Positions 1 through 64,000 of a DNA stretch of 64,000 bases are shown piece by piece. The number at the start of each line of letters is the position of its first letter. Within the stretch, counting starts at the first letter, position 1. Made by a program: the position numbers and the translations under genes. This stretch comes from Patescibacteria group bacterium (lineage in GTDB: Bacteria > Patescibacteriota > Minisyncoccia > UBA6257 > GWB1-50-10), in the NCBI GenBank assembly GCA_030018585.1, contig JASEHZ010000001.1, positions 9,484 through 73,483 on the forward strand, given 5' to 3'. The notes beneath the pieces are model-generated. The model was not told where the DNA came from. It did no database searches and saw nothing but the letters and a program-made list of their open reading frames with translations.

Positions 1-2
1 TA

Positions 3-1691
3 TGTCCACGTTATACAGCTTGTTATCTTGAGGGAATTTTAATTAAAGATTCGCCAAAATGGCTGCAGGATGTTTTGATAGATTGCGGATTAAGGCCGAT
101 TAACAATGTGGTGGACATTATGAACTATGTCATGCTTGAAATGGGTCAGCCTTTACATGCTTTTGATGTTGATAAATTAGAAGGCGGGAAGATTATTATC
201 CGTTGGGCGAAAAGAGGAGAGAAAATGATAACAATTGATGGAGTAAAATACGATTTAACGCCGGAAATACTGGTAATCGCGGATGCTAAAAAACCCGTGG
301 CTATTGCCGGCATTAAAGGCGGTCGGGGACCTGAAGTTTCGGAAACAACCAAACGGATTATTATTGAAGCAGCCAATTTTGATTCGGTAAGTATTTACAA
401 AACTTCAAAAATACTCGGGCTTGTGACTGATGCGTCAGTTAGATTTTCCCATTTATTGAGCGGGGAACTTGCGATTTTGGGTTTGGGCCGATCAGCCTAT
501 GTTTTGAAAGATTTGTTTGGTGCCCAAATAATTGATTATTTTGATTCAAGAAAAAAACCATTACCAAAACATATTTTAAAATTTGATATTAATAAATTTA
601 ATAAATTTATTGGTACTAAATTAAAGTGTGAAGAAGTAGGGGCTTATTTGAGGCGATTGGGTTTTAGAAATGTTTTGAAAGACGAATGGGAGGTGCCGAT
701 TTTACGGACAGATATAGAAAATCATGAAGACGTGATTGAAGAAGCGGCGCGCCTTCAGGGTTTTAATAATTTAAAACCGCAGGCACCCAAAGTAAATCTT
801 GTACCGGCCACGGAAGACGATGTGATTATATTGAAAGAAAAAGCAAGATGCGCGCTTGCAAGTTTCGGCGTTGATGAGGTCTATAATCATTCTTTCGTTG
901 CTAAAAAAGATTTGAATTTGGTTGGTGTTAAACTAGATGGAGCGGTTGAACTTGAAAATCCGATTAGCCAGGAATTTCAGTATTTGCGTCCATCTCTTAA
1001 ACCGGGCCTGATTGCTAATTTTGAACATAATTCTAAGTTTTTCAATGATTTTAAAATTTTTGAAATCGGAAAGATTTTTAACCGTAACGGCAAACGTATT
1101 AAAGAATATAATTCTTTTGGAATTTTATTTGCTTCAAAAAACAAAGAGACCTTTTTCCCTTTAAAAGGCGTTATGAATTCATTTTTAAAAAGTTTGGGTG
1201 TGATTGATTTTATTTTTGCGCCGGAGAATTCTTCAAAGCTTGCGCCTTTTCAAGAAAATTCAGCATTAAAACTTGAAGTGGATGGAAATGTAATTGGTTA
1301 TTTGGGTAAATTCGCTGACGTATTTAAAGATTGGCAGGTAAGCATTTCGGAATTAGATTTTGATAAATTACTTGAGTCTATTGAAAGCGAAGAAGAATTT
1401 CAGCCGTTATCAAAATATCCGGCCGTCATTCGTGATATTTCGATTTTCGTGGGTAAGGCTGTTCAAATCGGTGACCTTATGCAGGAAATTGAATTAAGCA
1501 ACAAAGAGTTGATAAATGATGTTGATTTAGTTGACGAATATTTCGATTCTAAACGCAGTAATAAGCAGAGCTTGACTTTTAGGATTGTATTTCAAGCTAA
1601 AAATAAGACTTTAACAAGCGAAGAAGTTGACCGGGAAATGGATAAGATTATTTCTCTTTTAAAGCGTAAATTTGGCGTTGAAATCCGTTAA
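3..1691 (+). CDS. pheT: Phenylalanyl-tRNA synthetase beta subunit, C-terminal ~560 aa (5' end cut by window edge)
   Basis: Frame is open from window start; motif GQPLHAFDVDKL and B5/anticodon-binding-like C-terminus typical of PheT. Confidence 0.85.
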   Translation, partial: CPRYTACYLEGILIKDSPKWLQDVLIDCGLRPINNVVDIMNYVMLEMGQPLHAFDVDKLEGGKIIIRWAKRGEKMITIDGVKYDLTPEILVIADAKKPVAIAGIKGGRGPEVSETTKRIIIEAANFDSVSIYKTSKILGLVTDASVRFSHLLSGELAILGLGRSAYVLKDLFGAQIIDYFDSRKKPLPKHILKFDINKFNKFIGTKLKCEEVGAYLRRLGFRNVLKDEWEVPILRTDIENHEDVIEEAARLQGFNNLKPQAPKVNLVPATEDDVIILKEKARCALASFGVDEVYNHSFVAKKDLNLVGVKLDGAVELENPISQEFQYLRPSLKPGLIANFEHNSKFFNDFKIFEIGKIFNRNGKRIKEYNSFGILFASKNKETFFPLKGVMNSFLKSLGVIDFIFAPENSSKLAPFQENSALKLEVDGNVIGYLGKFADVFKDWQVSISELDFDKLLESIESEEEFQPLSKYPAVIRDISIFVGKAVQIGDLMQEIELSNKELINDVDLVDEYFDSKRSNKQSLTFRIVFQAKNKTLTSEEVDREMDKIISLLKRKFGVEIR

Positions 1692-1699
1692 AATAAAAT

Positions 1700-1735
1700 C
1701 CCGTCAGTTTTTGGACTGACCGGGATATTTTAATA
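1700..1735 (+). terminator. Putative intrinsic terminator after pheT
   Basis: CCCGTCAGT-loop-ACTGACCGGG hairpin followed by AT/T-rich tract. Confidence 0.45.
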
Positions 1736-1815
1736 ATTTCCTCTCTCAAAATCTTTGATAATTTCAATAAAATTTCCGGTCTGATGAAGAATGTGTTTTT
1801 GAGGTAAGCCAGCTC

Positions 1816-1966
1816 TTAGGAATTTATGTTCTTTTTGATAACTTTGGCGTCACATTCTCGAACTGCTTTTATAAAAAGAGTTTTGTCTTGTTCGGTGCCT
1901 TGAGTAAGCGTTCCGTCAAAATCAAAAATGATCGCTGGTTTTTTGACCTTTTCGATTTTCAATCAT
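1816..1966 (-). pseudogene. HAD-family hydrolase N-terminal remnant (~55 codons, DxDGT motif)
   Basis: Minus-strand reading gives KPAIIFDFDGTLTQGTEQDKTLFIKAVRECDAKVIKKNINS-stop; upstream ATG with AAGGAA SD is out of frame by one A in an A6 run; far shorter than ~200-aa HAD proteins. Confidence 0.4.
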
Positions 1967-2045
1967 TTATTCCTTATGCAGTGAGTATTATTTTTAAAAT
2001 TTACTGTTCGTAATTCTAGTAATTGTTGTTTTTAAAGTCAAGTTT

Positions 2046-4208
2046 TTATTCCCAATGAACTTGTTTTTGAAATTGGTTTAAATAATTGTGGAGGTCAGGG
2101 TGATTTTTTAGAAGTGGATCGTTAGTGAGGATATTTATTGCTGCTTCGCGGGCTGATTTTACCAAATCAGGATTTTGGATTGCTTTCATTGCAATGTCGG
2201 GCATACCAGTTTGAGCTTCGCCCAAGAACTCGCCTGGGCCGCGAAGTCTTAAGTCTTTTTCAGCAAGTTCAAAGCCGTTTTTCGCTTCCACAATTGATTT
2301 TAATCTTTGGTGGGTTGTTTTTGACGTAGATTCTGTAAAAAGAAAGCAAAATGATTGGTGTTCACCGCGGCCGATCCGTCCTCTGAACTGGTAAAGCTGG
2401 GCCAAGCCGAATCGGTCAGCGCCTTCAATCATCATAATGGTGGCGTTTGGCACATCAACGCCGACTTCAACAATAGATGTGGCAACGATAATGTCGATTT
2501 TGCCTTCCGCAAAATCTCTCATAATCTTTTCCTTGGTTGGTTTTCCGTCAAAGGCGAGCTTGTTTCGAGTAGGCATTTTTCCATGAAGCATAGCAACTTT
2601 AAAATCAGGAAATATTTTTTTTGAAAGCTTCTCGTATTCTTCCTTGACTGCTTTGATGTTAACCCACAATCCGAAATTATTTTGAATTGATTCTTCTTTT
2701 TTCTCCGATGGTTCAATTCTCGGGCAAATTACAAATGCTTGACGCCCCTTTTTAATTTGTTCTCTAATGAAGGCGTAGGCCTTGTTACGGTTTTTTGGAT
2801 CTACCACTTTCGTGATGATTTGTTTTCTGTTTTTCGGCAATTCGTCTATCAGAGAAAGGTCAAGATCGCCGAAAATAGTAAGGCTTAAAGTTCTCGGGAT
2901 TGGTGTGGCTGACATACTTAGAAGATGGGGTGTAAATTCCTTATTTTTTACGAGTTCTGCTCGCTGTTTTACGCCAAATCGGTGCTGTTCGTCAACAACA
3001 ACAAGAGTTAAATTATTAAAGATTAAATTTTTTTGAATAAGAGCATGAGTGCCGATAATTATTTTTATTTTGCCTTGAGAAACACCTCGGTATAGACATG
3101 TTTTTTTGGTGTTTGCTTCCAGTTCGTGGCCATACCGCGTTTTTGATTCGTTTGATGTAAGAAGCGCAAGACCGTCTCCGAATTCCGGGAATATTTTTTT
3201 GAATGTGCGGTAATGTTGTTGGGCAAGAATTTCAGTCGGCGCCATGAAAACGGCTTGGCATCCGTTTTGAGCCGTAATTAAAGCAGCAATGGCAGCCACA
3301 ACGGTTTTGCCAGAACCCACATCGCCTTGTAAAAGACGGTTCATTGGGCGGGGTTTTTCTAAATCTTGCAATATTTCCCAAAGAGATTTTTTTTGGGATA
3401 AGGTGAGTTCAAACGGCAGGGCTTTAATGAGTTTTTTTGTTTTTTCAAGCTCATTTTTAATTGGCATTGATTTTTCTTTGGCTAATTTTAATCGTTCGCG
3501 AACATTAATAAGTTGTAAAAAAAACAAATCTTCGAAAGCAAAACGCCGTTTGGCAATTAAAGCTTCTTCAATTGTATTTGGAAAATGGATTTTTCGAATG
3601 GCAATATTTATTTCCAATAATTTTTCTTTTTCCAAAATTTCATAAGGAATTATTTCCTGAATTTCCGTAAGTCCATTCAAAATGGGTTTTATTAAGTATC
3701 GAAGCCCTTTAGATGTAAGTCCGCGGGTTTCCGGATAAATCGGCACGATTCGCGCTGTATGTTTGGTTTCGTGATAGATTTTGTGAGTATTTACTAATTC
3801 ATAAGTCGGGTTGGAAAGATAAATATCGCCGTCTTTTCTTGAAACCGTTATTTTGCCGGAAAAATTAGCTAGGCGACCGGGCTGAAGAACATTTTTTATG
3901 TAGGGCTGGTTAAACCAAATAGCTCGAATTGAACCAGTATCATCGCTAATCTCAGCTTCCATCAGAAATAGATTTCTATGCCAAGTTCTTCGGCTTTTGA
4001 TTTTTTCTACTGTACCTTGGATTGTGGCTTCTTGGTTAGGGATAAGTTCGGCAATTTTATAGATTTTAGAAAAATCTTCGTAGCGGGTTGGAAAGTGCCA
4101 GAGTAAGTCTTTTACTGTTTCAATATTCATTTTTTTTAGCTTGGCAATAAATCGCGGAGCAATGCCGCTGATTTGAATAAGGGGAGTGTTTAAGTTTATT
4201 TCGTTCAT
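2046..4208 (-). CDS. recG: ATP-dependent DNA helicase RecG
   Basis: GDVGSGKT Walker A, DEQHRFGV motif II, wedge/OB N-terminal region, 720 aa. Confidence 0.9.
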   Translation of the reverse strand: MNEINLNTPLIQISGIAPRFIAKLKKMNIETVKDLLWHFPTRYEDFSKIYKIAELIPNQEATIQGTVEKIKSRRTWHRNLFLMEAEISDDTGSIRAIWFNQPYIKNVLQPGRLANFSGKITVSRKDGDIYLSNPTYELVNTHKIYHETKHTARIVPIYPETRGLTSKGLRYLIKPILNGLTEIQEIIPYEILEKEKLLEINIAIRKIHFPNTIEEALIAKRRFAFEDLFFLQLINVRERLKLAKEKSMPIKNELEKTKKLIKALPFELTLSQKKSLWEILQDLEKPRPMNRLLQGDVGSGKTVVAAIAALITAQNGCQAVFMAPTEILAQQHYRTFKKIFPEFGDGLALLTSNESKTRYGHELEANTKKTCLYRGVSQGKIKIIIGTHALIQKNLIFNNLTLVVVDEQHRFGVKQRAELVKNKEFTPHLLSMSATPIPRTLSLTIFGDLDLSLIDELPKNRKQIITKVVDPKNRNKAYAFIREQIKKGRQAFVICPRIEPSEKKEESIQNNFGLWVNIKAVKEEYEKLSKKIFPDFKVAMLHGKMPTRNKLAFDGKPTKEKIMRDFAEGKIDIIVATSIVEVGVDVPNATIMMIEGADRFGLAQLYQFRGRIGRGEHQSFCFLFTESTSKTTHQRLKSIVEAKNGFELAEKDLRLRGPGEFLGEAQTGMPDIAMKAIQNPDLVKSAREAAINILTNDPLLKNHPDLHNYLNQFQKQVHWE

Positions 4209-4434
4209 AAGAACTGCTTTTGCGCCATATTATAGCATATAATCAATACATTTCCGACTATTGACTTTCCCATGATGGTATGCTACACTTATGTTAGTTT
4301 AATTAATAACTAAATAATAATGTAAGAAAGGATTAAAACAATGAATTATCAAAAAACGTTGATGTTGCGTTGGTCAATATTTTTCCGCTCTTTTAATTGC
4401 TCTATTTTGGGCAATTTGGAGCATATTTGCGCCA

Positions 4435-4779
4435 GTGCCGGTTGTAACCAGTATAAAAATAACACCGACCTATTCATATGAGTTGCCCTTTACCCTATCC
4501 CGCTGGTTAGATATTTTAATTGGACCAATATATTCTTGTATTTTCATATTTATTTTTACTAACAAGAAAATACAAAAAAATGAGGATTTAACTTTTAGTC
4601 TGGCTGTTGGTCTGGCTCTTGGTCTGGCTTTTGGTCTGGTTCTTGGTCTGGCTGTTGGTCTGGTTCTTGGTCTGGCTTTTGGTCTGACTGCTGGTCTGAC
4701 TGCTGGTCTGGCTACTCTAATAAAATTAATTTTTAGCAGCCGGTTTAAAAACTGGCTGTTGGCTGAAGATAAAAAATAA
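4435..4779 (+). CDS. Small membrane protein with glycine-zipper (GLxxGLxxGL...) repeat
   Basis: 114-aa ORF; N-terminal TM segment; middle encoded by ~10 tandem 12-nt repeats. Confidence 0.45.
   Translation: MPVVTSIKITPTYSYELPFTLSRWLDILIGPIYSCIFIFIFTNKKIQKNEDLTFSLAVGLALGLAFGLVLGLAVGLVLGLAFGLTAGLTAGLATLIKLIFSSRFKNWLLAEDKK
4597..4716 (+). repeat. Tandem 12-nt repeat (GGTCTGGCTNNT)x~10 inside CDS
   Basis: Direct reading: ggtctggctgtt ggtctggctctt ggtctggctttt ggtctggttctt ... ggtctgactgct ggtctggctact. Confidence 0.8.
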
Positions 4780-4865
4780 ATACCGAGCGAGTTAGGTTAC
4801 CAGCTTATTAGATTGAAGACGTCCCCTTTTACGAAAGAAAGGAGGTTTGAAGTGTAAGATTTAAA

Positions 4866-4905
4866 ATAAAAAAGCGCTATCCGTTGATAGCGCCTTTTTT
4901 ATTTT
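4866..4905. terminator. Bidirectional intrinsic terminator (A-run, GCGCTAT-CCGTTG-ATAGCGC, T-run)
   Basis: Perfect 7-bp stem flanked by A8 and T-rich runs between a + gene and the - strand tRNA. Confidence 0.6.
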
Positions 4906-4981
4906 TGTCCACCCCCTGGGACTCGAACCCAGAGCCTCGCGCTTAAGAGGCGCTTGCTGCTACCAATTGAGCTAGGGGTGG
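4906..4981 (-). tRNA. tRNA-Lys (anticodon CTT), no encoded CCA
   Basis: Manual cloverleaf fold: acceptor CCACCCC/GGGGTGG, T-arm CTGGG-TTCGAGT-CCCAG, anticodon loop CTCTTAA. Confidence 0.65.
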
Positions 4982-5718
4982 CTATATTTCTAAGTTAACC
5001 GGTCGGTTAATTTTCGTCAACCGTACCCATCTTCTTTCGATATTTTTTACTTTCACATCTTCCCGTTCTAAAACTGCTTGCGTCCATCCGTATACTCGAT
5101 GGATATAATCGCCGCTTTTGGGGACCTCAACTCTTATCGTGCCGTAGTAAAGGTTATTTTTCTTATAGCCCTTACTGAATGGTTTGACATAACTCTTCCC
5201 AAAATTTTTTATTGGTATTCCGGTGAGGTCTGACCAAAATCTTTTTATTTCTTCTCTGTTTTGCTGCGGATAGATATTAAGTCGAGCTTTCAATGTGTTC
5301 CTCCTGATGTTAAATATTTTTTCAATCCAGTGAACCATAAACAATATGAGGCGTGGATCAGAATTCGTTACCTGAAACACATTTCCTTTCGTGCCCTCGC
5401 CCCAATACAATGCCGCTCCAAAGAGTTTGAATGTTTGTTCTGAAATGGGTATGGTGATTTCTCTTTTTGCGTGTTCAATAATTTTTCGTTGACTTCCCGT
5501 TTCCTTCGCTCCTTCTGTGATTGAGCTCCTCGGGAGAGGACTTGAATTTGTTTCGTATAAAGTCGCTCTCGATGTTCGGCTTTAAGGGGGATACTCTTTA
5601 ACCACAAACTTAATGTGCTTTTTGAAACCCCGATTATTTTCCGTATTTCATTGTAGCTTAATCCCTTTTTTCTTAGCGCTTCGGCCCCTTTCTTTAATTT
5701 AAGGTAATTATTTCCCAT
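4982..5718 (-). pseudogene. HTH-domain protein split over two frames (5368-5718 HTH N-terminus; 4982-5410 C-terminal domain of unknown type)
   Basis: N-terminal ORF has resolvase-like HTH GLSYNEIRKIIGVSKSTLSLWLK; downstream ORF overlaps by 43 nt in another frame; abuts tRNA-Lys. Confidence 0.35.
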
Positions 5719-5807
5719 ACTACTAATTATAGCACATAGGGCAGCTGCTCTACTAATTGGGCTATGAACGGATGAGCTTGCTTTACTAATTCTTTGATGT
5801 TTTACAA

Positions 5808-6369
5808 CTAATTTGTTTTATTGGAGCAAATATAAACAAAAGCCGGCGGTACGTTCATTAATACGAATTTCACTTCAATATTTTTAAAAAACGGTATAAG
5901 CGCAGTATGACGGTTTAGCGAATAGGCAAATTGGATATAAATTCCGTCTTTTGCAATTTCTTTTGATATAGCAGTAAGGAGTTTGTTAAGCGCCGGTTTT
6001 TTCCAACGGTCAAGCGGTAAAGACGAGAAAAAACAAATTGGTTTTTTAATTTCAATGGCTTTTAAATGTTTCTCAAAATTTTCAGCGCTGTCTTCGATAA
6101 TAATATAGCGGGGATCTTTTATGTTTTCCAGATTTTTAATGAAAATCTTGCTTATTTCAAAGGAAATCATTTTTTGGGTCTTTCCGCATTTTATTAAGCA
6201 ATGCTTTAGTGGTGTTGCCAGCGCCTGGTCCGAACTCAATGATGTCGCCGATTTTTTTAAAATCAATCGCTTTGATCATTTTCTTTATGAGTTGAGGCGA
6301 ACTGGGCGTAACCGCGCCCAAGGTTTTCGGTTTTCTCATATATTCTTTCAGGAATTTGATTTTTTTCAT
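5808..6369 (-). pseudogene. Class I SAM-dependent methyltransferase (COG3963/PmtA-like), split by a frameshift
   Basis: 70-aa ORF 6157-6369 holds GAVTPSS...EFGPGAGNTT SAM-binding motif; 152-aa ORF 5808-6266 continues with MNVPPA-type motif in another frame; T6 run at ~6171-6176 in the overlap. Confidence 0.45.
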
Positions 6370-6371
6370 TT

Positions 6372-7241
6372 TTATCCGCTTATATACGAAATAATTAAAA
6401 CGCTCGCAATAGCAATAATAATGCCAAAAATTTGATGGCGCTGAAGTTTTTCTTTGTTAATAAAAACGCCTAAAAGCACGGTAAACGCAATATAGCTTTC
6501 GCTGATTGTTGTTGCAACGGAAATCGCTATAAAACTTGCGGCATAAGCGTAAAAAATCCAAGCCATGTTATCTAAAATACTTTCGGCCATGAGAATTCTC
6601 GGATGATATTTTATGTCAGTCCAAATACTTTTAAATTGGCCCTTGGCGACAATATAAACAACGCAAAAAACCGTAAAAATTAAATTAGTAAACCAAATAG
6701 TAAGAAGTGGCGAAGTGCTTTGGCTTGATGCGCCAACCAGAAAATTTACAAGTCCCATTACAATTGCACCAATTCCGGCAAACATCACGCCCCTTTCTAG
6801 AAGTCTTTTGTGATAATGGAGATGAGCGTGATGAGTCGTGACGCTTAGCGTGATGCCGATAAAAGTAACAGTTACTAAAAAAAGTTGGGGAAGTGATAAT
6901 TTTTCTCCCCAAAATAGGGCGCTTAAAGCGACCGTGATTGGCAGTTCAATGGCGAGAATCGGTTCGATAATTGCGAGTTTGCCGCGCTTCAATGCTTCAA
7001 AATCAAAAAGCGCAGCAAAAAATATTACTACGCCGGTTAAAGAAAGAAGAATTAATAAATGAGGGGTATGGAAAAAAGCATTAAGTTCAGAATAAATAAA
7101 AGGAAAAATCGCGATTACTCCGACGATGCCAATATAAAAAAGCGTTTTAAAATCACCGAAAATCCGCGTTGCGCGCTGAATTGAAAAATCGCCAAATCCC
7201 CAGGAAAGAAGCGCTAGTAATGAAAAGATTATTCCTAGCAT
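6372..7241 (-). CDS. EamA/DMT-family transporter (10 TM)
   Basis: 289 aa, two internally repeated hydrophobic halves typical of DMT/EamA. Confidence 0.6.
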   Translation of the reverse strand: MLGIIFSLLALLSWGFGDFSIQRATRIFGDFKTLFYIGIVGVIAIFPFIYSELNAFFHTPHLLILLSLTGVVIFFAALFDFEALKRGKLAIIEPILAIELPITVALSALFWGEKLSLPQLFLVTVTFIGITLSVTTHHAHLHYHKRLLERGVMFAGIGAIVMGLVNFLVGASSQSTSPLLTIWFTNLIFTVFCVVYIVAKGQFKSIWTDIKYHPRILMAESILDNMAWIFYAYAASFIAISVATTISESYIAFTVLLGVFINKEKLQRHQIFGIIIAIASVLIISYISG

Positions 7242-7247
7242 AATATT

Positions 7248-7322
7248 GCGTCCCCAGAAGGACTTGAACCCTCAACCTCCGCGTCCGAAGCGCGGCGCTC
7301 TATCCAATTGAGCTATGGGGAC
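7248..7322 (-). tRNA. tRNA-Arg (anticodon TCG), no encoded CCA
   Basis: Manual fold: acceptor GTCCCCA/TGGGGAC, anticodon stem CCGCG/CGCGG loop CTTCGGA, T-arm GAGGG-TTCAAGT-CCTTC. Confidence 0.65.
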
Positions 7323-7493
7323 AAAGGTGTGGGGTCGACAATAATTACTTTATCGCATTTTTTTGAAAATAAAAAGTCGTTTTACCCAGCATTAAAAAAG
7401 CCGCAGGTTGTGTTTGCGGCTAATTTTTATAATAAATCAAAATGCTTTTGATAAATCAGATTATTGAGATTTTAGTGCTGGGCTTTTGAGCGG

Positions 7494-7868
7494 CTAGATA
7501 AAATTAGAAAAAAGAAGAATTGAAATTCTTGTGCGGTCCATTGAATCGCGGTTGTCTTTTGTAATTTCAATCAGTCTTTCAAATTTCTGTCTTAAGGCAA
7601 TATCAAAGCTGGTGCGATCAAGGATTTCTTGTATGGCTTCAATTATTTCAAGTTGAGCTTTTTTTGGATCAAGTTCGTTTTTTTCTTCTTCAAGCTGTTC
7701 AATCCGTTCTTTCAGGTCTTTTATTTGATGTTCATAATCTTCTTTTTCGCTTTGAAGTTCTGTTAGTTTCTCTTCAAAATCCTCGATTAATTTTTTTATT
7801 CCTTCTAATTTTTCTATTTTTTCGTCTAGAAAATCTCTAAAAGTTTCAATTTCTTTTCTGTCTATCAT
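7494..7868 (-). CDS. Hypothetical coiled-coil protein (E/K-rich heptads)
   Basis: 124-aa ORF, translationally coupled to upstream ORF (4-nt overlap). Confidence 0.35.
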   Translation of the reverse strand: MIDRKEIETFRDFLDEKIEKLEGIKKLIEDFEEKLTELQSEKEDYEHQIKDLKERIEQLEEEKNELDPKKAQLEIIEAIQEILDRTSFDIALRQKFERLIEITKDNRDSMDRTRISILLFSNFI

Positions 7869-8170
7869 AATTTCTCCTTTTTAAAACAGTTGCGCTTTAC
7901 TAGAAAATCAACTTCTTCAGCAAAAAGCGGATAAATTCTGCTTTCGGGTGGATTAGTTATACGACGTATCCAAAGAGCAACATGATCTTTGCCTTTGATT
8001 TTTTGAGAATACATACTTATTACTCGGTAAGTTCCTTCTGGTTTTGTATAACCATTTTTCATAGCCGGGTTGGCTAAAATTTTGCTGTCTAGCTTTACAA
8101 ACGGTTCAACCGTTTCGGTTTCGCCAAATCCGATTTTCTCCATTACATCAGCGAATTTTCTGAAAGTCAT
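7865..8170 (-). CDS. Hypothetical protein
   Basis: 101-aa ORF forming a two-gene unit with 7494-7868. Confidence 0.35.
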   Translation of the reverse strand: MTFRKFADVMEKIGFGETETVEPFVKLDSKILANPAMKNGYTKPEGTYRVISMYSQKIKGKDHVALWIRRITNPPESRIYPLFAEEVDFLVKRNCFKKEKL

Positions 8171-8264
8171 CTCATCTTTCCTTTCTTATGTTTGATAATT
8201 TAAAGATTCTGTTTTGATAATATATGCTTTAGCAAAATTTGTAAAGATACATTAAAATAAGTAT

Positions 8265-9728
8265 ATGCGAGTTGTTGTCGTGCCTAAAGAAATAAAAGAA
8301 ATTGCCGGTGTTTTAGAAAAAGCCGGTTTTGAAGCGTACTTAGTAGGCGGTTGTGTCCGTGATCTTTTAATTGGTAAAAAGCCGAAAGATTGGGACGTTG
8401 CGACAAATGCTAGGCCAGAAGAAATCCAGAAATTATTTTCCGATTCTGTATACGAGAATCAATTCGGCACAGTTGGCGTAAAAACCGAAAGTAGCGATTC
8501 CACGCTTAAAGTTATTGAAGTGACAACATATCGTATCGAGGGCAAATATACTGATAAGCGTCATCCGGACGAAGTTAAGTTCGCAAAAACCATTGAAGAA
8601 GATTTAGGCCGTAGAGATTTTACTATTAATGCTTTTGCCAAGGATTTGCTAAAAAAAGGAGAAGTTATTGATTTATATGATGGGCAAAAAGATTTGGAAA
8701 ACAAAATTATTAGAACCGTAGGCGATCCCAAGAAACGTTTTTGTGAAGATGCGCTTCGGCTTTTGCGGGCGATCAGATTTGCTTCAGAGCTTGGTTTTGA
8801 GATTGAAAAAAATACATTAGAAGCCATTCAGGAATGCGCTGGTTCTATTGAGGCGATTGCTAAAGAACGGATCCGCGACGAATTTGCAAAATTAATAATG
8901 TCGGATGGGGCAGCTCGTGGCATTATTTTATTGGAAGATGTCGGGCTTTTAAAATATATAATTCCAGAATTACGGGAAGGAATTGGTTGCTCACAAAACA
9001 AGCATCATATCTATACAGTTTTTGATCATAATGTTCGGGCGTTAAATTATGCGGTGGAGAAAAAATATCCGTTTGAAATTCGTTTGGCTTCGCTTTTTCA
9101 TGATATTGCCAAGCCTAAGACAAAAGCCGGCGATGGACCGGATTCGACTTTTTATAATCATGAAATTGTTGGCGCAAAAATAACTTTAAAAATTCTTGAT
9201 CGTTTGCGTTTTTCAAAAGAAATTATAGAAAAAGTAACTCATTTGGTAAGATGTCATTTGTTTTATTACAACGTTGGCGAAGTAACTGAAGCGGGTGTGA
9301 GAAGGTTTTTAAACCGGGTGGGACCGGAAAATGTTCCGGATTTAATAAAAGTGCGGGAAGCCGACAGAATAGGTTCGGGCGTGCCTAAGGCTGTGCCCTA
9401 TAAAATTCGCCATCTGCTTTTTATGATTGAAAAAGTAAAATCTGACCCGATTCATCCCAAAATGCTTGTTTTGCGGGGCGACGATATTATGAAAATTTTA
9501 AATATCCCGGCCGGGCCTAAAATCGGCCAGATTCTTTCAATTCTTTTGGAGGAAGTTCTTGATGACCCGAAAAAGAATAACCGGGAATATTTAGAATTTA
9601 GAGCTAAAGAGCTTAATCTATTTAGCGAAAAAGATTTAATTGCTCAATCAAAAAAAGCTAAAGAAAAGAAAGAGGAATTTGAGGGGGGAATTGAAAATGA
9701 AATGAAAAAGAAATATTATGTCAGGTAG
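8265..9728 (+). CDS. cca: CCA-adding tRNA nucleotidyltransferase (polymerase-beta head + HD domain)
   Basis: GGCVRDLLIGKKPKDWDVAT nucleotidyltransferase motif; HD-domain His/Asp cluster; 487 aa. Confidence 0.85.
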   Translation: MRVVVVPKEIKEIAGVLEKAGFEAYLVGGCVRDLLIGKKPKDWDVATNARPEEIQKLFSDSVYENQFGTVGVKTESSDSTLKVIEVTTYRIEGKYTDKRHPDEVKFAKTIEEDLGRRDFTINAFAKDLLKKGEVIDLYDGQKDLENKIIRTVGDPKKRFCEDALRLLRAIRFASELGFEIEKNTLEAIQECAGSIEAIAKERIRDEFAKLIMSDGAARGIILLEDVGLLKYIIPELREGIGCSQNKHHIYTVFDHNVRALNYAVEKKYPFEIRLASLFHDIAKPKTKAGDGPDSTFYNHEIVGAKITLKILDRLRFSKEIIEKVTHLVRCHLFYYNVGEVTEAGVRRFLNRVGPENVPDLIKVREADRIGSGVPKAVPYKIRHLLFMIEKVKSDPIHPKMLVLRGDDIMKILNIPAGPKIGQILSILLEEVLDDPKKNNREYLEFRAKELNLFSEKDLIAQSKKAKEKKEEFEGGIENEMKKKYYVR

Positions 9729-9770
9729 TAGAAGCTTGGCTTTTTTCAGCATTTCCCGCTAAAAGTAGAT

Positions 9771-9844
9771 CGGGGAGGAGTATGCCGGTAGTACGCACGC
9801 TTCGGGTGCGTGTAGACCGGGTTCGATTCCCGGCTCCCCGACCA
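9771..9844 (+). tRNA. tRNA-Pro (anticodon CGG) with encoded CCA
   Basis: Manual fold: acceptor CGGGGAG/CTCCCCG, anticodon stem CACGC/GCGTG loop TTCGGGT, T-arm CCGGG-TTCGATT-CCCGG, ends ACCA. Confidence 0.7.
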
Positions 9845-9871
9845 GACGAAACTTAAGAAAAACACCGAAAA

Positions 9872-10249
9872 TTATTTTTCAGTGTTTTTATCTTCATCAT
9901 TATTATTTTTCTTTTTGCGGATAAGGTGAGTAGCAACGCTAATTCCGGCAGCAAGTGCAGCAACAGTTCCGCCAACCCACCATTTTTTCTTAGCAAGAAA
10001 TTCTTTGACCCGATTGAATCGTTCATTAAACTTTCCGTTTTCAATTTCTTTTTTAAGCAAAGTTGCTTGGGCGGTTACTGTTTTTTCATCTTCTTCATTC
10101 CAATCGCAGAGTTTTTCGAGAGGTTTAATTACTTCCTCGTCATAATAAGAGCTATTGTAGGCGGCATTGGCCGTTGGTATATCGCATCGGCGTGGTATTT
10201 TTATAGCGCCGATTATTTTTTTTAATTTCGCTCGTTCTTTTTCAGTCAT
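9872..10249 (-). CDS. Hypothetical C-terminally membrane-anchored protein
   Basis: 125-aa ORF with C-terminal hydrophobic helix WWVGGTVAALAAGISVATHLI. Confidence 0.35.
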   Translation of the reverse strand: MTEKERAKLKKIIGAIKIPRRCDIPTANAAYNSSYYDEEVIKPLEKLCDWNEEDEKTVTAQATLLKKEIENGKFNERFNRVKEFLAKKKWWVGGTVAALAAGISVATHLIRKKKNNNDEDKNTEK

Positions 10250-10323
10250 GGCTCATTCTTTAGAATTATTAAAATTAACTTTTCTTATTATAGAATATAT
10301 GGCAGAATAAATAAAGTTTTAAA

Positions 10324-10447
10324 AGGGCCTATGGTTCAGTGGTAGAACGCGGTCCCGCCCATACTTCGTATAGCGGGGTTGCGATTTGTAAATAAAAATC
10401 TTATCATTTTTATACAAATCGGGAACATTCGCACTGTGCCCCGCACC
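10324..10447 (+). ncRNA. Unresolved tRNA-like structured element: tRNA-like acceptor+D-arm, two hairpins, then GCCCCGC-ACCA end
   Basis: GGGCCTATGGTTCAGTGGTAGAAC is a canonical tRNA 5' third but no matching 3' acceptor strand exists; hairpin CCCGCCATAC-TTC-GTATAGCGGG and long hairpin GCGATTTGTAAATAAAAAT...ATTTTTATACAAATCG follow; GCGGGGT pairs with GCCCCGC before ACCA. Confidence 0.3.
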
Positions 10448-10454
10448 AAATTTA

Positions 10455-10525
10455 TGGGGGTATAGTATAGTGGTAATACGCGGCATTCGCATTGCCGAGA
10501 CTCGGGTTCAATTCCCGATACCTCC
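10455..10525 (+). tRNA. tRNA-Ala (anticodon CGC), no encoded CCA
   Basis: Manual fold: acceptor GGGGGTA/TACCTCC (G3:U70 wobble), D-arm GTAT-AGTGGTA-ATAC, anticodon stem CGGCA/TGCCG loop TTCGCAT, T-arm TCGGG-TTCAATT-CCCGA. Confidence 0.7.
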
Positions 10526-10544
10526 ACTATTAAATTTTGGTGCG

Positions 10545-10582
10545 GGGTTGTCGAGACAGGAGTTCAATTCCCGATACCTCCA
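10545..10582 (+). repeat. Decayed duplicate of tRNA-Ala 3' end
   Basis: GTTCAATTCCCGATACCTCCAC at 10505-10526 recurs at 10561-10582; T-stem 5' strand mutated (TCGGG to AGGAG); copy ends ACCA. Confidence 0.55.
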
Positions 10583-10787
10583 CCAAGAGAAATTTTTCGA
10601 AAACATCACCCTTTTTATTTTTAATGGGATAGTATTTTTTTCTGGATGTTATTTAAGGGATGTCCGCTTGTGGTTTGGGGAAATAAACTGCGGATGGAAA
10701 TTGGTGCAATAAATATTTTGGATTTGCTTTGCCGCGCGGCATTACTTTATACGGGACGATCATTCTAGTGATATTTGGTTTTTTGTT

Positions 10788-11477
10788 TTAGAAGATACGG
10801 CGAATCAAATTTCTTATAGAAAGCATTCCATGCCGGAAAACCATTTCGCGCCACAATTTTTTGGGCCGGGTAATATTTTCAAATTTTTTTTCACGGATTG
10901 CTTTGAAAACCGAAGCGATATTTTTCGTTTCCATTTCAATTATGGCGTAATCTTTGTCTAGTCCCCAAAGATCGTGAGTGTCTGAAGAGGCGATAAAAGG
11001 AAGACTATATTTTTGGGCAATTTTTTCACCTTTTTTATTTCTATTAAATTGTTTGGAATAAAACCACGAATGTTCAATTGCATCAAAAAGATCAATATCG
11101 ATTTCAAGTTCGTTTTTTAAAGAATAGTTGCCGTAAAAAAAAGGATGAGGCGCGATAATAAATATTTCCGGATGTTCTTTTTTATATTTTCTTAATTCAG
11201 AAAATGTTTTTATTATTTCAATGTCTTTTTTTGTGTTTAGGATAAGAACGTGGCAATTTTCGATATTAAGTTCGACGCCGGAGATTAAAAGAATGCCGTT
11301 TTTTTTAGCGTATTTTTCGTATTCCTCGATATTAATAGATTTTTTGTGGCAGGTAAGAGCTAAAATATCAAAACCAAGCTCTTTTGCCCCATCAATGCCT
11401 TTTAAAAAAGTATAATTTATACCCTTGTCGTGAGGGTCATCGTTCGTGTGAAAATGCAGATTGGTCTTAAATTTCAT
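10788..11477 (-). CDS. PHP-domain metal-dependent phosphoesterase
   Basis: N-terminal HFHTNDDPHD motif and later His/Asp residues typical of PHP family; 229 aa. Confidence 0.65.
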   Translation of the reverse strand: MKFKTNLHFHTNDDPHDKGINYTFLKGIDGAKELGFDILALTCHKKSINIEEYEKYAKKNGILLISGVELNIENCHVLILNTKKDIEIIKTFSELRKYKKEHPEIFIIAPHPFFYGNYSLKNELEIDIDLFDAIEHSWFYSKQFNRNKKGEKIAQKYSLPFIASSDTHDLWGLDKDYAIIEMETKNIASVFKAIREKKFENITRPKKLWREMVFRHGMLSIRNLIRRIF

Positions 11478-11569
11478 AAGTCTGTATGCTATAATCTATA
11501 TTAGCGTAAACAACTAAAGGTCGACAATTATAATTTTTATAAAAAGGTCAAACAAGGTTAATTTTTAGT

Positions 11570-12250
11570 ATGGTTATTCAAGATTTAACAGATATTATTG
11601 GTGATCCATTACAGAATATTTGGTCAGGCGCAATGCAGGTAATCGGCAATATCATTGTTGCCGCCGTTGTGCTTATTGTTGGCATAATCATTGCTAACGC
11701 TTTGGCCAAATTAGTGGAAGAGATAATTAAGCGGATTAAACTTGACAGTGTTTTGTCTGGCGCGGGCTTGAAGCCTTATTTTGAAAGAGCCGGGATGAAT
11801 TTGAATAGCGGTCGATTTTTAGGTCAGCTGGTTTATTGGTTTTTGGCGATAGTTTTCTTGCTTGCTGCAAGCGATGTGCTTGGTTTTGTGGCGCTTTCTA
11901 GTTTCTTGCGCGGCGCAGTGGATTATATCCCAAATGTTATTGTCGCAGTTTTGATTATGCTTGCTGCGGTGATTATGGCTAATTTTTTACAACGCGTTAT
12001 TCACGCCTCAGTTAAAAGCGCCAAACTTCATGCTGCAAGTTTCTTGTCACATCTCACTTGGTGGGCAGTAGTGCTTTTTGGTTTCTTTGCCGCCTTGAGT
12101 CAGTTGGGAATAGCGGTTGCTATTATTAATTCGTTGATTACGGGTTTTGTGGCAATGCTTGCTCTTGCTGGCGGCATTGCTTTTGGTTTGGGCGGTAAGG
12201 ATTATGCATCATATCTTATCTCCAAGCTTCGCGAAAAAACCGAAAGATAG
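11570..12250 (+). CDS. Polytopic membrane protein with repeated conserved TM helices (MscS-associated TM_helix-like)
   Basis: 226 aa, several similar hydrophobic helices with short polar linkers. Confidence 0.4.
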   Translation: MVIQDLTDIIGDPLQNIWSGAMQVIGNIIVAAVVLIVGIIIANALAKLVEEIIKRIKLDSVLSGAGLKPYFERAGMNLNSGRFLGQLVYWFLAIVFLLAASDVLGFVALSSFLRGAVDYIPNVIVAVLIMLAAVIMANFLQRVIHASVKSAKLHAASFLSHLTWWAVVLFGFFAALSQLGIAVAIINSLITGFVAMLALAGGIAFGLGGKDYASYLISKLREKTER

Positions 12251-12273
12251 ATTTTTCTAAAAGAAAAATTTTT

Positions 12274-12306
12274 CCGCTCCGATCCAAAATCGGAGCGGGT
12301 TTTTAT
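12274..12306 (+). terminator. Intrinsic terminator (CCGCTCCGAT-CCAAAA-TCGGAGCGG then GTTTTTAT)
   Basis: 9-bp GC-rich stem followed by T-run. Confidence 0.65.
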
Positions 12307-12347
12307 AAACATTTGCAATTTTTAAAAGACATGTTAATATTTTTCAT

Positions 12348-12656
12348 ATGTTCGCAATAATAGAAACCGGCGGCAAGCAATATAAAGTTTTGTCCGGCCA
12401 AAAATTAAAAGTTGAAAAACTAGATGCAAAACAAAGTTCAATTATTCATTTTGATCATGTGCTTCTTAGAGCCGATGACGCAAGCGTTGCAATTGGTGAA
12501 CCGTATATAAAAGGAGCTGTGGTGGGGGCTAAAGTATTAAGAGAAGCGAGAGAAAAAAAGAAGATTGTCTTTAGATATCATTCCAAAACCCGCTATCGAA
12601 AATTCAAGACTCACAGGCAGCCTTTTACTGAATTGGAAATTACGAAAATCTACTAA
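12348..12656 (+). CDS. rplU: 50S ribosomal protein L21
   Basis: MFAIIETGGKQYKV start and ...YRKFKTHRQ... pattern; 102 aa. Confidence 0.9.
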   Translation: MFAIIETGGKQYKVLSGQKLKVEKLDAKQSSIIHFDHVLLRADDASVAIGEPYIKGAVVGAKVLREAREKKKIVFRYHSKTRYRKFKTHRQPFTELEITKIY

Positions 12657-12684
12657 AAATCTCCAAATTTTGGGGATTTTTTGT
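12657..12684 (+). terminator. Intrinsic terminator after rplU
   Basis: AAATCTCCAAA-T-TTTGGGGATTT hairpin followed by TTTTGTTG. Confidence 0.55.
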
Positions 12685-12699
12685 TGTTTGGCCATCCTC

Positions 12700-12728
12700 T
12701 TGACAGAATTTAGGAGTGGCACTATAAT
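12700..12728 (+). promoter_or_regulatory. Consensus sigma70-type promoter TTGACA-17-TATAAT
   Basis: TTGACA at 12700-12705, 17-nt spacer, TATAAT at 12723-12728, ~50 nt upstream of ORF 12779. Confidence 0.6.
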
Positions 12729-12778
12729 TATTCCAGCTTTACTTTAAATAATTTTTAAATAAACGAAAGGATTAATCA

Positions 12779-13159
12779 ATGAAATTATATACGGAAGTGA
12801 CTGAAACAAATGGCGCCAATATTCCGATTCGCTGGTGTATTAATAAAGAAGAATTTGAGTATTTAAAACATAACGAGATTAAAGACCCGTATTTGCTTAT
12901 TGTGGTAGTGCCTGAGCGTGGTAGATCTCTAGTGCAACGTTATCTTGTGCCGATTGGCCGATTAATGGAATATATTCAATTACGCGGCATCCCGGTAAAA
13001 ATCGCATCATGGCTTCTATTGTTTGGAGTGATCCTTGGACTCATAGAGGGTATGAGGGCTATGGGGGATTGTGGGAAAGATATTTGGGAAGAGGCTATAG
13101 TAGTAATTATCGCATTGGCATTCTTAATTACGATGGCGTTATTAATAAATCTGACTTAG
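12779..13159 (+). CDS. Hypothetical membrane protein (possibly N-terminal part of a frameshifted larger gene)
   Basis: 126-aa ORF overlapping the next ORF by 151 nt in another frame. Confidence 0.3.
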   Translation: MKLYTEVTETNGANIPIRWCINKEEFEYLKHNEIKDPYLLIVVVPERGRSLVQRYLVPIGRLMEYIQLRGIPVKIASWLLLFGVILGLIEGMRAMGDCGKDIWEEAIVVIIALAFLITMALLINLT

Positions 13160-13974
13160 GTCTTCATCTTGGTTATGATGAACTTTATGTTGATGTGCCA
13201 AAAGAACTTTTTGCTAAAGAACCGCCAGAATGGGAAAAGCGTTGGGTTAATTTCTGGTTTGAAACAAAAGCAGTTGATGAGTGTAAGTATAAAAAGCGCC
13301 GCATAGTTGCTTATATACCGTTTTTACAGCCAATGTGCGTTTTGTTTTGGTTAATAACAAAGATGATTTGGCGGTATCTTGTAGCTTTGATTTGTCTTTT
13401 GGTAGGCAGAGGAATTAATTTAAAACCGCTCGTTCGTCCTTGGGCAGAGGATTGCGAGGATTTATATAAATATCCAGACACAAAATTTTTTGTTGAGAAA
13501 AAACCATTGTTTTGGCCGCTTATCCCCGGAGTTTCTGTTTTTTTCTTGATAACCGGATATTTATTGTGGAAATTTGATATTGAACATTTTGCCTGGCTTA
13601 CCTGGTTTTATGCTGATTGGTATATGCTGTTAGTTGGGATAATAATAGTGATTGCTATTTTGTTTGCTCTGGAGTTTTTTGTAGTAGGATTTGTTTACTT
13701 TTTTAGCAGATTAATTGACTATTTTGCTGATAAAGCAAAAAAAGCAAAATCACAACCAACTATGACTGAAGAAACTTTAAAAGCGGAACAAAAGCGGAAA
13801 AAGGGACAGGAAAAGTTAAAGAGAAAATATCAGGAATTTGAAACATTACTTGCTTGTGATGGCGACCAAGAAAAATTTAAGCCAACTCTCGAAGCTTTAC
13901 CATCAAGCCATCGCACGATTTACCTTCGTTTTAAGGATTTAAAAGCAAAAGTTTGCAAACCTTTTGCCGGATAA
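13009..13974 (+). CDS. Hypothetical polytopic membrane protein with K/E-rich C-terminal tail
   Basis: 321-aa ORF; true start may be internal or fused to 12779 ORF by a frameshift. Confidence 0.35.
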   Translation: MASIVWSDPWTHRGYEGYGGLWERYLGRGYSSNYRIGILNYDGVINKSDLGLHLGYDELYVDVPKELFAKEPPEWEKRWVNFWFETKAVDECKYKKRRIVAYIPFLQPMCVLFWLITKMIWRYLVALICLLVGRGINLKPLVRPWAEDCEDLYKYPDTKFFVEKKPLFWPLIPGVSVFFLITGYLLWKFDIEHFAWLTWFYADWYMLLVGIIIVIAILFALEFFVVGFVYFFSRLIDYFADKAKKAKSQPTMTEETLKAEQKRKKGQEKLKRKYQEFETLLACDGDQEKFKPTLEALPSSHRTIYLRFKDLKAKVCKPFAG

Positions 13975-13990
13975 TCTTATTATGAATTAA

Positions 13991-14014
13991 CCCCGCTTGA
14001 CAGCGGGGTTTTTA
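13991..14014. terminator. Hairpin terminator CCCCGCT-TGACA-AGCGGGG + T5 (shared convergent terminator with recR)
   Basis: Perfect 7-bp GC stem with T-run on + strand. Confidence 0.6.
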
Positions 14015-14611
14015 ATTTCTTCTTTCCAAAGCACTATTTAATGTTTCTTCGTCAGCAAATTCAATTTCGCCGCCCGTAGGAATGCCGCGGCCCAGACGGG
14101 TTATTTTTTCTGCAAGATTTTTAAATTCCTGACGAATTATATCAGCGGTAAAATCGCCAAAAGTATTTGGATTTAAAGCAATAATAATTTCTTTTATTTT
14201 TCCGTTCGATTCTTTTATAATCCTGTCTTTCAAATGTTTTAACCGTAATTTTTGAATGGTTTCCAATGCGCCCCGTTCGTTTAATTCACCAAGGATTAAA
14301 TAATGGCCTTTGAAATGTCCGGTTTTTTCAATTGAGATTAAATCGGTTTCTTTTTCAACAATAGCGATAACAGCGCAGTCACGGCTTTTGTTTGAACAGA
14401 TTTCACAAATTTTTTCGCTGCTATTTTTAAGAAAAAAGCATCGTTCGCACCGGTCCAATTCTTTTAAGTTGCTTAGCGATGCAATAAGATTATCAAGGCT
14501 TGCGCGATCAAGGTTGAGTAGATAAAAAACAAGACGAGTAACAAGTCGAGGTCCCAAAGATGGGAGTTTTGAAAAATTATCAATAAATTTTTGAATTGAT
14601 TCTGGGATCAT
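14012..14611 (-). CDS. recR: Recombination protein RecR
   Basis: N-terminal HhH (LPSLGPRLVTRLVFYLL), C4 zinc finger CERCFF...CEICSN, Toprim region; 199 aa. Confidence 0.9.
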   Translation of the reverse strand: MIPESIQKFIDNFSKLPSLGPRLVTRLVFYLLNLDRASLDNLIASLSNLKELDRCERCFFLKNSSEKICEICSNKSRDCAVIAIVEKETDLISIEKTGHFKGHYLILGELNERGALETIQKLRLKHLKDRIIKESNGKIKEIIIALNPNTFGDFTADIIRQEFKNLAEKITRLGRGIPTGGEIEFADEETLNSALERRN

Positions 14612-14735
14612 CCCGTTAGAAACAGGTCGTCTAGGGCGACCGTAAATAAAGCGGCCTTTTATTTAATATTTATGTTTTTTGGCAAATGCTTAATATTCAT
14701 AGATTTCATAATTTGGTTGCTTCTAACGGGATCAT
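14612..14735 (-). repeat. ATG-flanked palindromic leader element, copy 1 (dnaB-recR intergenic)
   Basis: Minus-strand reading ATGATCCCGTTAGAAGCAACC...CCTGTTTCTAACGGG then ATG of recR; shares internal TATGAATATTAAGCATTTnCCAAAAAACATAAATAT with copy 3. Confidence 0.7.
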
Positions 14736-16084
14736 AACGGTTCTTCGGTTGAGTGTTGGGTATCAATACTCCGAAAGCTTACTTTTTCCGGGTCAAAACG
14801 CAATTTTATTGATCCAACAGGTCCGTTTCTGTGTTTGGCAATAATAATTTCCGCGATATTCTGTTCTTCTTCCGGGATATCAATTCTTTCCCTGTCTTTT
14901 CTGTAAATGAAAATCACGACATCAGCGTCCTGTTCTAATGATCCGCTTTCTCGAAGATCGGAAAGGCGAGGTATTTTAACTTCTCTTTTATCAACGTCGC
15001 GGGAAAGCTGGGAAACGGCCAAAACCGGAATATTTAATTCGCGGGCCAGTGCTTTTAATCCTCGGGAAGTTTCTGTGACCTGTTGAACAATATTGTCGCT
15101 ATTTGTCCTAGGGTTAATAAGCTGAATATAGTCAATTATCAAAAGGTCAAGTCCATGTTCAATCTGAAGTCTGCGGGCCATTGATCGCATTTGAAGAATA
15201 TTTGGTGATGGTGTGTCATCAATAAAAAGCGGCGCTTTTGACAATTCTTCAAGAGCTTGCTGGACTAAAGCAAATTCAAGTTCGTCATTTAAACGGCCCG
15301 TACGTAATCGCCACAGCGGAATTTGGGCTTGGCTTGCGATGATTCTATCAATTATTTGTTCCCGGGACATTTCAAGAGAGCAGACGCCCACGATTTTTCC
15401 GTTAATCGCGGCTTGGCGGGCAATGTCGAGGGCAAGCGTTGTTTTGCCAAAAGAAGGTCGTGCGCCAACAATAATAAAATCTGAACGTTGAAGGCCGGAA
15501 AGTAAATTATCGAGTTGAGGGAAAAAAGTCGGGATACCTCTTAAGCCGCCTTTTTCTCCTCGGTGAAGTTTTTCTAGTCTTTCATAGGCTTCAGCGAGTT
15601 CCTCTTTTACTTGGATGAATTTTTGCGGTCTGGAAGTGCCGGCAATACTGAAGATTTTTTGTTCGACATTATCAAGAAGCGTTTCAAAATCGCGGTGATC
15701 AAGGGCTTGTTCGTTGATTTGAGAAGATGCTTCAATAAGATCGCGGCGGACTCTTTTTTCTCTTACAATTTCAGCATAACGATCGACATGGGCGGAGGTC
15801 GGTACTGAAGAAACAAGTTCGGTTAAATAATCTGCGCCGCCAATTTCTTTTAATTGTTTTTTTGATTTTAATTTATGCGAGACTGTTAAAAGGTCGATTG
15901 GTTCGCCTTTTTCAAAAAGTTCTATGGTTGCATCATAGATTTTTTGATGAGCAGGATGATAAAAATCAATTGGCCGTAAACAGTCAGCAACTTTTATAAT
16001 CGCATTTTTATCAAGCATGATAGCGCCCAAGACTGACCGCTCGGCTTCTAAGTCTTGCGGCGGCAATTTTATGTTTTTAGCCAT
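14732..16084 (-). CDS. dnaB: Replicative DNA helicase DnaB
   Basis: N-terminal DnaB domain (ERSVLGAIMLD), Walker A GARPSFGKTT, 450 aa. Confidence 0.9.
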   Translation of the reverse strand: MAKNIKLPPQDLEAERSVLGAIMLDKNAIIKVADCLRPIDFYHPAHQKIYDATIELFEKGEPIDLLTVSHKLKSKKQLKEIGGADYLTELVSSVPTSAHVDRYAEIVREKRVRRDLIEASSQINEQALDHRDFETLLDNVEQKIFSIAGTSRPQKFIQVKEELAEAYERLEKLHRGEKGGLRGIPTFFPQLDNLLSGLQRSDFIIVGARPSFGKTTLALDIARQAAINGKIVGVCSLEMSREQIIDRIIASQAQIPLWRLRTGRLNDELEFALVQQALEELSKAPLFIDDTPSPNILQMRSMARRLQIEHGLDLLIIDYIQLINPRTNSDNIVQQVTETSRGLKALARELNIPVLAVSQLSRDVDKREVKIPRLSDLRESGSLEQDADVVIFIYRKDRERIDIPEEEQNIAEIIIAKHRNGPVGSIKLRFDPEKVSFRSIDTQHSTEEPL

Positions 16085-16093
16085 AGTTTTGTT

Positions 16094-17563
16094 TTACGGA
16101 GTATTTTTTGAAGATGTTTTAATAAAAGGACCCGTCGGCGTATCTTCTACTTCATATCCTAATTTATTTATTTTTTTCCTCAAGACGTCGGCTTGGATAA
16201 ACTGTTTATGAGTTCTGCATAATTCTCGGTTTTTGACTATTTTTATGACTTTGGGCGGAAGTTTTAGAGATTTTAGGTTAATGCCAAGGATATTTAATAA
16301 AAATTCAATGTATTTTTTGAGCAATTTTGCTTCCGAGCTTTTCATTTGCCAGATTTGTTTTTGATATTTAAGGCCAAAATCAAAAATATGGGCAATGGCG
16401 AAAGCTGTATTTAGGTCGTTATCCATGCCAGTAAAAAATTCTTCTTGTGCCGTCTTAAGATTGTTTTTAAGATTGAAATTTTCTCCTTTTTCATTTTTTG
16501 AATCAATGACTTTTTGGAGCTTTCTTAAAAATTCTTGAACGGAATTTAATGAATTTTGCGCTTGATTAGTTAAACTGTCCGTATAATTTATCGGTGAGCG
16601 GTAATGATGGTTTAAAACAATCCAGCGCAAAATTAGAGGGTCGTATTTTCCCAAGAATTTTTCAATGCTAATAAAATTATTTAAACTTTTTGACATTTTT
16701 TTCCCGTTAACAAGGAGAGATCCGGTATGCATCCAAATTTTTACAAACGGTTTTTTCCCCGAAGCCGATTCTTGCTGGGCGATTTCCGCTTCATGGTGAG
16801 GAAATTTTAAATCAATGCCGCCGCCGTGGATATCGTACTGCGGACCAAAGAATTTTTCCGTAATTGCCGTATCTTCAATGTGCCAGCCGGGTCTGCCCCA
16901 ACCTAGCGGTGTAAACCACGCTGGTTCGCCGTCGCGAGTTAAGACCTTTTTGTAGTTTTTCCATTTTCGATCTTGGATTATTTCTAATTTTGGAAATTTC
17001 CAAAGACAAAAATCCCCTCTATTTTTTTTATTTTTGCTGGTATCGATCCTTGAAATGGCGTCTTCGGCTTGTTCGGTTGTTCTTTTTGATAATTTTCCGT
17101 AATCAGAGAATTTTGAAATATCGAAATAAATACCATCATCTTTTATTTTATAAGCATAATTTTTATTAATTAGTGTAGTGACTTGTTTTATAATTTCGGG
17201 AATAAATTTGCTTGCTTCGGCATATTTATTAATTGAAGCTACATCAAGCTTTTTCATATCTTTTTTATATTCTTTAGTAAAAAATCGGGCTAATTCGTCC
17301 GGTTTTTTGTTTTCTTTTTTTGCTCGAACAATTATCTTGTCATCAACATCAGTGATGTTTTGAAGGTAGAAAGTTTTAAAACCTCGCGCTTTTAAATATC
17401 GGACTAAAACATCGAAAACGATGTAAGTTCGAGCGTGGCCAATATGGGGATAATCATAAACTGTTGGGCCGCAGACAAAAAGATTAATTCTTTGTTTTTT
17501 GGGGGACAGCGCTTCTTTTTTTTGGGAAAGAGTATTAAAAATTTGCATGAAGGTTATAACCAT
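16094..17563 (-). CDS. cysS: Cysteinyl-tRNA synthetase
   Basis: HIGH (HIGHARTY) and KMSKS motifs; 489 aa. Confidence 0.9.
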   Translation of the reverse strand: MVITFMQIFNTLSQKKEALSPKKQRINLFVCGPTVYDYPHIGHARTYIVFDVLVRYLKARGFKTFYLQNITDVDDKIIVRAKKENKKPDELARFFTKEYKKDMKKLDVASINKYAEASKFIPEIIKQVTTLINKNYAYKIKDDGIYFDISKFSDYGKLSKRTTEQAEDAISRIDTSKNKKNRGDFCLWKFPKLEIIQDRKWKNYKKVLTRDGEPAWFTPLGWGRPGWHIEDTAITEKFFGPQYDIHGGGIDLKFPHHEAEIAQQESASGKKPFVKIWMHTGSLLVNGKKMSKSLNNFISIEKFLGKYDPLILRWIVLNHHYRSPINYTDSLTNQAQNSLNSVQEFLRKLQKVIDSKNEKGENFNLKNNLKTAQEEFFTGMDNDLNTAFAIAHIFDFGLKYQKQIWQMKSSEAKLLKKYIEFLLNILGINLKSLKLPPKVIKIVKNRELCRTHKQFIQADVLRKKINKLGYEVEDTPTGPFIKTSSKNTP

Positions 17564-18483
17564 CCTCTTTTTCTAAAGAACGCTGCTACGCCTAATAGAA
17601 TTGCAGAAATAACAAAAAAGTAAATCCAGAAATCAGCTGGCTCTTTTATAAAAGTCGCTTCTACTTGAGGTTGAAGAGCGATGGTTGCGTAAAGAACAAG
17701 CGGAAAAGTAAGAAAGCCGAGAATGGAAAATCTTCGGATGATTTCCGAGGTTTTAAATTCAAAAAGCTGGGAAACAGTTTGGCTGTAAGATTCAACAGTC
17801 GCTTTCAGATTTTCAAGCAAAAGGTGGATCTTAAGAAAGTCTCCTTCTAAATCGGCAAAATAAATTGCGGCATGTTTGCCCCAAAAATTAACGCCAATGT
17901 CAGAAAGAGAAGTAAGTGTTGATTTTTGCGGTACGGCAATAATAGCAAAATCAAGAAGGTCGCGTTTGATTGACGAAATGTCCTCCAATAATTTTCGGTC
18001 TTGGCGTTTAAATATTTGGTCGCCGACAAAGTTTACTTTCCGTTCAACGTGTTTTAATTGTCTTAAAGAGAAATCATTTACCTCTTCTAGAATGTAGTAG
18101 ACAATTTGTGCGGCGTTGTTGATTGTGTTTTGATATTTTTTTTCGAGATCCCGCTCAAATTGGTTAATTGGCTCGATTTCTTCGTAAGTGACGGTAATTA
18201 ATATTTCTTTAGTGGCGACAAAATCTATTTCTGCTCGGCGAGAGGTTTGTTCTAAATTGTTGTAAATTGGCAAGTGATAAACCAAAAAAAGATAATCGTC
18301 GTAAGTTTCAATCTTACTTCGGTCCGACGGGCTTAAAAGTTCGTCAAGAATTAAGGGGTGGATATTAAATTCGTTTTTTAATTCATTAACGTCGTTTTTG
18401 TTGGGACGAGTTAAGTGAATCCATTTTAAGTTATTTTTTATTTTTGTTTCGGTCATATTTTTAATATTTTTTAACGGCTCCAA
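17554..18483 (-). CDS. CorA-like divalent cation transporter (divergent; no canonical GMN)
   Basis: 309 aa, soluble N-domain plus two C-terminal TM helices in CorA arrangement; YGMN replaced. Confidence 0.45.
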   Translation of the reverse strand: MEPLKNIKNMTETKIKNNLKWIHLTRPNKNDVNELKNEFNIHPLILDELLSPSDRSKIETYDDYLFLVYHLPIYNNLEQTSRRAEIDFVATKEILITVTYEEIEPINQFERDLEKKYQNTINNAAQIVYYILEEVNDFSLRQLKHVERKVNFVGDQIFKRQDRKLLEDISSIKRDLLDFAIIAVPQKSTLTSLSDIGVNFWGKHAAIYFADLEGDFLKIHLLLENLKATVESYSQTVSQLFEFKTSEIIRRFSILGFLTFPLVLYATIALQPQVEATFIKEPADFWIYFFVISAILLGVAAFFRKRGWL

Positions 18484-28084: not shown

Positions 28085-28246
28085 AACCACGGGCTTATCC
28101 AGCCTTCGTAGTCCCGACTTATCGGGACGGAGTAGGCCGCTCGTGGTTTCTTTTGGAGTACAAGCTTCGCTTGCCTATGGTGGTATGACGTGTCATACCA
28201 CCATGGGATGCCTTCATCTACGGGCTTACGCCCGTGGTTTTCTTGA
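28085..28246 (+). ncRNA. Candidate structured small RNA ending in an intrinsic terminator (identity unknown)
   Basis: GC-rich island in AT-rich 850-nt gene-free gap; hairpins GTCCCGA-CTTA-TCGGGAC, GGTGGTATGAC-GT-GTCATACCACC, terminal CACGGGC-TTAC-GCCCGTGG + TTTTCTT. Confidence 0.3.
28219..28246 (+). terminator. Intrinsic terminator CACGGGC-TTAC-GCCCGTGG-TTTTCTT
   Basis: 8-bp GC stem with T-run. Confidence 0.6.
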
Positions 28247-28576
28247 AAGGGTATATAAAAATAGTCTGCGTACGCAGACTATTTATTGCCTAATTTAAAA
28301 TAAAAATAAAAAAGCGGACTGAAAAAACATACAAGAATTATTGAAATAACAATATTGATAATGGATAAAAACGGAGTAAAACACCAAGCAATATTTATAA
28401 ACATTCTCTTAATTTTGACAGGCATTACAAATCCTTTTAATGAGTAATAAAGAACTTGATTTAGCTTATTATAAGCAACTAAAAATTGCAATCTTCCATT
28501 CTTTTGTAGGGGGTGAGGAATAAAAAATTATCCCGCCATTCCATGGAATGACGGGATTGATTTTTACTTAAATCGA

Positions 28577-29176
28577 TTATAACCACTTAACCATTAGTGC
28601 TATTAAAATAATTATTGCGCCTAGGATCGCGGCATGCCAAGATCGTTTCGTAACTTTTTCTATTTTTATCTTATTTTCGTCACGATTTCCGCGAAGAGAG
28701 GTTGTTTCTTCTTGATAATAAGCAAAACTTAATGAAATTATCAGGAAACCAATTGCCCAAGCTGCTTCATGAGCAAAGAACTTTTGGGCAAGTAGAGCGC
28801 CGCCGCCCATGAAAATTACCCAAGCTAAAAACTTCAACAATCCCCAGATAACAGTGCAGATCAGAAATTCCCAAATCACGGTTACAATAAGAATTTCCCA
28901 GAGAAAATACAAAAGCCAGCTTACTCCAACAATCACGATGATAAATGGCCAAAATATTGAAAAGAGCATTTGGTCCCCAAGCAAAGAACTCCTTCTTTCA
29001 ATAGGCATTTCTGGTTTAGAAAGAATTTCCCATCCGCCAGCTAATGCTTTATCAAAAAAAGTATCAGGCGTTGTATAGAATACATGGTAATAATAATGTG
29101 TGGCTAAACCTCGACCGATATTTAGGGAAATCGTGATAATAATCGTCCAAGTCAAGATTTTCTTGAAAAGTTTCAT
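28577..29176 (-). CDS. Hypothetical polytopic membrane protein
   Basis: 199 aa, several TM helices. Confidence 0.35.
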   Translation of the reverse strand: MKLFKKILTWTIIITISLNIGRGLATHYYYHVFYTTPDTFFDKALAGGWEILSKPEMPIERRSSLLGDQMLFSIFWPFIIVIVGVSWLLYFLWEILIVTVIWEFLICTVIWGLLKFLAWVIFMGGGALLAQKFFAHEAAWAIGFLIISLSFAYYQEETTSLRGNRDENKIKIEKVTKRSWHAAILGAIIILIALMVKWL

Positions 29177-29243
29177 ATTAACCTCTAAAGTTGTTATTGA
29201 TATTTAATTATTTAAAAAAACTACTATAATTATACTCTTTTAT

Positions 29244-30413
29244 ATGAAAAAGTCAAGTGTTAAAAAGCAAGGAAAAATAAGGGTTTTTGTCGCGATGTCT
29301 GGCGGTGTTGATTCATCTGTGGCAGCTTATTTACTTAAAAAACAGGGCTATGATGTGACCGGCGTTTTTATGAAATGTTTTAATATTGACGGCTGCGCGG
29401 AAAAAGACGCATTTGATGCGAGGCGGGTAGCGGAACATTTGAAAATTCCTTTTTATGTTTTTGATTTTGAAAAAGAATATAAAAAAAGAGTGGTTAAGTA
29501 TATGGTAGATGGCTATCGCGAAGGGCTTACGCCCAATCCGGATGTGATGTGCAATAAAGAAATTAAGTTCGGGTTGTTTTTGGAAAAAGCGTTAAAGCTT
29601 GGGGCGGATTATGTGGCGACCGGGCATTATGTGCGTATTCGTGAGTTTGAAAGTCAAAAGTTGAAAGTTAAAAGGATCGAAGAAATAAAAAACTTTAAAC
29701 TTGATAAACTTTATAAACTTTTTACTGCTTGCGACGCAAGCAAGGACCAGAGTTATTTTTTATGGACATTAACGCAGAATGAGTTGCAATATTGTTTGTT
29801 TCCGGTTGGCGATTATTTAAAAAGCGAAGTGCGCGCTATTGCAAAAAAAGCTGGATTGCCGACAGCTGAAAAAAAAGACTCGCAGGGTATTTGTTTTTTG
29901 GGCGATGTGTCAATCCGCGATTTTTTGAAAAATTACATTAAGCCGAAAAAAGGCGTGATTATGACAACAGACGGCAAAAAAATCGGCGAGCATAACGGTG
30001 TTTGGTTTTATACAATTGGCCAGCGGCATGGGCTTAATTTAAAAACCAAGAATCAAGAATTAAGAATAAAAGGGAAATACGAAACAAAACCACATTATGT
30101 GGTTTTGAAAAGCGTAAAAACAAATACGCTTGTTGTTGCTGAAGGCGAGGATAATCCCGTATTAAAGCAAAAAGAAATTGAGCTTATTAATTTGAGTTTT
30201 TTACGTCCCGTAATTCATAATTCATTATTCAAGATTCAAGTCTTGGTTCGTGTTCGTTATCGTCAGCCACTTACAGAAGCTACGCTTTTTCTGGAAAAGG
30301 AAAATTTAGCGCGGCTTCAATTTAAAACTCCGCAAAAGTTTATTGCTTCAGGCCAATCAGCGGTTTTTTATACTGATAGTGGTGAAATGTTGGGCGGCGG
30401 CGTGATTTTATAG
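29244..30413 (+). CDS. mnmA: tRNA-specific 2-thiouridylase MnmA
   Basis: PP-loop SGGVDSS; 389 aa with MnmA-like C-terminal domains. Confidence 0.85.
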   Translation: MKKSSVKKQGKIRVFVAMSGGVDSSVAAYLLKKQGYDVTGVFMKCFNIDGCAEKDAFDARRVAEHLKIPFYVFDFEKEYKKRVVKYMVDGYREGLTPNPDVMCNKEIKFGLFLEKALKLGADYVATGHYVRIREFESQKLKVKRIEEIKNFKLDKLYKLFTACDASKDQSYFLWTLTQNELQYCLFPVGDYLKSEVRAIAKKAGLPTAEKKDSQGICFLGDVSIRDFLKNYIKPKKGVIMTTDGKKIGEHNGVWFYTIGQRHGLNLKTKNQELRIKGKYETKPHYVVLKSVKTNTLVVAEGEDNPVLKQKEIELINLSFLRPVIHNSLFKIQVLVRVRYRQPLTEATLFLEKENLARLQFKTPQKFIASGQSAVFYTDSGEMLGGGVIL

Positions 30414-30651
30414 GTTTGAAGTTAGAATTAGAGAAAGAAAACCTTTCTTCAACGGACAAAGTTTCCGCTCGAATAAATTATCCTCGCTTAGCGTCGGTTA
30501 TAGACGGGAAATTGCGAACTCTCCGCCCGTCAGCGGATCAAACAACGCAATTTCCCGATAACCTTCCTTTTCGCTCGGTAATTTATAAATCTCGTTCCAA
30601 CAGTCCGGTTTCAGAAAGTTTTTCTTTTTCTCTTTATGTTGAATTATTTAT

Positions 30652-32975
30652 TTGATTGGACCAAAATTAAATAAAATGCGGTCGTACGATATTTTCTTTT
30701 TTAGTTCGTTTTTCTTTTTGATTGGTATTTTGTTTGCGAGCTTAGGTTTAAAATTGAGCACTTTAATTATCGCTTTAATCGGTATTATTTCCTTTTTTAT
30801 TTTCGGTTTAATACGAAAAAACAAAAGATTTTTTTGGCTTGCCGGTCTTGCGGTTTTTATTTTAATCGGCGCTCTTTACTATACTTACGATGATTTAAAA
30901 TTTCATAAGTCGGCAAATATCGAATTTGGCAAAAAAATATTGTTTTCCGGCATTATCATTAACAACCCGGTTATTAAAATACTAACCAGGAATTTGTATT
31001 AAAACTTTCAAAACCGCAAAACGGAAAAATTTTAGTGAAAGCGTCGCTTTATCCAAGATTTGAATATGGAGATAATTTGAAAATTAACGGTTTGATTCAA
31101 AAACCTTCTACGGCGGAATATGCTGGATATCTTGAAAAGGAAAAAATTTCTGGTGTTGTATCTTTTTCAGAAATCAATATTTTGAGCCGTCACAACGGTT
31201 CGGTTTTAAAAGAAAAACTTTTTAAAATAAAAAATACAATTAGTGAATCATTCCAAAAATTTTTGAACGTTAAAGAAGCGGCATTTTTAAATGGCCTTAC
31301 TTTAGGCGGGACAAGCGGCCTTTCAGATGATTTTAAAAGAGCAATGAGTTTGAGCGGGACAACGCATTTGGTCGCGCTTTCGGGATATAATATTACGATT
31401 CTTGTCTGGATTACGATGGGAATATTTATTTATTTTTTGCCGAGGCGTTTGTCTTTTATTTTGACTTTTATCGCTATATTCGCATTTGTGGCCATGACTG
31501 GCGCGGAAAGTTCAGTGGTACGGGCCGGCATTATGGGCATGCTTATACTTTTAGCTCGGGAAGTAGGCAGGATTTATGATTTTAGAAATGCTATTATTTT
31601 AGCCGCGCTTGTAATGGTTTTAATTAATCCGAAAGTACTTGTTTTTGATATTGGTTTTGAGCTTTCGTTTCTGGCGCTTTTGGGTATTGTTTATTTGCGA
31701 CCCACGCTTATTAAAATTTTCAAAATCAAAGAAGATATAAGTTTTCTTTCTTGGCGGGATAATTTGCTTACCACGGCTTCGGCTCAGCTTGCGGTGGCGC
31801 CGATTTTAATCGCAAATTTCGGAAATTTTTCGCTGACATCTCTTTTTCTAATGTTCTTATTTTGGAATTAGTGCCACTCACAATGATGTTCGGTTTTTTT
31901 ATTGCGGTTGCGAGTTTTATTTCATATTATCTTGCGCTCGTGTTTAGTTGGTTTGCGATGATTTTGTTGAAGTTTGAAATTTTTGTTATAGAACTTTTTG
32001 CAAAAATAAGCGTTCCTGTTAGCCTAAATTTGACTCTGTTTGTTATTGTTTTTTATTATTCGCTTTTAGTTAGCATTATTTTTTATGTTCAAAGAAATTA
32101 TAGAAAAAATTAATATACATAAACCGGTTTTTGTGATTTTAACAACGGTTTTTTTAGTGCTTGATATTTTTATTTATTCGCAGATTTTTGCGTTGGATTC
32201 GGGCAATAAAAATCTCGAGCTTTATTTTTTGAATGTTGGTCAGGGTGATAGTGAATTAGTTGTTTTGCCGGGAGGAGTAAAAGTTTTAATTGATGGCGGA
32301 CCATTAAACAGCAAGGTTTTAGAAGGGCTTTCAAAAGCATTGCCAGTTGGAGAACGTTATATTGACTTAGTGATATTAAGTCACCCGGAAATTGATCATT
32401 TTGGCGGGCTTATTGACGTTGTGAGGCGTTATAAAATTGGCGCTTTTATTTGGAACGGCGAACAAGGAGAAGCGCGCGCTTTTCAAGACTTGAAATCAAT
32501 TCTGGTTAAAAACGATATTGAGACAATTGCTTTGGGTGTCGGCGATTCAATTAGTTATCAAAACAGTCATCTTAACGTTCTTTCGCCGCATCAAAAGCTT
32601 TTAAAAAGCAAAAGCGTTAACGAAAAAACGCTGGTTTTGTTGCTTTCAAGTAATAATTCTAGGACTGTTTTTGCGGGAGACATTAATGAAAAAATTGAAA
32701 AACAAATTGTCGCTCAGTTTGATTCAAGGGTTGATGTTTTGAAAGTTGCGCATCATGGTTCTAAGTTTTCTTCGTCAGCTAATTTTTTAAGTGCTTTAAG
32801 ACCGAAGATAGCTGTAATTGAAGTCGGTAAGAATAGTTATGGTCATCCGGCAAAAACTGTTTTAGACAGGCTGGCGGAGGTGGGCGCGCGGGTTTTTAGA
32901 ACTGATGAGAATGGCACAACAAAACTTACGATTAATAATGGTTCTATTAAAGTTTTTTATAATATTGCCTTATGA
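30652..32975 (+). pseudogene. comEC: ComEC/Rec2 DNA-uptake channel split into four ORFs (30652-31002 DUF4131-like N-terminus; 31035-31871 and 31862-32113 competence domain; 32085-32975 metallo-beta-lactamase domain)
   Basis: Competence-domain motif SGTTHLVALSGYNITIL; MBL motifs VGQGDS...HPEIDH...HHGSK; adjacent frames are open across each junction; junctions near A/T homopolymers. Confidence 0.65.
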
Positions 32976-33043
32976 GGGATATTTATGTTAAATTAAAATT
33001 AGAACTAAACTTTAAATATTTATATTGAAAGGAGTGAATTGTT

Positions 33044-33769
33044 ATGACTGACGTTTTAGTTTTAAATCCGAATGTTTTTGGTTTTCATGAGTTGCGGCGA
33101 TTTTATAAAAAGTATCTTTTATCTGCGTTTCTTATTGCTGTTTTTTTGCATTTGACGATGATCGGTGTTTATTTTCTAGTTGAATATTTAACAGAGGAAG
33201 AAGAACCGGTTATATTTATTCGACTTACAACGTATACTGATTTAGGTCCACCGCCGTCATTAATTGAAACAGAAGCAATGCCAGCGGTCGCCGTGTCTGC
33301 GTTAACCGCAAAGCCAAGCTTGGGGATACCAGTGCCGGTTCCTGATGTGGATGTAAGTCCCGAACAAACAATTGCAACTCAACAGGAGTTATCTGCAATT
33401 CAAAGTCCTGTATTACAACAGCAGCAAATGGAGGGTGGGGAAATTAAAATTGAGCAGGATATTTTTGTTGAAGAAGAACCACCCGATTTTGTGCCAGTAG
33501 AAAAACAACCGGTGCCAGTTAATAGGGTTATGCCCGAATATCCCGAAATTGCTCGTCGAGCCGGAGTAGAAGGTACGGTTTGGGTGAAGATGCTTGTGGG
33601 CAAGGACGGTAAAGTTAGAAAAGCAGTGGTGCAAAAAAGCGACGCGGAAATTTTTAATGAAGCAGCAATCAAAGCTGCGCTCCAATGGGTGTTTACGCCC
33701 GCCATGATGAATAATGGTCCGGTTGCGGTTTGGGCTTCGGTCCCGCTTCGTTTTAAGTTGAATAAGTAA
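33044..33769 (+). CDS. TonB C-terminal-domain protein (N-terminal TM, Pro/Glu-rich linker)
   Basis: C-terminus VMPEYPEIARRAGVEGTVWVKMLVGKDGKV...FTPAMMNNGPVAVWASVPLRF matches TonB_C fold signature. Confidence 0.55.
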   Translation: MTDVLVLNPNVFGFHELRRFYKKYLLSAFLIAVFLHLTMIGVYFLVEYLTEEEEPVIFIRLTTYTDLGPPPSLIETEAMPAVAVSALTAKPSLGIPVPVPDVDVSPEQTIATQQELSAIQSPVLQQQQMEGGEIKIEQDIFVEEEPPDFVPVEKQPVPVNRVMPEYPEIARRAGVEGTVWVKMLVGKDGKVRKAVVQKSDAEIFNEAAIKAALQWVFTPAMMNNGPVAVWASVPLRFKLNK

Positions 33770-33780
33770 ATTATTACCCC

Positions 33781-33845
33781 GTCTATTATATTAATAGACG
33801 GGATTTATCCTCCCACCCATACATAGGTGGGAGGATTTATTTTTT
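33781..33845 (+). terminator. Double-hairpin intrinsic terminator
   Basis: CCCGTCTATTA-TAT-TAATAGACGGG and CCTCCCACC-CATACATA-GGTGGGAGG followed by ATTTATTTTTTCTT. Confidence 0.7.
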
Positions 33846-33878
33846 CTTAAAATCGTGCTAAAATTTTTTCATTGAATT

Positions 33879-35165
33879 ATGAAAATTTTTATCGGCGGAA
33901 TTAATGAATATGAAGGTAAAGAAGTTGTTTTGTGCGGCTGGGCAGTTAATGTTAGGTCTTCAGGCAAAATTCATTTTATTCAATTTAGGGACGGTACCGG
34001 ATTTTTGCAGACCGTGGTTGATGAGGCGGCGGTTTCAAAAGAATCATTGGAAGAAATAAAAAAAATCACGATTGAATCAGCAATTGAACTACAAGGCGTT
34101 GTTTCAAAACATCCGAAGCACGATGAGTATGAATTGCAGGTAAAGAAACTCGTTTTATTGAGCCGAGCCGAAGAATATCCGATTGGAAAAAAAGAGCATG
34201 GGCCGGATTTTTTATTAGATAACCGTCATTTGTGGCTTAGGTCATCTCGGCAATGGGCGATTCAAAGAATTCGGAATACCATCATTAATGCCACTTACGA
34301 ATTTTTAAACAAAGAAAGGTTTATTAAAATTGATTCGCCAATTCTGACGCCCACTTCTTGTGAGGGAACAACTACGCTTTTTGAAGTTGATTATTTCGGC
34401 GAAAAAGCATATTTGACCCAATCCGGCCAACTTTATTTGGAAGCGGCTATTTTTTCCTTGGGAAGAGTTTTTGATTTTGGTCCGGTTTTCCGAGCGGAAA
34501 AATCAAAAACCAGAAGACATTTGATTGAATTTTGGATGATGGATGCGGAAGCGGCTTTTGTGGAACATGAAGAAAATTTAAAAATTCAGGAGAATTTAAT
34601 AAGTTTTATTGTCAAAGAAGTTTTGAATAAAAACAAAAGAGAATTGGAGATTTTGGAACGCGATTTAAAAATTTTAGAAAATACCAAGCCGCCTTTTTAT
34701 CGGCTTACGCACGCCGAGGCGATTAAAAAATTAAGAGCCAAAGGAAGTAATATCGGCGAAACAGATGATTTAGGCGGTAATGACGAAACAATGCTTACAA
34801 AAATGTACGACAAACCGGTTTTTATTGAAAAATATCCAGCTCAAGTAAAAGCTTTTTATATGAAGCGTGATCCGAAAGATTCGACGAGAGTGCTTAATGC
34901 CGATTTGCTTGCGCCAGAAGGCTATGGAGAGATTATTGGCGGGTCGCAGCGTGAAGATAATTACGAAGAGTTATTAAAAAGAATGAAAGAGCATAAAATG
35001 CCCATCGAGCCGTTTCAATGGTATTTGGATTTACGCAAATACGGAAGCGTGCCGCATTCTGGTTTTGGTTATGGGTTAGAACGCATTGTCGCTTGGATTT
35101 GCGGGTTAGAACACGTGCGTGAAAGTATTCCTTTCCCGAGGTTATTAAATAGAATGCGACCTTGA
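33879..35165 (+). CDS. asnS: Asparaginyl-tRNA synthetase
   Basis: Class IIb motif 2 FRAEKSKTRRHLIEFWMMDAE and motif 3 GGSQRE; 428 aa. Confidence 0.75.
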   Translation: MKIFIGGINEYEGKEVVLCGWAVNVRSSGKIHFIQFRDGTGFLQTVVDEAAVSKESLEEIKKITIESAIELQGVVSKHPKHDEYELQVKKLVLLSRAEEYPIGKKEHGPDFLLDNRHLWLRSSRQWAIQRIRNTIINATYEFLNKERFIKIDSPILTPTSCEGTTTLFEVDYFGEKAYLTQSGQLYLEAAIFSLGRVFDFGPVFRAEKSKTRRHLIEFWMMDAEAAFVEHEENLKIQENLISFIVKEVLNKNKRELEILERDLKILENTKPPFYRLTHAEAIKKLRAKGSNIGETDDLGGNDETMLTKMYDKPVFIEKYPAQVKAFYMKRDPKDSTRVLNADLLAPEGYGEIIGGSQREDNYEELLKRMKEHKMPIEPFQWYLDLRKYGSVPHSGFGYGLERIVAWICGLEHVRESIPFPRLLNRMRP

Positions 35166-35193
35166 ATTTATATATGTTAAAATTATTCGTATA

Positions 35194-36618
35194 ATGAATC
35201 GAATTTTTATTAGTGAAGCTATTCAAAAAATAAACGAGCAGGTTTTTCTTCAGGGTTGGGTGCATGTGAGGCGCAATTTGGGGAAACTTGTTTTTGTAGA
35301 TTTACGCGATCGAACCGGTTTAATGCAGGTGGTTTTGGTGCCGGCCGAACTTGATTCCGGTTCGCGGGAAATAATAGATAAAATCAGGCCGGAATTTGTG
35401 ATCAGTGTTTTCGGTACTTTACAAAAAAGAAAAGAAGGCAACGAAAACAAAGATTTACTCGGTGGCCAAGTGGAGGTTTTAGCCGAGAAAATAGAAATTA
35501 TAAGCGAAGCCAAAACACCGCCATTTGAAATTTTAAATGATGAAGTGGAAGTAAGCGAAGAATTGCGGATGAAATACCGATATTTGGATCTACGACGGCC
35601 CAAGATGAGAAAAATTCTGGAGAATCGTTTTAAGATAACAAAATTCATCCGCGATTTTCTTGCGGAAAAAGGATTTATTGAAGTGGAAACGCCGATTTTG
35701 GGCAAGTCCACGCCCGAAGGCGCGCGCGATTATCTGGTGCCTTCAAGGGTTTATCCGGGAAAGTTTTATGCCCTGCCCCAATCGCCGCAGCAATACAAAC
35801 AATTGCTGATGGTGGCGGGTTTTGAAAGATATTTTCAGATCGTTAAATGTTTCCGGGATGAAGATACGCGCGGCGATCGTCAGCCGGAGTTTACCCAGCT
35901 TGATATTGAAATGAGTTTTACTTCAGAAGAGGAAATCTTGGATTTGGTTGAAGAATTATATTTAAGCTTAGTTAAAAAATTATACCCCAACAAAAAAGTT
36001 AAATTGGATAAAAACGGGAAAATCATCCGCATGACTTACAAAGAGGTAATGGAGAAATATAACAGTGATAAGCCGGATATCCGCGACAATAAAAATAATC
36101 CAAACGAGTTAGCATTTTTATTCGTAGTTGATTTCCCGATGTTTGAGTGGAAGGAAGCCGAAAAAAGATGGGACGCGGTTCATCATCCTTTTACCATGCC
36201 GAAAGTAAAAGATGTTAATGATTTTAAGCAAGCGTTCAAGAAAAATCCCGCGGACATTTCTGCTTACCAATATGATTTTGTTTTGAATGGTTATGAAATT
36301 GCCGGCGGTTCCATTAGGATTCATAATCCGACATTGCTTCAGACGGTTTTTGAAGCAATGGGCAACAAGCTTGAAGATATAAAGGAAAAATTCGGCCACA
36401 TGCTCGAAGCATTTGAATATGGCGTTCCGCCTCATGGCGGAATCGCGCCGGGGCTTGATAGATTGGTTATGATTTTAGAAAATGTTTCGAGCATCAGGGA
36501 AGTTATTGCTTTTCCTAAATCGGGCGATGGAAGGGATTTGTTGATGAATGCTCCATCCGAAGTTTCAGACGATCAATTAAAAGAGTTGCACATTAAAGTT
36601 GATAAGAAAAATAAATAA
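35194..36618 (+). CDS. aspS: Aspartyl-tRNA synthetase (short form lacking large insertion domain)
   Basis: Motif 2 FRDEDTRGDRQPEFTQLDIEMSF, N-terminal OB domain; 474 aa. Confidence 0.8.
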   Translation: MNRIFISEAIQKINEQVFLQGWVHVRRNLGKLVFVDLRDRTGLMQVVLVPAELDSGSREIIDKIRPEFVISVFGTLQKRKEGNENKDLLGGQVEVLAEKIEIISEAKTPPFEILNDEVEVSEELRMKYRYLDLRRPKMRKILENRFKITKFIRDFLAEKGFIEVETPILGKSTPEGARDYLVPSRVYPGKFYALPQSPQQYKQLLMVAGFERYFQIVKCFRDEDTRGDRQPEFTQLDIEMSFTSEEEILDLVEELYLSLVKKLYPNKKVKLDKNGKIIRMTYKEVMEKYNSDKPDIRDNKNNPNELAFLFVVDFPMFEWKEAEKRWDAVHHPFTMPKVKDVNDFKQAFKKNPADISAYQYDFVLNGYEIAGGSIRIHNPTLLQTVFEAMGNKLEDIKEKFGHMLEAFEYGVPPHGGIAPGLDRLVMILENVSSIREVIAFPKSGDGRDLLMNAPSEVSDDQLKELHIKVDKKNK

Positions 36619-36620
36619 AA

Positions 36621-37207
36621 ATGAAATTTAAAGAGGAAAAAACCTTAGTTTTAATTAAACCGGATGGTGTAAAAAGAGGGTTAACCGGCGAGATTATCCG
36701 CCGGATTGAACAACGCGGTTTGAAAATAATTGCCTTGAAAATGTTTTGGGCAACAGAAAAAGATTTAGCCAGACATTATCCAAAATCAAAAGAGTATTTT
36801 ATAAATCTGGGCAATAAGACACTGGCTACGTATGCGAAGTATGATTTGGATGCCAAAAAGGAAATTGGCACCGATGACTCGGAAAAAATCGGCGAATTGG
36901 TTCATGGCTGGCTTGTTGATTTTATGACCTCCGGACCAATTGTTAAAATGGTTGTGCAAGGATTGCATGCGGCTGAAATGGTACGGAAGCTTGTGGGGAG
37001 CACCATGCCTTCACAAGCAGAAATGGGGACAGTAAGAGGTGATTTTTCGGTTGATTCAGCGGCACTCGCCAAATGCAAAAAAGGGCAGTGCGTAATTTAG
37101 TTCATGCTTCCGGCACTATTGAAGAAGCAGAAAAAGAAATTTCTCTTTGGTTTGCGTTTGAGGAAATCCATGAATATAAGCGCGCCGAGGAAGATATTAT
37201 GTTTTAG
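36621..37207 (+). CDS. ndk: Nucleoside diphosphate kinase, interrupted by a +1 frameshift at an A6 run (~37076-37081)
   Basis: N-terminal LVLIKPDGVKRG; C-terminal NLVHASGTIEEAEKEISLWF is read in the next frame and ends at 37207; adding one A restores the frame. Confidence 0.75.
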
Positions 37208-37211
37208 AAAA

Positions 37212-37236
37212 AACAGCCAATTCGGCTGTTTTTTAT
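37212..37236 (+). terminator. Intrinsic terminator AACAGCC-AATT-CGGCTGTT + T6
   Basis: Immediately after the corrected ndk stop. Confidence 0.6.
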
Positions 37237-37453
37237 CCACCGCGAGGGTGTTGATTAAACTTTTCTATGCTATACTAATAATAGATCCCGCTTTTAGATT
37301 CCGGATCAAATGATTCTTCAAAGGGACTTTTATATCGTCTGGTTCGACAGAGAATGAATACTTTTCTTCAGGATCAGATTGCAAAGACCCACTTGGCATT
37401 CTGCCGGGAATCATCTAGAGCGGGATTTTTGTTTCTAAAAATAAAGTTGCACT

Positions 37454-37729
37454 TTATGCGTGTACAGCTTTATTTTTTCTCAAATCATATTTTATCGTTA
37501 TCCAAGTTCCCAAAAATCCGCCTATCGTGGCTGGGATAAGATAAAATGCATTTTCAACATAGCTTGTTACTACCATTCCGCCCAAAACTATAATAGCAGC
37601 AGAAAAAAAAGCGGCAGAAAACGCCCGTCCTTCATTAGTCCGCCGTATATAAAGAGTCCAAAGCACGTCAGCAAGAATAGTGGCGAAAAAGACTGAAATT
37701 ATTTTCCACAAACTTATTGTTTCGAACAT
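37454..37729 (-). CDS. Hypothetical small membrane protein (3 TM)
   Basis: 91-aa hydrophobic ORF. Confidence 0.3.
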   Translation of the reverse strand: MFETISLWKIISVFFATILADVLWTLYIRRTNEGRAFSAAFFSAAIIVLGGMVVTSYVENAFYLIPATIGGFLGTWITIKYDLRKNKAVHA

Positions 37730-37784
37730 TTAGCACCTTTTTGATTGTTAAGTTACTTTTTATTTTTACACTATAATATTTTAT

Positions 37785-38816
37785 TTGTCAAGTTTGACTT
37801 TTATTCATCGGTCCTTTAAGAATATATCACGCATGATTAAACTACCCCGATTAAAATCTGGTGATGTGGTAGGTGTGATTTCTCCTTCACTTCCGGTGTT
37901 TTCCAAAAAATCTCTTTCCCGCGGACTTAAAATTTTGGAGTCTCTTGGATTGAAACCAAAGTTGGGCCATAAAGCGTTTGAAGTGAATACGAATTATCAA
38001 GCCGGTACGCGTGCGGATCGCATTTCAGATTTGCACTCAATGTTTTTAGATGATGAGGTGAAAGCTATTTTTTGCGTGGGCGGCGGTTATTCGGCTATCC
38101 AATTATTACCGGATATTGATTGGGATATTATTGAGAAAAACCCGAAAATTTTCGTGGGTTATTCTGATATTACTACTTTACTTGTTCCAATGACGGAAAA
38201 AACCGGGCTAATAACATTTCACGGCCCTACCGTAGAAGACAGTCTTTCTTTTGACTTGTCCTCGCTTTCAAAAGGTAAAAAATTTACTTTTAAAAATTTT
38301 AAAAACACTTTATTTAAAGGAGAAACAGGAAGATTGCCCAATTTTACAGAGTGGAAAGCGTTGTGTCCTGGACGCGTGGAGGGAACTTTGATTGGCGGGA
38401 ATTTAAATATTATTTTGAGCTTGATTGGAACTCCTTATGAGCCAAAATGGGATGGGAAGATTTTGTTTTGGGAAGAAGTCGGGGAATCAATTGAAGATAT
38501 TGATAATTATCTTTGGCGGCTTCGCATTGCAAAAGTGTTTAAAAAAATTGAAGGAATGATTGTAGGCAAAATTACAGATATCCTTGCGATTGATTCAGAT
38601 GATGAAAAGTGGACGAATTTAGATAAGCCGCCGACCATTGAAAATGTGATTTTGAAAGCAACTGAAGGCTTTAACTTCCCTATTTTATATGGCGCTGATT
38701 TTGGCCATGATGTGCCAAGTTTAACATTGCCTTTAGGCGCACAGGCGGTCCTTGATTGTCCGCCAAAAGGAAGAGTGGGGAAAATTACAATTCCACAAAA
38801 GTATCTTGCTGATTGA
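37785..38816 (+). CDS. ldcA: LD-carboxypeptidase (peptidase S66 family)
   Basis: GDVVGVISPS...GT..RA.D...D...KAIFCVGGGY architecture of S66 Ser/His/Glu peptidases; 343 aa. Confidence 0.7.
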   Translation: MSSLTFIHRSFKNISRMIKLPRLKSGDVVGVISPSLPVFSKKSLSRGLKILESLGLKPKLGHKAFEVNTNYQAGTRADRISDLHSMFLDDEVKAIFCVGGGYSAIQLLPDIDWDIIEKNPKIFVGYSDITTLLVPMTEKTGLITFHGPTVEDSLSFDLSSLSKGKKFTFKNFKNTLFKGETGRLPNFTEWKALCPGRVEGTLIGGNLNIILSLIGTPYEPKWDGKILFWEEVGESIEDIDNYLWRLRIAKVFKKIEGMIVGKITDILAIDSDDEKWTNLDKPPTIENVILKATEGFNFPILYGADFGHDVPSLTLPLGAQAVLDCPPKGRVGKITIPQKYLAD

Positions 38817-38828
38817 TTAAGTTTTGAT

Positions 38829-38902
38829 TGGTCGGGCTGCCGGGAGTTGAACCCGGATCGCACCCACCCCAAGGGTGTATACTACCGCTGTACTACAGCC
38901 CG
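38829..38902 (-). tRNA. tRNA-Pro (anticodon GGG) with encoded CCA
   Basis: Manual fold: acceptor CGGGCTG/CAGCCCG, anticodon stem CACCC/GGGTG loop TTGGGGT, T-arm CCGGG-TTCAACT-CCCGG, ACCA end. Confidence 0.65.
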
Positions 38903-38905
38903 CTT

Positions 38906-39379
38906 TTTATTGATTATAAAAATAATTGAATTAATTACAATAATTAAAATTAAGCTTAACCAAATAAGCCAAGAATTTTCCCACCAATTTAAACCGAAAG
39001 ATCGCGCTTCGCTATATTTTACTAGGGGATAAAAAAGCCGCGAGAAAATATCGGTTTGATGCGTGAGGATATCAATAAAAACGTGAAAAATATAAGGGAT
39101 GGTTAAAATATACACTCCACGTTTTATAAAAAATAAAAGAAGAAAAACAACTAAAATTCCCAAAATTGAGTGCCAAAAATGATAGTTTTCTTTTGCGAAT
39201 TGCGGCATTAATTGCCAAAAATTGGGAGGTAAAAATTGTTTTTGCTTAAACAAGGTGTATAAAATACCAGGTCCAGTGCCGAGAATATCAGGCGCGGCGC
39301 CAAATAAAAAAGCCCACCAAACAAATGGCCTTTTCCTAATAATAGTGGTTCCCCAGAGAGCGTGAGAAAAAATATCCAT
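38906..39379 (-). CDS. Membrane protein (YdjM/DUF457-like metal-dependent hydrolase fold?)
   Basis: ORF 38882-39379 trimmed at 3' side to avoid tRNA overlap; MDIFSHALWG start typical of YdjM-like proteins. Confidence 0.35.
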
Positions 39380-39392
39380 GTATGGATAAATT

Positions 39393-39581
39393 TTATTTTG
39401 AACGGCTAATCATCTTCAGACAACGAGTGCAAACCAAAGATCTTTTACCCGGTTTTAAAAGTTTGGTCCATTGCAAATTGGCCCGCTTTTTACTATAAGC
39501 AGTCGGGTTGTAATGGCCGCGCAAAAGTTTGCGCGTGCCGCCGCCTTTGTATGATTTTCCGCATTTTTCGCACGATCTCAT
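39393..39581 (-). CDS. rpmB: 50S ribosomal protein L28
   Basis: 62 aa, C..CGK...VS.S.....R.F.PNLQ...VC..C pattern. Confidence 0.75.
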   Translation of the reverse strand: MRSCEKCGKSYKGGGTRKLLRGHYNPTAYSKKRANLQWTKLLKPGKRSLVCTRCLKMISRSK

Positions 39582-39629
39582 ATCCAGTAGTATATATATT
39601 TATTTTTTTGATGCAAGTTCTTATTTGAT

Positions 39630-40268
39630 TTATCCAATCACTGTTTCTTTATAAGTTTTTCTTAAAAAATTAAATTCGTAGAATTTCAGATTTTCGCCGG
39701 ATCCGGTCTGGAGAATGATTAAGTCTTGAGTCGGCGGAATTTTAAAAATAACGCTGCCTGATACTGCGTTTTTGGGCGGAATAGAATTAAATTGTCCCGA
39801 CAAATCAATTGGTTTTTGATTATCGCCGTTCAAATTTATTAACTGGAATAAATCACGCGGTTCAAGAGCGCTGTAAGAAGTCGCTTCGTTGGTAAAAGCC
39901 TTAAAATTGACCTTGATTGAGCCGTCGTCGGATTTGCTTAGAGTATCTACGGTAATGGTTATTTTTGTGACGGGTTGAAGTACTGGGCTTGAACTGGCAT
40001 CAAAAATAATTGCTGTTGGCATAACTATAGCGGTTTGATTTTGGTTGGTTGGCGTTGTCGATGTCGCTTCTGGATTTTTTGTCGGTTCATTTTGAGTAAT
40101 AATAGGAGATTCTTTTTTGTTTTGAGAAATAAGTTCAAGTTTTAATTCTAAATTTTGCACGTCAGATTTTATACTGCTTATCTTATCGAAAATTAAATAA
40201 AATCCGCTTAATACCAAAAGCGCAAAAATGACTATAGTTGTATAAATCAAACCATTATTTTTATTCAT
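39630..40268 (-). CDS. Hypothetical secreted/membrane-anchored protein
   Basis: 212 aa, N-terminal TM, Thr/Pro-rich linker. Confidence 0.35.
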   Translation of the reverse strand: MNKNNGLIYTTIVIFALLVLSGFYLIFDKISSIKSDVQNLELKLELISQNKKESPIITQNEPTKNPEATSTTPTNQNQTAIVMPTAIIFDASSSPVLQPVTKITITVDTLSKSDDGSIKVNFKAFTNEATSYSALEPRDLFQLINLNGDNQKPIDLSGQFNSIPPKNAVSGSVIFKIPPTQDLIILQTGSGENLKFYEFNFLRKTYKETVIG

Positions 40269-40373
40269 AGTGGTTTTATTATAACATAAAAAATGAATCT
40301 TATTATTGCTGAGACCGATATAAAAAATCAGCTTGCAGAGAGCTGATTTATTTATTAAAAGAGAAACTGTTTG

Positions 40374-40742
40374 TTAAAATGCCAGAAATTTTACTACAGA
40401 ATCTATAGGAATTAAGCTTCCTAGATAAAACACACTTAAAATTGTTATAAGAAAGAAAAAAACAAATATTAAAAATCTAAACGTCGTGTATTTTTCTTTA
40501 ATTATTTTTTCTTGGTATTTAATCATCCCATAACTGCCCCATAGCATTGAAATAATGCTGATTAAAATAAAAAATGACCAAGAAAGCTTCCACCAAAAAA
40601 GAACTACGCCCGCGATCAGTAGGAAAACAGAAGCAAAAAGACCTATCCAAGGCATTTTTTTGTTATGTTTTTTTTCTTCAAAACTTCCGATAAGACTAAT
40701 TATTCCAGCCACAATAAGTCCGGTAGCAACTATAAATCCCAT
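40374..40742 (-). CDS. Hypothetical 4-TM membrane protein
   Basis: 122-aa hydrophobic ORF. Confidence 0.35.
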   Translation of the reverse strand: MGFIVATGLIVAGIISLIGSFEEKKHNKKMPWIGLFASVFLLIAGVVLFWWKLSWSFFILISIISMLWGSYGMIKYQEKIIKEKYTTFRFLIFVFFFLITILSVFYLGSLIPIDSVVKFLAF

Positions 40743-40882
40743 AAATTACTCCTTCTTTTATTGATTTAAAGTTAAAAAGCTAAATTTAATTTAATTTAGA
40801 ATATATGCTTTGTCAATACTTATTAGTATTGAAAAAATTATGATTTTTAAATAATTCCTTTTTTGTTGTATAATTTCTTAAA

Positions 40883-41506
40883 ATGGAAATTGTTTTCCAG
40901 CTAATTGTTTTAATTTTTTCGGTTGTTATTCATGAAGTATCTCACGGATTTATAGCTGAAAAATTGGGCGATCCCACGGCGCGGCTTGCGGGCCGGCTTA
41001 CTTTGAATCCAATAAAACATTTGGATGTTTTTGGTTCAGTTATTTTGCCGTTGCTTTTGTGGGTTTCCGGGACGGGTATTATTTTTGGTTGGGCTAAGCC
41101 CGTGCCTTATAATCCGCATAATTTAAAAAATCCGGATAAGGACGGCGCGCTGGTCGCGGCCGCCGGACCTCTAAGCAATTTTTCTATTGCCCTGGTATTT
41201 AGTTTATTCTTGCGTTTGGTTATGGGAATGGGCAGTTTTCAATTTAGGAACTTGGCCGATCTTTTCGCTCAAATCGTTTTATTGAATATTGTGCTTGCGA
41301 TTTTTAATTTAGTGCCTATTCCGCCGCTTGATGGCTCTAAAGTGCTTTTTGCTTTTTTGCCGGAAAGTGCCAGGAAGATAAGGTTTTTTCTTGAACAATA
41401 CGGAATGTTTATTGTTTTTGCTTTTATATTTTTCGGCTTTAAAATAATCCTTCCGATTATTTGGTGGGTTTTTCAAGTTTTGACCGGGATTGGTGTTGGC
41501 GATTAA
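40883..41506 (+). CDS. Site-2 protease family (peptidase M50) intramembrane metalloprotease
   Basis: HEVSHG (HExxH) within first TM, multiple TM helices, 207 aa. Confidence 0.7.
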   Translation: MEIVFQLIVLIFSVVIHEVSHGFIAEKLGDPTARLAGRLTLNPIKHLDVFGSVILPLLLWVSGTGIIFGWAKPVPYNPHNLKNPDKDGALVAAAGPLSNFSIALVFSLFLRLVMGMGSFQFRNLADLFAQIVLLNIVLAIFNLVPIPPLDGSKVLFAFLPESARKIRFFLEQYGMFIVFAFIFFGFKIILPIIWWVFQVLTGIGVGD

Positions 41507-41564
41507 AGTTCTTGTATTTTTTATTTGGATAATGTATTCTTAACTACGCTTTAATTATTTTAAA

Positions 41565-41984
41565 ATGCCGACAGTTCAACAATTAATTAAAAAAGGAAGA
41601 AAAAGAATCGGATCTAAAGAAAAGACGCCGGCTTTGACGTCTTATTTTAATTATTTAAAAAACTGGCCGGTTAATTCTCCTTCGCCGTTTAAGCGCGGTG
41701 TTTGTTTGAAAGTTTTTACAACTACACCCAAAAAGCCTAATTCGGCTTTAAGAAAAGTTGCGCGCGTAAGACTTACTAATGGCATGGAAGTAACGGCTTA
41801 TATTCCGGGCGAGGGGCATAATTTGCAAGAGCACTCGGTGGTATTGATTCGCGGCGGCCGCGTTAAGGATTTGCCGGGTGTAAGATATCATATTGTTCGG
41901 GGCATTTTAGATACGCAGGGCGTTGAGCGAAAACAGCAAAGATCAAAATACGGTTCTAAAAGACCCAAGACCCAAAAAACATGA
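41565..41984 (+). CDS. rpsL: 30S ribosomal protein S12
   Basis: [11 protein letters not shown]...[11 protein letters not shown]...HNLQEHS...[12 protein letters not shown]. Confidence 0.95.
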
Positions 41985-42460
41985 GAAAAAGAAGTTATTA
42001 TAAAAAAAGAGATTTTAAAGGGGATTTTACCCATAATCGGGTTGATATTAGCCGGTTTATTAATTATCTTATGAGTGAAGGCAGAAAAACTGCCGCGGAA
42101 AAAGTTTTTTACGGCGCTTTGGAAAAAGTAAAAGAAGCAACCAAAAGCGAACCCGTGGCTGTTTTTGAAAAAGCTCTGCAGAACGCGACGCCGATGCTTG
42201 AAGTTTCTTCGCGCCGAATCGGCGGAGCGAATTATCAGATTCCCCGCGAGGTGCGGCCCGAGCGGCAATTCTTTTTAGCATCGCATTGGATTATTAACGC
42301 GGCGCGAAGCAAAAAAGGAAAACCAATGGCGGAAAAATTAGCTGAAGAATTAATCGCGGCTTCCAAAAATGAAGGTGCGGCCATTAAGAAAAAACAAGAT
42401 ACCCACAGAATGGCCGAAGCAAACCGCGCTTTTGCTTCGCTTATGAGGAAAAGTTTTTAA
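41981..42460 (+). CDS. rpsG: 30S ribosomal protein S7
   Basis: 4-nt overlap with rpsL; S7 length and conserved regions. Confidence 0.9.
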
Positions 42461-42483
42461 GAGTCGATTTTAGATAATGAAAA

Positions 42484-42510
42484 TCGGCTCGCGAAGAGCC
42501 GAATTTATTT
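42484..42510 (+). promoter_or_regulatory. Hairpin TCGGCTC-GCGAA-GAGCCGA + ATTTATTT between rpsG and fusA (partial terminator/attenuator)
   Basis: GC stem and T-rich tail inside the str operon. Confidence 0.35.
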
Positions 42511-42517
42511 AAAATTT

Positions 42518-44623
42518 ATGCCACGTCAATACCCAATAGAAAAAACTCGTGATATAGGAATAATAGCCCACATTGATGCGGGCAAAACAACCGTAACCGA
42601 ACGGGTGCTTTTTTATACCGGCGTTTCCCACAAAATCGGCGAAGTCCATACCGGTGACACGGTTATGGATTGGATGGAACAGGAACGTGAACGCGGTATT
42701 ACTATTACTTCTGCGGCTACAACTTGTTTTTGGATTCCGACTTATCATAATGATGATAAAAAATATGAGCATCGGATTAATTTGATTGATACGCCGGGAC
42801 ACATTGATTTTACGGTTGAAGTGAAACGTAGCTTGCGTGTATTAGATGGCGCGGTAGTTGTTTTTGACGGCGTGGCTGGCGTTGAGCCGCAATCAGAAAC
42901 CAATTGGCGTTATGCTGACGAATACGGCGTGCCGAGAATTTGTTTTATTAATAAGCTTGACCGGATGGGTGCGAATTTTGAAAAAGATGTTCAATCGATT
43001 CATGAGCGTTTAACGCCTTATGCGGTTGTGCTTCAGTTGCCGATCGGCATTGAAGATAAACTTGAAGGCGTTTTGGATCTTTTGACCCGCAAGGCTTATT
43101 ACTTTGAGGGTGAAAAAGGAGAAAAAATTATTGAAAAGGAAATTCCGGCCAATATGAAAGAATTAGTTGAAAAAAAGCGGCACGAGCTTGTGGAAAAAAT
43201 TGCGGAAACCGACGATAAATTAATCCACGCATATTTGGAGGGCAAAGAAATTCCCGTGGCGGATTTGAAAAAAGCATTGCGTGCTGCAACTTTGAAAGTT
43301 CGATTAGTGCCGATTCTTTGCGGTTCGGCCTTGAAAAACAAAGGTGTTCAATTGGTGCTTGACGCAGTAATTGATTATTTGCCTTCGCCAGTAGATTTGC
43401 CGCCCGTAAAAGGTATAAATCCCAATAATCATAATGAAGAAACAAGAAAACCCGATGATAATGAGCCTCTTTCAGCTTTAGCTTTTAAAATTGCCGCTGA
43501 TCCATTTGTCGGGTCTTTAACGTATTTCCGCGTTTATTCTGGTGTCTTGAAGCGCGGCAGTTATGTTTTAAATTCAACTAAAAACAATCAGGAACGTATT
43601 GGCCGGATTGTCCGGATGCATGCCAATCATCGTGAAGAAGCAGAAGAAATTTGCGCTGGCGATTTAGGCGCGATTGTTGGTTTAAAAAATACCACAACTG
43701 GTGACAGTTTGGTTGATCCGGAACATCCGGTAGTTCTTGAGAATATTACTTTCCCGGAGCCTGTTATATCAATTAGAATTGAACCAAAAACAAAAGCCGA
43801 TCAGGAAAAAATGGGTATTGCCTTACATCGTTTGGCCGAAGAAGATCCGACTTTCAGAGTGAGAGGTGATTTAGAAACCGGCGAAACAATTATTGACGGC
43901 ATGGGCGAGCTTCATCTTGAAATTATTGTTGATCGCATGAAGCGGGAATTTAATGTCGAGGGCAATGTTGGCCGGCCGCAAGTTGCTTATAAAGAAACTA
44001 TTAAAGGGAAAGCTGATGCGGAAGGAAAATATATCCGTCAGTCCGGCGGCCGCGGTCAATATGGCCATGTTTGGCTTAAAATAGAGCCGTTGGAACGGGG
44101 CAAGGGATTTGAATTCATTGACGAGATTAGGGGCGGTGTTATTCCCCAGGAATTTATTACGCCGATTGAAAAAGGTGTTCGGGAAGCCGCGGAAAAAGGC
44201 GTGCTTGCCGGTTACCCGCTAACCGATCTTAAAGTTATTTTGTATGATGGTTCGTTCCACGAAGTTGATTCATCAGAATTTGCTTTTAAGATTGCCGGTT
44301 CAATAGCTTTACAGGAAGCGGCGAAGCAGGCGAAATTGGTTTTGCTTGAACCGGTAATGAAAGTGCAGGTGATTATGCCGGCTGATTTCTTAGGTGACGT
44401 GACTGGAGATTTAAGTTCCCGCCGGGCAAAGATAAACGCAATGGGCGAGCGAATTAATGTGAGAGTGGTTGATGCAACTGTGCCTTTGGCTGAAATGTTC
44501 GGGTATGTCACGAATTTGCGTTCTATAACTCAAGGACGGGGCTCGTTTACTATGGAGTTTAGCCATTATGAAGAAGTTCCAAAAAGTGTTGCCGAGCTTA
44601 TTATTGAAGGGAAGAAAAAATAA
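42518..44623 (+). CDS. fusA: Elongation factor G
   Basis: [10 protein letters not shown]1 motif, DTPGHIDF, 701 aa. Confidence 0.95.
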
Positions 44624-44689
44624 AACATTTTCTTTCTTCATCAGCCAAAATCTTCGCTCGAATAAATTTAACTCTTTCGTCGTCAAAAG

Positions 44690-44762
44690 CTAACGGAATT
44701 CATCGAACTCAACCCCGACGTACGGTCGGGGGATTTAAACAACGATGAATTCCTGTTTTTTA
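44690..44762 (+). terminator. Long compound terminator after fusA
   Basis: GGAATTCATCG...inner CCCCGAC-GTAC-GGTCGGGG...CGATGAATTCC followed by TGTTTTTT. Confidence 0.65.
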
Positions 44763-44875
44763 CCTCCCTTTTTGTTAATTTATTATTTCGCTTCGATAGG
44801 CTTCTTCAAAAAGAAAATGTTTTATTGTGTATTGAAGGAAGGGGTGGATAGTGTATAATAATTTAATAAACAAAG

Positions 44876-44901
44876 AGCCGCTTGTGAGGAGCGGCTTTTT
44901 T
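44876..44901 (+). repeat. Terminator-like hairpin AGCCGCT-TGTGAGG-AGCGGCT-TTTTTT; left copy of a 20-nt direct repeat (TTGTGAGGAGCGGCTTTTTT)
   Basis: Same 20-mer recurs at 47000-47019; preceded by TATAAT-type promoter at ~44853. Confidence 0.55.
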
Positions 44902-44906
44902 GTGTT

Positions 44907-44939
44907 CTTGACAGAATAATACTAATCATGCTATCATAT
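44907..44939 (+). promoter_or_regulatory. Sigma70-type promoter TTGACA-18-TATCAT for the downstream 4-gene block
   Basis: TTCTTGACAGAATAATACTAATCATGCTATCATAT; same cTTGACAGAAT core as the 12700 promoter. Confidence 0.5.
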
Positions 44940-45108
44940 ATATGTTCTTTAATAACTCGTTTTATTGATTATTATTCAAGAGAAATTCTGGATTAAAGCA
45001 AATTAATTGCGGTCTGGGTTACTTCATTTGCGTTAGATCAAGCGTTTCTAGAAGTAGATGAAGTAGAGTTCAATTGTGTTCCACAAAAACAAATGAAAGG
45101 AAAAAATT

Positions 45109-45513
45109 ATGGAACGAAAATTGAAACATCTCGCTGGCAAGAGATTTTATATTGCCTACAATAATGGCGTATATGCTATAGCTGACGAGAAAAGTTACCA
45201 CGCTTTTCTTGGCGGTAAATATCTAATTGAAACTATTTTGTCAGAAGTAAGCAATTGGAATATTTTCATCTTCGTGCGATCGGATCGTTATCAACGTGAT
45301 CATTGGTTTCTCGGCACGCATGAAATGTTTGAGCGACTTATTCAAGAACTTAAAAATAGCGGTGCTAGGATCATTGATATTGGTCAAGATATGTATGTAC
45401 CATTTTCAAATGGTAACCCTCCTAATCGGTTCGAGTGGCATTTAATACGTCGAGCGTATGACTTTTTTAAAGTCTTTAACATTCGGCTAGAAGAATTTAG
45501 AGAGGAAGTATAG
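45109..45513 (+). CDS. Hypothetical protein (no recognisable motif)
   Basis: 134-aa ORF, first of four tightly packed genes. Confidence 0.4.
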   Translation: MERKLKHLAGKRFYIAYNNGVYAIADEKSYHAFLGGKYLIETILSEVSNWNIFIFVRSDRYQRDHWFLGTHEMFERLIQELKNSGARIIDIGQDMYVPFSNGNPPNRFEWHLIRRAYDFFKVFNIRLEEFREEV

Positions 45514-45515
45514 TT

Positions 45516-45875
45516 ATGAAGCGAAGAAATTTTGTCCGCGTACTGAAACTACTTTGGTTACTCTTCGTTATTCTAACTTTTATACTGTTAGGTTGGGGGC
45601 ATCCGCCTCCAGGGCTTTTATTAATTATGTTTCCGCTTTACTTTATTCTACTTTTCATGAGCCCAATTAAAATAGCTGTAGGGATGTTATTATGTGCGGC
45701 ATTAGTGGTTGCTTCATTAATAAATATTAAATTATATTACGAACTTAATGACAAATATTCTTTCTTTATTAAAGAAGAAATCATTGATAAACGGAAGATT
45801 ATTAGTGAGCTGATTGAATCTAGTCTTGCGTTTTTGCCGGCTGGGATTCTGTCTTTGATCTATATATTACTTTAA
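45516..45875 (+). CDS. Hypothetical 3-TM membrane protein
   Basis: 119 aa, starts 3 nt after previous stop. Confidence 0.4.
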   Translation: MKRRNFVRVLKLLWLLFVILTFILLGWGHPPPGLLLIMFPLYFILLFMSPIKIAVGMLLCAALVVASLINIKLYYELNDKYSFFIKEEIIDKRKIISELIESSLAFLPAGILSLIYILL

Positions 45876-45923
45876 TCTAACTTTCAATCTTTAAGACTTC
45901 CCCATTTAAAATGGGGAGTTTTT

Positions 45924-46316
45924 TTGCTACCATTTTTTATGAATAGAATAGAAAATTATTTTTTCGTTCCGGAAGCAGAAAAAGAACTGCCAAAAAATTT
46001 TGAATGTTTGAAAATATCACTTGAAAAAGAATTGGAAGAGAAGAATATTATTTCTGATGTCGATTTGGCGAAATTAGTCGAAGTTCAGGAAAATAAACCG
46101 ACCAAGGTTTTTTACCACGCGACGCCGTTCAATAAATGGCAGAAAATAGAACCAAATTATTTTGATAGAGATGAGATTATTCTTGCGGGAGGTCACTTTT
46201 CTTTTAAAGCCGATAATTTATCTTATGGCAGTTATGATCCGTCGCAATTAATAGAGTTTCGTGTTATCGATCCTTATGAAGAATTGAAAGACACATCGAC
46301 TACTGGCGAGGGTTAG
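45924..46316 (+). CDS. Hypothetical protein
   Basis: 130-aa ORF. Confidence 0.35.
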   Translation: MLPFFMNRIENYFFVPEAEKELPKNFECLKISLEKELEEKNIISDVDLAKLVEVQENKPTKVFYHATPFNKWQKIEPNYFDRDEIILAGGHFSFKADNLSYGSYDPSQLIEFRVIDPYEELKDTSTTGEG

Positions 46317-46364
46317 CAAGTTGGTCATGAAGCTATTGCAATACGGCCAGTAGTTTTAAAGAAG

Positions 46365-46970
46365 TTGGATGACGGGTTTTATAAAAGCAGTGAAATAGCG
46401 ATTCAATCAGGATTAGACAAAAATTACTATGGTACTCTAAACGAAGAAGAAGATAAAATAAACGTTCGTCAAATAACGTATATTATTGATAAAGAAGCAA
46501 CAGAAAAAGGCGATATAAATGAATTTTTGCATGATCCAGCTTTTGCTTCCAAATATTTAAATGAACAAGTTAAAGAATCTTTGGATGATCCAGTGCGTTG
46601 GATGAATGAAAAGTCGGCGATGGAATTTATTCGTTTTTATGAGTTAGACGAAAAAATCTTCGATCAACCAAAAATTTTAAAAAGTTTGGAAGAAATAAAG
46701 CTAAAATTTGGAGGATGGTTTCATAAAGCATTAGCAAAAGAAAATCAGGTGGTTGAAGTTTTGGCCGAAGAGGGTATGACGTGGCAGGAAAAAACAGACA
46801 AAGTTTTACAACGCGTGATCCAAGGTGAGAAATTTATTGAATTCTATTTAAACGAGTATTTGCCTCGTCTTTTATCAGATGGTGGTTTATATAATATCAA
46901 TGAAAAAGAGCTAGAGGAATTAAAGGCAGGCGTATTAAAAAAGATAGAGCAGTATAAACTCTTAAAATAG
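46365..46970 (+). CDS. Hypothetical acidic protein
   Basis: 201-aa ORF. Confidence 0.4.
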   Translation: MDDGFYKSSEIAIQSGLDKNYYGTLNEEEDKINVRQITYIIDKEATEKGDINEFLHDPAFASKYLNEQVKESLDDPVRWMNEKSAMEFIRFYELDEKIFDQPKILKSLEEIKLKFGGWFHKALAKENQVVEVLAEEGMTWQEKTDKVLQRVIQGEKFIEFYLNEYLPRLLSDGGLYNINEKELEELKAGVLKKIEQYKLLK

Positions 46971-46999
46971 ATTGTGATAGCTAATTTAGTGGAATTTCG

Positions 47000-47019
47000 T
47001 TGTGAGGAGCGGCTTTTTT
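47000..47019 (+). repeat. Right copy of 20-nt direct repeat TTGTGAGGAGCGGCTTTTTT (degenerate terminator)
   Basis: Identical 20-mer to 44882-44901; 5' half of the hairpin is decayed here. Confidence 0.55.
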
Positions 47020-47102
47020 AATTGATTCTCCTCGTGGCAAGTTTTGACCTTCCATGGTCAGGGTAGTTGACAGGGAATATTAAAATCTTGAAAATATAGT
47101 TT

Positions 47103-47660
47103 ATGGAACAAAAATTAGAAAATCTTAAACCATCATTAAATAAAATAAAAAAATCAAAAAAAGTTTTTGTAGTCGTTGCTTTTGCAATTATTGCGCTTGG
47201 ATTTTTTATTTGGCTGATTCTTTTAAATTTAAAATTTAACAACCAAGTTAAATTTGAAGAAAAATACGCTAAAGCGCGAAAATCTTTATCTGGCTTTGAA
47301 AAAATAATGCGTGATGATGTTTATGGCGGTAAAACTCCGCAAGAAACGCTGGATTTGTTCATTGCCGCCTTAAAAAAGGACGACTTGGAATTGGCCAGCG
47401 AATATTTTTTATTGGAAACTAATTTGGAGGATAAAAATTATTTAACTAAAAATAAAGCTTTAGCAGCCTTATTGGATTTTAAAAAGCAGAACAAAATTCA
47501 ATACATAATTGATTTACTTTCACGAGCAGTGCCAGCGTCCACTTCCTCTCTTTATGAAGGCGATTATAATTTTGTTGCTTATGACGGTAAAATGTTAGTT
47601 TCAGAAATTAATCTGGAATTTAATAAATATTCTCAAGTGTGGAAAATCCAGAGTTTTTGA
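47103..47660 (+). CDS. Hypothetical membrane-anchored protein
   Basis: 185 aa, N-terminal TM. Confidence 0.35.
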   Translation: MEQKLENLKPSLNKIKKSKKVFVVVAFAIIALGFFIWLILLNLKFNNQVKFEEKYAKARKSLSGFEKIMRDDVYGGKTPQETLDLFIAALKKDDLELASEYFLLETNLEDKNYLTKNKALAALLDFKKQNKIQYIIDLLSRAVPASTSSLYEGDYNFVAYDGKMLVSEINLEFNKYSQVWKIQSF

Positions 47661-47661
47661 T

Positions 47662-50067
47662 ATGAATTTCAAAAAAATTAAAATTATTTTTTTAATTTTA
47701 AGCTTTTTATTTATTCCATTTAATTTTATTTTTGCTTATAACACCGAAACTCACGCTTATTTAACTAAAGAAATAATTGATTTTTATAATAGTAATTTTA
47801 AAACCGCTTCAATATCGAAGAATTTTGAAGACGATTTAATTAACGGTTCAAGACACGAGGATATTTTTCCTCGCTGGATGAATCATTTTTATGATCCGGT
47901 TTACGATCGCGGCTTATCAAGTATTATTTTAGGCAATTGGGAAAAATCAAAAGATTGGGCCGAAAACGAGAACAGCCAAAACAATATAATTTATAAGGTT
48001 TCTTATTTGCCAGGTTATTTGCTTGGTATTTTCGGGAAAAAAGAAGAACAAGATTATTCAGTTTTTACTTGGCAAAAAGCCATTGATTATTGGCTTGAGG
48101 GTAGGAAAGGCGAGGCTTTGTTTGTGCTCGGCCATATTTTGCATTTGATTGAAGATTCTTCAGTGCCGGATCATACGCGCAATGACGCCCATCCTAACGA
48201 CAGTCCTTATGAAAATTGGACCAAAAAATACATTCTAAAAAATCCCGACATTGGTTTAAAACAAAGGTTGCAAGGGAAAAATCCGATTTCATTTCCTAAT
48301 TTGGCAGAGTACTTTAATAGTTTGGCAAAATACGCGAATAATAATTTTTACAGCAAAGATACGATTGGTATAACCGGCGGTTATAAATTGCCGGATGTAG
48401 ATTATTTTAGCGTTGAGAGCGGAGTAAATTACGGCGTAAAAACCGATTTTGAATTCGGCGATTACCATTTAATCAAGACTCCCCAGAAAGCTTTGGGCGT
48501 AAGTTTTGATAACGAGGATTTTTTAAAAGACAATTTCGTTTTAAATGATTACTGGTCGCGGTTATCAACAAAAGCGGTTCAGCATGGCGCTGGTGTGGTA
48601 AATTTATTTTTTCAGGAAATTAGAAGGATTGAAGCGAGTAATATTGAAAGTAAAAATTCTTTTTTCGCGAACATTTACGAAGCATTAAAAAATCAAATCT
48701 CCGCGATTATTGAAATATTAAAAGATTCTAATAATGATGTTTCTGATAGCGTTTTGTCAATTGAAAAAATAATTGAAGAAATGAGAAAACAATCGGTAGC
48801 AAGCGAAGATGACGTTGAAGATCTAGAAGGGGTGGTTCAAGATTTTGGCGTGGCAGTAAACAAACCAATGATTTTGAACCGTGAAGTTCAAGAAAAACTT
48901 CAAAAAATATTAGCAAATTTAAATGATTTGGTGGATGAATTAAAATCATTTTCGTCTGTGAATAATTCCGGAAATCAAGATCATCCTGCGGCTCCGACGC
49001 TTGTTTTTGGCGGCGGCAGTCCGCCGGTTCAGGTTAGTGAAAATCAAGAAAACAGCGAGCAAAATCAAAATACCCCCAATGATTCTAATAGTTCTAGTAG
49101 TAGCAGTTCTGCACAATCTGAAATAGCAGAAACAGTGACATCAACTAGCAGCGCCGAAAATAGCAGCAGTATTTCAGCCGAAGCCTCAAGTACGCCGGTT
49201 GTTTATCCCAACTTGAACTTCAGCGCTATTTTTAATTCAAGCACCAAAGACATATTTTTCAGTTGGAATAGTTTGATTGATGCAAGCAGTTCAACTATTT
49301 TTATTGTCTATGAAATTTATGATATTTCGAGTTCTAGTGAAATGATTTTTGAAACTTCAAGTACAACTGAATTCAAAAAAGAAATAAATGAATTCGGTCG
49401 GGACTATAGTTTTTTGCTTAGCGTAGTTGATGGGGGTAATAATGAAGTAGCGTCGAGTTCGGCAACGGTTTCTGTGCCTGAAATTATTCTTGAACCCATT
49501 CTAACAACTTCAACCACAAGATTTTATATTGTTCAAACCGAACAAAATTCGTGGAGCAATATAATCGGCCGAGTCGCGATAAATTCTTTTGACCCGGATA
49601 GCGCAAGTTTCCAAAGTTTTATATTCCAAGAAGATTTTTCTTTTAATAAAGTTGTTCTTCGTTTTCAGTGCGGCGAGGGGTGCGGCGATACGGCTAATGT
49701 GCGTCTTGTAGTTTATAAAGACAGTGGAAATAATGCGCCGGATTTTAGCAATCTGCTTGGTGTCGCGTTTCATTATTTTGATTGGAATGATATTCATCCC
49801 GCGCCGGATCAAGATATTTCTTTTTTATTTGCCGCGCCAATCAGAGCAGAAAAAGAAAATCGTTATTGGTTTTTATTGGACGTGGCAAATTACTCTGACG
49901 CGCGGGCGTATTTCAGGGAAAGAGGAAGCGATTGGCGGAATGCCTTAATGAAAGGCGTTGATGTTTATGAATGGGGGGGGCGGGCGTTGGTTCCGGGCCG
50001 GGCATGGGTTCTGGTTCTGCTAGTTTTGGCGGATTTTATTCTGACGGTCCGGCTGACTGGTATATGA
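47662..50067 (+). CDS. Large secreted protein with N-terminal zinc-dependent phospholipase C / S1-P1 nuclease-like domain, Ser-rich linker and C-terminal beta-rich domains
   Basis: Signal peptide; His-rich metal motifs HAYLTKEI... and GHILHLIEDSSVPDHTRND; low-complexity SSSSSS tract; 801 aa. Confidence 0.5.
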   Translation: MNFKKIKIIFLILSFLFIPFNFIFAYNTETHAYLTKEIIDFYNSNFKTASISKNFEDDLINGSRHEDIFPRWMNHFYDPVYDRGLSSIILGNWEKSKDWAENENSQNNIIYKVSYLPGYLLGIFGKKEEQDYSVFTWQKAIDYWLEGRKGEALFVLGHILHLIEDSSVPDHTRNDAHPNDSPYENWTKKYILKNPDIGLKQRLQGKNPISFPNLAEYFNSLAKYANNNFYSKDTIGITGGYKLPDVDYFSVESGVNYGVKTDFEFGDYHLIKTPQKALGVSFDNEDFLKDNFVLNDYWSRLSTKAVQHGAGVVNLFFQEIRRIEASNIESKNSFFANIYEALKNQISAIIEILKDSNNDVSDSVLSIEKIIEEMRKQSVASEDDVEDLEGVVQDFGVAVNKPMILNREVQEKLQKILANLNDLVDELKSFSSVNNSGNQDHPAAPTLVFGGGSPPVQVSENQENSEQNQNTPNDSNSSSSSSSAQSEIAETVTSTSSAENSSSISAEASSTPVVYPNLNFSAIFNSSTKDIFFSWNSLIDASSSTIFIVYEIYDISSSSEMIFETSSTTEFKKEINEFGRDYSFLLSVVDGGNNEVASSSATVSVPEIILEPILTTSTTRFYIVQTEQNSWSNIIGRVAINSFDPDSASFQSFIFQEDFSFNKVVLRFQCGEGCGDTANVRLVVYKDSGNNAPDFSNLLGVAFHYFDWNDIHPAPDQDISFLFAAPIRAEKENRYWFLLDVANYSDARAYFRERGSDWRNALMKGVDVYEWGGRALVPGRAWVLVLLVLADFILTVRLTGI

Positions 50068-50156
50068 AAATCGGTTTGGAAGAATAACTTAAAAATTCGC
50101 TAAAATTTAGGCTATTGACAAACGAACATTAGTTATGTTTAACTGTATAAACTTTA

Positions 50157-50188
50157 AAAGCCCCGAAATTTCATCGGGGCTTTATAAT
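50157..50188. terminator. Bidirectional terminator AAAGCCCCGA-AATTTCA-TCGGGGCTTT
   Basis: 10-bp stem flanked by A- and T-runs between convergent genes. Confidence 0.6.
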
Positions 50189-50196
50189 TTGAAAAA

Positions 50197-50628
50197 TTAA
50201 CATTGATGAGCAGAACTCTCATATACAAAGATCAAGGAACCATCTTCGCGTTGGAAGGTTATCCATTCGTGTTCGTGTTCTTCTGCGTCTTCTTTTGCTT
50301 CTTTTTTAAGAATACTAGGCATGTAAGTTGTGCGTCGAGTAATAAAAGTGCAGTTCGGAATAATAATATTGCATTTTTTTTCATCAGTTGATAAACCAAG
50401 ATTTATTAAATCACCACGTTCCAGGTTTATAAGTTTACCGCTCAGTTTTTTATTTTTTTCTGGTCGCGGTAAAGGCTTTTCCGAAACTATTAATGTTGAA
50501 GTCATGTTTTGTTTTTGAGTTGAACCAAGTTTGAGAAATTTTCCGGTTTCGTTGAATATTTCAAGATTAAACATTCGGCTGTAAAAATACATTCCGCGCA
50601 TAGTTTTGATTTTCTTTATCTTTTTCAT
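50197..50628 (-). CDS. Hypothetical protein
   Basis: 143-aa ORF. Confidence 0.35.
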   Translation of the reverse strand: MKKIKKIKTMRGMYFYSRMFNLEIFNETGKFLKLGSTQKQNMTSTLIVSEKPLPRPEKNKKLSGKLINLERGDLINLGLSTDEKKCNIIIPNCTFITRRTTYMPSILKKEAKEDAEEHEHEWITFQREDGSLIFVYESSAHQC

Positions 50629-50644
50629 TTTTATTCCTTTCGTT

Positions 50645-51640
50645 TTATTTATTGAACATTCCGCTAATCGCGCTTAAAGATTGATTAGTATGATTTCGGT
50701 AAATTGCTTCGCCGATTAGTTCGCCAACTGAAGTAACCGTAATTAATTCTTTGGGCAGATTGTCATTTTCATGGTTAATAGAATCGGTAATAAATACGTG
50801 TTTTACTTTCGCTTCAATAATATTTTCAATCGCCCCTTTGGCTAAAACGCCGTGAGTAGCGAAAATATAACCAGTATTTTTTTCTGCGCCTTTTTCATAA
50901 AGCTTAAACATAACCCCTTTTAAGGTATTTGCCGTATCGATAATGTCTTCGAAAATGCCCGGTATTTTTCCGAGAATGTATCCAACAATATCTTTTATAT
51001 ATGCTTGATCATCTTTATCTCGACGTTTATCAGCAAAAGCTAAATTTTCAGATTCAAGTCTTTTAGCAAAAATGCTTGCTAATTTTAAAGCACCAGTATC
51101 TGGAGCAACGGGGATAAAGTTTGATAAATTTTCACCAAGCACTTCTTTTAGTTGTCGGATTATAATATCGGTTGGATAAATCAGATCAGTTGGAATATCA
51201 AAAGCAATTTGAATCTGTTGAAAATGAGGGTGAAGAATAATAACGTGTCGACGGGGAGCGCCAGTCATTGCTTGTTCAATTTCTTTCGCTACTTGTTTTG
51301 CGGTGATGTCAACGCGTGGTCTGTCTTTTCGATCTTGGCGCAAGCCGCCCATATAAGGCAGAACCGCTGTAACCGAGAAAGCCGAAGCGCCCGCTGCCGC
51401 GCCGAGTAAAAGTTTCAAGTATTTGAAATTTTCTTCTGGTTGATTTGTGGGTTGGACAACATATACGTCAGCGCCACGAACATTTTCATTGATTTGTGGT
51501 AAGAATTCGCCATCACGAAATTTGTGATTTTTCCAGGTAGTCACTCGAAATGGTCGACCAGATAATTCAGTAATTCTTTTCTCTATCCCGCTTATTAGCG
51601 TTTCTGCGCAAGCTGGACCAGTAATAATAGAAAGTTCCAT
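50645..51640 (-). CDS. prs: Ribose-phosphate pyrophosphokinase (PRPP synthetase)
   Basis: N-terminal Pribosyltran_N pattern (DGEFLPQINENVRGADVYVVQ), PRPP-binding loop; 331 aa. Confidence 0.8.
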   Translation of the reverse strand: MELSIITGPACAETLISGIEKRITELSGRPFRVTTWKNHKFRDGEFLPQINENVRGADVYVVQPTNQPEENFKYLKLLLGAAAGASAFSVTAVLPYMGGLRQDRKDRPRVDITAKQVAKEIEQAMTGAPRRHVIILHPHFQQIQIAFDIPTDLIYPTDIIIRQLKEVLGENLSNFIPVAPDTGALKLASIFAKRLESENLAFADKRRDKDDQAYIKDIVGYILGKIPGIFEDIIDTANTLKGVMFKLYEKGAEKNTGYIFATHGVLAKGAIENIIEAKVKHVFITDSINHENDNLPKELITVTSVGELIGEAIYRNHTNQSLSAISGMFNK

Positions 51641-51778
51641 TATTTTTCCTTGTACGAATATTTATTATTTAAAGATTCTGCATTTAGTATGAACTTTCAA
51701 AATTATGTTTGTTTGTCAAGTTTTTATTTTTTATTTATTGCACGCTTCACTCGATAAGCTATAATTAAATTAATTGTT

Positions 51779-51902
51779 ATGAATCCCGTTAGAGACAACA
51801 ATGCCATGATTTTCAAAACAAATCTTGTTATATATCAGAAAAAGTCGATAGCAGTTAAAACGGCTGATTTACGGTCGCCTTGGGCGACCTGTCTCTAACG
51901 GG
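51779..51902 (+). repeat. ATG-flanked palindromic leader element, copy 4
   Basis: ATGAATCCCGTTAGAGACAAC...inner hairpin GGTCGCC-TTG-GGCGACC-TGTCTCTAACGGG then ATG of eno; arms show compensatory AAGC/GCTT to AGAC/GTCT change. Confidence 0.7.
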
Positions 51903-53102
51903 ATGAAAATAAAAGACATAATTTTACGTGAGGTTTTTGATTCTCGAGGTGAATCTGTGTTGGAAGTGGGCATCGAAGATTATTTGGGGCATAAATTTAT
52001 TGCTCAAAATCCTTATGGTGCAAGCCGGGGCAGTAATGAAGCCTCAGTTTTTTCCTGTGAGCGGGCAAAAAAGATTTTAAATGGCGGCTTGGCGAGAGAA
52101 ATTATTAAAAAAAATTTTGGATCAGTTAGAAATTTTGATCATATTCTTTTTAATTTTGACGGCACGGCTCGGAAAGAAAAAATTGGCGGGAATTTAGCGC
52201 TCGGTCTTTCGGTTGCATTTGCGCGTGGGCTGGCTTATGAACGGGGGCAATTATTATGGGAGCTTTTAAACGAGGAATTTTTTTTCAGTCGGCCCTTTCG
52301 CAGTTATCCTTTAATTTTTTCTAATTTAATTAATGGCGGTGCTCACGCTGATAATAATCTTGATTTTCAGGAATATATAGTGATTGTGAAAATCACCGGT
52401 TCGGTTAAAGATACTATAGAAAAACTTATTGATTTTTATAAAAAATTAGGCATTCTTCTTAAGAAAAGGTTTAGCAAAAAAGAATTGGTTATTGGCGATG
52501 AAGGCGGTTATTCTTTGATGTTTGAAAATAATTTTGAACCAATTGATATTTTAGGCAATCTTATTGAAAAAGAGCGGCTTATGAGTAAGTATGGTTTGGG
52601 ATTGGATGCGGCGGCTTCGAATTTTTATAGCAACAGCCGTTACTCTTTTGAGGGCAAAAGGATTTCTAAAAAAGATCTGTACGAAAAATACCTTGAATAT
52701 TTTAGAAAATCCAAGTTTTTGTTTTCAATTGAAGATCCTTTTAATGAACGCGACATTCAGGATTTTAAAAATTTGAGCATTGAACTTTCTGACAAACTTA
52801 TAATTGGTGACGATTTGACGACCACCAACTCGGCAGCGATTTTGGCGCTTGCGAAGGAAAAAGCAATTAACGGTGTTATTATCAAACCTAATCAAATTGG
52901 CTCCGTGACGGAAAGCTGCGAAGCAATAAAAGTTGCTCATGAAAATGGCGTAAAATGTATTATTTCTCACCGATCAGGAGAAACCGAAGATAATTTTATT
53001 ATTAATCTTGCTCGAGCAAGCGGCGCCGAAGGCGTAAAAATTGGCGCTCCAGTTCGCGAAAGACTTTCTAAATTCAACGAGCTAATAAGAACTTATAATT
53101 AA
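51903..53102 (+). CDS. eno: Enolase (divergent, short)
   Basis: N-terminal DSRGESVLEV pattern and SHRSGETED signature; 399 aa. Confidence 0.75.
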   Translation: MKIKDIILREVFDSRGESVLEVGIEDYLGHKFIAQNPYGASRGSNEASVFSCERAKKILNGGLAREIIKKNFGSVRNFDHILFNFDGTARKEKIGGNLALGLSVAFARGLAYERGQLLWELLNEEFFFSRPFRSYPLIFSNLINGGAHADNNLDFQEYIVIVKITGSVKDTIEKLIDFYKKLGILLKKRFSKKELVIGDEGGYSLMFENNFEPIDILGNLIEKERLMSKYGLGLDAAASNFYSNSRYSFEGKRISKKDLYEKYLEYFRKSKFLFSIEDPFNERDIQDFKNLSIELSDKLIIGDDLTTTNSAAILALAKEKAINGVIIKPNQIGSVTESCEAIKVAHENGVKCIISHRSGETEDNFIINLARASGAEGVKIGAPVRERLSKFNELIRTYN

Positions 53103-53118
53103 ATTAAACATAAAATTT

Positions 53119-54684
53119 ATGATTAAAAAAACCAGCATTCTAAAAACGAAATTATTCTTATTTATTGGTATAGCAGTTATAATTATCGCGGCTTTTCTGG
53201 TCTTTAAATCTAATAATGATTCAGGACTTGAATTGATTACAGTGAAGCGGGGAGTGATAAGTCAGGAAGTTTCTGTGATAGGTAAGGTGAAAGCAATAGA
53301 AAAAGTTGATCTTAGTTTTGAACGAAACGGAACTATAAGCGAGGTAAATTCAAAAATCGGAGATAAGATTAATGTCGGCCAGAGTATTTTAAAATTGGAT
53401 ACAAGCGAACTTTTGGCAAAATTAAAATCCGCTGAAGCCGCTTTAGAAGCGGAGCGAGCGAAATTAAACGAGTTGAAAGCCGGTACAAGATTGGAAGAAA
53501 TAAAAGTGAAAGAATCAGAGCTTAAAAAAGCCGAACAGGATTTATCTAATTATTACAGCGACGTCATTGATGTTTTAAACGATGCTTACGCCAAAGCCGA
53601 TGATTCGGTAAGAAAGCAAACCGACGAATTTTTCTCAAATGACGAAGAATCAAATCCTCAACTTTCTTTTAAGACTATCAATTCTCAATTTGAAATTGAC
53701 GCTGAATCAGGCCGGCAGATTGCGAGCAAGGAATTAAATAATTGGAAAACCGAATTAAGCGATTTATCAATGATTAATTCTTCCCGAACGGATTTTGACC
53801 AAGGCCTTAAAAATGCGAAAAATTACCTTAATGCAATTCTTGATTTTTTGAATAAAACAACCAAGGCTTTAATTGATCAAATTAATTTAACTCAAGCTAG
53901 TTTTACGGCTTATTGGACAAGCTTGAACACGGCGCGCAACACTGTTGTGACAGCACTTACTAATATCAATAATCATGAGCAGTTAATTAGTGCGCAAATC
54001 ATTACGGTTCAGAAAACAGATAATGAGCTTAAATTAAAACTAGCCGGCGCCTTACCTGAACAAATTGCCGCTCAAGAAGCAAAAGTAAAACAAGCCGAAG
54101 CTGAAAAATTATCTATTCAAACCCAGATAAGAAAATCTGTTTTAAAATCACCCATAAACGGTACGGTTACAAAATTGGATTTGAAAGTTGGCGAAGTTAT
54201 TAGCTCCAACATAGTTTTGATATCGGTGGCGTCAGAGGACGGTTTGAAAATAGAAGCAAATGTTCCGGAAGTTGATATTGTAAAGGTAAAAATTGGCAAC
54301 AATGCTAAGGTGACGCTTGATGCTTATGGCAATGATATGGTTTTTAAAACTGCGGTCGCGGACATAGAGCCGGCCGAAACTATTATTGAAGGCGTAGCAA
54401 CATATAAAGTCATCCTTCAGTTTATTGAAAAGAATGAACAGATAAGGTCGGGGATGACGGCTAATATTGATATTTTAACCGAGAAGCGGGAAAATGTTTT
54501 AATTATTCCGCAAAAAGTTATTGTTTCTCAAAATGGAGATAAATTAGTGAAAGTTTTAGACGAAAATAACGAACAAAAAGAAGTAAAAATAAAAACCGGC
54601 ATCCGCGGTTCTGACGGTAATGTGGAAATTATTGAGGGATTGATTGAGGGAGATAAGATTATTGTTTCAAGCGGATTAAGATAA
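53119..54684 (+). CDS. HlyD/MacA-family periplasmic adaptor (membrane fusion protein)
   Basis: N-terminal TM, long coiled coil, beta-barrel/lipoyl-like C-terminal regions; 521 aa. Confidence 0.65.
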   Translation: MIKKTSILKTKLFLFIGIAVIIIAAFLVFKSNNDSGLELITVKRGVISQEVSVIGKVKAIEKVDLSFERNGTISEVNSKIGDKINVGQSILKLDTSELLAKLKSAEAALEAERAKLNELKAGTRLEEIKVKESELKKAEQDLSNYYSDVIDVLNDAYAKADDSVRKQTDEFFSNDEESNPQLSFKTINSQFEIDAESGRQIASKELNNWKTELSDLSMINSSRTDFDQGLKNAKNYLNAILDFLNKTTKALIDQINLTQASFTAYWTSLNTARNTVVTALTNINNHEQLISAQIITVQKTDNELKLKLAGALPEQIAAQEAKVKQAEAEKLSIQTQIRKSVLKSPINGTVTKLDLKVGEVISSNIVLISVASEDGLKIEANVPEVDIVKVKIGNNAKVTLDAYGNDMVFKTAVADIEPAETIIEGVATYKVILQFIEKNEQIRSGMTANIDILTEKRENVLIIPQKVIVSQNGDKLVKVLDENNEQKEVKIKTGIRGSDGNVEIIEGLIEGDKIIVSSGLR

Positions 54685-54687
54685 AAA

Positions 54688-55440
54688 ATGCAGATTTATA
54701 ATAAAGAACAATCCTTTGAATCTCCTTTAATTTTTGTTCGGGATCTTGAAAAAAAATATGTGAATGATGACGTGGAAACGCCCGCTTTGCAAGGCGTTTC
54801 TTTTACTATAAAAAGCGGCGAATTTGTGGCGATTATAGGGCCTTCTGGTTCTGGAAAATCAACCATTCTTCATCTTTTGGGTTTTCTTGATGCGCCGACT
54901 GGCGGCGAATACAAATTTGAGGGAAAATCCGCAAGCGATTATTCCGAAGAAGAAATCGCTTATATTCGTAATAAAAAAATGGGTTTTGTTTTTCAATCTT
55001 TTAATCTTTTGGCACGGACCACGGTTTTTGAAAACGTTAAATTACCATTGTTTTATTCGGATGTGCCGGAATCGAAATGGAATGAGAGAGCTTATCAAGC
55101 TATTGAAGCAGTAGGTCTTTCGCATCGTATTCATCATGAATCTTCGCAGCTTTCCGGCGGCGAAAAACAAAGAGTGGCTATTGCGCGGGCATTGGTTAAT
55201 GATCCGCAGATTATTTTTGCGGATGAACCAACGGGCAATCTTGATTCTAAATCAGGGCAGGTCGTAATGGATGTCATTGAGCATCTTTCAAGAAAACAAA
55301 AACGGACCGTGGTGCTTATTACTCATGAAACTTATACAGCGAATTATGCCGAAAGAATCATCACTATGCTTGACGGCAAAATTGTGAGTGATGGGAAAGT
55401 TGATGAGCGGCACAATACTTCCGATTCCTTTAAAAAGTAA
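54688..55440 (+). CDS. ABC transporter ATP-binding protein (MacB/LolD-like)
   Basis: Walker [10 protein letters not shown], signature [15 protein letters not shown], Walker [13 protein letters not shown]. Confidence 0.85.
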
Positions 55441-55452
55441 TTTTTTACGACA

Positions 55453-56691
55453 ATGACTTTAAAACATACTTTTAAAACTGCTATTACTGGTCTTAAAACG
55501 CATCGATTGCGTTCCAGTCTTACCATTCTCGGTATTGTAATAGGCATTGCAGCGATTATTACCGTAATGGCTTTGGGTGAAGGAGCGCAAAATTTGATTT
55601 TAAGCCAGATTCAAAATATTGGCCCGAAACTTATTGCGGTCGTGCCTGGCCGTCAGCCCAAGGGGCCGACTGATATTTTTTCTTTATTTGCTGATTCACT
55701 CAAGCAGAGAGATTTAGAACTGATTAGCAGGAAGTCTAATGTTCCTCACGCTGATAAAATTATGCCGGTTGTTTTTGGCAATGAAAGTTTGGCTTTTACC
55801 AATGAAACTTATCGGGCGACAATTTTCGGCGTGACCGAACATTTTGCTAAAATTTACGACTTATATCCAGCGGAAGGAAGAATTTTTGGCGAAGATGAAA
55901 TAAAAAGCTACGCCAATGTAGTGATTATCGGTTTTAAGGTTAAAGACGAGCTTTTTGGGAATGATGAAGCGCTTGATCAGAAAATAAAAATAAAAGGAAG
56001 GAATTTTAAAGTAATCGGCATTTTGCCCAAAAAAGGGCAGTTTTCTTTTTTAAATTTTGACGAGACGGCAATTATTCCTTACTTAACAGCTCAGCAATAT
56101 ATTTTTGGCATCAAATATTTTCACCGGATTGCGGTTGAAGCCGATACCGAAGCTAACGTGGCAGAGACCGTTGAGGACATAAAAACAACGCTTAGAAATT
56201 CTCATAATATTACTGATCCGGAAAAAGACGATTTTTTCATAGAAACGCAAGTTGAGGCAATGGAAACGGTAAGCAGCGTGACTGATATTTTGACCATGTT
56301 TTTGGCAGCAGTGGCGGCTATTTCTCTTTTGGTCGGCGGCGTCGGCATTATGAATATTATGCTTGTTTCAGTAACCGAAAGAACAAGAGAGATTGGTTTG
56401 CGCAAAGCTATTGGCGCGACCGAAAAAAATATTTTGCTTCAATTTTTGCTGGAAGCAATGATTTTAACTGTTACCGGCGGCGTTATTGGGATTATTTTGG
56501 GCACAAGTTTTTCTTTTCTCGTTTCTTTTATCTTAAGTAAGGTCTTGGCTTTAAATTGGGCTTTTGTTTTTCCTATAGAAGGGGCGTTCTTTGGCTTAGT
56601 GGTGGCGGCTGGGGTCGGATTGATTTTTGGCCTTTATCCGGCACGCCAAGCGTCAAGAAAAAATCCTATTGATGCCTTGCGATATGAATGA
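55453..56691 (+). CDS. ABC transporter permease (MacB periplasmic domain + FtsX-like 4-TM)
   Basis: N-terminal TM, extracytoplasmic domain, C-terminal FtsX-like helices; 412 aa. Confidence 0.8.
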   Translation: MTLKHTFKTAITGLKTHRLRSSLTILGIVIGIAAIITVMALGEGAQNLILSQIQNIGPKLIAVVPGRQPKGPTDIFSLFADSLKQRDLELISRKSNVPHADKIMPVVFGNESLAFTNETYRATIFGVTEHFAKIYDLYPAEGRIFGEDEIKSYANVVIIGFKVKDELFGNDEALDQKIKIKGRNFKVIGILPKKGQFSFLNFDETAIIPYLTAQQYIFGIKYFHRIAVEADTEANVAETVEDIKTTLRNSHNITDPEKDDFFIETQVEAMETVSSVTDILTMFLAAVAAISLLVGGVGIMNIMLVSVTERTREIGLRKAIGATEKNILLQFLLEAMILTVTGGVIGIILGTSFSFLVSFILSKVLALNWAFVFPIEGAFFGLVVAAGVGLIFGLYPARQASRKNPIDALRYE

Positions 56692-56734
56692 TTTTTAGCT
56701 GGATATTCTGTAATTGTAAGTTAAAATAATAATC

Positions 56735-57073
56735 ATGATTTCTTTTGAAGATTTCAAAAAAATAGATTTGAAAATTGGGAAAGTTATGTTTGCTGAAAAA
56801 ATTTCCGGTTCTGACAAGCTTATCAAATTACAAATTGATTTGGGTGAAAAAGATGTTGGTGATAATTCTGGTTTAAGGCAAATTATAGCTGGTATTGGAA
56901 AATTTTATGAGCCAGAAAATCTCGTTGGTCGGGAAATTGTAGTGGTGGCAAATTTGGAACCGAGGATGCTTATGGGTTTTGAAAGTCGGGGTATGCTTTT
57001 AGCAGCAGAAGATGATGGTGTGGTACTTTTAAGGCCCGATAAAGAAATGTCGCCCGGAAGTTCAATCCACTAA
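56735..57073 (+). CDS. tRNA-binding domain protein (CsaA/Trbp111-like OB fold)
   Basis: DLKIGKV...GSDKLIKLQIDLGE...LVGREIVVVANLEP..LMGFESRGMLLAA. Confidence 0.7.
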   Translation: MISFEDFKKIDLKIGKVMFAEKISGSDKLIKLQIDLGEKDVGDNSGLRQIIAGIGKFYEPENLVGREIVVVANLEPRMLMGFESRGMLLAAEDDGVVLLRPDKEMSPGSSIH

Positions 57074-57080
57074 TTTAATT

Positions 57081-57758
57081 ATGGATTTTTTATTTGGTTC
57101 GTTTTTAACATGGTTGCCGTGGATTTTTTGGTGGTTAGTTTTTGTTATTATTGGATTTTTATATTTTTTTAGAAATAACAAAGAATTTATTTTAAACAAG
57201 TTGCCGAATTTTTTAAATTTTAATTTTTTAGTAAAAAGTTCGATCATTTTTCGAATTTTTTACGCGGCCCTTCTTACTTTTGGTCAATACTATATTTGGG
57301 CCCATGATTCATTCGGCAGAATTTTACTTAATTCACCGATAAAAGAATCTTTGCCCATATCTTTTATTTATCAGTTGCCGAAAATTTTTAATCAGCCGAT
57401 TGGCTATTTTTTTGTTTATTCTTGGGGGCGGTTTTGGCTTAACGTCATTGTTTCCATTGGCCTTGCTTTTCTTTTTTTATGGTTTTTGAAATTCTTGAAA
57501 AAAACCAAAGAAAGATTTTTTGAAGAAGGCGAAATTGAACTTGGGTTTTTGGGAATGTTGATTGTTGGTTGGCCGAATCAGTTGTTGTATATTGTTTTTG
57601 TCTTCGCGCTGGTTGTTGTTTTTTCAATTTTTCGTCAGCTTTTTCTTAAAAAACAATTAACGACTTTGGGCTGGCCGATTGTTTCTTCGGTTTTAATAAT
57701 ATTATTGTTTGGGAGTTGGCTTATTGAGTTTTTTTGTTTATCCTTATTTTTTGTTTGA
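57081..57758 (+). CDS. Polytopic membrane protein (weak resemblance to A24 prepilin peptidase)
   Basis: 225 aa, ~6 TM; GEIELGFLGMLIVGWP resembles PilD GDVKL..ALGAWLGW region. Confidence 0.3.
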   Translation: MDFLFGSFLTWLPWIFWWLVFVIIGFLYFFRNNKEFILNKLPNFLNFNFLVKSSIIFRIFYAALLTFGQYYIWAHDSFGRILLNSPIKESLPISFIYQLPKIFNQPIGYFFVYSWGRFWLNVIVSIGLAFLFLWFLKFLKKTKERFFEEGEIELGFLGMLIVGWPNQLLYIVFVFALVVVFSIFRQLFLKKQLTTLGWPIVSSVLIILLFGSWLIEFFCLSLFFV

Positions 57759-57845
57759 CGTTAATTAATTTGAATTGAACAGGTAAATAAATCTTTGTGC
57801 ATATTTTTGATTGGAACAACTTTATTTAAATGCTAAACTTATTAA

Positions 57846-59600
57846 GTGAAGACCTCAAAACGAGAACAAAAAAAGAGGGCATTTTTTGATATTCGGAATG
57901 AAGAATCTAAAAATTGGTGGTTTGATTGGATAAATTCGAAAAGAACCCTTAATTTAAGAAAAAAATTTTATGAACGGAAACCTATTGTAGCGTTACTTTT
58001 TGTATTTTTGATTAGTAGCGGAATTTTTGTTTTGAGAAGCGCTTTAACCAAGGCGGAAGCTGCTGATTTTTATCCCAATACTTGTTTGGGTACTTGGCAA
58101 AATCCGCAAAATGCCCAAGGCGTTCCAGAAACATTCAGTTCTGCAACAATTTTTGATGAAAATAATTCCGCTGTTTTCGCATCGGGAAGCGAAAGGATTT
58201 TCTGTGGCAGTTTTGTCCCACCCGATTATGAAACAGAAGGTAGCATTACTAATGCGGGTCTGACATTGGTTTGGGATTTTGTGGGGGTTTCCAGCTCTCT
58301 CTCAATAACCGAGCCCATTATTGAAGAAACCAGCACTGCCACATCAAGCAGCCCTTCGGAATCAAATCCGAATCTTTTACCAGATGCCAGCTCAACACAG
58401 GAAAATTCATCGGGGACGAGTCTTTATTTTAATAAGAACAAACTTTCTCTATTGGATCTTTTTTTTAATAAAGTTTATGCCGAAGGGGAATTGATGGTTG
58501 ATACGACTACTATCCAGGTTGTGTCGGTTGATGATAATAAAGATATTACTTCATCAACTGTTCAGGAAAGTTTAGATTTAAATAGTAATGTCGCTACGGG
58601 TTCTGTTTCAGAGATTGAAAATTCTTCTCAAGCAACAAGTTCCTTTGATGAAACATCAATATTTTTGGAAACAGTTAATTTGGGAGAAGCGTCCACGACA
58701 GAAGCATCCACTACTGTTATTATCGCTTCGCCAATTATTGCGCCGTTGGAACCGATTAGTTCATCAAGCGAGCCGATTTTAAATGGAACAGATGCTACAA
58801 TCTCTTCAATAGTGGCCCCAGTTACTGTTTTAGAATTAATTGAGCCGGTAATTGACGAGAATTTTATTTTGATAAGTTATAGTTTTGATGGCCAGGAATG
58901 GATAGAACTTAAGAAGGCCAATCAGGATAATTGGCAGAATCTTACTGTTACTTTACCGGTTAAATCTTGGGACGAGTTAAAAAAAATCCAAATTAGCATT
59001 GAAAATATTCCGACTTCTCTTTCGCAGATACCCCAAATTTACCTTGACGGTATGTTTTTAGAAGCTCATTATGAATTGTCTCCGGAATTAGTTGTTGGCG
59101 GCGGCGTAGTTTTGGAATCTGATGATTCAAACGGAGTAGATTTATCAGAAGCAGATCAGTTAATAGAATCTAATTTATCTTCAAGTTCTGTGTCGCAGCT
59201 AGCTACCAAACCTCTTCCGCGGGTATCTATCAAATCAGATGGTTTTAATTTAGAAAGCGAACAAACTGATTTTATTTTAGACCCAAAAGCTCTTTATGGC
59301 TGTAGAATTGAACCCTTTTCGCAAATTATTAAAAAAAACAACCCCGCCCATTATTTAGTTAATTTAAAACAATCAAATAAAGAAACGCCGTTTAGAATCA
59401 CTTTGGGCGATTTGCCGTTGGGTGTCGTTGCTTCTTTTTCGTCTTCTGGTTTTGAAGAATCGGGGGCAGTCAGTCTGGATTTTTCCCTTGGCGATAACGC
59501 TTCTCAAGGTTCTTATAATATAGTGGCGGTTTATGAAGAATTGGGTAAAGACGGTTTAGTTTCTTCAAATATGTGCCAGCTCAACCTTATTATTGATTAG
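57846..59600 (+). CDS. Large Ser/Thr-rich secreted surface protein
   Basis: 584 aa, N-terminal TM/signal, low-complexity S/T tracts. Confidence 0.4.
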   Translation: MKTSKREQKKRAFFDIRNEESKNWWFDWINSKRTLNLRKKFYERKPIVALLFVFLISSGIFVLRSALTKAEAADFYPNTCLGTWQNPQNAQGVPETFSSATIFDENNSAVFASGSERIFCGSFVPPDYETEGSITNAGLTLVWDFVGVSSSLSITEPIIEETSTATSSSPSESNPNLLPDASSTQENSSGTSLYFNKNKLSLLDLFFNKVYAEGELMVDTTTIQVVSVDDNKDITSSTVQESLDLNSNVATGSVSEIENSSQATSSFDETSIFLETVNLGEASTTEASTTVIIASPIIAPLEPISSSSEPILNGTDATISSIVAPVTVLELIEPVIDENFILISYSFDGQEWIELKKANQDNWQNLTVTLPVKSWDELKKIQISIENIPTSLSQIPQIYLDGMFLEAHYELSPELVVGGGVVLESDDSNGVDLSEADQLIESNLSSSSVSQLATKPLPRVSIKSDGFNLESEQTDFILDPKALYGCRIEPFSQIIKKNNPAHYLVNLKQSNKETPFRITLGDLPLGVVASFSSSGFEESGAVSLDFSLGDNASQGSYNIVAVYEELGKDGLVSSNMCQLNLIID

Positions 59601-59712
59601 CTTTTACAAGAAGTGCCAAAGAGATTTAGAGATTTAGATTTCCGTTATTTTTAAAGAGAAAAAATATAATCTTTAAAGAGAAAAATATATAATAACGCAA
59701 AATTGCTAACAA

Positions 59713-59730
59713 GGTTCAATCAATTGAACC
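59713..59730. promoter_or_regulatory. Palindrome GGTTCAAT-CA-ATTGAACC (copy 1 of 3), 20 nt upstream of regulator gene
   Basis: 8-bp arms, 2-nt spacer; same site recurs at 60151-60168 and 60490-60507. Confidence 0.55.
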
Positions 59731-59749
59731 GTTATGGTATTGTCGAAAT

Positions 59750-60148
59750 ATGGTAAGAATCACTAAACGGGGTATCACTCAAGAGTTAAATAAACAACTT
59801 GTTGATTTTTTATTGAGCGAAATAAAAAAGATTAAGACGAGTGATGGTTTGGATAAATTTATGAGCCGATTATTGACTTCCGAAGAACAGATAATGTTCA
59901 AGAAGCGTCTGGCAATTAATCTTTTCCTTGGTGAGAAAAAAAGAGTCAGAGATATCAGAAAAATTTTAGATGTTTCTAAGGCAACTATTGGTTTTGTCAG
60001 GCGAGGCTTGGTGAATCTTCCTAAAAAAGAGACAAGGACAGAGAAAATAATTGCCAAAAAAGATTCCAAAAAATCAGCACACAAATCTCGATATCCATAT
60101 CCGACTTACAAAGGTAGGGGTCGGTGGCGGTTTCTCGACCGCTTTTAG
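59750..60148 (+). CDS. TrpR-like YerC/YecD-family DNA-binding protein
   Basis: 132 aa; RLAINLFLGEKKRVRDIRKILDVSKATIGFVRRGL HTH region characteristic of YerC/YecD. Confidence 0.55.
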   Translation: MVRITKRGITQELNKQLVDFLLSEIKKIKTSDGLDKFMSRLLTSEEQIMFKKRLAINLFLGEKKRVRDIRKILDVSKATIGFVRRGLVNLPKKETRTEKIIAKKDSKKSAHKSRYPYPTYKGRGRWRFLDRF

Positions 60149-60150
60149 AA

Positions 60151-60168
60151 GGTTCAATTGATTGAACC
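60151..60168. promoter_or_regulatory. Palindrome GGTTCAAT-TG-ATTGAACC (copy 2), abutting the regulator stop codon
   Basis: Exact 18-mer. Confidence 0.55.
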
Positions 60169-60489
60169 TTGGAGGCGTTGTCTGAATATTTAATATTAGA
60201 TGTATATGAATAGATATAAAAGTAGATACAAAAACGGATATATGCGAATAGAACGTAAATAGATATTATTTGGATAAATGCGAGTGCTTTAATAGATATG
60301 AAAATGGATGAACAGGGGGGTGAACAGATATAAGTAGATGTTATTCAAGCGAGTATGTACAAGCAGGTACGTGTGAATATATGTTTTCTACAAAAATTGA
60401 AACGGGAAATTATAGAGTGTTATAATCTAGTAAAGCTCCGTGGTTTTTTTGATTTTTTTGACTGGCTGGGAATTCAGAAAGAAATGAAA

Positions 60490-60507
60490 GGTTCAATTGA
60501 TTGAACC
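60490..60507. promoter_or_regulatory. Palindrome GGTTCAAT-TG-ATTGAACC (copy 3), ~80 nt upstream of surface-protein gene 60590
   Basis: Exact 18-mer. Confidence 0.55.
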
Positions 60508-60589
60508 TCGGGGATATTTGATAAATATACGAGGTTTTTGAAATTTTTAAAAAAATTCCTTCAGAGTTTTTAAAACCATTTTAATATTA

Positions 60590-62731
60590 ATGAAAAAAAC
60601 ACTAAAATTCATATTAATTTTTTCACTGGTTTTGGGATGGGTTTTTTCTGGCTGGCCAAAGATTTGGCAAAATCCGAGAATTCCGCCGGAAATTCAAATA
60701 GCACAAGCAGCAACACTTGAATATGTTGGAGGGGCATCTGGCACGGGAACCGGAGCAACATATAGCGTTTCTCTTACCGGCCTTACAGGTGGCATTGGAA
60801 GTTCTGCGGCGGCAGGTGACCTTGTCATCGTTGTTACCGGATGGGCGAGTGCAGCCGATGGTAATCCTGGCGTTACCACACCCACTGGCTATACCGAAGT
60901 GTATGACCTTTACAAAAGTGACACTAGAGATGTTAATATGAGTGTCAACTGGAAGATTATGGGAGGAACTCCGGATACTTCTGTTACGGTAAGCGGCCAC
61001 AACAACGCGGCAAACGGAGGCGCGACTGTAGTTCATGTCTGGCGCGGAGTTGACTCGACAACGCCGATGGACGTTACTCCTCCTACTGGTGTCACCGCTG
61101 CCAACGCCTCGTCGCCAGATAGTCCGAGCATCACGCCAGTTACGAGCGGCGCGTATGTTTTATCCGTTGGTATGGGAACAGGGGATACCACACCACTGAC
61201 TAAAACTGCGCCGACTGGCTATGGCAATGCGCTATCTGTTGCGGGCAACGGCTCCACCATGTCGATTATCGCGAATATCGCGTCTAAGGTATGGAGCGGC
61301 AGCGGAGCGGAAGACCCTGCGGCATGGACCGGCGGCGAAACAAGCACTTCAGACTCGTGGGCCGCCGGCACTTTAGCAATACGGCCAGCGCCGTCTTTTA
61401 CCCAATCTGCTTACAGATTTTTTAATAATATAGATTCAACTGATGTTGGTTCAGTTTTGGCGAATCAAGATACGTCGGCAACGCTAAGTTCGAGTGGTGC
61501 TGAATTTCGTTTGCGTATGCTTTTACATATCGGCACAAGTCGGCTTGATGCTTCCGGCCAGCAATTCAAACTCCAGTTCGCCCAGATGTCCGGCACCTGT
61601 GATACGGTTTTTTCCGGCGAGTCATATGCTGATGTTACTGCGGCAACAGTTATTGCTTATAACAATAATACTACGCCGGCTGATGGCGATAATTTAACTG
61701 CCAATGCCAATGATCCGATTCACGGCGCAGATACTATTGTTAATCAGGATTATGAAGAATTAAATAATTTCACCAATTCTGTTGCGGCAATTCCTTCTGG
61801 TCAAGACGGTAAGTGGGATTTTTCTTTAAAGGACAATGGTGCTTCAGCAGAAACTGCTTATTGTTTTCGTGCAGTTTTATCGGACGGTACCTTATTTACT
61901 GCAGGTGGCGGTAGTTATAGCGTGGTTCCGGAAATTACTACGGCTTCGGCTAATTCAGCGCCAACAGTTTCTAATGTTGTTTTAAATAATTTGAACCCCA
62001 TTACTCTTACGCCGAACACCACAACTGCTGTTTTAGTTGTGGCGTCAACAACCGATTCTAACAACAATATTAGTTATGCTACTGGAACGATTTATCGGAC
62101 TGGCATTGGAGCAACCTGCGCGGCTGATAATTTAAATTGTTATCAGTTAGCAAGTTCAAGCTGCAGTTTTTCGGGCAGTACGAGTACTGTTACTTGTTCG
62201 GCTAATATCTGGTATTTTGCGCAAGCAACTGATTCTTCCTCTTCTTTTTCCGGCGACACCTGGTCAGGCAAGATTGCGGTTACTGACAGCGGCGGGCTTT
62301 CCGGCAGTTCTTCCACGGCGTCGCAGGTTGAGTTAAATACACTTCTTGCTATTGATGTTACGTCGGGAACAATTGATTACGGGACTTTAGTGCCGAATAC
62401 AAATACGGGTTCGACAAATCAAACTTCAACCGTAAAAAATGTTGGCAATTCTTCAACTACGCTTCAGCTTTCTGCTTCGCAGACATTAACTTCCGGTTCA
62501 AATTCAATTACCACAAGTTCTCAGCATTACGCAACTTCATCGTTTACTTTTGGCGGCAGTGAAGCGCAATTGAGCGATACGCCGACGACTGTAACAGGAT
62601 TTTCATTAACATCGCCCACAAGCACGAACGCGGTCTCAAGCATTGTTTATTGGGGCTTGAATGTCCCGGCTAGTAAGCCAACTGGCACTTATAGCGGGAT
62701 TAATGTTTTTACAGCGGTTTTTGTTCAGTAA
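60590..62731 (+). CDS. Giant Ser/Thr/Gly-rich surface protein (paralog A)
   Basis: 713 aa, N-terminal TM; C-terminal ~170 aa nearly identical to 62785 ORF. Confidence 0.45.
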   Translation: MKKTLKFILIFSLVLGWVFSGWPKIWQNPRIPPEIQIAQAATLEYVGGASGTGTGATYSVSLTGLTGGIGSSAAAGDLVIVVTGWASAADGNPGVTTPTGYTEVYDLYKSDTRDVNMSVNWKIMGGTPDTSVTVSGHNNAANGGATVVHVWRGVDSTTPMDVTPPTGVTAANASSPDSPSITPVTSGAYVLSVGMGTGDTTPLTKTAPTGYGNALSVAGNGSTMSIIANIASKVWSGSGAEDPAAWTGGETSTSDSWAAGTLAIRPAPSFTQSAYRFFNNIDSTDVGSVLANQDTSATLSSSGAEFRLRMLLHIGTSRLDASGQQFKLQFAQMSGTCDTVFSGESYADVTAATVIAYNNNTTPADGDNLTANANDPIHGADTIVNQDYEELNNFTNSVAAIPSGQDGKWDFSLKDNGASAETAYCFRAVLSDGTLFTAGGGSYSVVPEITTASANSAPTVSNVVLNNLNPITLTPNTTTAVLVVASTTDSNNNISYATGTIYRTGIGATCAADNLNCYQLASSSCSFSGSTSTVTCSANIWYFAQATDSSSSFSGDTWSGKIAVTDSGGLSGSSSTASQVELNTLLAIDVTSGTIDYGTLVPNTNTGSTNQTSTVKNVGNSSTTLQLSASQTLTSGSNSITTSSQHYATSSFTFGGSEAQLSDTPTTVTGFSLTSPTSTNAVSSIVYWGLNVPASKPTGTYSGINVFTAVFVQ

Positions 62732-62784
62732 AGTTGTCCACAGGACGTTTTTTCGCTTATTATGTAGTATAATTAATAAAAGAT

Positions 62785-63702
62785 ATGATAAAGACAATTT
62801 TGAGAATTTTTGGTGTTTTATTAATGACAGTTGCTGTTGGTGGTAGTTTGCTTTTAGTTTTACAAACCGTGATGGCGGTTAATATTTCAAGTTCAGTTAT
62901 TGTTGGCAATGCTGCGCCAACAGTTTCAGCTGTTTCAATAAATGGCGGTAATCCTATTACTTTAACTGCTAATGCGACAACTTCAGTGGTGGTTAATTTT
63001 ACTGTAACTGATAATAATGGCTGTTCCGATGTTTTTATGGGCGGTAATACCACAACCACTTCTTACCGGTCTGGTGTTGGCGGAAGTTGTACGGCTAGTA
63101 ATTTAAATTGTTATACCGTGACTTCCGTAACTAATAATTGTGCGGGCGGCAATAATGCTAATGCGACAGCGACTTTTGAAATTTATTATTTTGCTAATGC
63201 TACCGACGCCAGTTCTTCGTATTCGGCTCAAAATTGGCTGGCTCAAGTTTATGCCCGCGATGCTTCATCAGCAACCGGTACCGCTACTTCCACGGGCGTA
63301 GAATTAAATACTTTAACAGCCATTAATGTCACGACTTCTTCAATTAATTACGGCACTTTAGCGGCAGGCAGCAATACTGGCGCAACTAATCAAGTAGCAA
63401 CAAGTACTAATGCCGGCAATTCCTCAACCACACTTCAGCTTTCTTCTTCGCAAACTTTAACTTCCGGTTCTAATACGATTGCCACAAGTTCTCAGCATTA
63501 CGCGACTTCAACATTTAGTTTCGGCGGTAGTGAAGCGCAATTGAGCGGCACGCCGACGACTGTAACAGGATTTTCATTAACATCGCCCACAAGCACGAAC
63601 GCGGTAAGCCAGGCAGTATTTTGGGGTCTTGAAATCCCGGGCGGAACAGCAACCGGAACTTATAGCGGCGTTAATGTGTTTTCATCACTTTTCCAGCCGT
63701 AG
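62785..63702 (+). CDS. Ser/Thr-rich surface protein (paralog B, matches C-terminal half of 60590 ORF)
   Basis: 305 aa; shares AANSAPTVS..., NLNCY..., ELNTL.AI.VTS..I.YGTL and SQHYATS.F.FGGSEAQLS.TPTTVTGFSLTSPTSTNAVS blocks. Confidence 0.45.
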   Translation: MIKTILRIFGVLLMTVAVGGSLLLVLQTVMAVNISSSVIVGNAAPTVSAVSINGGNPITLTANATTSVVVNFTVTDNNGCSDVFMGGNTTTTSYRSGVGGSCTASNLNCYTVTSVTNNCAGGNNANATATFEIYYFANATDASSSYSAQNWLAQVYARDASSATGTATSTGVELNTLTAINVTTSSINYGTLAAGSNTGATNQVATSTNAGNSSTTLQLSSSQTLTSGSNTIATSSQHYATSTFSFGGSEAQLSGTPTTVTGFSLTSPTSTNAVSQAVFWGLEIPGGTATGTYSGVNVFSSLFQP

Positions 63703-63744
63703 TCTTAGGTTAAAAAGTTAATTAGTTAATAAAGTTAATTCAGT

Positions 63745-63775
63745 AAAAGCGTCTTTTATAAGGCGCTTTTAAATT
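63745..63775 (+). terminator. Intrinsic terminator AAAGCGTC-TTTTATAA-GGCGCTTT + TTAAATT
   Basis: Stem with one G:U pair and T-rich tail. Confidence 0.45.
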
Positions 63776-63804
63776 AAAGGAATTATGTTATAATAGAAAA
63801 ATTA

Positions 63805-64000
63805 ATGACTTTAAAAATAATTAAAAAATTAGTTTATTTATTGCTGTTATTTTTAATCGGTTTTTCAATTGTTATTCCGCAAGCGCGCGGCGCTTTTGGT
63901 ATATCGCCGCCGTTTTTAAACGCCGATCATTTGGTTAAAGGAACAAAATATATTCAAAAAATTTATCTTGTTCAAGATCAGCCAAACGAAGATTTGCGGA
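63805..64000 (+). CDS. Secreted protein, N-terminal fragment (cut by window end)
   Basis: ATG at 63805; MTLKIIKKLVYLLLLFLIGFSIVIPQARGAFG signal peptide; frame open to window end. Confidence 0.4.
   Translation, partial: MTLKIIKKLVYLLLLFLIGFSIVIPQARGAFGISPPFLNADHLVKGTKYIQKIYLVQDQPNEDLR

Follow-up and report, generated by a model that had tools for sequence, protein, structure and literature searches.

Introduction

Integrative elements at tRNA genes, be they the att-using elements of phages and ICEs or elements of the CIME type, enter a loop of the gene, restore the tRNA and leave partial copies behind. For the tRNA-Thr of Caldiarchaeum, a disruption model places a 5´ fragment upstream of the intact gene (PMC3293823). 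Group I introns reside in the anticodon loop of bacterial tRNA genes, including those of Patescibacteria (PMC13011429), and spread by homing or recombination with co-conversion of the flanking exons. The split, multi-intron and permuted tRNA genes of archaea (Nanoarchaeum, Thermoproteales, Caldivirga) are broken at position 37/38 and at non-canonical positions, and have complementary flanks. In rRNA genes, intervening sequences and 5S expansion segments form self-contained hairpins in loops, loop C of 5S rRNA included, and have a patchy distribution, being exchanged through recombination with pseudogene copies (PMC7812874; PMC11270868). Nested transposons and twintrons, finally, arise by repeated insertion into the newest copy, the oldest coming to lie outermost.

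Traits of these systems recur, or are proposed below to recur, in a locus of a 64-kb stretch of patescibacterial DNA (the whole of which is called the window here) where an intact tRNA-Ala(CGC) gene lies inside an older, broken tRNA-Ala(CGC) gene. This layout of a gene inside its own gene is apparently undescribed, and no match to it was found among the Rfam families, the phage and plasmid collections and the literature that we searched. The survey of tRNA group I introns reports no tRNA-Ala(CGC) nests (PMC13011429), that of CPR rRNA genes reports no 5S insertions of ≥100 bp (PMC11270868), and the study of 5S expansion segments discarded sequences with internal duplication (PMC7812874).

Results

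The locus is a nested gene, in which an ancestral tRNA-Ala(CGC) is present entire and colinear, broken at two places. Along the + strand, on which all features described here lie, the order is outer 5´ half, a two-hairpin element that we call B, a single 8-mer, an arm, a gene, a second arm and the outer 3´ half. The two breaks flank the anticodon-loop 8-mer of the outer gene, CATTCGCA (10426-10433). Break 1, at tRNA position 29/30, is filled by the 73-nt element B (10353-10425), and break 2, at position 37/38, by a cassette of about 110-114 nt, most of which is a complete tRNA-Ala(CGC), with a 5´ arm on one side and a complementary 3´ arm on the other. The cassette helix is GC-clamped (CCCCGCAC.../...GTGCGGGG) around the intact tRNA gene at 10456-10527. 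As a whole, the 262-nt stretch folds at -97.4 kcal/mol, compared with -72.7 ± 4.7 for its shuffles (z = -5.2).

A consensus scan found a promoter-like site (TTAAAA, a 16-nt spacer and TAGAAT; 10269-10296) that ends some 29 nt before the outer tRNA begins and is presumed to be the ancestral tRNA-Ala promoter, which would drive the whole nest. The flank that bears it is ~93% identical to the flank before a plain tRNA-Ala in the closest relative, L001, and since that gene stands at the same spot as the outer 5´ half, we read L001 as an empty site. By Pfam, the genes around the nest are all housekeeping genes and encode PheT, RecG, an EamA-family transporter, a CCA-adding enzyme (~600 bp upstream of the nest), a PHP-domain protein, a mechanosensitive-channel-like protein, RecR, DnaB, CysRS and CorA; ribosomal protein L21, named by eye from an ORF translation, is a further neighbor.

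Judged by homology, a single ancestral tRNA-Ala(CGC) gene has its two ends in the outer pieces at 10325-10352 and 10548-10585. The first, tRNA positions 1-29, runs from the 5´ strand of the acceptor through the D arm to 3 nt into the anticodon stem, and it matches the intact genes of relatives, its first 24-28 nt being identical to the tRNA-Ala(CGC) of L002, L011, L016, L029, L038 and L041; with the inner 5´ half it shares 75% identity (repeat D2). An initial sequence-only reading of this DNA had noticed an orphan tRNA 5´ half here, and GGGCCTATGGTTCAGTGGTAGAAC (10325-10348) is indeed unique within the window, with 0 occurrences expected by chance. The features which that reading described are all present, its coordinates being 1 nt low at the 5´ half and at the 3´ copy. 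It was also right that no 3´ acceptor strand of the TAGGCCC type lies nearby: matches to TAGGCCC plus CCA occur at chance level across the window, and none falls at the locus. Positions 30-37 of the outer tRNA, with the anticodon CGC, are the 8-mer, which forms a direct repeat (D5) with the inner anticodon loop; its arrangement recurs in 21 tRNA-type loci, and CATTCCGA takes the equivalent place in 5S-type loci. The last piece (10548-10585) runs from the 3´ strand of the anticodon stem at position 38 to an encoded CCA at position 76, through the variable loop, a T arm with a broken stem, the acceptor 3´ strand TACCTCC and the discriminator A, and it includes a 36-nt repeat of the inner 3´ half. 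Joined together, 10325-10352, 10426-10433 and 10548-10585 make 74 nt that ARAGORN calls as tRNA-Ala(cgc).

As read from the sequence, the D stem of this joined tRNA pairs at 4/4 positions and the anticodon stem at 5/5, the acceptor stem (GGGCCTA/TACCTCC) at 5/7 and the T stem (AGGAG/CCCGA) at 2/5. Because of these last two values we read the outer gene as a relic, homologous to a tRNA but without an intact fold, and the same values speak against a functional split tRNA, which had been one early proposal. In other nests, further hairpins have been inserted into the D loops and T loops of outer copies. The refuting case named with the sequence-only reading, a plain pseudogene left by deletion of the 3´ half, was half borne out, in that relatives such as L002 have an intact tRNA with the same 5´ half; the 3´ half here, however, has been displaced by insertions and not deleted.

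If the outer gene were instead a functional interrupted gene, B and the cassette would be removed from the RNA, by a protein endonuclease and ligase or by excision of the RNase III type, and the outer tRNA or 5S rRNA would also mature or work as a multi-piece RNA. The outer segments are all still colinear, the insertions are self-contained hairpins located in loops, the helix has a sense-strand G-U bias, and the insertions, at 29/30, at 37/38 and in the T loop, fall at sites that archaeal tRNA introns also occupy. Excised insertions are, moreover, abundant in CPR rRNA genes (PMC11270868). Against such maturation stand the poorly paired acceptor and T stems of the window copy, outer copies that are truncated or lack one half in L013, L210 and L245, and the finding of B in both orientations. 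The inserts, B included, form self-contained hairpins within loops and show covariation, but they lie within outer copies that enclose an intact gene. Neither junction showed a bulge-helix-bulge motif, looked for by manual inspection as two 3-nt bulges 4 bp apart spanning both junctions, which were paired by hand. Signatures of group I and group II introns were likewise not found at the junctions, and Intron_gpI (RF00028) had no match at E ≤ 10 in 9600-10900; the same Rfam search method does pick up such introns where L219 and L210 carry them in their 23S genes. The group I splice-site rule (U before the 5´ site, G at the 3´ end) does not fit B, which follows G29 and ends in A, nor the cassette, which follows A37, though it ends in G. 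Families of splicing endonuclease (EndA) and RNA ligase had no match among the ORFs scanned between 75 and 24042. We regard a functional interrupted gene as very improbable.

The inner tRNA-Ala(CGC) at 10456-10527 is intact. It is called by ARAGORN and scores 68.8 bits with RF00005 (gathering score 29; model positions 1-71 covered), all its stems are paired, it carries the G3:U70 alanine identity pair (by reading of the letters) and its CCA is not encoded; we presume it to be the functional gene. It is preceded by a linker, CTGTG, and the 5´ arm of the clamp helix (10434-10455), which begins with the GC clamp CCCCGCAC at 10439-10446 and continues with CAAATTTA and a T, and it is followed at 10528-10547 by the spacer TAT and the 3´ arm TAAATTTTGGTGCGGGG, which ends in the GC clamp GTGCGGGG at 10540-10547. 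The two arms form inverted repeat I2 and pair in the predicted fold, CCCCGCACCAAATTTA (10439-10454) with TAAATTTTGGTGCGGGG (10531-10547), and the inverted repeats already noticed around 10456-10527 were recovered by the repeat finder as 15 nt at 93% complementarity. A continuous helix of ~16 bp bridges the cassette junctions. The clamp is kept in 16 of the 21 tRNA-type and 11 of the 14 5S-type loci. In all 10 tRNA-type nests that we parsed, ...CGGGG is immediately followed by TTG, with which the outer gene resumes. Arms of the same locus pair at -39.6 kcal/mol, those of different loci at -30.5, and the sense strand folds better than the antisense strand in 20 of 25 nests, with G-U making up 58 of 575 pairs. 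By these folding models, the clamp helix is genuine and operates on the sense strand.

A 22-mer had been seen to recur behind the inner gene. It has exactly two copies (10506-10527 and 10562-10583; 0 expected), the second of which directly precedes the CCA of the outer gene, and it belongs to a longer direct repeat of 36 nt at 89% identity (10492-10527 and 10548-10583) that begins at tRNA position 38 and whose second copy ends in the encoded CCA (10583-10585). Such a tRNA 3´ repeat starting in a crossover loop is typical of att sites, and the sequence-only reading took it for an integrase scar. On this account, phages or integrative elements used the anticodon and T loops of tRNA-Ala as attachment sites and were later deleted, leaving partial tRNA copies. 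The anticodon and T loops are reportedly the usual integrase crossover sites, a second small element of relatives, E2, is flanked by a duplicate of the 3´ end that starts in the T loop, and the outer 3´ halves of the window and of L058 have mismatched T stems, as if a junction lay in that loop. Integration leaves a 3´ repeat only, however, whereas here an upstream 5´ relic is present, merely 20 nt separate the inner tRNA from the repeat, and no element body with an integrase lies between the repeats. The flanks of the inner gene are complementary, each locus having arms matched to their own partner; a duplicated core at both junctions is absent; and 5S rRNA genes have the same layout. No integrase or transposase domain was found within ~10 kb of the locus, the neighboring genes scanned by Pfam include no integrase, transposase, reverse transcriptase or homing endonuclease, and the phage, plasmid and viral collections gave no matches. 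The observed order, with its single 8-mer, fits neither the attP/attB products of a tyrosine recombinase nor an 8-bp target-site duplication. We therefore judge integrase scars to be quite improbable as an origin. Remnants of tRNA-targeted integration nevertheless came closest among the three options first offered for this locus (the others being a split or processed tRNA and a tRNA-like regulatory RNA); what all three missed is the organizing principle, one colinear gene.

Element B (10353-10425), inserted between tRNA positions 29 and 30, was scored with a covariance model, R1, and compared with its copies in relatives. It consists of a T, hairpin P1 (CCCGC...GCGGGG, 10353-10378), TTG, hairpin P2 (10382-10421, ~40 nt) and GGGAA, so that the two hairpins reported to follow the 5´ half are real. 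A minihelix of GCGGGGT with GCCCCGC-ACCA, proposed at the same time, did not hold up as a conserved pairing: GCGGGG pairs within P1, CCCCGC pairs with the 3´ arm, and the supposed ACCA end of GCCCCGCACCA is not kept in relatives, where CCCCGCGCTCA, CCCCGTTCATAA and similar sequences stand. B is 85-90% identical in L011, L019, L042 and L058, and the window copy, the sole one within 64 kb, scores 85.8 bits with R1. Across 33 distinct copies, 13 of 16 P2 pairs have changed on both sides, and 90.7% of cells are paired, compared with 77.3% in shuffles. An R1 search of ~1 Mb of relatives found B copies exclusively inside relic tRNA-Ala or 5S genes, an apparent site specificity that is partly built in, because the pattern by which loci containing B were collected demanded CATTC after B. 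Reverse-oriented copies lie in T loops (L042, 7016-7085; L060, 3889-3962). The locus search of Rfam at E ≤ 10 found no family for B, blastn of B plus arm against phage and plasmid collections found no match, and two scans of viral contigs gave chance pattern matches that R1 scored at ≤24.5 bits or did not match. A palindromic element of the MITE, REPIN or IS200/IS605-derived kind was considered and set aside, B having one copy in the 64-kb window and lacking dispersed, varied contexts, as was an outward promoter in P2 (TTGCGA, 17-nt spacer, TATCAT), which is not conserved in other copies. B may be functional, its conservation being far above that expected of a neutral insert in a dead gene.

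One function that we weighed is that of a structured leader with a regulatory or decoy role. B, together with the 8-mer and the clamp, would display CAUUCGCA (or CAUUCCGA) in a hairpin resembling an anticodon arm, GGGAACA/TGTGCCC, and this pseudo-anticodon hairpin might titrate or sense a factor recognizing tRNA-Ala(CGC) and loop C of 5S rRNA, for instance a ribotoxin, a processing nuclease or a modification enzyme. B and the surroundings of the 8-mer are conserved in both tRNA and 5S contexts, B has a mild excess of G-U over A-C (12 vs 5), and a 7-bp stem with one mismatch, seen on reading the sequence, could close the 7-nt loop UUCGCAC. Yet the clamp helix is a much stronger competitor of this hairpin, which the minimum-free-energy fold does not contain, no covariation supporting it was found, and the close relatives L001 and L002 manage without it. 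To our knowledge, there is no known partner factor. A leader of this kind therefore appears very unlikely.

Some matches of the locus to known RNAs proved uninformative. At E ≤ 10, Rfam returned tRNA matches and sub-threshold ones driven by the tRNA (tmRNA, permuted tmRNA and the Tymo tRNA-like family). A permuted or two-piece tmRNA was rejected: RF04321 and RF00023 score 23.2 and 12.3 bits against thresholds of 47 each, the sub-threshold score being owed to T-arm and acceptor sequence; a tag frame is missing, and ARAGORN does not call a tmRNA. A permuted or mini tmRNA or Ala minihelix of GGGGTTG...TACCTCCACCA (10544-10585) also falls below threshold and has no tag frame; its pairing arises only because the inner-type acceptor of the window resembles the clamp, and other nests are without it.

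The same architecture occurs at no fewer than 21 distinct tRNA-Ala loci and at least 14 distinct 5S rRNA loci of Patescibacteria. An intact inner tRNA-Ala(CGC) in co-orientation is found in 19 of the 21 tRNA-type loci, an oppositely oriented one in none. The 5S genes are split at their loop 8-mer, CATTCCGA, which is similar to the tRNA 8-mer CATTCGCA, and 12 of 14 contain the inner 5S core motif. Rfam found an intact 5S rRNA at the nest in all 10 of the 5S-type loci that were scanned (52-81 bits in nine; 44.9 bits in L211, above the 38-bit threshold), just downstream of B in 8 of them and upstream, in tandem, in L210 and L245. Nests reach a depth of up to 3-4 levels, and in L042 and L227 the acceptor stems are matched level by level.

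These comparisons bear on whether a mobile element is needed at all. In a self-nesting duplication, a break or replication stall would arise at an exposed loop (the tRNA anticodon loop or 5S loop C), and its repair by template switching to the sister chromosome would bring in a copy of leader, gene and trailer; the arms would be the gene's own processing stem, and B and the small palindromes would be by-products of repair at hairpin tips. The inner gene always matches the outer one, tRNA-Ala in tRNA-Ala and 5S in 5S. Insertions cluster at hairpin tips, and several of them are inverted duplications of the adjacent target, for example GGTTCGAC..GTCGAACC in T loops and 5´ arms mirroring the 3´ end of the inner tRNA. 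In L238, the 3´ arm and outer 3´ part are repeated in tandem with near identity. Within L238, as within L206, inner and outer 5S parts (above all the 3´ parts) can be nearly identical, a similarity compatible with import but equally with gene conversion or duplication inside the genome. But the inner tRNA of the window, of the GGGGGTA type, is 75% identical to an outer 5´ half that equals the tRNA of relatives, the 5´ arm is unlike the sequence upstream of the outer gene, and the same GC clamp and B recur in tRNA and 5S nests across many genomes. Mosaic sharing is also seen between unrelated flanks: L222 and L236 have a nearly identical ~330-nt module within flanks that cannot be aligned. The window and L223 have B, arms and a GGGGG-type inner tRNA in common while their outer genes differ. 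We read both cases as signs of spread by recombination. Self-nesting is an unlikely origin of the nests, though some of them may have arisen locally.

Discussion

From the demonstrated architecture, homology, conservation, covariation and relic status of the outer gene, we propose that the nested tRNA-Ala gene probably holds a replacement cassette that spread by recombination, the helix acting in precursor processing. One precursor of ~260 nt would be made from the old promoter, and its arms would zip into the ~16-bp helix, isolating the inner cloverleaf from the near-identical outer halves. RNase P and 3´ trimming could then free the inner tRNA, to which CCA would be added by the CCA-adding enzyme encoded upstream, the outer pieces being by-products and the outer gene a decaying relic. 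As to origin, a replacement cassette may have inserted itself in the loop of a structural-RNA gene that was essential and probably present in one copy, an event that would have been survived because the cassette brought a working copy of the gene. The module would spread between genomes by recombination, with the conserved tRNA halves as homology arms, and repetition of the process in the new inner copy would build Russian-doll nests. No insertion enzyme, target-site duplication or autonomous copy was found.

A bolder and more tentative reading, possible but not our preferred one, is that these nests represent an unrecognized class of non-autonomous homing cassette of Patescibacteria. Such cassettes would invade essential structural-RNA genes at a shared loop 8-mer, CATTCGCA in tRNA-Ala(CGC) and CATTCCGA in 5S, and would avoid killing the host because they bring a replacement for the gene that they split. 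B and the CCCCGCAC/GTGCGGGG clamp would then be recognition or processing modules for a putative loop-specific nuclease or recombinase, and re-invasion would yield the Russian-doll genes.

If the replacement-cassette reading is true, bacterial tRNA and 5S genes can be split and replaced from inside by a cassette of the same gene, by a route distinct from self-splicing introns and integrase att sites. The nests would provide a bacterial example, at the sequence level, that bears on the origin of split and intron-containing tRNA genes, and could explain the turnover of tRNA-Ala types among related Patescibacteria. Since tRNA and rRNA finders report the inner copy only, the nests have presumably escaped notice, as have the conserved RNA modules in them (B and, in relatives, E2). 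B and E2 may be undescribed structured RNAs or recombination sites.

Compared with integrative elements at tRNA genes, the insert of the nest is small and bounded by complementary arms, comes without a recombinase gene or att core duplication, and affects 5S as well. Both 5´ and 3´ relics remain here, unlike at att-type elements, because the insert carries a complete tRNA. Group I introns have a ribozyme core that the nests lack, and the inserts of the nests are far smaller (73 nt for B, about 110-114 nt for the cassette); in the nests, it is a second gene copy and not splicing that would rescue function. In contrast to the split tRNAs of archaea, the nest is bacterial, shows no bulge-helix-bulge, has a defective outer gene and holds a whole tRNA in its gap. 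The intervening sequences and expansion segments of rRNA lie in functional RNA, whereas in the nest it is the outer copy, displaced and wrapped around an intact one, that contains the inserts. And where transposons and twintrons nest a parasite, the nest described here is built from an essential RNA gene that belongs to the host.

Organization of the tRNA-Ala locus

On comparison with two relatives, we read the locus at 10325-10585 as one ancestral tRNA-Ala(CGC) gene, complete and in order, but interrupted. The tRNA-like 5´ half GGGCCTATGGTTCAGTGGTAGAAC (10325-10348), which occurs once in the window, corresponds to the first part of the tRNA-Ala(CGC) that is normal for this lineage, given the plain gene of L002, a relative's locus (GGGCCTATGGTTCAGTGGTAGAACACGGCATTCGCATTGCCGGGACGGCGGTTCAATTCCGCCTAGGTCCACCA). 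The flank 5´ of 10325 is ~93% identical to that before the tRNA-Ala of L001, the closest relative, where the gene is plain and carries no insert. Positions 1-29 of the outer tRNA (10325-10352) are separated from position 30 by an insert, B (10353-10425), made of hairpins P1 (10353-10378) and P2 (10382-10421). Positions 30-37, the 8-mer CATTCGCA (10426-10433), are followed by a cassette (10434-10547) and then by positions 38-76 with CCA (10548-10585). The cassette holds an intact inner tRNA-Ala(CGC) at 10456-10527, and the architecture is that of a gene nested in a homolog of the plain gene.

All the features described in a sequence-only reading are present, some shifted by one base. Its orphan 5´ half does lack a partner, as a search of the window found no TAGGCCC-type acceptor 3´ strand nearby, and its tRNA-Ala(CGC) between inverted repeats was recovered by a repeat finder, ARAGORN and Rfam (68.8 bits), with CCCCGCACCAAATTTA (10439-10454) and TAAATTTTGGTGCGGGG (10531-10547) flanking the tRNA on either side. 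The repeated 3´ 22-mer, GTTCAATTCCCGATACCTCCAC, occurs twice as described (10506-10527 and 10562-10583; chance expectation, 0 matches), but the true repeat is longer, 36 nt at 89% identity, starting at 10492 and at 10548 (tRNA position 38), and its second copy is closed by an encoded CCA (10583-10585). The repeat finder also matched the orphan and inner 5´ halves (75% identity over 28 nt) and found the inner anticodon loop CATTCGCATTG repeated as CATTCGCACTG at 10426-10436. The interpretation offered in that reading was partly right; the locus is a relic plus a working gene within a recurrent nested architecture.

The outer copy is decayed and the inner copy is intact. Joined in silico, the three outer pieces give a 74-nt tRNA-Ala(cgc) by ARAGORN, with pairs at 5 of 7 positions in the acceptor stem (GGGCCTA/TACCTCC) and at 2 of 5 in the T stem (AGGAG/CCCGA), and the product does not appear to be a sound tRNA. 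The outer 3´ part matches the inner gene exactly over its last 22 nt, and L223, a metagenome contig with a homologous cassette, has an outer 3´ half of a different tRNA type with an intact T stem. Together, these observations suggest that, in the window's lineage, conversion from the inner gene replaced the outer 3´ end, with a boundary in the T loop.

The window derives from a Patescibacteria genome. A gene for the CCA-adding enzyme lies 600 bp upstream of the locus (8265-9728; Pfam). Relatives of the enzyme are found only in Patescibacteria MAGs labelled Paceibacteria, Brennerbacteria or Jorgensenbacteria (best match, 83% protein identity), and most of the 80 syntenic loci have the order tRNA-Lys, tRNA-Arg, cca, tRNA-Pro(CGG), tRNA-Ala(CGC). 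The window's tRNA-Pro(CGG) (9771-9844) is placed at 9774-9844 by ARAGORN and at 9771-9841 by Rfam, an offset of 3 nt; ARAGORN sets its anticodon at position 30, and its Rfam score, 47.1 bits, is the lowest of the window's five tRNAs. This 69-nt form is shared by L019, L020 and L040.

Nests in tRNA-Ala and 5S rRNA genes

One pattern scan of metagenome contigs, with a pattern that demanded CATTC after B, returned 45 B loci falling into two classes. In the tRNA type (21 distinct loci), B stands after tRNA-Ala positions 27-29 and before CATTCGCA, and an intact tRNA-Ala(CGC) lies at most 140 nt away in the same orientation in 19 of the 21 and in the opposite orientation in none. In the 5S type (14 distinct loci), a 5´ portion of a 5S rRNA gene (ending in ACCTCTTCC) stands to the left of B and CATTCCGA, 5S loop C, follows B; 12 of the 14 also have a 5S core motif 60-97 nt further on. 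All ten 5S-type loci scanned with Rfam have an intact 5S rRNA at the nest, scoring 52-81 bits in nine and 44.9 bits, above the 38-bit threshold, in L211. Eight of the ten have the intact gene shortly after B, and the other two, L210 and L245, have it in tandem on the upstream side of a B-bearing relic. The end of a 23S rRNA gene is upstream in 8/10. Past the inner gene, the outer 5S picks up at ACAGAGAAG, the exact point of interruption.

The architecture recurs at similar 8-mers in these two different RNA genes. Cassettes of both classes start with C-YKG-CCCCG(C/T)AC immediately 3´ of the 8-mer and end with G(T/A)GCGGGG, and the outer gene restarts directly with TTG(C/T) in all ten parsed tRNA nests. 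Among the variants, L212 and L210 have B but no cassette, L078 has a cassette but no B, L245 has an empty clamp hairpin in the cassette's place, and collapsed forms (L013) lack one relic half. Nests reach a depth of 3-4 levels. L042, a syntenic locus on the contig of L209, has two outer and one inner tRNA-Ala copies with their 3´ halves in mirrored order and acceptor stems paired level by level (GGGCCTA/TGGGTCC, GGGCCTG/CGGGTCC and GGGCCCA/TGGGTCC); L227 and L201 show similar nesting.

Nests 3´ of 23S genes occur in L206 at 6485-6710(-), L202 at 1100-1333, L211 at 365-630, L238 at 1243-1468, and in L219, L230, L233 and L213, in the order outer 5S 5´ part, B, CATTCCGA, clamp arm, intact inner 5S, clamp arm, outer 3´ part. 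The outer copies often carry additional small hairpin insertions. In L238, the 3´ clamp arm and outer 3´ part (with a CCTGCCCGCC hairpin insert) are tandemly repeated at 1470-1800 in almost identical copies, which suggests a recent event inside that genome. Rfam also detected group I introns in the 23S genes of L219, 10209-10586(-), and L210, 8808-9256(-), which lie upstream of nested or tandem-relic 5S loci.

Conservation of element B and the clamp helix

B and the cassette arms are conserved and covary. B is 85-90% identical in L011, L019, L042 and L058, whose CCA-adding enzymes share just 65-70% identity with the window's. A covariance model trained on eight copies found exactly one B in the 64-kb window, and its strong matches in relatives are confined to nest-type loci. 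Across 33 distinct copies, 90.7% of cells pair versus 77.3% in shuffles, and 13 of the 16 pairs of P2 are altered on both sides; the invariance of P1, which was set by the search pattern, is uninformative. Rfam has no family for B, and no sequence resembling it turned up in the phage, plasmid and viral collections.

B is restricted neither to the CATTC site nor to one orientation. Reversed B-like elements lie within the T loop of relic tRNA 3´ halves at L042 7016-7085(-) and L060 3889-3962(-). Given these copies, the CATTC in the pattern, and a B at another site in L219, the site specificity of B is less certain than that of the cassette.

The arm sequences vary among loci, and the best partner of every 5´ arm is the 3´ arm of its own locus. 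Cognate arms form duplexes of -39.6 kcal/mol on average, versus -30.5 for non-cognate arms, and in most true nests the cognate duplex ranks first or close to first among 33. The sense-strand duplex is the more stable in 20/25 nests, and 58 of 575 arm pairs are G-U, which points to selection acting on the transcript. The minimum-free-energy fold of 10325-10586 (-97.4 kcal/mol, z = -5.2) contains P1, P2 and the clamp helix, the last enclosing the greater part of the inner cloverleaf (its anticodon and T arms).

Other small elements

A second conserved element of ~100 nt, E2 (GGGAARGGGGTCGGGRAAAC..GTTTYCCCGTGGCGGA..AACCGC.GGGTT..), is absent from the window; we counted about 19 copies across the 80 syntenic loci and a further two in L201. 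Its sites include L026 (6625-6750 and 3876), L057 (6818), L031 (6501), L019 (6947), L012 (3870) and L051 (6210). It follows complete tRNAs (Ala, Pro and others) and is flanked by an inverted T-arm copy on the left and, on the right, by a direct repeat of that tRNA from T loop to 3´ end. Its hairpins covary by eye, and Rfam gave no match to it in the L026 region. Relic tRNA T loops with palindromic inserts GGTTCGAC...GTCGAACC, inverted duplications of adjoining T-loop sequence, occur in L042 (6940-6975), L225, L203, L212 and L019 (7075-7105), and the short palindromes TCCGCCARCTGGCGGA and CCTGCCTGCCGGCAGGCAGG recur in P2 tips, variable loops and outer 5S copies. At L060 3714-3830, a tRNA-Arg(TCG) precedes a terminator-like palindrome, after which part of the tRNA's T arm and 3´ end recurs in inverted form; the whole makes up a long inverted repeat overlapping the 3´ end of the tRNA. 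ATCCCG...CGGGAT hairpins, with a stem resembling P1, are enriched in the window (5 pattern matches versus 0.5 expected), as at 1698-1726, 28530-28557 and 62664-62700; the first two sit in apparently intergenic, AT-rich sequence and look like bidirectional terminators.

Spread, origin and processing

Nests are shared between genomes as mosaics, which we take as evidence for spread by recombination. L222 and L236 have an almost identical ~330-nt tract, running from the 3´ strand of the outer D-arm through B and the cassette to the outer T arm, between unalignable sequences. The window and L223 have a common P1, the arms CCCCGCACCAAATTTA/AAATTTTGGTGCGGGG and a GGGGG-type inner tRNA within outer genes of different types. 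On the same scaffold in L011 and L203, the 5´ half of the inner tRNA is exactly that of the window's outer copy. Among the ORFs scanned between 75 and 24042 of the window, none encodes an integrase, transposase, reverse transcriptase or homing endonuclease.

We propose that a replacement-gene cassette entered a loop of an essential gene and could have spread by homologous recombination, the conserved gene halves serving as homology arms, with deeper nests arising by re-entry into the inner copy. A single precursor would be transcribed from the ancestral promoter-like site at 10269-10296; the clamp would set the inner tRNA apart for RNase P and 3´ processing, with CCA then added, and the outer fragments would have no role. 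A serious rival is a process of break and repair at hairpin tips, since insertions of varied kinds cluster there (D, anticodon and T loops, 5S loop C and the P2 tip) and several are inverted copies of adjacent sequence. We also considered tyrosine-recombinase products or target-site duplication, which misfit the lone 8-mer separating B from the cassette and the lack of junction duplications, and a bulge-helix-bulge or group I intron origin, which the junctions do not fit.

Relation to known systems

This gene-inside-its-own-gene architecture with conserved structured modules, recurrent in tRNA-Ala and 5S rRNA genes of Patescibacteria, is apparently undescribed. A paper on group I introns of Patescibacteria tRNA genes (PMC13011429) does not report tRNA-Ala nests, a survey of CPR rRNA insertions (PMC11270868) has no 5S insertions of at least 100 bp, a study of 5S expansion segments (PMC7812874) set internally duplicated sequences aside, and nested 5S genes go unmentioned in a CPR ribosome survey. 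Our literature searches returned nothing closer than the disruption of tRNA genes by integrative elements. This closest concept includes the Caldiarchaeum case (PMC3293823), in which a 5´ fragment is left upstream.

Follow-up and report, generated by a model that had tools for sequence, protein, structure and literature searches.

Between dnaB and recR in the DNA from a Patescibacteria group bacterium that we analysed (GCA_030018585.1; one stretch of 64,000 nucleotides, hereafter the window) lies a short element that meets a start codon at each of its ends. The question that this locus raises is whether the element arrived as a mobile element that targets start codons or is a structural leader recruited by the host. 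The 3′ end of dnaB reads CCG TTA TGA, and on the minus strand its stop codon TGA (14734-14732) overlaps an ATG (14735-14733), as the original prediction, made from the sequence alone, had stated. At the other end, the terminal base of the element (14611) is the A of the recR ATG (14611-14609). This copy, c1, starts ATGATCCCGTTAGAAGC... and finishes ...GTTTCTAACGGGATGATCCCAG, after which the recR sequence continues TGATCCCAGAA (minus strand); the observation that the same eight bases, ATGATCCC, are present at both ends also held. The ancestral ATG (14735-14733) now opens a 9-codon mini-ORF (14735-14706), the stop of which overlaps the ATG of a second small ORF inside the element (TTATGA). The latter is related to the small ORF of another copy in the window, c3, which extends to the TAA of the 3′ arm. 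The subterminal hairpin of c1 scores as terminator-like.

Table 1. Host genes, element copies and parts of copy c1 in the window, with positions counted from its first nucleotide.
Feature	Position	Strand	Remarks
dnaB, upstream host gene	14732-16084	minus	orthologues carry PF00772/PF03796
recR, downstream host gene	14012-14611	minus	identity from homologue search
Copy c1, element proper, TCCCGTTAGAAGCA...TGTTTCTAACGGGA	14611-14731	minus	121 bp
Left junction, ATGA	14732-14735	minus	dnaB stop (left copy of the target duplication) and retained ancestral ATG
Right junction, ATGA	14608-14611	minus	A at 14611 is the element end; TGA at 14610-14608 is the right copy of the duplication
c1, 5′ arm of terminal inverted repeat, TCCCGTTAGAAGCA	14718-14731	minus
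c1, 3′ arm of terminal inverted repeat, TGTTTCTAACGGGA	14611-14624	minus	contains TAA 4 nt before the recR ATG
c1, subterminal hairpin, GGTCG-CCCTAGA-CGACC	14625-14641	minus	adjoins the 3′ arm
c1, internal small ORF, MKSMNIKHLPKNINIK then stop	14659-14709	minus
Copy c2	20008-20127	plus	before ORF of a 619-aa protein; TGAA duplicated at 20004-20007 and 20128-20131
Copy c3	25114-25239	plus	before ORF of a 623-aa ATPase; left TGAA, right TGGA
Copy c4	51784-51903	plus	before enolase; TGAA duplicated

The exact RecR of the window has no database record, and its relatives were reached by homologue search. The closest RecR relative, 83% identical, is that of a sister species (GCA_030017555.1, locus L119), where dnaB and recR overlap directly, without the element, in a GTGA overlap (...GAAGAACCACTGTGATTCCAGAATC... 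/ ...GAAGAACCACTGTGATTCCAGAATCAATTC). To either side, this locus is collinear with the window, with ~85% identity; more distant relatives carry an unrelated AT-rich dnaB-recR spacer of 95-100 nt. We compared the filled with the empty dnaB-recR junction by removing the element and one repeat copy in silico from the window junction; the predicted empty junctions are CCGTTATGATCCCAGAATC and TTGTTATGAAAATAAAAGAC. The enolase site, which in the window reads ...TTATGAA, then the element, then TGAAAATAAAAG, is empty in the sister species (L254, TATAATTAAATTAAATGAAAATAAAAG) and in another relative (L255, AAAAAGGATGAAAATAAAAG). Since the sister species has both sites uninterrupted, the dnaB-recR and enolase copies are insertions.

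The recR genes of relatives without the element start ATGATCCCGG, ATGATTCCGG or GTGATTCCAG. Because of these starts, ATGATCCC is native to recR and the duplication consists of TGA (or ATGA) alone, TCCC being both the first bases of the element and the native recR codons 2-3. An 8-bp target duplication was rejected on this evidence. At L130, L013, L024 and L102 the left copy of the start codon is GTG or TTG, whereas the right copy reads ATG; the A of the rebuilt codon is therefore part of the element. The insertion point lies directly after the first base of the start codon; what insertion duplicates is TG with the next 1-3 nt, most often TGAA. The element's own last A, joined to TG, gives the host gene an ATG irrespective of which start codon it had before. 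The element is best defined as TCCCGTTAGA...TCTAACGGGA, with a duplication of TG plus 1-3 nt. These results bear on what the original prediction had proposed. Insertion into an ancestral dnaB-ATGA-recR overlap is supported, the junction of the sister species being a GTGA overlap, and the search for an uninterrupted junction in related genomes, which had been suggested as a check, was positive at dnaB-recR, with the enolase site empty as well. A mobile element that targets start codons with a short ATG(A) duplication is also supported, with the amendment that the A of the rebuilt ATG is the element's. The proposed 8-bp length failed: the real duplication is 3-5 bp, TGA at c1 and usually TGAA.

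The window holds four copies. Searching it with a 10-mer end core and one mismatch gave 8 matches that form 4 inverted pairs, and 0 chance occurrences of the gapped end-pair pattern are expected. All four copies terminate in ...CG(G/A)GA, and in each the next two bases, TG, complete the start codon of a long ORF. On the left, c1 is flanked by ATGA and c2-c4 by ATGAA; on the right, c1, c2 and c4 have ATGA and c3 has ATGG, in line with the earlier claim that three of the four copies have ATGA at both ends and the fourth ATGG at its 3′ end. The copies differ in their anatomy: c2 is inverted relative to c1, c3 and c4, with its subterminal hairpin on the 5′ side; the internal ORF of c3 spans 29 codons and terminates at the 3′-arm TAA; and c4 has arms of the GAGAC/GTCTC variant, as in the GIY-YIG-coding form described below, and an ORF that is open from the left ATG through to the 3′-arm TAA. 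c1 and c3 are 79% identical and the other pairs 57-69%, with the identity mostly at the ends; given this divergence (57-79%), activity in the source genome may be old. TG[AG]A occurs at 146 intergenic positions versus 26 gene starts in the window, and the finding of 4/4 copies at starts has p ~5e-4; the gene-start excess is far larger across the whole family than in the window.

Terminal inverted repeats of 14 nt are present in 4/4 window copies and in all 87 short copies that we collected from other genomes and the window (see below). These repeats (TCCCGTTAGAAGC...GCTTCTAACGGGA) close the element into a hairpin on each strand, as predicted for both RNA and ssDNA, with z = -4.6 to -8.9 for the predicted RNA fold of the window copies. 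A second short hairpin adjoins one arm; its sequence differs among copies while the pairing is kept, and its stem shows G-C to A-U covariation. The arm sequences, too, covary among subfamilies (AAGC, AGAT, AGAC, AAAT and AAGT). A gathering-score Rfam search of the whole window returned tRNAs alone and no element family, and permissive Rfam searches over the copies gave noise, with nothing over the element better than E = 1.2. An integron attC reading was rejected: attC requires RYYYAAC at the top-strand 5′ end and GTTRRRY at the 3′ end, and the core motifs here are in the reverse order (GTTAGAA...TTCTAAC) on both strands.

Species-representative genomes scanned with one 15-nt end yielded at least 118 loci. 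The 15-mer alone is expected by chance in that much DNA, and an inverted partner 85-170 bp away was required. There are at least 87 short copies (the window's four included), almost all of them in Patescibacteria MAGs of many classes, and in 76 of the 87 an ORF of at least 90 codons begins exactly at the rebuilt ATG. The duplication is perfect, at 3-5 bp, in 60 of the 79 gene-adjacent copies and about one base off in the remainder; perfect duplications are always TG-initial and mostly 4 bp long (n=46; 3 bp, n=10; 5 bp, n=4). When 63 long members are set beside the 87 short ones, the bases to the left of TCCCG covary with those after the host ATG, the matching pairs being TGAA, TGGA, TGAG, TGCG, TGTA and TGCAA. 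Shorter (65-85 bp), nested and tandem copies also exist. The short form has a conserved interior of its own, common to several classes, and in its canonical version carries internal motifs (CGCGGTCGC..., GGGA, GCAG) that are missing from the nuclease gene of the long form; it is therefore no simple deletion derivative of the nuclease element.

The complete element is ~279 bp long, and its sole gene encodes a 94-aa single-domain GIY-YIG nuclease. No such coding copy lies within the 64-kb window. Two loci, L066 and L099, hold 279-bp elements with c4-type ends (GAGAC/GTCTC) that encode an 85-94 aa GIY-YIG protein and share contigs with short copies. The long protein-coding element is also carried at L127 and at L130, the latter resembling c1 in that the element sits in an overlap, here GTGA, with the gene upstream. 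Both 14-nt inverted ends lie inside the nuclease coding sequence, where they encode the N-terminus MNPVRD and the C-terminus FLSLTG. At L066 the ORF starts at the left duplicated host ATG (ATG AAT CCC GTT AGA GAC, MNPVRD) and ends CTG TCT CTA ACG GGA TGA (LSLTG and stop), with this TGA overlapping the rebuilt host ATG. A 4-bp duplication puts the old start codon in frame with the nuclease gene, and the genomic contexts show the 4-nt stop/start overlap of the nuclease ORF with the downstream gene.

A protein search returned 2296 relatives of the nuclease. Nearly all of the best 120 are 93-95 aa long with MNPVRD... and ...RFLSLTG termini, or else 86 aa long with a start at an internal Met. The nuclease matches Pfam GIY-YIG (PF01541) over residues 10-77, and the catalytic-type Tyr, Tyr-x-Gly, Arg, His, Glu and Asn columns are invariant in the alignment. 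Among solved structures, the UPF0213 proteins 1zg2 and 1ywl are nearest, with SLX1 next; the match to TIGR01453 reached 21-22 bits versus a cut-off of 56. A diverged nuclease (L026) carries correspondingly diverged ends, a pattern which suggests that protein and ends evolve together.

Scanning metagenomes for end pairs 235-265 nt apart gave at least 120 loci, which contain 121 long copies. Those with T..A ends (63 of 121) duplicated TGAA in 31 cases, TGA in 5 and TGGA in 3; an ORF of at least 60 codons follows at the rebuilt ATG in 52 of the 63, and 7 of 40 sit in an upstream stop overlap. A further 43 of the 121 have ACCCCG...CGGGGT ends and no recognisable duplication. Near-identical long copies (94-97%) have unrelated flanks. 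Three gapped end-pair patterns matched no copy in IMG/VR viral contigs, the gap of the first pattern having been too short.

The sequence of the copies and their surroundings bears on how the host gene is still translated. In the short copies, the frame of the 3′-arm TAA (..TGC TTC TAA CGGG ATG) is open over a median of 21.5 codons versus 9 and 14, and in 15 of 70, c4 included, it contains no earlier stop all the way from the left ATG. At the 15th position, the first base inward of the arms, 56 AAGC-type copies are asymmetric in one direction and 3 in the other. Of 113 genes that bear an element, 40 have a -10-like TAnnnT hexamer 6-7 nt upstream of their left start codon, compared with 14.6% of 507 control ORFs from the same contigs, and Shine-Dalgarno-like words 5-9 nt before that codon are depleted. 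With such a spacing, transcription would begin at the A of the ATG. The host genes are thus mostly of leaderless type or stop/start-coupled, with the leaderless part of this conclusion resting on the -10 spacing statistics only. Scanning for two-hexamer promoters gave no match upstream of c3, c4 or c1. A Shine-Dalgarno sequence bridged across the hairpin had also been considered, and was dropped once the hexamer peak at 6-7 nt appeared. G-rich bases occupy the 0-3 nt before the left ATG and are now read as a promoter discriminator. The old start codon remains on the left, with its own promoter or an overlapping upstream stop. As a possible side effect, the layout of the element leaves the host ATG accessible to translation.

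The explanation that we favour, and consider likely, is a start-codon-inserting, IS/MITE-like family that is driven by the GIY-YIG protein and whose short copies are non-autonomous; the transposition chemistry is inferred. By the same reading, c1 is probably a decayed, non-autonomous (MITE-like) member of this hairpin-ended mobile family, which extends across Patescibacteria. Whether the GIY-YIG protein is itself the transposase we would not wager on in either direction; neither a transposition intermediate nor nuclease activity nor movement in trans has been demonstrated. By analogy with Ssn nucleases and IS200/IS605, the nuclease would recognise the element folded as ssDNA and cut at the foot of the stem, joining would be completed by host repair or ligation, and short copies such as c1-c4 would be mobilised in trans. 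Ribosomes would reach the host ATG by termination-reinitiation, with the terminal stem setting the two ATGs side by side and being melted by the ribosome that arrives at the left ATG or at the dnaB stop. The start-codon bias may come from targeting, with melted DNA at transcription starts as one conceivable target, or, in part, from selection after insertion; both are possible. Several observations stand against the favoured explanation: a duplication of variable length (3, 4 or 5 bp) is unusual for a transposase, the subfamily of 43 long copies differs in its ends and shows no recognised duplication, the window lacks a nuclease-coding copy and its four copies are diverged, the short form is no simple deletion derivative, and the promoter scan gave nothing at c3 or c4. 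Nor are GIY-YIG enzymes, which hydrolyse DNA, known to catalyse strand transfer.

The nearest published system is the pair formed by the Ssn nucleases and their NTS/SRM hairpin repeats (Chenal et al. 2025, Nat Commun, PMC11893778). Ssn proteins are 94-aa single-domain GIY-YIG enzymes that bind a folded hairpin repeat and cut beside it, on ssDNA only; the authors describe the repeat-bracketed architecture as ‘identical to’ that of insertion sequences and raise IS-like mobility as a hypothesis only (PMC11893778). Both systems consist of a ~94-aa single-domain GIY-YIG protein whose gene is bracketed by inverted or hairpin repeats that also occur as many solo genomic copies. The differences are several. 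Ssn repeats are local hairpins of 20-50 nt (HGTCWY...RNCYNB), whereas here both ends pair across the whole element; the SRM motif HGTCWYN(0-2)YYVSBRHN(0-5)WNVSBRGN(0-2)RNCYNB was matched by 0/87 short copies, 0/121 long copies and 0 sites in the window, with the NTS positive control matching; the best structural matches of the present protein are UPF0213 proteins and SLX1; and PMC11893778 does not report Patescibacteria, insertion at start codons, ends embedded in an ORF, empty sites or a target duplication.

IS200/IS605 elements with their PATEs, and the REP/RAYT systems, resemble the present family in being small elements whose ends act as folded ssDNA, in having a single small nuclease-type enzyme that serves many non-autonomous palindromic derivatives, and in inserting beside a short specific sequence. 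They differ in using an HUH Y1 transposase and subterminal hairpins and in producing no target duplication, whereas the protein of this family is GIY-YIG rather than HUH, its inverted repeats are truly terminal and its duplication is 3-5 bp long. Bacterial MITEs include the Correia elements of Neisseria, Rickettsia palindromic elements (RPEs) and ERIC. As a class they are 100-150 bp long, with terminal inverted repeats, a short duplication and many copies, and they are co-transcribed with their neighbours and form long hairpins; RPEs insert so that the reading frame is preserved. The family shares these traits and meets the MITE criteria of inverted repeats, a site-varying duplication, empty orthologous sites and a longer coding element with the same ends. 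It does not meet that of a recognised transposase (DDE, HUH or serine/tyrosine recombinase) as partner, the sole ORF being GIY-YIG (PF01541). Known MITEs use DDE-type partners or have none known, whereas the partner here is a GIY-YIG gene that is an ORF from end to end across the element; no bacterial MITE is, to our knowledge, known to sit at a start codon and rebuild it. The seg and mob genes of T-even phages (PMC2988022) are likewise selfish GIY-YIG genes wedged between host genes, and they use host transcription and start/stop overlaps, so that there is little polarity. The phage enzymes differ in having 200+ aa with DNA-binding domains and in homing into homologous sites, and their genes have no inverted ends, duplication or short derivatives. 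The criteria for an I-TevI/Seg-type system are not met here, as the protein is the catalytic domain alone and duplications are present. The literature searched, the coverage of which is incomplete, described neither GIY-YIG elements that target start codons nor these repeats in Patescibacteria.

Among the rival explanations, the one that survives best, though we consider it unlikely, is an ordinary MITE moved by a DDE-type transposase encoded elsewhere, with the GIY-YIG gene as cargo or as a homing-endonuclease gene that has settled in the element. In its favour, terminal inverted repeats with a short target duplication are the classic DDE signature, no GIY-YIG nuclease is known to have been shown to transpose DNA, and the window lacks a nuclease copy. 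Against it, the 94-aa GIY-YIG ORF is the sole coding unit that we saw between the ends at the 118 genome and 120 metagenome loci, and at these same loci we noticed no end pair at IS-like spacing around a transposase gene. Moreover, the ends lie within the nuclease coding sequence, kept as MNPVRD and FLSLTG in nearly all of the best 120 of 2296 relatives, and the diverged nuclease at L026 is accompanied by matching diverged ends.

A homing system, in which the GIY-YIG enzyme cuts empty start-codon sites, the filled allele is copied by recombinational repair and short copies are remnants, is likewise improbable. GIY-YIG is a classic homing-endonuclease fold, and a given autonomous copy recurs at the same locus in many samples (21 similar places); Patescibacteria are also thought to depend on DNA uptake. 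Yet homing leaves no target duplication and does not reach unrelated genes, whereas dozens of unrelated genes hold copies with site-specific duplications, near-identical copies have unrelated flanks, and the conserved interior of the short form across classes implies that it spreads as such.

A host cis-regulatory leader, that is, a structured RNA controlling translation or dnaB-recR coupling, would account for the strong predicted RNA fold (z values above), the fixed position relative to the ATG, the mostly fixed polarity and the small ORF that terminates 4 nt before the ATG, but it is very unlikely, and as the origin of the element is excluded, in view of the element-free orthologous sites in the sister species, the target duplications, the unrelated downstream genes (recR, enolase, ATPase, surface protein), the one inverted copy in the window, the protein-coding relatives with identical ends and the absence of any Rfam family match. 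Secondary use as a leader is not excluded, and the recruited structural leader that the original prediction had offered as its alternative, while not the origin, may describe a side effect.

Returning to the start-codon-inserting family that we favour, a bolder version of it can be formulated, for and against which the evidence seems to us equally weighted. This would be the first IS-like family with a single-domain GIY-YIG (Ssn-like) nuclease as its only protein, and hence as its transposase. As parts of the same joint claim, which stands or falls as a whole at that balance, it would move as a folded single strand, be specialised for leaderless or stop/start-coupled start codons, borrow the host's initiation signal and hand the ribosome on to the rebuilt start codon.

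If the GIY-YIG protein drives movement, it would represent a new mechanistic class beside DDE, HUH, serine, tyrosine and Cas1 enzymes, and this would explain the repeat-bracketed single-domain GIY-YIG genes found in many phyla, a question left by the Ssn paper. Were the bolder reading true, it would give the Ssn-type hairpin repeat systems of other bacteria a mobile-element origin. The small nuclease, with its defined hairpin partner and 4-bp target, could also serve as a tool. For annotation, the short copies matter in that they create false upstream ATGs and mini-ORFs. For the biology of Patescibacteria, the element marks genes that are probably leaderless or translationally coupled, and the family illustrates a very compact route by which a selfish gene can approach harmlessness: it takes a start codon, has its own gene translated from there and returns an ATG by a stop/start overlap.

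Nested copies, with a short element lying within a longer one, were observed, as were head-to-tail tandem copies whose sole separator is the ATGA-type repeat; therefore, an ATG that one copy has rebuilt serves as an insertion site for later elements. Inside canonical short copies, the small ORFs are alike across classes (M..I.KI/FNNI(T/S)K(H/Y)....TATCF*), and the AT-rich middle is bordered by semi-conserved GGGA and GCAG motifs. It is possible that the interior of the short copies has a function of its own.

Among the 121 long copies from metagenome loci L134-L253, 43 form a subfamily of 275-bp GIY-YIG elements with ACCCCGTTAGAGAT...ATCTCTAACGGGGT ends. Inverted symmetry extends farther outward in this subfamily, as TTTAC / GTGAA or CTTGC / GCAAG. 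No target duplication was recognisable at the 43 copies, several of which have conserved flanks in common. We also observed a diverged GIY-YIG gene (locus L026, 54% identical) located between different inverted ends, ACCCTGTTAAA...TTTAACAGGGT; its ATG is past the left end, and the location is not a host start codon. Since this diverged gene has different ends, the GIY-YIG protein and the element ends may evolve together. Separately, other small GIY-YIG genes on Patescibacteria contigs were found with an intact tRNA on one side and, on the other, an incomplete second copy of the tRNA gene's 5′ half. This arrangement points to tRNA genes as the site of a second insertion style for the GIY-YIG protein family.

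For many genes in the window, TATAAT, exact or nearly so, precedes the start codon by 7-13 nt without a Shine-Dalgarno sequence; in other genes, AAGGA(G) stands 5-8 nt before the start. The genome appears to be a mix of SD-led genes and genes with very short leaders or none. Compared to the empty site of the sister species (L254), the window carries five additional bases, TTGTT, on the left side of the enolase insertion. These bases fall after the TATAAT box and before the retained ATG, and thus the -10-to-ATG spacing is 13 nt in the window versus 8 nt in L254. Two further long palindromes, ACTACAACTTCAG...CTGAAGTTGTAGT and CCACACCTTCC...GGAAGGTGTGG, lie in the prs-enolase spacer of L254; both are missing from the window and might be other hairpin elements.

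In more distant Jorgensenbacteria-like relatives (L120 and L122), the dnaB-recR spacer is made of short direct repeats, ATTTTCAAT and GGAAATT, and a 23S_rRNA_IVP / bAvd-like gene is present downstream of recR. In the window, the subterminal hairpin of c1, the short copy between dnaB and recR, with TGTTTCT after it, has an intrinsic-terminator-like score. If this hairpin is functional, it would partly separate recR from the transcription of dnaB.

Coordinates of the features discussed
Feature	Locus and positions
c1 subterminal hairpin (minus strand)	window 14625-14641
Direct-repeat dnaB-recR spacers	L120 2400-2500; L122 1660-1778
Regions upstream of genes (examples)	window 18471-19385; 19485; 24520; 29244; 37785; 39630; 40883; 62785
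Canonical short copies (examples)	L105 3116-3237; L090 3767-3888; L075 395-514
ACCCCGTTAGAGAT...ATCTCTAACGGGGT subfamily (examples)	L150 1847-2121; L168 2438-2714; L192 977-1253
Diverged GIY-YIG gene	L026 1267-1515
Nested copies	L014 3211-3371; L030 7264-7565; L054 511-818; L073 864-998
Tandem copies	L005 7672/7795; L045 6502/6619; L069 1007/1147
tRNA-flanked small GIY-YIG genes	L097 3478-3714; L109 5589-5786; L110 2993-3223
Enolase site, TTGTT comparison	window 51755-51783; L254 9975-10003
Sister-species palindromes	L254 9800-9975

What the first reader, a model, noticed from the sequence alone, without database searches (positions are those of the whole stretch)
30652..32975. ComEC competence channel split into four ORFs at homopolymer-adjacent sites
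All three ComEC modules (DUF4131-like N-terminus, competence domain, MBL nuclease domain) are present and in order. However the reading frame changes or is interrupted three times (about 30975-31035, 31862-31871, 32085-32113), and each time the neighbouring frame stays open. Either comEC is decaying, which is notable given the intact LTD and nuclease-like neighbours, or these are assembly indels.
Basis: seen in the sequence. Interest (0 to 1): 0.55.

Follow-up and report, generated by a model that had tools for sequence, protein, structure and literature searches.

The report
Two-gene comEC with probable assembly frameshifts
This is an ordinary DNA-uptake (comEC) locus of a candidate-phyla-radiation (CPR) bacterium: one of the three reported breaks is the normal boundary between two genes, and the other two are single-base losses that most likely come from an error-prone assembly, not from decay of comEC.

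Summary
The three frame changes exist, but they are not equivalent.

**Junction 3 (32085-32113) is a natural gene boundary.** All 40 related Patescibacteria loci tested encode a DUF4131+Competence protein of about 480 aa. Each is followed by a separate ATG-initiated, membrane-anchored MBL protein of about 295 aa. The overlaps or gaps vary and all three relative frames occur. The closest relative has the same 29-nt overlap with no indel.

**Junctions 1 and 2 are specific to this window.** Each is a one-base loss relative to the closest relative:
- A5 to A4 at 30976-30979.
- TTATTT to T5 at 31843-31847.

Adding two bases restores a 479-aa ORF with no stops. It is 82% identical to the relative, and dN/dS is about 0.12 in every fragment.

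**The frameshifts are not specific to comEC.** The same window carries at least four more frameshifts, all in the same direction: an HTH-like gene, a conserved hypothetical gene, an LTD gene, and NDK (upstream of its catalytic His). The same test over about 380 kb of related loci gave only 4 singleton events.

**Verdict.** Consensus indel errors in a public MAG (NCBI locus tags QMD50_*) are the most likely cause, at about 0.65. Real recent frameshifts in a decaying genome remain possible, at about 0.27. Reads are needed to decide. Interest is low.

The parts
30676..32113 (+). comEC channel gene (DUF4131/OB fold plus Competence domain). It would be 479 aa after two single-base repairs. As given, it is in three frames.
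   Evidence: Pfam calls the domains. NCBIfam TIGR00360 matches, and the protein maps to TIGR00361 profile positions 114-371. tblastn shows residues 1-101, 102-391 and 391-479 in frames 1, 0 and 2, whereas every relative gives a single HSP in one frame.
30676..31002 (+). Fragment 1 (frame 1, 108 aa from the ATG). It is annotated publicly as hypothetical protein MDI6733913.1.
30976..30979 (+). Junction 1 lesion: an A4 run where the closest relative has A5 (ATTAAAAAC). This is a one-base loss and shifts the frame by -1.
   Evidence: Nucleotide alignments with L005. Adding one A restores ...NNPVIKNTNQEFVLKL....
30978..31871 (+). Fragment 2 (frame 0). The annotated version starts at GTG 31035 (278 aa, MDI6733914.1, named ComEC/Rec2 family).
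31843..31847 (+). Junction 2 lesion: a T5 run where the closest relative has CTTATTTCC. This is a one-base loss and shifts the frame by -1.
   Evidence: Adding one T restores ...FGNFSLTSLFSNVLILELVPL..., and the Competence domain then matches in one stretch.
31844..32113 (+). Fragment 3 (frame 2), the last transmembrane helices of the channel gene, ending at the natural stop 32111-32113. It is not annotated in the public record.
32085..32113 (+). A 29-nt overlap between the stop of the channel gene and the ATG of the MBL gene. This is the natural, conserved gene boundary.
   Evidence: The same 29-nt overlap occurs in L001/L005 and L002-4. There is no indel against L005. Other relatives have ATGA or other overlaps, or gaps.
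32085..32975 (+). Separate MBL-fold gene (296 aa) with an N-terminal transmembrane helix. It corresponds to the ComEC C-terminal nuclease domain. Its motif is HPEIDH rather than HxHxDH. It is intact.
   Evidence: Pfam Lactamase_B. It maps to TIGR00361 positions 424-663 of 663. N-termini and motifs are listed. Public annotation: MDI6733915.1.
33807..33846 (+). Terminator-like hairpin with a T run after the downstream TonB_C gene. It is the probable end of the transcription unit; this is an inference from a consensus match only.

Best explanation
The locus is the two-gene form of comEC that is normal for this branch of Patescibacteria (relatives are labelled Jorgensen-, Wolfe-, Lipton- and Paceibacterota).

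- The first gene encodes a 479-aa channel subunit with the OB fold and the Competence domain.
- The second gene is a separate 296-aa MBL subunit anchored by its own N-terminal transmembrane helix.
- The second gene starts 29 nt before the stop of the first and has no recognisable Shine-Dalgarno sequence. Translational coupling is therefore inferred, not shown.

The third frame change is this natural gene boundary.

The first two frame changes are single-base losses at short A/T runs. They most likely arose as consensus errors in the deposited metagenome-assembled genome. They belong to a window-wide excess of frameshifts in the same direction that also hit unrelated genes. On this reading the organism has a functional comEC.

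What is shown: the coordinates, the conserved fission, the position of the indels, the excess of frameshifts in the window, and the lack of relaxed selection. What is inferred: that the indels are errors and not real mutations.
For: **Junction 3 is natural**
- In 40 of 40 related loci that carry both parts, ORF1 has its own stop and ORF2 has its own ATG. Overlaps are 4 to 41 nt (101 nt at one locus if its first ATG is used), gaps are 2 to 465 nt, and all three relative frames occur.
- L001 and L002-4 have the same 29-nt overlap.
- The best protein hits are 426-524 aa with DUF4131+Competence only.
- The two ORFs map collinearly onto TIGR00361.

**Junctions 1 and 2 are single-base losses**
- A5 to A4 and TTATTT to T5, relative to L005.
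- Two inserted bases give a 479-aa ORF with no stops that is 81.6% identical to L005.

**The frameshifts are not specific to comEC**
- Further frameshifts in the -1 direction lie at about 5540, 12985, 22306 and 37073.
- The NDK shift lies upstream of the catalytic-His segment NLVHASGT. That segment is still 42/45 identical to L005 in the shifted frame.

**Control**
- The same test gives 5 events in the 21.8 kb of the window that could be tested, against 4 singleton events in about 380 kb of 41 related loci.
- All six window events run in the same direction.

**No sign of relaxed selection**
- dN/dS for the three comEC fragments is 0.124, 0.122 and 0.108. Intact neighbours range from 0.06 to 0.16.
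- comEC-N has 1.5 times the window's density of A/T runs of 4 or more. Two hits in it are not a clear excess: about 0.5 are expected, giving P of about 0.09 by my own estimate.
Against: - No reads were available and the sequencing platform of the MAG is unknown. If it is a well-covered Illumina assembly, indel errors at A4 or T5 runs would be very unusual, and real mutations would become the better reading.
- Two of the six events are not at clear homopolymers. The one at 12985 could be a CG duplication, and the one at 5540 has no run.
- A low dN/dS cannot exclude very recent inactivation, because dS to the only close relative is 0.85-1.5.
- No genome of the same species exists in the collections searched, so independent confirmation of the sequence was impossible.
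Confidence: 0.65

Rival explanations
1. The frameshifts are real. This patescibacterial lineage or population is accumulating single-base deletions, for example through drift or weak mismatch repair. It has very recently inactivated the comEC channel gene, along with NDK, an LTD protein and others. The MBL gene is still intact.
For: - Six frameshifts are present in the deposited sequence, and the annotators kept them.
- Deletion bias and slippage at homopolymers are also features of real mutation (established knowledge).
- comEC carries two lesions, and multiple lesions are typical of pseudogenes.
- The closest relative's contig name (NODE_..._cov_...) indicates a SPAdes assembly, which usually means short reads. 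If the window's MAG was made the same way, indel errors would be rare (inference).
Against: - No lesion other than single frame shifts is seen: no in-frame stops after repair and no larger deletions.
- The downstream parts are as conserved as the upstream parts: NDK is 93% identical after the shift, and comEC dN/dS is about 0.12 throughout.
- Five of about 60 genes broken in a streamlined CPR genome, including a housekeeping kinase, would be exceptional. Related MAG loci show almost none.
Confidence: 0.27
2. The frame changes are decoded on purpose. Programmed -1 ribosomal frameshifting or transcriptional slippage at the A/T runs would yield full-length ComEC, possibly as a regulatory or phase-variation switch.
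For: Junctions 1 and 2 lie at short A and T runs, and the neighbouring frame is open at each site.
Against: - No relative has a frameshift at either site. All have one continuous frame.
- The runs are only 4-5 nt, well below the runs of about 9 or more known to support slippage (established knowledge).
- Neither site has an in-frame X XXY YYZ heptamer (read from the sequence).
- The six frameshift sites in the window share no motif.
- At junction 3 the relative frame differs between relatives (+1, -1 or 0), which excludes a conserved recoding signal.
Confidence: 0.03
3. All three junctions are lesions in a formerly fused 770-aa comEC.
For: - A fused relative exists further away: P0020, 755 aa, 41% identity, covering 93% of the query.
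- Deleting one base in the T6 or A6 run near junction 3 would fuse the frames.
Against: - The closest relative has the identical junction sequence with no indel.
- All 40 loci of the clade are split, each with a proper ATG and an N-terminal transmembrane helix on the MBL protein.
Confidence: 0.02

Closest known systems
Canonical single-polypeptide ComEC/Rec2 (for example Bacillus subtilis ComEC; NCBIfam TIGR00361; Pfam architecture DUF4131-Competence-Lactamase_B)
   Same: The same three modules occur in the same order. The two ORFs map collinearly to TIGR00361 positions 114-371 and 424-663. By homology they are presumed to have the same role: a DNA import channel plus a nuclease for the non-transported strand (PMC8579336, PMC12455585).
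   Different: The MBL module is a separate gene product with its own transmembrane anchor. Neither ORF reaches the TIGR00361 cut-off (56.5 and 119.8 bits against 190). The MBL motif is HPEIDH instead of HxHxDH.
Two-gene comEC loci of related Patescibacteria MAGs (for example JASEIC010000010.1 = L001/L005; Jorgensenbacteria loci L002-L004; L006-L042)
   Same: The gene order mnmA, comEC channel gene, MBL gene is the same. The overlap is the same 29 nt in L001 and L002-4. The MBL protein has the same N-terminal transmembrane helix and the same HxQ/ExDH motif.
   Different: In all of them the channel gene is one continuous frame. Only the window has the two single-base losses.
'DC-profile' ComEC proteins scored as lacking Lactamase_B (Pimentel and Zhang 2018, PMC6299819)
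   Same: The channel gene on its own has exactly this profile (DUF4131+Competence).
   Different: Here the 'missing' domain is encoded by the adjacent downstream gene. That paper's text does not use the words separate, split or adjacent. Some scored domain losses may therefore be gene fissions; this is an inference.
Homopolymer indel errors in consensus sequences from long-read or ion-semiconductor assemblies (established knowledge, not tested here)
   Same: The lesions are single-base and deletion-biased, mostly at short A/T runs. They are scattered over unrelated genes at about one per 4-10 kb, and the reading frames are otherwise intact.
   Different: The platform of this MAG is unknown. 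Two events are not at clear homopolymers.

Membership tests
ComEC/Rec2 competence protein family | Competence transmembrane domain (PF03772) present at full length | tested here: met
   After the two-base repair the match is 3e-44 over profile positions 1-269 of 270. In the raw sequence it is split: fragment 2 covers 1-185. TIGR00360 scores 70.8 bits, above its cut-off of 36.5.
ComEC/Rec2 competence protein family | N-terminal DUF4131/OB-fold domain | tested here: met
   PF13567 scores 51.4 bits over positions 3-163 of 165 across junction 1 after repair.
ComEC/Rec2 competence protein family | One uninterrupted reading frame for the channel protein | tested here: not met
   The deposited sequence has three frames, with breaks at 30976-30979 and 31843-31847.
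Canonical three-domain ComEC (TIGR00361 equivalog) | MBL domain fused to the C-terminus of the channel polypeptide, with a score above the equivalog cut-off | tested here: not met
   The MBL domain is a separate ORF with its own ATG. The two ORFs score 56.5 and 119.8 bits against a cut-off of 190.
Canonical three-domain ComEC (TIGR00361 equivalog) | HxHxDH metal-binding motif in the MBL domain | tested here: not met
   The window has HPEIDH. Most relatives in the split clade have H-x-Q/E-x-D-H, while more distant homologues have HPHxDH. The consequence for activity was not tested.
Two-gene (fission) comEC of Paceibacteria-type Patescibacteria | The channel ORF ends before the last transmembrane helix, and the adjacent downstream ORF starts with ATG and encodes a transmembrane helix plus an MBL domain | tested here: met
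   The window matches the pattern seen in 40 of 40 loci. The boundary sequence is the same as in L005.
Programmed ribosomal frameshift / transcriptional slippage site | Frameshift conserved in relatives, with a conserved slippery motif | tested here: not met
   No relative is frameshifted at junction 1 or 2. The relative frames at junction 3 vary. The six sites share no motif.
Pseudogene (real decay) | Disabling lesions confirmed in the organism's DNA, together with relaxed selection | tested here: inconclusive
   The lesions are present in the record. dN/dS is 0.11-0.12 and there are no secondary lesions. No reads or sibling genome were available.
ComEC/Rec2 competence protein family | Mediates DNA import across the cytoplasmic membrane | not testable with these tools
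   This needs genetics or biochemistry.

The most novel reading that the evidence does not exclude
The six frameshifts are real. This patescibacterium would then be caught in very recent, genome-wide gene inactivation by single-base deletions. It would have just lost its ComEC channel, which is near-universal in CPR bacteria and thought to supply them with nucleotides and DNA, together with NDK, while keeping the separate MBL subunit.

A second, independent point is almost certainly real but only modestly novel. ComEC is split into a channel gene and a membrane-anchored MBL gene with an HxQ/ExDH motif across this whole clade. Some surveys that score 'loss' of the nuclease domain may therefore be counting fissions.
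Probability: 0.25. Interest if true: 0.45.

Novelty: new member of a known kind. Interest (0 to 1): 0.18.

Why it matters
- **For genome scanning.** A run of adjacent ORFs that carry successive domains of a known multidomain protein is not necessarily a broken gene. Here one 'break' is a conserved gene fission. The other two belong to a contig-wide excess of indels that should be checked against reads before any claim of pseudogenes is made.
- **For ComEC biology.** The clade-wide two-gene form shows that the nuclease module can be supplied as a separate membrane-anchored protein. This bears on the open question raised in PMC8579336 of how ComECs without a C-terminal domain dispose of the non-transported strand.
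- **If the frameshifts were real.** Loss of ComEC and NDK in a CPR bacterium would be noteworthy, but the present evidence favours artefact.

Tried and rejected
1. **Exact look-up of the window's proteins on contigs**. Nothing was on record, so neither the source contig nor independent copies could be fetched. Exact look-up among protein clusters did work. It identified the NCBI MAG (QMD50_*, contig of 74,457 bp) but not the sequencing platform.
2. **Searches for a sibling genome of the same species.** The best protein hit is 82% identical, the GTDB-representative scan gave 69% as its best MBL match, and the JGI metagenome scan returned a single hit at 35%.
3. **Literature search** for the MAG, its relative or a Yessentuki origin. 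Nothing was found.
4. **Homopolymer length spectrum** of the window against relatives, as a fingerprint of long-read compression. The two were indistinguishable.
5. **Scan for nonsense mutations** through stops inside tblastn alignments. It was swamped by spurious off-frame ORF queries and was not used.
6. **Apparent frameshift at about 42482 on the minus strand**. Rejected, because that region is rpsG/fusA on the plus strand with full-length Pfam matches.
7. **Other adjacent ORF pairs.** L21, CorA, S12/S7/EF-G, PRPP synthase and the tRNA-binding protein gave full-length domain matches with no split.
8. **Gene fission in Clostridium.** The MBL homologue in C. perfringens (L071) is a stand-alone lipoprotein that is not next to comEC. 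It says nothing about fission.
9. **Rfam** at gathering threshold and in E-value mode on the region upstream of comEC. No family matched.
10. **Protein search with the translated hairpin element**. No hits.
11. **Promoter scan**. The number of matches was no greater than in shuffled sequence.

Full report
**1. What is in the sequence**

On the + strand there are four consecutive ORFs: 30652-31002, 31035-31871, 31862-32113 and 32085-32975. Their frames (coordinate mod 3) are 1, 0, 2 and 0.

At each change both frames are open over a short zone: 30978-31002, 31763-31871 and 32070-32113.

Pfam finds part of DUF4131 in the first ORF, the first 185 of 270 Competence positions in the second, nothing in the third, and Lactamase_B in the fourth. 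A conceptual repair gives DUF4131 at 3-163 of 165, Competence at 1-269 of 270 in one stretch, and Lactamase_B.

The likely start is ATG 30676, because relatives align from that Met and the public annotation uses it.

**2. Junction 3 is a natural gene boundary**

The best hit is 82% identical.
- The contigs of the two best hits show a channel gene of 457/478 aa followed by a separate Lactamase_B gene of 295/300 aa. The two overlap by 29 nt, as in the window.
- A scan of GTDB species representatives with the MBL ORF gave 76 loci.
- In all 40 Patescibacteria loci that contain both parts, the channel ORF has its own stop and the MBL ORF its own ATG. Overlaps are 4, 8, 11, 14, 16, 17, 20, 29 or 41 nt (101 nt at one locus if its first ATG is used), or there are gaps of 2 to 465 nt. 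All three relative frames occur. Several have the classic ATGA overlap. None is fused.
- Against the closest relative (L005, JASEIC010000010.1) the junction sequence TTTTTTATGTTCAAAGAAAT(T/A)ATAGAAAAAATTAAT is conserved with no indel.
- Every MBL ORF begins with a short polar stretch and one hydrophobic helix.
- The two window ORFs map collinearly to positions 114-371 and 424-663 of the full-length ComEC model TIGR00361.

This is an old gene fission that cuts before the last transmembrane helix. The varying frames exclude a conserved recoding signal. No Shine-Dalgarno sequence precedes the ATG, so I infer translational coupling. That step is inference only.

**3. Junctions 1 and 2 are unique to the window**

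In every relative the channel protein aligns as one HSP in one frame. Only the window splits, into residues 1-101, 102-391 and 391-479.

Nucleotide alignment with L005 places one-base gaps in the window at two sites:

| Junction | L005 | Window | Window run |
|---|---|---|---|
| 1 | GTTATTAAAAAC | GTTATT-AAAAT | A4 (L005 has A5) |
| 2 | CTTATTTCC | CTT-TTTCT | T5 |

Adding one A and one T gives a 479-aa ORF with no stops that is 81.6% identical to L005.

**4. The frameshifts are not specific to comEC**

I translated all ORFs of 80 aa or more from the related loci and searched them against the window. This flagged further collinear frame changes:

- **LTD gene, about 22306.** The first 78 aa are 72% identical in one frame and the rest 69% identical in another. 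A T4 run lies at the junction.
- **NDK, 37073.** L005 reads CCAATATGC where the window reads CCAA-ATGC. The shift lies upstream of the catalytic-His segment NLVHASGT, which is still 42/45 identical to L005 in the new frame.
- **HTH-like gene, about 5540 on the minus strand.** The reference is weaker, at 28-38% identity.
- **Gene 12779-13974.** This sixth case came from a full HMMER search. Homologues are 370-420 aa. Their first ~68 residues match frame 2 and the remainder matches frame 1, with the junction near 12985.

All six shifts run in the same direction, equivalent to the loss of one base.

As a control, the same test over 41 related loci (about 380 kb testable) gave only 4 events, each supported by a single query. 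The window gave 5 events in 21.8 kb testable, three of them supported by 8-16 queries.

Other housekeeping genes in the window are intact: L21, S12, S7, EF-G and PRPP synthase.

comEC-N has 1.5 times the window's density of A/T runs of 4 or more. Two hits in 1.4 kb are therefore not a clear excess over the local rate. My estimate is about 0.5 expected, giving P of about 0.09.

**5. Selection**

| Gene or fragment | dN/dS against L005 |
|---|---|
| Repaired channel gene | 0.125 |
| Fragment 1 | 0.124 |
| Fragment 2 | 0.122 |
| Fragment 3 | 0.108 |
| Seven neighbouring genes | 0.06-0.16 |

There is no sign of relaxed constraint and no secondary lesion. With dS of 0.85-1.5, this only shows that any inactivation would be very recent.

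**6. Source**

Exact look-up identifies the window as part of a 74,457-bp contig of an NCBI MAG labelled 'Patescibacteria group bacterium', with locus tags QMD50_*. The annotators called:

- fragment 1 a hypothetical protein (MDI6733913.1);
- fragment 2 a ComEC/Rec2 family protein (MDI6733914.1);
- the MBL ORF an MBL fold metallo-hydrolase (MDI6733915.1).

I could not find the sequencing platform or a paper. No genome of the same species exists in the collections searched.

**7. Interpretation**

- **Best explanation (0.65).** This is a normal two-gene comEC whose channel gene carries two consensus indel errors. These belong to a contig-wide excess of deletion-type errors. The density (about one per 4-10 kb), the single direction, the preference for short A/T runs, the hits in unrelated genes including NDK, and the intact conservation downstream of each shift all fit this reading. 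A streamlined CPR genome with about 8% freshly broken genes would be exceptional.
- **Main rival (0.27).** The mutations are real and very recent, in a lineage under drift. This would gain weight if the MAG proves to be a well-covered short-read assembly.
- **Programmed frameshifting or slippage (0.03).** It lacks every defining feature.
- **The one-gene-into-four model (0.02).** It is refuted for junction 3.

**8. Comparison with what is known**

The modules and their order are those of canonical ComEC. The C-terminal MBL domain of ComEC is a metal-dependent nuclease that is important for transformation in B. subtilis (PMC8579336; see also PMC12455585). This locus differs in two ways:

- It has the clade-wide fission.
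- Its metal-binding motif is H-x-Q/E-x-D-H instead of HxHxDH. More distant homologues keep HPHxDH.

The survey of ComEC domain architectures scores DUF4131+Competence proteins as lacking Lactamase_B, and its text does not mention adjacent separate genes (PMC6299819). PMC8579336 notes that how ComECs without the C-terminal domain handle the non-transported strand is an open question. The fission seen here offers one answer for this clade. It is visible in public annotations and is only modestly novel.

**9. Verdict**

- The feature as framed (comEC decaying into four ORFs) is most likely not biological.
- Interest is low (0.18).
- Reads at six named positions would settle the question.

Noticed in passing
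window 30430-30636 (between the mnmA stop at 30413 and the comEC ATG at 30676); L005/L001 6306-6512: A stretch of about 207 nt folds into a long rod-like hairpin (-66 to -71 kcal/mol for the 207-nt core in the two copies; the 247-nt stretch 30414-30660 gives -69 kcal/mol, z = -4.1 against shuffles). It is 92.8% identical between the window and the closest relative, while the flanking genes are only 78-85% identical.

In the window it is intergenic. In the relative it lies in-frame inside the mnmA ORF, in a variable loop, making that MnmA 460 aa instead of 389 aa. This resembles a small mobile palindromic element of the kind that can insert in-frame into genes.

One compensatory pair was seen (C-G to U-A). 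There was no Rfam match, no further copies in the fetched loci, and no protein hits for its translation.
   Followed up: partly
window 36621-37207, shift at about 37073: The nucleoside diphosphate kinase gene is frameshifted by a one-base loss relative to L005. The shift lies upstream of the catalytic-His segment, which stays 93% identical to L005 in the new frame.
   Followed up: yes
In addition, the two LTD genes of the relative (252 and 346 aa, in different frames) correspond here to one long open frame with about 190 extra nt between them.
   Followed up: partly
window 12779-13974, shift at about 12985: A conserved hypothetical membrane protein, whose homologues are 370-420 aa, is split between two frames. 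The junction TTACGCGGCAT could be a CG duplication instead of a homopolymer loss. The public annotation keeps only a 296-aa piece (MDI6733897.1).
   Followed up: yes
window about 5069-5694, minus strand, shift at about 5540: An HTH-containing gene appears frameshifted relative to a 217-aa homologue in L009, which is only 28-38% identical. There is no homopolymer at the junction.
   Followed up: partly
MBL ORFs of window 32085-32975 and loci L001-L037: In the clade with the split comEC, the MBL metal-binding motif is H-x-Q/E-x-D-H (window: HPEIDH). More distant homologues, both fused and stand-alone, keep HPHxDH. Whether the split-clade enzyme is an active nuclease is unknown.
   Followed up: partly
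window 33044-33769: A 241-aa protein with a TonB C-terminal domain (PF03544, 72 bits) lies between the MBL gene and asnS. It is absent at this position in the closest relative. A TonB_C protein is unexpected in a Patescibacterium. It is followed by a strong terminator-like hairpin at 33807-33836.
   Followed up: no
window 27725-28580: The intergenic gap between efp and the next gene is unusually long (about 850 nt, against about 350 nt in L005). It contains short matches to L005 5051-5207 in both orientations, which suggests repeated or rearranged sequence.
   Followed up: no
L071 9887-10765 (Clostridium perfringens), and L069, L072, L073: Clostridium species carry a stand-alone lipoprotein-type homologue of the ComEC MBL domain, with a signal peptide and a Cys lipobox. 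It is not adjacent to comEC. Clostridiaceae are scored in PMC6299819 as having lost this domain.
   Followed up: no

Follow-up and report, generated by a model that had tools for sequence, protein, structure and literature searches.

Four copies of one element in the window

The window analysed here (64,000 nt of contig JASEHZ010000001.1 from a Patescibacteria group bacterium) contains four copies of an element of ~122 nt; the stretch 51779–51902, flagged by a sequence-only reading of the same DNA, is one of them. Each copy has 15-nt inverted arms (ATCCCGTTAGAAGCA / TGCTTCTAACGGGAT), the terminal stem (P1) being 14–15 bp long (ATCCCGTTAGARRY / RYYTCTAACGGGAT). A GC-rich hairpin adjoins one arm in every copy; its stem differs in sequence from copy to copy, with the pairing kept. 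The copies are isolated, 5–26 kb apart, at the 5′ ends of ORFs (recR, an unknown ORF of 619 aa, a VirD4/TraG-like ATPase ORF and the enolase gene). The word ATG(A)(A) stands at the left of each, and the right end, ...CGGGAT, forms the start codon of the ORF together with the G that follows. Neither the flanking ATG(A)(A) nor the start-codon junction was mentioned in the sequence-only reading. The parts of the four copies are listed below, starting with the flagged one.

51783–51904, plus strand: copy 4, whole; arms ATCCCGTTAGAGACA / TGTCTCTAACGGGAT, with inner arm words AGAGACA/TGTCTCT
51779–51783, plus strand: left target duplicate ATGAA of copy 4, the former start of the enolase gene; recurs at 51903–51907
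51784–51902, plus strand: copy 4, element proper, TCCCGTTAGAGACA ... TGTCTCTAACGGG; 119 nt, with the hairpin on the side of the gene (standard orientation)
51783–51796, plus strand: 5′ side of the P1 stem in copy 4, ATCCCGTTAGAGAC; the target duplication contributes its first A
51873–51889, plus strand: copy 4, subterminal hairpin GGTCGCC-TTG-GGCGACC, with the conserved ACG before it and T after it
51891–51904, plus strand: 3′ side of the P1 stem in copy 4, GTCTCTAACGGGAT; the A and T of the enolase start codon form its final two bases
51903–51907, plus strand: right ATGAA duplicate, at the enolase start
51903–53102, plus strand: enolase ORF (Pfam Enolase_N and Enolase_C); its ATG, 51903–51905, directly abuts the element
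25113–25240, plus strand: copy 3, standard orientation; arms 25113–25127 and 25226–25240 (AGAAGCA / TGCTTCT)
25203–25225, plus strand: copy 3, hairpin GGATGTGCTT-AAA-AAGCACATCC
25109–25113, plus strand: copy 3, left ATGAA
25239–27110, plus strand: VirD4/TraG-like ATPase ORF, at whose ATG (25239) copy 3 ends
20007–20128, minus strand: copy 2; arms 20007–20021 and 20114–20128 (AGAAGCA / TGCTTCT), one C·A mismatch
20022–20038, minus strand: copy 2, hairpin GGATGCC-ATA-GGCATCC, beside the gene-distal arm
20003–20007: copy 2, left ATGAA
20127–21986, plus strand: unknown 619-aa ORF, at whose ATG (20127) copy 2 ends
14610–14732, minus strand: copy 1, standard orientation; arms 14718–14732 and 14610–14624 (AGAAGCA / TGTTTCT), one G·T pair
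14625–14641, minus strand: copy 1, hairpin GGTCG-CCCTAGA-CGACC
14735–14732 and 14611–14609, minus strand: site of copy 1, between the dnaB stop codon (TGA within the left ATGA) and the recR ATG

The variants that the sequence-only reading had pointed out are present as described. The arms of copy 4 carry a double change that keeps complementarity with respect to copies 2 and 3, and those of copy 1 differ by the single G·T pair. The inner hairpin begins with GG and ends with CC on differing stems (GGTCG/CGACC in copy 1, GGATGTGCTT/AAGCACATCC in copy 3 and GGTCGCC/GGCGACC in copy 4), with TTACGG before it and TG-YY-TCT after it in all three copies. In copy 2 the hairpin stands beside the other arm, so that the interior is inverted relative to the downstream gene; covariance model R1 (see below) scores this copy best on the minus strand (76.9 vs 35.1 bits). 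This reversed interior had gone unremarked.

Copy 4 matches model R1 with 86.7 bits (E 4e-15). Copies 1 and 3 have a stretch of 88 nt in common, 84% identical. With up to three mismatches, the arm word occurs nine times in the window vs 1.8 expected, a count reached in none of 100 shuffles, and the folding z-scores of the four copies range from −4.4 to −9.3 relative to shuffled sequences. An exact-protein look-up of the RecR and enolase encoded in the window returned no record.

A family spread through Patescibacteria

One genome per species was scanned with the outer arms only (ATCCCGTTAGA-N90-120-TCTAACGGGAT), the inner arm and the interior being left free. The scan returned at least 119 loci, nearly all in metagenome-assembled genomes of Patescibacteria (CPR) and from many classes, including, among the matches listed, Kaiser-, Wolfe-, Yanofsky-, Nomura-, Moran-, Levy- and Kerfeldbacteria. 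With the window included, the set comprises at least 135 copies of 112–142 nt from more than 100 Patescibacteria (CPR) genomes; it is biased toward young or intact copies, as the search demanded perfect outer arms. Among the matches listed, tandem copies occur in loci L047 and L010, and near-identical copies inside one genome in L049, L055 and L103.

The 122 downstream proteins among the matches listed belong to many unrelated families, the largest cluster having four members. Their genes (recR, enolase, pheT, topA, typA, murG, rplQ, glyS, ileS and pilC, as well as other tRNA synthetases and glycosyltransferases) make up a cross-section of housekeeping functions.

In a search against Rfam 15 only tRNAs reached the gathering score; the element was unmatched even at E up to 10, and its best sub-threshold match (18.9 bits vs a cut-off of 63) was at chance level. 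No match was found in 2.9 million IMG/VR contigs searched for viral carriage, and a literature search for MITEs of CPR bacteria, start-codon-targeting elements or the arm words gave nothing relevant. Given the lack of an Rfam match and of any relevant literature context for the arm words, the family looks undescribed.

Insertion at start codons and target duplication

Among the matches listed, 122 of 135 copies (90%) directly adjoin the start ATG of an ORF that is 50 aa or longer, and several of the other 13 are members of tandem arrays or are clipped by contig ends. The gene-oriented flank logo reads A-T-G-R / ATCCCG...CGGGAT / G-R-A (slashes mark boundaries here and below). In 103 of 107 copies among the matches listed, the bases that follow the left ATG also follow the right one. 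Rare targets are duplicated faithfully as well: ATGCG/TCCCG...CGGG/ATGCG in locus L034, and ATGAG in L115. The left arm starts with G when the fifth base of the gene is G; its usual first ‘A’ is therefore derived from the target. Judged by filled and empty sites, TCCCG...CGGG (TCCCGTTAGARRY ... RYYTCTAACGGG) is the element proper, and the target duplication is usually 5 nt long (4–6), with consensus ATGRA, always beginning with the A of the ATG. P1, at 14–15 bp, thus includes two bases of the duplication in addition to the terminal inverted repeats. As the first bases of the gene are duplicated on the far side of the insertion, the ORF stays intact; where genes overlap by ATGA, the duplication leaves the upstream stop codon intact too.

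Orthologous empty sites were found for the dnaB/recR junction and for a methyltransferase gene. In a comparison of 80 recR loci from metagenomes, ~75 junctions were empty vs two filled. The closest relatives (RecR 67–72% identical) have a plain overlap of dnaB stop and recR start, ...ATGATYCC..., without the element; in a more distant relative (L139) the same junction carries an element of a different hairpin subtype. The methyltransferase case is cleaner. Locus L200 is filled, ggcATGAG/TCCCG...CGGG/ATGAGCTC, and the syntenic locus L201 is empty, cccATGAGCGTC; the longer reads are ...tattttataggcATGAG/TCCCGTTAG...CTAACGGG/ATGAGCTCG for L200 and ...tattttatacccATGAGCGTC for L201. The comparison of the two shows the 5-nt duplication, and locus L202 is likewise empty.

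Relative to the gene, ~90–92% of copies among the matches listed have the standard orientation and ~8% are flipped, a 90:8 bias that is hard to reconcile with symmetric arms. By crude gene calls, unoccupied ATGRA words in the same loci are split between predicted starts (278), intergenic DNA (~719) and gene interiors (3942). On these calls, random insertion followed by purging of hits in coding sequence predicts 28–45% of copies at starts, whereas at least 90% were observed; sequence preference plus purging therefore fails to account for the start-codon bias.

Three other accounts of the site were tried and rejected. Targeting of the transcription start sites of leaderless genes does not hold as a general rule, because 39% of copies have an upstream ORF on the same strand no more than 15 nt away; in 19 of these the left ATGA supplies its stop. 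Bridging of a Shine-Dalgarno sequence by the stem was discarded as well, control genes having almost no Shine-Dalgarno signal. Nor do arm positions 12–14 guide the choice of the fourth target base, as ATGG flanks occur, by inspection, with at least seven of eight arm variants. A weak enrichment of G was seen 2–3 nt before the left ATG.

Pairing and covariation

Positions 12–14 of P1 were left free by the search. Their pairs are A-T or G-C (or C-G/T-A) in near-equal numbers, 93–97% Watson-Crick, and differ by transitions only. A local subterminal hairpin, typically of 7 bp with a loop of 3–4 nt, is present in ~75 of 122 copies among the matches listed, and stands beside the gene-proximal arm in ~90% of copies among the same matches. 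The stem of this asymmetric hairpin ranges from 5 to 13 bp, with ACG before it and a single base (T) between it and the 3′ arm; at least 12 unrelated stem sequences are in use. Beyond the arms and the ACG that precedes the hairpin, the interior columns have no consensus.

The RNAalifold consensus consists of exactly the terminal stem and the subterminal hairpin, with double changes at 12 pairs. A covariance model was built from the RNAalifold alignment, and 44 high-scoring copies from many genomes were re-aligned with it. In the 44-copy alignment 98.0% of the cells assigned to pairs were paired vs 86.2% in shuffles, and 138 cells were changed on both sides vs 46; none of 500 shuffles reached the observed values. 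When the 3′ partner was slid by 1–3 columns, pairing fell to 33–49%. The covariation seen by the sequence-only reading in a few copies thus holds in the larger alignment against all shuffled and slid controls. That reading had allowed that the arm differences might merely reflect subfamily descent. Within the 24 most similar pairs of copies (interiors at least 72% identical), 19 of the differences at arm pairs 12–14 were two-sided and one was one-sided, which argues against such descent.

On the sense strand, the mismatches in P1 comprise 11 G·T and 11–12 A·C; for hairpin and P1 together the counts are 24 G·T and 15 A·C (p = 0.2). An RNA helix under selection should tolerate G·U far above A·C, and the counts speak against a riboswitch or gene-specific leader. 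The word CGGGA, which resembles the 3′ arm, occurs inside 17 of 62 copies vs 1.8 expected, its complement never; it allows an alternative 5′ hairpin.

Decay, coding content and transcription signals

Pairs 12–14 of P1 are non-Watson-Crick in 6.6% of cases per pair, i.e. ~3.3% per site. The left duplicate, for which no function is obvious, and the right one differ at 6.1% of sites, or at 2.6% when grossly different flanks are left out. In 15 of 122 copies the left ATG has been lost, a rate close to that of the neutral positions around it. By these sequence comparisons, inserted copies seem to decay at a roughly neutral rate.

The frame opened by the left ATG runs for a median of 17 codons to a stop; it ends prematurely in 80 of 107 copies, the stop having no fixed position. 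A translated insert or leader peptide was rejected for this reason, and because the frame never reads through in frame.

A consensus promoter scan found no promoter in gene direction (plus strand) in or upstream of copies 3 and 4, and one minus-strand match upstream of copy 4. No T-run follows the subterminal hairpin in copies 3 and 4. The sole terminator-like match is a 5-bp stem at 25180–25193, inside copy 3 and on the minus strand.

A probable mobile palindrome and its alternatives

Very likely, the flagged feature is a copy of a non-coding, non-autonomous family of palindromic mobile DNA, MITE- or REPIN-like, that has spread through Patescibacteria (CPR). It shows what characterizes a MITE: terminal inverted repeats (arms of 14–15 nt, with eight arm matches in the window and at least 135 paired copies), target-site duplication, presence or absence at orthologous sites, multiple copies and a short non-coding sequence. 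As in REPIN systems, there is an inverted doublet that folds into a long hairpin with compensatory changes. The DNA hairpin or cruciform for a recombination enzyme, which the sequence-only reading had named as one option, comes nearest to the evidence of inverted repeats, target-site duplications and empty orthologous sites. Pairing is probably required during copying or integration, where a folded single strand or a cruciform would be recognised by an enzyme acting in trans, as has been proposed for REPINs; this would account for arms and hairpin strands that are always matched. Near-neutral decay after insertion suggests that the structure is a property of the selfish element rather than a regulator of the individual gene, and the pairing probably serves copying of the element, not regulation of each gene. 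A transcribed element would nonetheless have to fold into a stable hairpin in which the A and U of the start codon are paired, and a 15-bp helix against the AUG makes effects on mRNA processing or translation plausible.

The structure proposed by the sequence-only reading stands as far as real pairing and abundant double changes are concerned; the P1-closed riboswitch or gene-specific leader RNA that it had derived from them does not. That a host-conserved cis-regulatory RNA (riboswitch, leader or processing signal) gates the start codon through P1 is highly improbable, even though the A and U of the start codon are paired within P1, covariation is strong, 92% of copies have one orientation with respect to the gene and the internal CGGGA could form a 5′ hairpin that frees the 3′ arm. 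Such an RNA fits poorly with unrelated downstream genes, an interior lacking a conserved or ligand-binding core, flipped copies (copy 2 of the window included), empty orthologous sites with target duplications, G·T no commoner than A·C and the blank Rfam search, and gene-specific regulation is largely refuted. Co-option by the host after a mobile origin, with the transcribed hairpin kept as a site for RNase III processing or insulation between genes, or with an upstream initiation or termination site held beside the real AUG so that translational coupling or initiation survives, deserves some weight but is on the whole unlikely. Initiation kept beside the AUG would explain why only start-codon insertions survived. 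The exact junction CGGG/AUG in at least 90% of copies among the matches listed is in its favour, together with the closeness of 39% of copies to an upstream same-strand ORF (19 of them with the left ATGA as its stop) and the conservation of the arms across CPR classes; start-site context matters in these genomes, as they have almost no Shine-Dalgarno signal. Correia and ERIC elements, when transcribed, are processed by RNases. A kept function is harder to square with a left ATG that has decayed at close to the rate of its neutral neighbours, with a left-ATG ORF of no conserved length or stop position and with P1 mismatches devoid of an RNA-type wobble preference.

Two further proposals concern how matched strands arise and what moves the element. 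The strands could be matched without any selection, by mechanical homogenisation (template switching at a quasi-palindrome, or one arm regenerating the other) that makes double changes in one step. Concerted changes even between nearest relatives (19 double vs one single), G·T and A·C intermediates that are equally rare, near-neutral decay after insertion and transitions only at pairs 12–14 are all as expected from such a process. We nevertheless hold it to be doubtful: the position, size (7 bp, 3–4-nt loop) and flanks (ACG ... T) of the hairpin stay constant while its sequence changes completely, which argues for a constraint on shape, and homogenisation alone leaves the constancy of the outer 11 nt across the phylum unaccounted for. 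As mobiliser, a domesticated Y1 (HUH) transposase of the RAYT kind, acting on a REPIN-type element by integration of single-stranded DNA 3′ of CAT on the bottom strand, is a weak candidate and quite improbable. A Y1_Tnp gene (Pfam E 2e-11) lies 0.5–5 kb from the element in 8 of 119 loci and is the only non-housekeeping gene enriched near elements in that set, an enrichment made uncertain by at least one contig with two Y1 paralogues. The protein has 200–260 aa, and its best NCBIfam match is REP_Tyr_transpos, below cut-off; the family (>7000 members, 65–81% identical among Patescibacteria, in conserved synteny beside gyrA) looks domesticated. The bottom strand of the element reads CAT, a 13-nt linker and then the hairpin, as at an IS200/IS605 left end, a layout that would give one exact junction and a fixed orientation, and the internal CGGGA could supply a second hairpin. 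Y1 genes are, however, flanked by different hairpins of their own (e.g. TTCAAGGTTCGACCTTGAA) and not by the arms or hairpin of the element, which occurs in only one of three Y1-centred loci, a set with no enrichment for it; known HUH transposition proceeds without target duplication, whereas the element has a 5-nt duplication and true terminal inverted repeats.

As to the mobile palindrome itself, ~1.2 Mb of flanking DNA in the 119 loci yielded no autonomous partner and no transposase sharing its ends, and neither a long arm-bounded element nor a recurrent DDE transposase was found there. Exact 11-nt arms across deeply diverged CPR classes, in a set selected by perfect outer arms, are uncommon among selfish elements and could instead point to a conserved host factor or function. 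It is possible, if improbable, that integration is mechanistically aimed at start codons, with the hairpin read by a host or domesticated factor or allowing the ribosome to initiate or re-initiate across it in genomes so poor in Shine-Dalgarno sequences. If true, the element would be more than a tolerated MITE: its choice of target would be of a new kind, and its start-site architecture possibly new as well.

Significance

The element is a cautionary case, since clean compensatory covariation at a start codon may have its source in a selfish DNA palindrome instead of a regulatory RNA. Arms that are identical phylum-wide, a junction at the first base of the start codon and a strong orientation rule are unusual for a bacterial MITE, and so is a 5-nt duplication that preserves both neighbouring ORFs. 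CPR genomes are tiny and dense, and the element found, or was guided to, one position at which an insertion of 120 nt can be survived. The family therefore bears on the tolerance of mobile DNA in these genomes and on the start of translation with a 15-bp helix touching the AUG. In practical terms, ATCCCGTTAGA ... TCTAACGGGATG is a sequence tag that marks true start codons in metagenome-assembled CPR genomes.

Comparison with known systems

Compensatory changes across a mobile DNA hairpin are common in REPINs (PMC3116915). Like the element, a REPIN is a non-coding palindromic repeat of ~100 nt with conserved ends and a variable spacer that folds into a long hairpin, persists across whole lineages, forms tandem clusters and occurs in genomes with a RAYT-like Y1 gene. 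REPINs differ in lying anywhere in extragenic space, without target duplication or a start-codon junction, and the element in having a local hairpin on only one arm. The REP hairpin also flanks the RAYT gene, whereas here the hairpins flanking Y1 differ from those of the element at the same locus.

Correia/NEMIS elements of Neisseria, enterobacterial ERIC and pneumococcal RUP elements are classical MITEs transcribed into mRNAs. They share with the element a length of 100–150 nt, terminal inverted repeats that fold into a long RNA hairpin, target-site duplication, both orientations and positions between the genes of operons. They duplicate TA, at many intergenic positions and within one genus; the element duplicates ATGRA, with its junction at the start codon, and has identical 11-nt arms across a superphylum around a highly variable interior.

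PATEs, derived from IS200/IS605, resemble the element in a subterminal hairpin at a fixed distance from the end, a fixed short word and an orientation rule, and folding as a single strand is plausible for both. PATEs lack terminal inverted repeats and target duplication and have hairpins at both ends. Assignment to the IS200/IS605-type (HUH) elements proper was rejected, as the element has a duplication and inverted repeats and, in most copies, one local hairpin. Integron attC sites (57–141 nt) are similar in that structure is conserved over sequence and GTT/AAC core boxes stand at the base of the stem. This assignment was rejected too: the core order is GTTAGAR ... YTCTAAC on both strands vs RYYYAAC ... 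GTTRRRY, and the element lies at the 5′ ends of housekeeping genes, with no cassette arrays and no integrase. Bypass inserts (the T4 gene 60 gap and the yeast mitochondrial ‘byp’ elements) are likewise structured, have identical flanking codons and spread in the manner of mobile elements; they are 27–55 nt long and lie inside coding sequence, whereas the left AUG of the element decays freely and its frame ends early. The most fitting description is that of a new, CPR-specific family of the MITE/REPIN kind, with an unusual insertion mode that is exact at the start codon and preserves the ORF.

Sister families of the element

Sister families of the ~122-nt palindromic mobile element, with terminal arms differing from those of the standard copies, were found in loci outside the window:

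L010, 6020-6157: sister-family copy with altered arms
L107, 3118-3383: sister-family copy with altered arms
L058, 3875-4165: sister-family copy with altered arms
L143, 1339-1442: sister-family copy with altered arms

One family, with arms ATCCCGTAGT...ACTACGGGAT, sits between two standard copies. Another has arms ACCCCGTTAGA...TCTAACGGGGT, in which arm pair 2 is C-G, not T-A, and carries GGGGTG at its 3' end. No clear ATGRA duplication (the target-site repeat formed by the first 4-6 nt of the gene) was seen at the altered-arm copies of these families.

Start-site context

TATAAT-like boxes precede several start codons:

Window, 25084-25090: TATAAT-like box
Window, 51759-51765: TATAAT-like box
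recR loci L143 and L153-L159: TATAAT-like boxes ~15-20 nt before the recR ATG

The distance from box to ATG is only 6-13 nt, and a Shine-Dalgarno signal is almost absent in control genes; together these observations suggest that many genes of these CPR (Patescibacteria) genomes are leaderless or SD-independent.

In two of the recR loci (L158 and L159) dnaB and recR are separated by an inserted small ORF, which lies ~60-330 nt upstream of recR and is followed by a conserved motif, GGGGTGCTCA...TAGATAA. On visual inspection of its nucleotides, this ORF looks GIY-YIG nuclease-like.

Other repeats in the window

4568-4735: ~10 units of 12 nt, repeated in tandem (GGTCTGGCTnTT)
59711-60528: 22-nt palindrome AAGGTTCAATTGATTGAACCTT, three copies
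62092-62626 and 63063-63597: ~535-nt direct repeat, 77-79% identity

Each AAGGTTCAATTGATTGAACCTT palindrome is followed by a ~19-nt tail, the tails being alike. The palindromes look like operator sites; enclosed by them are a basic ORF of 132 aa (59750-60148) and 340 nt of apparently non-coding DNA. The ~535-nt copies, 971 nt apart, lie at and beyond the end of a 713-aa ORF (60590-62731) and probably represent a paralogous domain or gene arranged in tandem.

RAYT-like Y1 (HUH) transposases

L200, 10001-10660: Y1 gene
L201, 10001-10660: Y1 gene
L202, 6100-6765: Y1 gene
L006, L013, L029, L064, L085, L094, L101, L119: further loci with a Y1 gene

This CPR family has >7000 homologues, with a conserved gene order of methyltransferase, Y1 and gyrA. 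Short hairpins bracket each Y1 gene, one ~40 nt upstream and one directly after the stop codon (for example TTCAAGGTTCGACCTTGAA, with loops in flip/flop forms); the hairpin is also present within the Y1 ORF itself. The CPR Y1 genes with their own hairpins look like a domesticated REP/RAYT system, undescribed for CPR.
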